Assembly: GCF_057098645.1 (NCBI RefSeq)
Contig: NZ_CM169472.1
Reading direction: 5' to 3' (one strand)
DNA length: 64,000 bases
The position numbers were made by a program, and so were the translations under genes. Within the stretch, counting starts at the first letter, position 1; each line of letters starts with the position of its first letter. Shown here in pieces: positions 1 to 64,000 of this stretch. The notes below the pieces were generated by a model. The model was not told where the DNA came from and ran no database searches. It saw nothing but the letters and a program-made list of their open reading frames with translations.

Positions 1-491
1 TGACGCCAGTCGGCAGGGCTCATGCCCCCATCAAGGGAAAGCCCAATCTTCACATCAATCGGTTTTTCACCTGTACCGTACAGAGTAATTCCACCTGGAG
101 CAGCAGGGACATACACCGTTCCCTGATACTCACCAGGCATCACGGCAATATACTGGCGCTTGTTGGTACGCTTGATAATTGCCGCATCTACCGCCGCCTG
201 AATCGTGGTATGCGTTACACCTTGAGTACCCGCCGGGCCGACAACAAAGTCAGGTTGCGCAGGCAGGGTTATCGGGGACGGATTCCACGCTGCAGCACCT
301 GGTGTCAGGGATGCAAAATAGTGTTGCGCATCGAAATTCTGCGCTTCTTTTGCCGACAGAATCGGGCGAGAAGAGGTACCAGGCGCAGTTTGATCAGAAG
401 GACGTTGATCGGGTGGTGTTGAGCTACAGGCGGTCAGCGTCACGCCAAAAGCCAATGCCAGCGCCAGACGGGAAACTGAAAATGTGTTCAC
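1..491 (-). CDS. ybhC: YbhC lipoprotein (pectinesterase-like), 5' portion; gene continues beyond the left window edge
   Basis: Minus-strand frame open to position 1; GTG start (489-491) gives MNTFSVSRLALALAFGVTLTACSS with a lipobox; sits left of attB-lambda as in E. coli. The + strand ORF 179-523 is antisense to it. Confidence 0.75.
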   Translation of the reverse strand, partial: MNTFSVSRLALALAFGVTLTACSSTPPDQRPSDQTAPGTSSRPILSAKEAQNFDAQHYFASLTPGAAAWNPSPITLPAQPDFVVGPAGTQGVTHTTIQAAVDAAIIKRTNKRQYIAVMPGEYQGTVYVPAAPGGITLYGTGEKPIDVKIGLSLDGGMSPADWR

Positions 492-514
492 AGGTTGCTC
501 CGGGCTATGAAATA

Positions 515-625
515 GAAAAATGAATCCGTTGAAGCCTGCTTTTTTATACTAAGTTGGCATTATAAAAAAGCATTGCTTATCAATTTGTTGCAACGAACAG
601 GTCACTATCAGTCAAAATAAAATCA
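515..625. other. attL: attL (B-O-P'): core 538-552 followed by the lambda P' arm
   Basis: Sequence gcttttttatactaagttggcattataaaaaagcattgcttatcaatttgttgcaacgaacaggtcactatcagtcaaaataaaatcatt matches lambda attP core plus P' arm as I recall it; int follows immediately. Confidence 0.9.
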
Positions 626-1696
626 TTATTTGATTTCAATTTTGTCCCACTCCCTGCCTCTGTCATCACGATACTGTGATGCCATGGTGTCCGACTTATG
701 CCCGAGAAGATGTTGAGCAAACTTATCGCTTATCTGCTTCTCATAGAGTCTTGCAGACAAACTGCGCAACTCGTGAAAGGTAGGCGGATCCCCTTCGAAG
801 GAAAGACCTGATGCTTTTCGTGCGCGCATAAAATACCTTGATACTGTGCCGGATGAAAGCGGTTCACGACGAGTAGATGCAATTATGGTTTCTCCGCCAA
901 GAATCTCTTTGCATTTATCAAGTGTTTCCTTCATTGATATCCCGAGAGCATCAACATGCAATGTTGTAGGGATGGCAATTTTTACGCCTGTTTTGCTTTG
1001 TTCGACATAAAGATATCCATCTACGATATCAGACCACTTCATTTCGCATAAATCACCAACTCGCTGCCCGGTAACAACAGCCAGTTCCATTGCAAGTCTG
1101 AGCCAACATGGTGATGATTCTGCTGCTTGATAAATTTTCAGGTATTCGTCAGCCGTAAGTCTTGATCTCCTTACCTCTGATTTTGCTGCGCGAGTGGCAG
1201 CGACCGGGTTTGTTGTTATATGGCCTTCAGCTATTGCCTCTCGGAATGCATCGCTCAGTGTTGATCTGATTAACTTGGCTGACGCCGCCTTGCCCTCGTC
1301 TATGTATCCATTGAGCATTGCCGCAATTTCTTTTGTGGTGATGTCTTCAAGTGGAGCATCAGGCAGCCCCCTCCTTATTGCTTTAATTTTGCTCATGTAA
1401 TTTATGAGTGTCTTCTGCTTGATTCCTCTGCTGGCGAGGATTTTTTCGTAGCGATCAAGCCATGAATGTAACGTAACAGAATTATCACTGTTGATTCTCG
1501 CTGTCAGAGGCTTGTGTTTGTGTCCTGAAAATAACTCAATATTGGCCTGTATTGCTTCAGTGATTGCTATCCTCCTGTCTCGGCCTAAACCAAACTCTTT
1601 ACCCGTCCTTGGGTCCCTGTAGCAGTAATATCCATTGTTTCTTATATAAAGGTTAGGGGGTAAATCCCGGCGCTCATGACTTCGCCTTCTTCCCAT
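626..1696 (-). CDS. int: Integrase (lambda Int, tyrosine recombinase), 356 aa
   Basis: Track ORF; protein MGRRRSHERRDLPPNLYIRNNGYYCYRDPRTGKEF... matches lambda Int as I recall it; adjacent to attL. Confidence 0.97.
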   Translation of the reverse strand: MGRRRSHERRDLPPNLYIRNNGYYCYRDPRTGKEFGLGRDRRIAITEAIQANIELFSGHKHKPLTARINSDNSVTLHSWLDRYEKILASRGIKQKTLINYMSKIKAIRRGLPDAPLEDITTKEIAAMLNGYIDEGKAASAKLIRSTLSDAFREAIAEGHITTNPVAATRAAKSEVRRSRLTADEYLKIYQAAESSPCWLRLAMELAVVTGQRVGDLCEMKWSDIVDGYLYVEQSKTGVKIAIPTTLHVDALGISMKETLDKCKEILGGETIIASTRREPLSSGTVSRYFMRARKASGLSFEGDPPTFHELRSLSARLYEKQISDKFAQHLLGHKSDTMASQYRDDRGREWDKIEIK

Positions 1697-1892
1697 TTCT
1701 GATCCTCTTCAAAAGGCTACCTGTTACTGGTCGATTTAAGTCAACCTTTACCGCTGATTCGTGGAACAGATACTCTCTTCCATCCTTAACCGGAGGAGGG
1801 AATATCCTGCATTCGCGCACCCATCGACGAACTGTTTCAAGGCTTCTTGGGCGTCGCTGGCGTGCGTTCCACTCCTGAAGTGTCAAGTACAT
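1674..1892 (-). CDS. xis: Excisionase (lambda Xis), 72 aa
   Basis: Track ORF MYLTLQEWNARQRRPRSLETVRRWVRECRIFPPPVKDGREYLFHESAVKVDL...; overlaps the int start as in lambda. Confidence 0.95.
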   Translation of the reverse strand: MYLTLQEWNARQRRPRSLETVRRWVRECRIFPPPVKDGREYLFHESAVKVDLNRPVTGSLLKRIRNGKKAKS

Positions 1893-1916
1893 CGCAAAGT
1901 CTCCGCAATTACACGC

Positions 1917-1940
1917 AAGAAAAAGCCGCCATCAGGCGGC
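1917..1940 (-). terminator. Putative intrinsic terminator (GC hairpin gccgcc-atca-ggcggc plus T-run on the minus strand)
   Basis: Perfect 6-bp GC stem with a 4-nt loop followed by TTTTT on the minus strand, between orf55 and xis. Confidence 0.45.
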
Positions 1941-2099
1941 TTGGTGTTCTTTCAGTTCTTCAATTCGAATATTGGTTATGTCTGCATGTGCTATCTGCGC
2001 CCATATCATCCAGTGGTCATAGCAGTCATTGATGTTCTCTGCTTCGATAACTCTGTTGAATGGTTCTCCATTCCATTCACCTGTGACTCGGAAGTGCAT
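1932..2099 (-). CDS. Small protein, 55 aa (resembles the lambda small ORF next to xis)
   Basis: Manual translation MHFRVTGEWNGEPFNRVIEAENINDCYDHWMIWAQIAHADITNIRIEELKEHQAA; below the track's 60-aa cut-off; same position as a lambda small ORF. Confidence 0.55.
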   Translation of the reverse strand: MHFRVTGEWNGEPFNRVIEAENINDCYDHWMIWAQIAHADITNIRIEELKEHQAA

Positions 2100-2341
2100 T
2101 TATCATCTCCATAAAACAAAACCCGCCGTAGCGAGTTCAGATAAAAGAAATCCTCGTCAGTGCGAGGATGCTGTTCATTGCTGCTATACACTTTTTTGCT
2201 CTCAACGTAAGCGGTAGCTCATTCTGTTGGGTTGGTGCAGTTGCTTTTAGGAAATGCTATTTACCCCTTAAACGTCGGCTGAAAGAGCTAAAATCCATGC
2301 AAAAAATTTACGCAATTTTGTGTATTATTGTGCAGTAAGTA

Positions 2342-2944
2342 ATGAGCTATTTTCTGCGCAAAAAATGGATGGTAAATTTGTCCGGGGCAGGAAAAATTTT
2401 ATGGGCGCTAAACATGAAAAAAGATTCGTATCCTTATTTGATTTGCATGACAGTTTCAGGCCTGATCTTTATTTTCCTTTTCTTCTGGTGGCGGGCAGAT
2501 ATTTACAGGGTCACGTTTCTTAATCAGAGTATATCCCACTATTACATTCTGTTTAGCATGGGAATAGCTTTTCTGTTATCTCTGTTTTGGGTTAAGAAGG
2601 GGATAGTAAAACAAAGCGGCTGGAAGAGTCTGTCAGCATACCTTAAGGTTTATGCAGGGATGTGCATATTTGCTGGATTTTTTCTGATTATACCCCTTAC
2701 AACACTAACTTATTTTTTGCCTGGAGAGACATCGTCTTATGTTGCACCGTATCGGTATACTTCCGGTAGTTCAAAAAGTTGTTCTGGAGCTGAGGTGGAT
2801 GACCCCGATCTACATGAGAATATTCGCATTTGCTATCCGTATGGCAATTATGAGTACGATAATATTATCTATGTTGAAAAGAAAATTAATACATTAGGTG
2901 CGGTAGTAACATATGCACAGACCGCGCGTGATGATACTGAATGA
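2342..2944 (+). CDS. Hypothetical integral membrane protein (moron, opposite to the early-left operon); start uncertain (2342 or 2414)
   Basis: Track ORF with 3-4 hydrophobic segments (LICMTVSGLIFIFLFFWW, ILFSMGIAFLLSLFWV, MCIFAGFFLIIPLTTLTYFL); AT-rich; AT-rich upstream region; hairpin downstream. Confidence 0.6.
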   Translation: MSYFLRKKWMVNLSGAGKILWALNMKKDSYPYLICMTVSGLIFIFLFFWWRADIYRVTFLNQSISHYYILFSMGIAFLLSLFWVKKGIVKQSGWKSLSAYLKVYAGMCIFAGFFLIIPLTTLTYFLPGETSSYVAPYRYTSGSSKSCSGAEVDDPDLHENIRICYPYGNYEYDNIIYVEKKINTLGAVVTYAQTARDDTE

Positions 2945-2979
2945 GATAGTATATAGCGGGCAAGTTTTAGTTAATTTAT

Positions 2980-3005
2980 CGAGGTAATATAATTTACCTC
3001 GACTC
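2980..3005 (+). terminator. Putative terminator hairpin (cgaggtaa-loop-ttacctcg) after the membrane-protein moron
   Basis: 8-bp inverted repeat followed by a T-rich tract. Confidence 0.35.
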
Positions 3006-3154
3006 GTTTATTCTGGTATTAATATTTCGCTTTACGATCGATTTTTATCTGATGATATCATGCGGTTTTCATATACTGACTTACTGTCTTTTCTCCGTTA
3101 GCGATTTTCTCCTGCTCAGCGATGATTTTATCTTTGGCTTCTAGTTAATTTCGC

Positions 3155-3376
3155 TCACTTCGAACCTCTCTGTTTACTGATAAGTTCCAGATCCTCCTGG
3201 CAACTTGCACAAGTCCGACAACCCTGAACGGCCAGGCGTCTTCGCTCATCTATGGGATCGCCACACTCACAACAATGAGTGGCAGATATAGCCTGGTGGT
3301 TCAGGCGGCGCATTTTTATTGCTGTGTTGCGCTGTAATTCTTCAATTTCTGATGCTGAATCAATGATGTCTGCCAT
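3155..3376 (-). CDS. DksA/TraR-family C4 zinc-finger protein, 73 aa
   Basis: Track ORF with CxxC...CxxC (CCECGDPIDERRRLAVQGCRTCASC), typical of phage TraR/DksA-like proteins. Confidence 0.75.
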   Translation of the reverse strand: MADIIDSASEIEELQRNTAIKMRRLNHQAISATHCCECGDPIDERRRLAVQGCRTCASCQEDLELISKQRGSK

Positions 3377-3474
3377 CTTCCATTAATCCCTGAATTGTTG
3401 GTTAATACGCTTGAGGGTGAATGCGAACAATAAAAAAGGAGCCTGTAGCTCCCTGATGATTTTGCTTTTCATGC

Positions 3475-3690
3475 TCACCGTTCCTTAAAGACGCCGTTTA
3501 ACATGCCGATCGCCAGGCTTAAATGAGTCGGTGTGAATCCCATCAGCGTTACCGTTTCGCGGTGCTTCTTCAGTACGCTACGGCAAATGTCATCGACGTT
3601 TTTATCCGGAAACTGCTGTCTGGCTTTTTTGATTTCAGAATTAGCCTGACGGGCAATACTGCGAAGGGCGTTTTCTTGCTGAGGTGTCAT
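3475..3690 (-). CDS. Hypothetical early-left protein (~71 aa; probable start MTPQQENALRS...)
   Basis: Track ORF 3475-3756 trimmed to an internal Met; same strand and operon as exo/bet. Confidence 0.5.
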   Translation of the reverse strand: MTPQQENALRSIARQANSEIKKARQQFPDKNVDDICRSVLKKHRETVTLMGFTPTHLSLAIGMLNGVFKER

Positions 3691-3766
3691 TGAACAAGTC
3701 CCATGTCGGCAAGCATAAGCACACAGAATATGAAGCCCGCTGCCAGAAAAATGCATTCAGTGGTTG

Positions 3767-3958
3767 TCATACCAGGTCTCTCTCATCTGCTTCTGCTTTC
3801 GCCACCATCATTTCCAGCTTTTGCGAAAGGGATGTGGCTAACGTATGAAATTCTTCGTCTGTTTCTACTGGTATTGGCACAAACCTGACTCCAATTTGAG
3901 CAAGGCTATGTGCCATCTCAATACTCGTTCTTAACTCAACAGGAGATGCTTTGTGCAT
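3767..3958 (-). CDS. Hypothetical early-left protein, 63 aa
   Basis: Track [40 protein letters not shown]...; colinear with the lambda small ORFs upstream of exo. Confidence 0.5.
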   Translation of the reverse strand: MHKASPVELRTSIEMAHSLAQIGVRFVPIPVETDEEFHTLATSLSQKLEMMVAKAEADERDLV

Positions 3959-4119
3959 ATCGCCTCCCGTTTATTATTTATCTCCTCAGCCAGCCGCTGG
4001 GCTTTCAGCGGATTTCGGATAACAGAAAGGCCGGGAAATACCCAGCCTCGCTTCGTAACGGAGTAGACGAAAGTGATCGTGCCTACGCGGATATTATCGT
4101 GAGGATGCTTCATCGCCAT
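3931..4119 (-). CDS. Hypothetical early-left protein, 62 aa
   Basis: Track [34 protein letters not shown]...; ends right next to the exo start. Confidence 0.5.
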
Positions 4120-4790
4120 TGCTCCCCAAATACAAAACCAATTTCAGCCAGTGCCTCGTCCATTTTTTCGATGAACTCCGGCACCATCTCGTCAAAACCC
4201 GCCATGTACTTTTCATCCCGCTCAACCACGACATAATGCAGGCCTTCACGCTTCATACGCGGGTCATAGTTGGCAAAGTACCAGGCATCTTTTCGCGTCA
4301 CCCACATGCTGTACTGCACCTGGGCCATGTAAGCCGACTTTATGGCCTCGAAACCACCGAGCCTGAACTTCATGAAATCCCGGGAGGTAAACGGGCATTT
4401 CAGCTCAAGGCCGTTGCCGTCACTGCATAAACCATCGGGAGAGCAGGCGGTGCGCATACTTTCGTCGCGATAGATGATCGGGGATTCAGTAACATTCACG
4501 CCGGAAGTGAATTCAAACAGGGTTCTGGCGTCGTTCTCGTACTGTTTTCCCCAGGCCAGCGCCTTAGCATTAACTTCCGGAGCCACACCGGTGCAAACCT
4601 CAGCCAGCAGGGTGTGGAAGTAGGACATTTTCATGTCAGGCCACTTCTTTCCTGAGCGGGGCTTTGCTATCACGTTGTGAACTTCTGAAGCGGTGATGAC
4701 GCCGAGCCGTAATTTGTGCCATGCATCATCCCCCTGTTCGACAGCTCTCACGTCGATCCCGGTACGCTGCAGGATAATGTCCGGTGTCAT
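4110..4790 (-). CDS. exo: Lambda exonuclease (Red-alpha), 226 aa
   Basis: Track [68 protein letters not shown]... matches lambda Exo as I recall it. Confidence 0.97.
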
Positions 4791-5572
4791 GCTGCCACCT
4801 TCTGCTCAGTGGCTTTCTGTTTCAGGAATCCAAGAGCTTTCACTGCTTCGGCCTGTGTCAGTTCTGACGATGCGCGAATGTCGCGGCGAAATATCTGGGA
4901 ACAGAGCGGCAATAAGTCGTCATCCCATGTTTTATCCAGGGCGATTAGCAGAGTGTTAATCTCCTGCATGGTTTCATCGTTAACCGGAGTGATGTCGCGT
5001 TCCGGCTGGCGTTCTGCAGTGTATGCAGTATTTTCGACAATGCGCTCGGCTTCATCCTTGTCATAGATACCAGCAAATCCGAAGGCCAGACGGGCACACT
5101 GAATCATGGCTTTATGCCGTAACATCCGTTTAGGATGCGACTGCCACGGCCCCGTGATTTCTCTGCCTTCGCGGGTTTTGAATGGTTCGCGGCGGCATTC
5201 ATCCATCCATTCGGTAACGCAGATCGGATGATTACGGTCCTTGCGGTAAATCCGGCATGTACAGGATTCATTGTCCTGCTCAAAGTCCATGCCATCAAAC
5301 TGCTGGTTTTCATTGATGATGCGGGACCAGCCATCAACGCCCACCACCGGAACGATGCCGTTCTGCTTATCAGGGAAGGCGTAAATTTCTTTCGTCCACG
5401 GATTAAGGCCGTACTGGTTGGCGACGATCAACAATGCGATGAACTGCGCATCGCTGGCATCGCCTTTAAATGCCGTCTGGCGAAGAGTGGTGATCAGTTC
5501 CTGTGGGTCGACAGAATCCATGCCGACACGTTCAGCCAGCTTCCCTGCCAGCGTTGCGAGTGCTGTACTCAT
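4787..5572 (-). CDS. bet: Lambda Bet (Red-beta single-strand annealing protein), 261 aa
   Basis: Track [69 protein letters not shown]... matches lambda Bet. Confidence 0.97.
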
Positions 5573-5577
5573 CCGTT

Positions 5578-5994
5578 TTATACCTCTGAATCAATATCAA
5601 CCTGATGGTGAGCAATGGTTTCAACCATGTACCGGATGTGTTCTGCCATGCGCTCCTGAAACTCAACATCGTCATCAAACGCACGGGTAATGGCTTTTTT
5701 GCTGGCCCCGTGGCGTTGCAAATGACCGATGCATAGCGATTCAAACAGGTGCTGGGGCAGGCCTTTTTCCATGTCGTCTGCCAGTTCTGCCTCTTTCTCT
5801 TCACGGGCTATCTGCTGGTAGTGACGCGCCCAGCTCTGAGCCTCAAGACGATCCTGAATGTAATAAGCGTTCATGGCCGAACTCCTGAAATAGCTGTGAA
5901 AATATCGCCCGCGAAATGCCGGGCTGATTAGGAAAACAGGAAAGGGGGTTAGTGAATGCTTTTGCTTGATCTCAGTTTCAGTATTAATATCCAT
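5578..5994 (-). CDS. gam: Lambda Gam (RecBCD inhibitor), 138 aa long form
   Basis: Track [64 protein letters not shown]... matches lambda Gam. Confidence 0.95.
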
Positions 5995-6092
5995 TTTTTA
6001 TAAGCGTCGACGGCCTCACGAAACATCTTTTCATCGCCAATAAAAGTGGCGATAGTGAATTTAGTCTGGATAGCCATAATTGTTTGATCCAT
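5949..6092 (-). CDS. kil: Kil (host-killing, FtsZ inhibitor), 47 aa
   Basis: C-terminal 47 codons of track ORF 5949-6218: [47 protein letters not shown], matching lambda Kil. Confidence 0.85.
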
Positions 6093-6225
6093 TTTTTGGG
6101 ACTCCTGGCTGATTAAGTATGTCGATAAGGCGTTTCCATCCGTCACGTAATTTACGGGTGATTCGTTCAAGTAAAGATTCGGAAGGGCAGCCAGCAACAG
6201 GCCACCCTGCAATGGCATATTGCAT
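6061..6225 (-). CDS. cIII: CIII (FtsH inhibitor that stabilises CII), 54 aa
   Basis: Manual translation [54 protein letters not shown]; overlaps kil in another frame as in lambda. Confidence 0.85.
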   Translation of the reverse strand: MQYAIAGWPVAGCPSESLLERITRKLRDGWKRLIDILNQPGVPKNGSNNYGYPD

Positions 6226-6297
6226 GGTGTGCTCCTTATTTATACATAACGAAAAACGCCTCGAGTGAAGCGTAATTGGTATGCGGTAACGCCGCGC

Positions 6298-6666
6298 TCA
6301 GGCGGCCTTGATAGTCATATCATCTGAATCAAATATTTCTGATGTATCGATATCGGTAATTCTTATTCCTTCACTACCATCCATTGGAGGCCATCCTTCC
6401 TGACCATTTCCATCATTCCAGTCGAACTCACACACAACACCATATGCATTTAAGTCGCTTGAAATTGCTATAAGCAGAGCATGTTGCGCCAGCATGATTA
6501 ATACAGCATTTAATACAGAGCCGTGTTTATTGAGTCGGTATTCAGAGTCTGACCAGAAATTATTAATCTGGTGAAGTTTTTCCTCTGTCATTACGTCATG
6601 GTCGATTTCAATTTCTATTGATGCTTTCCAGTCGTAATCAATGATGTATTTTTTGATGTTTGACAT
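6298..6666 (-). CDS. ea10: Ea10-like protein, 122 aa
   Basis: Track ORF MSNIKKYIIDYDWKASIEIEIDHDVMTEEKLHQINNFWSDSEYRLNKHGS...; lambda ea10 position and size. Confidence 0.8.
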   Translation of the reverse strand: MSNIKKYIIDYDWKASIEIEIDHDVMTEEKLHQINNFWSDSEYRLNKHGSVLNAVLIMLAQHALLIAISSDLNAYGVVCEFDWNDGNGQEGWPPMDGSEGIRITDIDTSEIFDSDDMTIKAA

Positions 6667-6854
6667 CTGTTCATATCCTCACAGATAAAAAATCGCCCTC
6701 ATCTTGGAGGGCAAAGAAGATTTCCAATAATCAGAACAAGTCGGCTCCTGTTTAGTTACGAGCGACATTGCTCCGTGTATTCACTCGTTGGAATGAATAC
6801 ACAGCGCTGTGTTTATTCTGTTGTTTGCGTGAAAATGAAATCCGCCTGAGCGGG

Positions 6855-7736
6855 TTATGACCACTTTTTGTTTGGGTTTCGTTGGTGAGCGTGGTTTACA
6901 GGATTATTTGATATACCCCATAACTCTGACTCGCTTATCTCTACACGAGAGAAAGACCTGCTTTCTTTCAGTTCTTTTATAAACCTAGAACCTAAGATGA
7001 CATCTATTGTACCAGAAAGTTCTTGTAAAAGATCTTTGTTTTTTCTGAGGAAGAAAATATCTTCTTTATATTTAATTTTTACATAGAATTTATTCTGTAT
7101 TTTTAATATATCAAAGCATGGCAGATATCTATATCCCTCATATTTTCGCCACTGCTTAACAATTATAACATCTTTTTCATTTACTGCATTAATCAGCCCA
7201 AGACCAAGTACAGGTATGAATATTCTATTGTCTGCCGAAAGCGTACAATTATCACCACCAGGCAAATATGTATAAATCATGTCGGAATTTTTATACGCAT
7301 CAACGAATGCACGTAAGAAGCGTACATATTTTTGCCATCCGTTTATACCGAATTTACCATATAAGTATTCTTTATTTGTTAGAAGAAAACTATTTGTATC
7401 AGGATCCTTATCTACAGACCTGTCGATAAGATCTCCAACTACGTTTACAAAGTCAAAGACAGAGTTTAATAAGAACAATTGTCTTTCAGTAGGGCGAATT
7501 TCAATTATGTAGCCAGGATGAAGACGATATTGCATCTGCTTACGAAGTATACCGAACGCTTGGGTCCGAGCATCTGAAAGCAACTTCTTGTCGCCATCGC
7601 CGTGAGCATTGTTTCTAATAAAACTGATATAATTTGCTAATTTTTCAGCCTCTTTTTTGTGTTTTTTTCGCTCTGATGCTGAGTCTATTGGTTTTGGTAT
7701 GGACTTGTAATCAATCTTCTTCATTACGTACCTCAT
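6855..7736 (-). CDS. Uncharacterised 293-aa protein at the N-ea10 (ral/sieB) position; candidate defence or anti-defence moron
   Basis: Track ORF; start overlaps the N stop (ATGA); a second in-frame Met (MKKIDYK) has a GAGG Shine-Dalgarno; strongly AT-rich; no motif I can recognise. Confidence 0.8.
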   Translation of the reverse strand: MRYVMKKIDYKSIPKPIDSASERKKHKKEAEKLANYISFIRNNAHGDGDKKLLSDARTQAFGILRKQMQYRLHPGYIIEIRPTERQLFLLNSVFDFVNVVGDLIDRSVDKDPDTNSFLLTNKEYLYGKFGINGWQKYVRFLRAFVDAYKNSDMIYTYLPGGDNCTLSADNRIFIPVLGLGLINAVNEKDVIIVKQWRKYEGYRYLPCFDILKIQNKFYVKIKYKEDIFFLRKNKDLLQELSGTIDVILGSRFIKELKESRSFSRVEISESELWGISNNPVNHAHQRNPNKKWS

Positions 7737-8056
7737 GCCAATGGAATGGATTCCCCTTTAACCTTTTGTCTTCCTTGACAAGTTATACCGAACTCACCTG
7801 GCTTGCTATACCAAACTCGATGATTCTTGCGCTCAATACGTTGCAGGTTGCTTTCAATCTGTTCGTGGTATTCAGCCAGCACCGTAAGGTCTATCGGATT
7901 CAGTGCGCTTTCTACTCGTGATTTCGGTTTGCGATTCAGCGAGAGAATAGGGCGGTTAACTGGTTTAGCGCTTACCCCAACCAACAGGGGATTTGCTGCT
8001 TTCCATTGAGCCTGTTTCTCTGCGCGACGTTCGCGGCGGCGTGTTTGTGCATCCAT
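7733..8056 (-). CDS. N: Antiterminator N, 107 aa
   Basis: Track ORF 7733-8188 trimmed to MDAQTRRRERRAEKQAQWKAANPLLVGVSAKPVNRPILSLNRKPKSRVESALNPIDLTVLAEYH..., matching lambda N; the longer frame would overlap nutL. Confidence 0.93.
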   Translation of the reverse strand: MDAQTRRRERRAEKQAQWKAANPLLVGVSAKPVNRPILSLNRKPKSRVESALNPIDLTVLAEYHEQIESNLQRIERKNHRVWYSKPGEFGITCQGRQKVKGESIPLA

Positions 8057-8213
8057 CTGGATTCTCCTGTCAGTTAGCTTTGGTTGTGTGTGGGAGTCGT
8101 AGTCCTGAACGAAAACACCCCGCAATGGCACATTGGCAGCTAATCCGGATTCGCACTTCCGGCCAATGCTTCGTTTCGTATCACACACACCAAAGCCTTC
8201 TGCTTTGAATGCT

Positions 8214-8243
8214 GCCCTTCTTCAGGGCTTAATTTTTAAGAGC
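8214..8243 (-). promoter_or_regulatory. nutL: nutL (boxB GCCCTGAAGAAGGGC plus boxA-like GGCTCTTAA)
   Basis: Reverse complement of 8214-8228 is the lambda nutL boxB; boxA-like element lies just upstream on the minus strand. Confidence 0.8.
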
Positions 8244-8289
8244 CTCACCTTCAATGGTGGTCAGTGCGTCCTGCTGATGGCTTAAAATT

Positions 8290-8358
8290 ACAAGGAAGAT
8301 TGTATGTTGTAAACAAGAAATATTGTAAAAAAGGGACGTGAAAAACAAACTCCATTGT
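8290..8358 (-). promoter_or_regulatory. oL/pL region with three 434-type operators (ACAA-N6-TTGT)
   Basis: ACAAGGAAGATTGT (8290-8303), ACAAGAAATATTGT (8313-8326), ACAAACTCCATTGT (8345-8358) fit the phage-434 14-bp operator consensus. Confidence 0.65.
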
Positions 8359-8408
8359 TTTTAAACGGAAAATAGTTTGTTTTTTTGTTATCGAGATTGA
8401 GGTGGGGA

Positions 8409-9454
<1,046 letters not shown>

Positions 9455-9473
9455 TTATTTACCCCCAATCTTC

Positions 9474-9532
9474 ACAAGAAAAACTGTATTTGACAAACAA
9501 GATACATTGTATGAAAATACAAGAAAGTTTGT
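9474..9532. promoter_or_regulatory. oR with three 434-type operators, carrying the divergent pRM/pR promoters
   Basis: ACAAGAAAAACTGT (9474-9487), ACAAGATACATTGT (9497-9510), ACAAGAAAGTTTGT (9519-9532), matching 434 OR3, OR2, OR1. Confidence 0.85.
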
Positions 9533-9545
9533 TGATGGAGGCGAT

Positions 9546-9578
9546 ATGCAAACTCTTTCTGAACGCCTCAAGAAGTGA
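9546..9578 (+). pseudogene. cro: cro (434-type) truncated after about 10 codons by IS629
   Basis: ATG CAA ACT CTT TCT GAA CGC CTC AAG AAG = MQTLSERLKK, then the IS629 terminal repeat begins at 9576 and supplies a stop. Confidence 0.85.
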
Positions 9579-9617
9579 ACCGCCCCGGGTTTCCTGGAGA
9601 GTATTTTATCTGTGAAC

Positions 9618-64000: not shown

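Follow-up and report, generated by a model that had tools for sequence, protein, structure and literature searches.

The lambdoid prophage examined here carries, between xis and exo, a gene for a predicted membrane protein that reads against its neighbors, and comparison across phages gives good support to the view that this gene is a mobile single-gene cargo cassette, or moron, lying antisense in the pL operon. The prophage belongs to a stretch of 64,000 nucleotides (NCBI RefSeq assembly GCF_057098645.1, contig NZ_CM169472.1), which we call the window, and is integrated at att-lambda, adjoining ybhC. The gene as such is already known, as it is annotated as a hypothetical or putative membrane protein and its family is counted in a published table. 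Our hypothesis is that it is a prophage cargo gene that acts at the envelope.

A 434-type insert carries a single gene against the pL operon

The genes at the left end of the prophage share one orientation. A lambda-type int (626..1696), with which the window opens, xis (1674..1892), ORF55, a TraR/DksA zinc-finger gene (3155..3376), exo (4110..4790), bet and gam all lie on the - strand. From ORF55 on one side to the zinc-finger gene on the other, the sole long ORF is on the + strand at 2342..2944 and measures 200 aa in the ORF listing of the window, and no - strand ORF of at least 40 aa occurs in 2191-3155. The original prediction had described an AT-rich + strand ORF of about 200 aa located between xis and exo and transcribed against the pL genes. 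The location and orientation were borne out, all neighbors being on the - strand, and so was the composition, with a GC content of 0.34-0.41 over 2251-3150 against 0.45-0.55 in the flanks, and of 0.39 for the coding sequence of the window copy against 0.46 flanking it. The ORF is present at the length described, but the conserved protein within it is shorter, at 176 aa.

When the window was compared with lambda by blastn, homology was limited to 1700-2169 and 3143-3699, indicating that the gene is absent from lambda. The gap, 2170..3142, is a 434-type insert that contains the whole cassette, and lambda carries ea8.5 and ea22 in its place. The gene shows two features of morons in the Hendrix/Juhala sense: it is found between conserved flanks in some related phages but not in others, and its composition is unlike that of the surrounding genome, the GC content of the coding sequence being lower than that of the flanks. 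At the left edge of the insert, and outside the cassette, are the hairpins of the leftward terminator tL4 (2119..2169, - strand; t-L4 in M60848), to which a terminator-like scan gave matches at 2150-2169 and 2119-2138. Rfam gave no match in the region. A 56-aa ORF at 2168..2338, annotated as a membrane protein in 434, has no family match and is not conserved upstream of the homologues, and is therefore probably not a gene.

The same region is found in other lambdoid phages, at 100% identity in phage 2B8, 99.7% in phage 434 and 98% in mEp332. The gene corresponds to CPT_434_36 (‘putative membrane protein’) in 434, to ECs_0804 in prophage Sp3 of O157:H7 Sakai and to XSB40999 in mEp332. These are all the same gene, with 99-100% identity and the same slot between ORF55 and the TraR/DksA zinc-finger gene, and the sole difference from the window copy is the annotated start codon. 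In 2B8 the gene has been annotated as small fragments. Sp3 is a decayed prophage whose int and bet are pseudogenes, and its ECs_0804 is intact. At least 80% of window positions 2100-3150 is present in 904 of 5,426 complete E. coli genomes, which is about one in six and includes O157:H7. The morons of 434 have been described as unlike those of lambda (434 genome paper, PMC9119081). Across the literature that we searched, ECs0804 is mentioned in no paper, and neither experiments nor transcript data turned up for the gene; we found no reference to the protein in the announcement of the 434 genome, in a review of superinfection exclusion, in the paper on P22 SieA or in the searched supplementary files of the Vassallo et al. 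selection.

The conserved product has 176 residues and is under purifying selection

Homologues at 42-78% identity, found in Salmonella, Enterobacter, Klebsiella, Cedecea and other E. coli elements, have lengths of 169-180 aa and, the lambdoid copies apart, all share a start that aligns with M25 of the 200-aa form, at window position 2414. In the Salmonella copies (L004/L005) and in one E. coli P2-like copy (L024), the frame 5′ of M25 is closed by stop codons. Together, the shared start and the upstream stop codons indicate that the conserved product is the 176-aa protein encoded, with its stop codon, at 2414..2944 on the + strand. The N-terminal 24 codons of the reported ORF (2342..2413) show no conservation outside the lambdoid copies and are probably not translated, given that they overlap a candidate promoter. 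Annotation of the start codon differs between records, with a TTG at window position 2378 chosen in 434 and an ATG at 2342 in RefSeq. Pairwise comparison with three homologues gave dN/dS values of 0.08-0.14, demonstrating purifying selection and arguing that the ORF did not arise by chance, and conservation extends over the full length of the protein in at least six genera.

The gene and its upstream sequence recur in P2-like prophages

The gene also recurs, along with approximately 130 bp of upstream sequence, in another phage type, the P2-like prophages. Taken with the insertion relative to lambda and the low GC content, this recurrence upholds the prediction of a self-contained, opposite-strand moron. 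We found homologues in eight distinct P2-like loci, which came from Salmonella (two protein variants), E. coli, Enterobacter hormaechei, Klebsiella michiganensis and one metagenome. In each of them the homologue lies in the interval from Q (portal) to A (replication) and converges with the latter, which we take to be the slot and orientation of old in P2. The likeness to the P2 genes old and tin (and fun), which mediate exclusion by lysogenic conversion, is one of place: the nuclease Old and the Tin protein are both soluble, and old/tin have no sequence or architectural relation to the window protein.

The gpA-gpQ interval of P2-like prophages, the site of old/tin, has been shown experimentally to be an anti-phage hotspot (Rousset et al., 2022, PMC9122126). 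System #4 in Table S5B of that study is a single protein without a Pfam domain, described as ‘3 TM’ and recorded in 470 occurrences (PMC9122126). BLASTP aligned the window protein with the system #4 protein over its full length (52% identity, 168 aa, E = 3e-57). The two are thus members of the same protein family and both are single-gene, while the window copy differs in residing in a lambdoid prophage, between xis and exo, and not between gpA and gpQ. The sequence motifs of system #4 are absent from the table of cloned systems in the same work (PMC9122126), suggesting that the family was catalogued but apparently not tested there. Cargo in the P2 hotspot is not confined to defense, as it also includes partition systems and cytolethal distending toxin (PMC9122126).

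Phage-borne copies are lower in GC than their flanks, in most cases at 0.38-0.44 against 0.53-0.55, and most P2-like copies fall at 0.38-0.42. Copies on the chromosome, outside prophages, are found in Enterobacter mori, Klebsiella sp. and Cedecea. Those of Enterobacter mori and Klebsiella sp. are GC-ameliorated (GC 0.52-0.55, GC3 0.65-0.74) and adjoin LysR regulators and GGDEF or PTS genes, which shows that the function of the gene is not tied to a prophage. No conserved partner gene was found across the contexts examined, which argues that the gene works alone.

A predicted inner-membrane protein with a periplasmic beta domain

We next consider the protein, which is predicted to reside in the inner membrane. 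The 3-4 transmembrane (TM) segments originally predicted can be narrowed to three, a count on which hydropathy and structural modeling agree, and its designation as a membrane protein stands as a prediction. Hydropathy gave three hydrophobic segments, at approximately residues 7-28, 39-61 and 73-102 (176-aa numbering). An AlphaFold2 model built from a 35-sequence alignment (pLDDT 93.2, pTM 0.80) contains three long helices, a short strand in loop 1 (residues 34-36) and a five-strand C-terminal beta domain. Predicted TM helix 1 (2432..2497) corresponds to model helix 6-29, TM helix 2 (2528..2596) to model helix 38-61 and TM helix 3 (2630..2719) to model helix 71-101. The beta domain, predicted to be periplasmic, spans residues 103-171 (2720..2926), with model strands at 105-171. 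Cys123 (2780-2782) and Cys140 (2831-2833), both in the beta domain, are invariant in 35 of 35 aligned sequences, which suggests that they form a disulfide bond.

A topology with the N-terminus inside and the C-terminus outside, placing loop 1 and the beta domain in the periplasm, is predicted with high confidence. It is in keeping with the basic stretches at the N-terminus (MKK) and in loop 2 (KKGIVKQSGWKS..K), with the acidic character of the C-domain (11 D/E against 6 K/R) and with the invariant cysteine pair. The mean frequency of the top residue is 0.58 in the C-domain and 0.52 in loop 1, and is lowest, at 0.26, in the cytoplasmic loop 2, so that the functional surface is most likely periplasmic. 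The TM helices contain no polar or charged residues lining a pore.

Homology and structure searches, which had been proposed as a check on the prediction, recovered only uncharacterized relatives and one weak S-2TMbeta match. There was no match in NCBIfam or in Pfam, the latter searched with the single sequence and with the 35-sequence alignment; PADLOC-DB 2.0 returned 0 families at E ≤1, and PDB sequence profiles returned nothing below E = 0.3 for either the full protein or the C-domain. The only PHROG matched was PHROG 1416, of unknown function (E = 2e-50), over residues 113-200 of the 200-aa form, that is, the C-terminal 88, and none of the PHROGs with an exclusion annotation matched at E ≤1. 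Foldseek against AFDB50 retrieved uncharacterized Enterobacterales and Pseudomonas proteins, and the S-2TMbeta match, a ‘SMODS-associating 2TM beta-strand rich effector’, appeared at rank 38 (E = 2.5e-7, TM-score 0.52). The family is small: searches with a profile against 5.8 billion proteins and with phmmer against 1.84 billion representatives yielded 53 representatives at 50% clustering among 1.84 billion proteins, none of which is named or has a Pfam domain.

A candidate promoter is conserved with the gene

A generic sigma-70 scan called no promoter upstream of the ORF. Conservation across phages nonetheless points to a candidate promoter at 2350..2378 on the + strand, which that scan missed, consisting of a -35-like element, TTTTCT (2350-2355), and, after a 17-nt spacer, an extended -10 element, TGgTAAATT (2370-2378). 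The pattern TTTTCn, 17-18 nt, TGnTAAnTT occurs at the same distance from the ATG in seven of eight aligned upstream regions, namely those of the window, of the P2-like loci L024, L004, L005, L010 and L025, and of Cedecea L026; the eighth, L013, has TACAAT at the -10 position. From this conservation we infer that the cassette probably has its own promoter of the sigma-70 extended -10 type, with a predicted transcription start near 2385, about 7 nt past the -10 element. A start at that position would leave M25 as the sole in-frame start codon of the ORF on the mRNA, which fits the protein alignment.

The DNA of the window begins to resemble that of the Salmonella P2-like copies 96-133 bp 5′ of the ATG at 2414. 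Compared with the E. coli P2-like copy, the window shows 84% identity in the 70 nt preceding the ATG, whereas only about 40% of synonymous sites in the coding sequence are identical in the same pair (pS = 0.60), suggesting constraint on the leader and promoter.

Further upstream, an A-tract (2301-2306) precedes phased 10-bp direct repeats of the form TTGTGYAnnn at 2318-2327 and 2328-2337, with a degenerate copy at 2307-2316. Two or three copies of the TTGTGCA repeat are also found upstream of the homologues in the P2-like loci L004, L005, L024 and L025. It is possible that 2301..2337 constitutes a regulator site or a UP-like site.

A tentative role in superinfection exclusion

Reasoning from context only, we propose that the protein mediates superinfection exclusion by interfering with genome passage over the periplasm and inner membrane, a reading that we regard as plausible, if somewhat short of probable. 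The sigma-70 extended -10 promoter of the cassette would drive synthesis of the 176-aa protein. Since the gene reads against pL and pL is repressed in the lysogen, shutoff of pL by the repressor would leave the gene free for expression there. The three helices would span the inner membrane, leaving the short N-terminus and loop 2, which is basic, on the cytoplasmic side and loop 1 and the disulfide-bonded five-strand beta domain (about 65 residues) on the periplasmic side. The periplasmic face may then bind a component that incoming phages need to move their DNA across the periplasm and inner membrane, and genome entry would thereby be blocked. That component could be a tape-measure protein, an ejection protein or a host inner-membrane protein bound on its periplasmic side.

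We were led to this proposal by the periplasmic position of the conserved face and the absence of a sensor or partner gene, by the occurrence of the gene as cargo in two temperate phage types that are unrelated, in one of them at a validated defense hotspot, and by the fact that P22 SieA, HK97 gp15 and T4 Imm, which are of like size and location, act in this way. Counted against it are the lack of homology to any named exclusion or defense family, the mixed cargo of the hotspot, the GC-ameliorated chromosomal copies that lie outside prophages, the weakness of the -35-like element and the weak Shine-Dalgarno sequence ahead of M25 in the E. coli copies.

P22 SieA is a protein of about 165 aa with three predicted TM helices, located in the inner membrane, and is encoded by a single gene with its own promoter that is expressed from the prophage and blocks DNA delivery (PMC10461980). 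The window protein is similar in being a predicted inner-membrane protein of the ~160-aa class, at 176 aa, with three TM helices. Unlike the window protein, SieA lacks a C-terminal beta domain and the cysteine pair, and it conserves a motif, FnRYPnEAnnFNK, on what is predicted to be the cytoplasmic side, whereas in the window protein it is the periplasmic side that is conserved. Homology between the two was rejected, as hhalign gave a probability of 0.3% and the motif is missing from the window protein. HK97 gp15, T4 Imm and the Cor proteins of phi80 and N15 are small envelope proteins, encoded by prophages or phages, that act before or at genome entry by blocking DNA entry or receptors, and the HK97 gene is a moron. 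The mode of action that we propose is like theirs, and they presumably differ from the window protein in TM number and domains.

A broader claim, which we consider possible and on balance doubtful, is that these proteins form a new family of single-gene, periplasm-facing exclusion or defense proteins that is unrelated to SieA, Imm, gp15 and Cor and moves between lambdoid and P2-like phages as a promoter-plus-gene cassette, maybe under host-factor control through the TTGTGCA repeats. If the protein is an exclusion or defense factor, a function would be provided for a cargo gene that ranks among the commonest still unassigned in E. coli prophages, number 4 in the P2 hotspot, and for a gene carried by the classic phage 434 and by the O157:H7 prophage Sp3. 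The protein would then represent a structurally new type among genome-entry blockers, combining three TM helices with a disulfide-bonded periplasmic beta domain, and would bear on how therapeutic phages against E. coli and Salmonella are chosen. There is no sign so far of an unexpected mechanism, and the fold is unmatched. The proposal is easy to test because the cassette is a single unit of 0.7 kb with its own candidate promoter.

Other explanations for the gene

The main rival to exclusion is that the cargo gene protects the envelope or benefits the host in some way that has no connection with phage entry, which we judge to be rather unlikely while taking it seriously. The protein could provide orphan immunity against toxins that act on the membrane or in the periplasm, such as pore-forming colicins, CDI or T6SS effectors. 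Another possibility, broadly a form of lysogenic conversion, is that it alters the activity of an envelope sensor or transporter. Immunity proteins for pore-forming colicins are usually small inner-membrane proteins with 3-4 TM segments, and a role of this kind would be consistent with the stand-alone, GC-ameliorated chromosomal copies of Enterobacter mori and Klebsiella sp., which lie outside any prophage, with the Cedecea copy at a non-prophage locus, with the non-defense cargo of the P2 hotspot and with a conserved face in the periplasm. However, none of the contexts examined has a gene for a toxin or for its delivery next to the homologue, and phage-borne copies predominate in E. coli and Salmonella, where they occupy loci enriched for anti-phage genes.

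We also considered that the protein may be an abortive-infection effector, a RexB- or Cap15-like membrane disruptor that kills or arrests the infected cell. Cap15 and the other S-2TMbeta effectors of CBASS systems have TM helices followed by a small beta-rich domain, as does the window protein, and the rank-38 Foldseek match is to a protein of this kind; transmembrane effectors are, in addition, common among defense systems (PMC9122126). Several results nevertheless make such an effector improbable. Neither Pfam S_2TMBeta nor the solved Cap15 beta-barrel gave a match, no CD-NTase (SMODS) neighbor was found in 10 distinct contexts, and a sensor or cyclase partner is absent from every one. With three TM helices and a cysteine pair, the beta domain would be periplasmic and so out of reach of a cytoplasmic nucleotide signal. 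The cytoplasmic loop is, moreover, the least conserved part of the protein, and the helices are without the polar or charged residues that would line a pore.

Quite improbable is a gene that is silent in the repressed prophage and serves the cycle of the phage itself, either switched on transiently by CII through TTGT-N6-TTGT during establishment of lysogeny or expressed lytically. The 434 record labels 2318-2331 as ‘CII consensus’ (TTGY-N6-TTGY). The window has TTGT-N6-TTGT at these positions and AGCTAT 13 nt downstream of the second tetrad, which is the spacing in lambda pRE, and a CII-family regulator is encoded by this prophage type. However, the repeats accompany the gene in P2-like phages, and like blocks are found upstream in the Cedecea chromosome; lambda-type CII is not expected in either. 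Both tetrads are TTGT, whereas lambda pRE, pI and paQ carry TTGC; the -10 element needed for a CII-type promoter is not conserved, being AGTTGT in L004/L005; and about 6 chance occurrences of TTGY-N6-TTGY are expected by calculation in a 48-kb genome. The presence of the repeats in P2-like phages, the TTGT tetrads and the unconserved -10 make a CII-specific role of the repeats unlikely.

That the ORF is spurious or a decaying, functionless remnant is scarcely credible: the hypothetical-only annotation, the fragments called in 2B8 and the restriction of the PHROG 1416 match to the C-terminal 88 residues would be in keeping with it, but the dN/dS of 0.08-0.14, the spread over at least six genera with invariant cysteines, the pLDDT of 93 and the occurrence of at least 80% of the 1,051-bp region around it in 904 complete E. 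coli genomes stand against it, and the selection and conservation data exclude a non-functional ORF.

Sequences flanking the gene

The hairpin originally placed about 40 bp past the stop codon is present at 2979..3002 on the + strand, with a 9-bp stem that begins 35 nt past the stop, and was picked up by the terminator-like scan. As a terminator it would be a weak one: its T-run is poor (CUCGUUUAUU), its RNA fold is marginally better than that of shuffled sequences (z = -1.8), and it shows no conservation in the P2-like loci. On the 5′ side, the TTGTGCA repeats were compared with the boxes of CRP, OmpR, CpxR, PhoP, MarA and CytR and matched none of these. One of the repeats matches a relaxed DnaA box, which we note as a lead only.

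Sequences immediately upstream of the membrane-protein gene

The membrane-protein gene (2342..2944, +) is preceded by an A-tract and then two to three phased 10-bp direct repeats of the form TTGTGCAnnn (2301..2337). Lambdoid and P2-like prophages alike conserve these repeats alongside the gene, and they lie upstream of the homologues at L004, L005, L024 and L025. The record of the lambdoid phage 434 labels them as a CII site.

Two small open reading frames have been annotated around the start of the gene. The first, a 56-aa ORF (2168..2338, +), carries the name CPT_434_35 in the phage 434 annotation, which calls it another ‘putative membrane protein’. It is probably not a real gene, as PHROG and PADLOC searches both returned no match for it, no counterpart is present upstream of the homologues elsewhere, and it overlaps the hairpins of the leftward terminator tL4. 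The second, ‘ORF-22+’ (2401..2523, +), comes from a 1990 GenBank fragment (M60848) and is read in the +2 frame with respect to the main ORF. Its start is the ATG at 2401, which is out of frame with the conserved protein, has an AGGA 8 nt to its 5’ side, and would be the first AUG of an mRNA beginning near 2385, as predicted. This ATG is found in the E. coli copies and is absent from the Salmonella copies. ‘ORF-22+’ may be a short upstream ORF that overlaps the main one, or may mean nothing.

Homologues in other settings

At the P2 hotspot of a P2-like prophage of Klebsiella michiganensis (L013-L015; locus 2281..5623, -), the neighbours of the homologue encode an AAA_16 (STAND-like) protein of 790 aa and another protein of 279 aa; these two probably form a defence system of their own in the same hotspot. 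The chromosomal homologues of Enterobacter mori (L007-L009) and Klebsiella sp. (L016-L018) are GC-ameliorated and adjoin LysR-type regulators, which suggests that the family has a host version that has been resident for a long time; in E. mori, the regulator precedes the homologue by 16 nt on the same strand. A further copy, ECs_0804, is intact in the decayed prophage Sp3 of O157:H7 Sakai (L021; record 891124-929709), which has lost its immunity region and retains int and bet only as pseudogenes. Sp3 also carries lpxR and nleB2-1 as cargo.

Other elements of the window

The gene for the N-like antiterminator (7733..8188, -) is directly followed by a very AT-rich 293-aa ORF (6855..7736, -; GC about 0.30-0.35). 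Its product matches PHROG 12139, a family of unknown function (E = 1.6e-205), and a PADLOC search with it gave no matches. The 20 C-terminal residues (..HAHQRNPNKKWS) match the C-terminal end of the Nun-like transcription termination/exclusion factor of HK022 (phrog_5632, E = 7e-5). The product may belong to the Nun type of exclusion protein and carry a large additional N-terminal domain.

Rfam identified two ALIL pseudoknots, the frameshift element of IS3-family elements, at 10434..10550 (-) and 21715..21831 (+). The two pseudoknots have identical scores and indicate that the prophage contains two IS copies in opposite orientation; similarity to the lambdoid phage 2B8 breaks off around both. 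Rfam also identified a Moco riboswitch (51858..52002, +); if this is the one preceding the host moa operon, the prophage would end before about 51.8 kb, in agreement with its location at att-lambda. Further Rfam matches are the lambda cIII thermoregulator (6180..6238, -) and, in the prophage late region, the Hfq-binding sRNA isrC (25745..25867, -).

What the first reader, a model, noticed from the sequence alone, without database searches (positions are those of the whole stretch)
6855..7736. Uncharacterised AT-rich 293-aa gene coupled to N where lambda carries ral and sieB
In lambda the interval between N and ea10 holds ral (restriction alleviation) and sieB (superinfection exclusion). Here both are replaced by one 293-aa ORF with no motif I can recognise (no Walker, HEPN, PD-(D/E)xK or obvious nucleotidyltransferase signature). 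Its start overlaps the N stop (ATGA) and a second Met has a good Shine-Dalgarno, so it is probably translated with N from pL. It is much more AT-rich than the flanking lambda genes, which points to horizontal acquisition. Two hairpins lie between it and ea10 (about 6690-6720 and 6777-6804). Expression from pL argues for a role in early lytic growth (anti-restriction or host takeover); a defence role in the lysogen would need an internal promoter. This is my top candidate for an undescribed function in the window.
Basis: partly seen in the sequence, partly recalled or inferred. Interest (0 to 1): 0.85.

Follow-up and report, generated by a model that had tools for sequence, protein, structure and literature searches.

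The report
Phage 434 Nun-tailed TnpB-like protein
This is a real, conserved early gene of phage 434 whose product joins a body folded like the nucleic-acid-binding half of the transposon nuclease TnpB to the exact RNA-polymerase-jamming tail of the HK022 Nun exclusion protein, so it is most likely an untested transcription-arrest factor aimed at a new target.

Summary
The ORF is real and the window is a defective phage 434 prophage (100% identical to OL657226). The true start is probably the second Met (7724; 289 aa). It is under purifying selection and AT-rich (34.6% GC against 48.8% for N). It lies between N and the first terminator of the pL operon, where lambda has sieB-orf28-ral.

The last 14 residues (VNHAHQRNPNKKWS) are identical to HK022 Nun residues 96-109, the segment that enters RNA polymerase and blocks translocation. 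GenBank already calls the gene "Nun C-terminal peptide-containing protein". No paper I found in the held library, including the 434 genome announcement, discusses it.

New here:
- The tail is kept in homologs of only 36-48% identity, with mostly synonymous codon changes.
- Distant relatives carry a different tail and sit between brxC and pglX in BREX operons.
- In viral contigs the Nun tail occurs on two architectures only: short arginine-rich-motif proteins and this long form.

Best reading: a Nun-class arrest factor whose TnpB-like body replaces the arginine-rich motif as targeting module. Target, timing and phenotype are untested.

The parts
6855..7724 (-). Coding sequence of the 289-aa protein (stop codon 6855-6857). 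The alternative upstream ATG at 7736 would add MRYV.
   Evidence: ORF. 100% identical to phage 434 CPT_434_48. The start at the second Met is conserved in homologs, and in L005 the upstream ATG runs into TAA. dN/dS is 0.25.
7731..7734 (-). Shine-Dalgarno GAGG, 6 nt before the ATG at 7724. It overlaps the N stop codon (7733-7735).
   Evidence: Sequence. The same GAGG-N6-ATG arrangement occurs in L005. Annotated as a ribosome binding site in OL657226.
7524..7724 (-). Residues 1-67: basic N-terminal helical hairpin (helices 16-38 and 43-65, pI 10). It is specific to the phage subfamily. The stretch S17-K28 loosely resembles an arginine-rich motif.
   Evidence: AF2 model with pLDDT 84-96. Charge. 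Alignment with the N and Nun arginine-rich motifs is marginal (E 0.055).
7050..7523 (-). Residues 68-225: core domain with the fold of the TnpB/Cas12 WED+REC module (strand, three helices, then a beta-sheet). Family motifs: IEIRPTERQ, FLLxNK, C(S/T)(L/I)S, LGLGLI, RY, KFYVKI.
6948..7049 (-). Residues 226-259: low-confidence helix linking the core to the tail. It contains GTIDVILG, which could be a relic of the RuvC-I strand (speculative).
   Evidence: AF2 pLDDT 49-72. Alignment. The spacing argument is inference only.
6900..6947 (-). Residues 260-275: predicted disordered linker that includes the family-conserved motif ES(R/K)S(F/Y)(S/A)RVEIS.
   Evidence: pLDDT below 50. The motif is conserved in the phage subfamily and, as SxxYSRVDF, in distant relatives.
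6858..6899 (-). Residues 276-289, VNHAHQRNPNKKWS: identical to HK022 Nun residues 96-109 (N97, H98, H100, R102, K106, K107, W108, S109), the RNA-polymerase translocation-arrest peptide.
   Evidence: Kang et al. 2017 (PMC5386594) give the role of these residues. Homologs show 6-8 synonymous against 2-3 non-synonymous codon changes.
7733..8056 (-). Antiterminator N (lambda-type arginine-rich motif), the cistron immediately upstream.
   Evidence: 20 of 24 long-form genes in viral contigs directly follow an N-like gene.
8214..8228 (-). nutL boxB (GCCCTGAAGAAGGGC). boxA lies at about 8237-8243, and the pL transcription start at about 8278.
   Evidence: Sequence. Annotation of OL657226 mapped onto the window.
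6693..6714 (-). Intrinsic terminator hairpin plus T-run, the first annotated terminator of the pL operon. It lies downstream of the gene.
   Evidence: It is part of a block shared with lambda and many lambdoid phages.
6775..6806 (-). 14-bp hairpin (-21.4 kcal/mol) in the shared lambdoid intergenic block. It is not specific to this gene.

Best explanation
The gene encodes a Nun-class transcription-elongation arrest factor with a new targeting module.

Shown:
- Its last 14 residues are the HK022 Nun arrest peptide.
- They sit at the end of a roughly 30-residue segment predicted to be disordered.
- The rest of the protein is a basic helical hairpin plus a domain with the WED+REC fold of TnpB/Cas12, and there is no nuclease domain.
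- The gene occupies the 'nun slot': first or second gene of the pL operon, ahead of the first terminator.

Inferred:
[quoted passage not shown] There it locks the enzyme to its nucleic acids so that it cannot translocate.
- The TnpB-like body does the job of Nun's arginine-rich motif. It would bind a particular nucleic-acid feature near the upstream DNA or RNA exit, such as a nascent RNA structure or a DNA motif. This raises the local concentration of the tail only on chosen transcription complexes.
- The targets are probably transcription complexes of competing phages, or of the host during early lytic growth. They are not 434's own N-modified complexes.
- Because the gene is co-transcribed with N from pL, it should act immediately after infection or induction. 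Whether it is also made in the lysogen is unknown.
For: Tail:
- Identical to Nun 96-109.
- Nun residues 87-109 are the only part seen inside the elongation complex and hold all known arrest determinants. N103, which varies in this family, is dispensable (PMC5386594).
- The tail is kept in homologs of 36-68% identity, with 6-8 synonymous against 2-3 non-synonymous codon differences.
- Residues 260-281 are predicted disordered.

Body:
- The core matches TnpB/Cas12 WED+REC.

Modularity:
- In 120 viral contigs the tail occurs on only two architectures: 90 short proteins with very diverse arginine-rich motifs, and 24-25 long proteins of this type.
- One prophage carries N, the long form and a short arginine-rich-motif Nun in tandem.

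Position:
- In L003 the homolog lies directly after an HK022-type putL, exactly where nun lies in HK022.
- In 434, L005, L006 and 20 of 24 viral contigs it directly follows an N-like gene.
- No terminator lies between pL and the gene.

Defence context:
- Distant relatives of the core lie in BREX operons and a defence island.
Against: - No experiment bears on this protein.
- The long form lacks Nun H93 and R94, and R94A strongly weakens Nun binding to polymerase. The tail alone may therefore bind poorly.
- No arginine-rich motif is convincingly present, and no target RNA or DNA is identified.
- 434 itself uses a lambda-type N and boxB, so a lambda-nut target would be self-harming. From my own knowledge, lambda plates on 434 lysogens in classical work, so lambda is probably not the target.
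- No promoter for lysogenic expression was found. HK022 nun, by contrast, has its own constitutive promoter (King et al. 2000, cited in PMC5386594).
- Sequence-level homology to TnpB is weak (HHalign probability 11.6%, P 0.0026).
Confidence: 0.55

Rival explanations
1. The protein regulates the phage's own transcription. The tail docks it on polymerase, and its purpose is to time or limit 434's own pL/pR transcription. It could, for example, compete with N or enforce arrest at particular sites, rather than excluding other phages or shutting off the host.
For: The gene is co-transcribed with, and possibly translationally coupled to, N. Lambda N crosses the hybrid cavity of RNA polymerase (PMC9378689), and Nun's tail enters the same cleft, so the two could compete on the same complexes. 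No lysogenic promoter was found.
Against: A homolog also occurs in a put-type phage with no N. Lambda and most lambdoid phages do without it. The gene is a mosaic, AT-rich accessory carried by only 82 of 5426 E. coli genomes. That pattern is typical of competition genes, not core regulators.
Confidence: 0.15
2. The protein is an anti-defence factor. Relatives of its core are built into BREX operons, so the phage copy could mimic or poison a host defence component. It sits in the slot where lambda keeps ral (restriction alleviation).
For: Relatives lie between brxC and pglX in at least five loci. Expression is early, from pL. The gene occupies the ral/sieB position.
Against: The BREX relatives share only 16-23% identity with the 434 protein and carry a different tail (GGLPSLGKRR). 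The 434-type tail is specifically the polymerase-arrest peptide and is under selection. In one phage the gene lies beside a classical short Nun, which fits exclusion better.
Confidence: 0.1
3. The protein is an RNA-guided silencer. Like nuclease-dead TnpB derivatives (TldR, dCas12f-sigmaE), it would carry a guide RNA that base-pairs with target DNA, and the tail would stop the polymerase that arrives there.
For: The core has the TnpB WED+REC fold, the part that holds guide RNA and reads the adjacent DNA motif.
Against: The protein has no RuvC or zinc-finger part, and from general knowledge of TnpB structures those parts also hold the guide RNA. No conserved non-coding region flanks the gene. 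The gap to N is 8 nt. The BREX relatives are 23 and 35 nt from their neighbours. In L003, L005 and L006 the gene is followed at once by a terminator. Rfam found nothing.
Confidence: 0.08
4. The tail is a recombination scar. It came with the HK022-like downstream DNA and has no function in this protein, whose real activity lies elsewhere.
For: DNA identity with HK75 begins at the third tail codon and runs about 190 nt downstream, so a recombination joint lies exactly there.
Against: Homologs whose DNA has diverged to saturation keep the tail at the protein level, including every residue known to matter in Nun. The joint is better explained by recombination within an already shared, conserved sequence.
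Confidence: 0.04

Closest known systems
HK022 Nun (UniProt P18683; PHROG 5632), transcription-arrest exclusion protein
   Same: The last 14 residues are identical, including N97, H98, H100, R102, K106, K107, W108 and S109. The acidic stretch before the tail is similar. The locus is the same: promoter-proximal in the pL operon, followed by the same downstream DNA block and terminator.
   Different: The 434 protein is 289 aa against 109-112 aa. It has no convincing arginine-rich motif. It has a roughly 160-residue TnpB-like domain and a helical hairpin instead. It lacks the DVMHR segment (Nun H93, R94). In 434 it follows N instead of replacing it. No own promoter was found, and its target is unknown.
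TnpB / Cas12f / Cas12n RNA-guided nucleases and their nuclease-dead derivatives (TldR, dCas12f-sigmaE)
   Same: The fold and strand-helix order match the N-terminal WED+REC half. Sequence motifs fall in the same register: the N-terminal strand followed by 'P..eQ', the 'lP.lG.i' strand and the 'gkyyv.i' strand. Like the dead derivatives, it seems to act on transcription rather than by cutting DNA.
   Different: The whole RuvC nuclease and zinc-finger part is missing, not merely inactivated. There is no adjacent guide-RNA locus, no IS200/IS605 ends and no TnpA. It carries a polymerase-invading tail instead. The 2023 TnpB/Cas12 census does not mention BREX or prophage contexts, and its exapted forms are described as inactivated rather than RuvC-less (PMC10691335, keyword look-up only).
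Lambda sieB, orf28 and ral (occupants of the same interval in lambda)
   Same: The same position between N and ea10. All are accessory genes involved in conflict with other phages or with host restriction.
   Different: There is no sequence or structural similarity, and the gene number and orientation differ.
BREX-embedded relatives (P0026, P0031, P0032 and similar) between brxC and pglX
   Same: They share the core domain (profile E-values 1e-7 to 1e-16 and about 1e-60 to 1e-70) and the SxxYSRVDF-like motif before the tail.
   Different: Their C-terminal tail (…GGLPSLGKRR) and N-terminal extension are different, and they are chromosomal defence-operon genes, not phage genes. Their function is also unknown.

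Membership tests
Nun family (HK022 Nun; PHROG 5632) | C-terminal translocation-arrest peptide with H98, R102, K106/K107, W108 and a free C-terminus | tested here: met
   Residues 276-289 are identical to Nun 96-109. PHROG 5632 matches residues 274-293 of the 293-aa ORF, E 7e-5. The peptide is conserved under selection.
Nun family (HK022 Nun; PHROG 5632) | N-terminal arginine-rich motif that binds the boxB RNA hairpin | tested here: inconclusive
   BLASTP finds no N-terminal similarity to Nun. There is a basic helix (SERKKHKKEAEK; SRRRKAEKK in P0033) that aligns loosely with the N and Nun motifs (E 0.055). It is lysine-rich, poorly conserved and nearly absent in P0003.
Nun family (HK022 Nun; PHROG 5632) | Small size (about 70-125 aa) with an unstructured linker between motif and tail | tested here: not met
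   The protein is 289 aa with a confidently folded domain of about 210 residues. All 90 short tail-bearing proteins in viral contigs are 60-130 aa.
Nun family (HK022 Nun; PHROG 5632) | Promoter-proximal position in the pL operon, ahead of the first terminator | tested here: met
Nun family (HK022 Nun; PHROG 5632) | Arrests RNA polymerase on a competitor's transcripts and excludes that phage; expressed in the lysogen | not testable with these tools
   No promoter-like site was found on the gene's strand between pL and the start. Transcription assays, a phage panel and lysogen RNA-seq are needed.
TnpB / Cas12 superfamily | WED+REC N-terminal module | tested here: met
TnpB / Cas12 superfamily | RuvC nuclease domain (D-E-D) with inserted zinc-finger/TNB domain | tested here: not met
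   After the last WED strand (residue 219) only one short and one long helix (221-228, 234-259) and a disordered tail remain. There is no CxxC pair (sequence), and the HHalign match stops at TnpB residue 179, before D191.
TnpB / Cas12 superfamily | Adjacent guide (omega or CRISPR) RNA locus, or transposon ends | tested here: not met
   There is no flanking non-coding space specific to the gene, no Rfam match, and the downstream block is generic lambdoid DNA.
PHROG 12139 (unknown function) | Full-length match to the profile | tested here: met
   E 1.6e-205 over residues 5-293 against profile positions 1-289 of 289.
Known defence-system proteins (PADLOC), Pfam-A, NCBIfam | Any profile match | tested here: not met
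   No hits for the 434 protein. No Pfam hit for any of 24 family members, and no significant PADLOC or NCBIfam hit for 8 members tested.

The most novel reading that the evidence does not exclude
RuvC-less TnpB derivatives (WED+REC only) form an unrecognised family of targeting modules. They deliver short C-terminal 'effector tails' to host machines. In lambdoid phages the tail is the Nun polymerase-jamming peptide, giving sequence- or structure-directed transcription arrest used in phage-against-phage conflict. In BREX operons a second tail (GGLPSLGKRR) would couple the same module to that defence system. If the module still reads a DNA motif or a small RNA as TnpB does, this would be a natural, compact, retargetable transcription-arrest device.
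Probability: 0.2. Interest if true: 0.9.

Novelty: new variant of a known kind. Interest (0 to 1): 0.8.

Why it matters
Nun is the textbook case of a protein that stops RNA polymerase by wedging into it. It has been studied only as a small protein guided by an arginine-rich motif.

This protein shows that the same arrest peptide is carried, under selection, by a quite different body derived from the TnpB/Cas12 lineage. It does so in one of the founding phages of molecular biology. About one in five Nun-tail genes in a viral-contig sample are of this long type.

It gives a direct experimental handle on three questions:
- How can polymerase arrest be retargeted?
- What can the WED+REC half of TnpB do on its own?
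- What does the related, unannotated gene inside some BREX operons do?

It also adds a probable competition gene to the N-to-ea10 hotspot of lambdoid phages. This matters for prophage interference in pathogenic E. coli, where the gene is present in 82 of 5426 complete genomes.

Tried and rejected
Searches that gave nothing:
- Pfam, NCBIfam and PADLOC gave no hit for the protein or its relatives.
- A profile search of PDB sequences gave nothing.
- Rfam on the loci gave only the lambda cIII thermoregulator.
- The promoter scan found no site on the gene's strand between pL and the start, so lysogenic expression stays open.
- A word-indexed protein search with the Nun C-terminus returned only five fragments. 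I replaced it with a degenerate DNA pattern scan.
- King et al. 2000 on the nun promoters is not held. Three literature searches for TnpB+Nun and Nun+434 found nothing, and one keyword look-up inside a BREX review (PMC12839542) also found nothing.

Weak or inconclusive results:
- The first AlphaFold run with three sequences was unusable (pLDDT 43). The run with 31 sequences was good.
- HHalign against TnpB gave the right register but weak statistics. I therefore claim fold-level similarity and only probable homology.
- The idea that the N-terminal basic helix is a true arginine-rich motif could not be established.

Ideas rejected:
They are generic lambdoid DNA.
- The tail is not a mere recombination scar.

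Full report
**Observation.** The ORF at 6855..7736 on the minus strand exists (293 aa from the first ATG). The region is 100% identical to phage 434 (OL657226/OL657227).
- The first ATG overlaps the N stop codon as ATGA. A second ATG at 7724 has GAGG six bases upstream.
- The ORF has 34.6% GC (GC3 30%), against 48.8% for N and 50.5% for the window.
- Two hairpins lie downstream: 6775-6806 (-21.4 kcal/mol), and a terminator-like hairpin at 6693-6714 with a T-run.
- Lambda has sieB, orf28 and ral in the same N-to-ea10 interval.
- The gene is under purifying selection. dN/dS is 0.25 against a 97.7% identical E. coli allele, and synonymous sites are saturated against distant homologs with pN 0.19-0.45.

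- The real start is almost certainly the second Met (289 aa). In homolog L005 the overlapping ATG is followed by an in-frame TAA. All divergent homologs begin at the equivalent of the second Met, and GenBank starts the gene there too.
- The hairpins are generic. From about 30 nt past the stop (query 75 onwards), the block is found in lambda itself and in about 330 lambdoid phage records.
- The protein is not motif-free.

**The tail.** The last 14 residues, VNHAHQRNPNKKWS, are identical to the C-terminus of HK022/HK75 Nun. PHROG 5632 (Nun-like termination factor) matches only this end. GenBank already names the product 'Nun C-terminal peptide-containing protein'. The genome announcement does not discuss it (PMC9119081), and I found no paper that does.

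In the cryo-EM structure of Nun on an elongation complex, only residues 87-109 are visible. They hold all known arrest determinants (PMC5386594):
- N97, H98 and H100 contact the RNA, the template strand and the beta-prime rudder.
- Residues 102-109 fill a pocket between the hybrid and the downstream duplex.
- R102 pairs with the C-terminal carboxylate.
- N103A is wild-type.

The 434 protein keeps all of residues 96-109 but lacks H93 and R94. R94A weakens binding but not activity.

**Is the tail an accident?** DNA identity with HK75 starts at the third tail codon and runs about 190 nt downstream, so a recombination joint lies there. However, five homologs of 36-68% protein identity all keep VNHAH-x-R-x-x-x-KKW(S). 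Over 13-14 codons they show 6-8 synonymous and only 2-3 non-synonymous differences, at the positions of Nun Q101, N103, P104 and N105. The tail is therefore a selected part of this family.

**The body.** No Pfam, NCBIfam, PADLOC or PDB-sequence match exists.
- An exhaustive profile search found about 24 clusters. They include distant relatives of 213-326 aa that share residues about 73-225.
- With a 31-sequence alignment AlphaFold gave a confident model (mean pLDDT 81.6; residues 10-225 above 84 by 10-residue block; residues 260-281 disordered).
- The ten best Foldseek PDB hits are all Cas12 proteins. In AFDB50, after the family itself, the hits are annotated 'Transposase' or IS605 OrfB.
- HHalign against a 79-sequence TnpB N-terminal alignment aligns residues 68-225 with TnpB 3-179 in the expected register (IEIRPTERQ with VVRLYPNAAQ; IPVLGLGLI with KLPKLGWV; KFYVKIKY with HYEASVLCEV). 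The statistics are weak (P 0.0026).

The core is therefore a WED+REC module of TnpB type. The RuvC and zinc-finger half is absent, not merely inactivated. I saw no guide-RNA locus: the gap to N is 8 nt, the downstream DNA is generic, and Rfam is silent. The TnpB/Cas12 census has no mention of BREX or prophage contexts and describes exapted forms as inactivated, not RuvC-less (PMC10691335, keyword look-up only).

**Context.**
- In L003 the 42%-identical homolog lies directly after a cI-like repressor and an HK022-type putL, with no N. That is exactly the nun slot.
- In 434, L005 and L006 it directly follows an N gene.
They hold 90 short proteins (60-130 aa) with very diverse arginine-rich motifs, 24-25 long proteins of this type, and one chance hit. 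Of the 24 long ones, 20 directly follow an N-like gene.
- L006 carries N, the long form and an uncalled 102-aa short Nun in tandem.
- The gene is present nearly full-length in 82 of 5426 complete E. coli genomes.
- Distant relatives with another tail (…GGLPSLGKRR) lie between brxC and pglX in BREX operons confirmed by PADLOC, or in a defence island.

**Mechanism.** The Nun tail thus occurs on two kinds of carrier. In the short kind the carrier is a known RNA-targeting peptide. By analogy, the TnpB-like body of the long kind is the targeting module and the tail is the effector.

I propose tail-mediated translocation arrest of selected elongation complexes, expressed with N as an immediate-early product. 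The gene lies ahead of the first terminator. The steps from 'has the tail' to 'arrests polymerase', and from 'WED+REC fold' to 'binds a specific nucleic acid', are inferences.

The target is unlikely to be the lambda-type nut site, because 434 uses it itself. Lambda N crosses the same polymerase cavity (PMC9378689), so N-modified complexes might be immune. That is untested.

The rivals are self-regulation, anti-defence mimicry, RNA-guided silencing and a functionless tail. They are weighed in their own sections.

**Verdict.** The gene is a new variant of a known kind (Nun-type arrest factors), with a body from the TnpB lineage that has not been described in this truncated form. It is uncharacterised experimentally and readily testable.

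Noticed in passing
L006 9037-9345 (+): An uncalled 102-aa ORF lies directly downstream of the long-form homolog. It encodes a short Nun-like protein with an arginine-rich motif (KGRRRALRMQQRRDL) and a Nun tail (VVNHAHQRRPNKKWS). This prophage therefore has N, a long and a short Nun-tail gene in tandem.
   Followed up: partly
L007, L008, L010, L011, L012 (gene at 8001-8831/8867, or 4390-5256 in L011): Distant relatives of the core domain (276-288 aa, tail …GGLPSLGKRR) are a conserved extra gene between brxC and pglX of BREX operons. PADLOC, Pfam and NCBIfam have no model for them. Their conserved C-terminal tail is unexplained.
   Followed up: partly
L007 12257-16487: Inside the same BREX-like operons, three genes after pglX (376 aa, 423 aa and a 610-aa HSP70-family protein) have no PADLOC match. 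A second MmeI-type methyltransferase gene follows them.
   Followed up: no
window 9546-11265: The 434 cro gene (start about 9546, MQTLSERLKK) is interrupted near 9578-9612 by an IS3-family element on the minus strand (orfB 9618-10508, orfA 10505-10831). Beyond it only the C-terminal part of the lambda-type O gene remains (10909-11265). The rest of cro, cII and the 5' part of O are missing, so the window holds a defective 434-like prophage and not the free phage genome.
   Followed up: partly
viral contigs L100-L219: Several 88-aa proteins combine a lambda-N-like N-terminus (MDAQARRREKRKEKQEEWKRQNPTSVG…) with a Nun tail (…VVNHAHQRNRNKKW). They appear to be natural N/Nun chimeras that would bring the arrest peptide to N-type boxB sites.
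   Followed up: no
L015 2393-3039 (E. coli ET450): An N-like gene with a different arginine-rich motif is followed immediately by a classical 112-aa nun gene, annotated only as 'transcriptional regulator'. The order N then nun therefore recurs outside 434.
   Followed up: no
protein P0008 (E. coli, 96 aa): A fusion of the first 23 residues of Bet with the last 73 residues of the 434-type protein. It appears to be a deletion derivative that removed everything between the two genes but kept the tail in frame.
   Followed up: no
window 6948-7049 (residues 226-259): The motif GTIDVILG lies about 20 residues after the last WED strand, the spacing at which TnpB has its first RuvC strand (GVDVGIK). 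It may be a relic of the lost nuclease domain. The Asp is not invariant (D/E/A).
   Followed up: no
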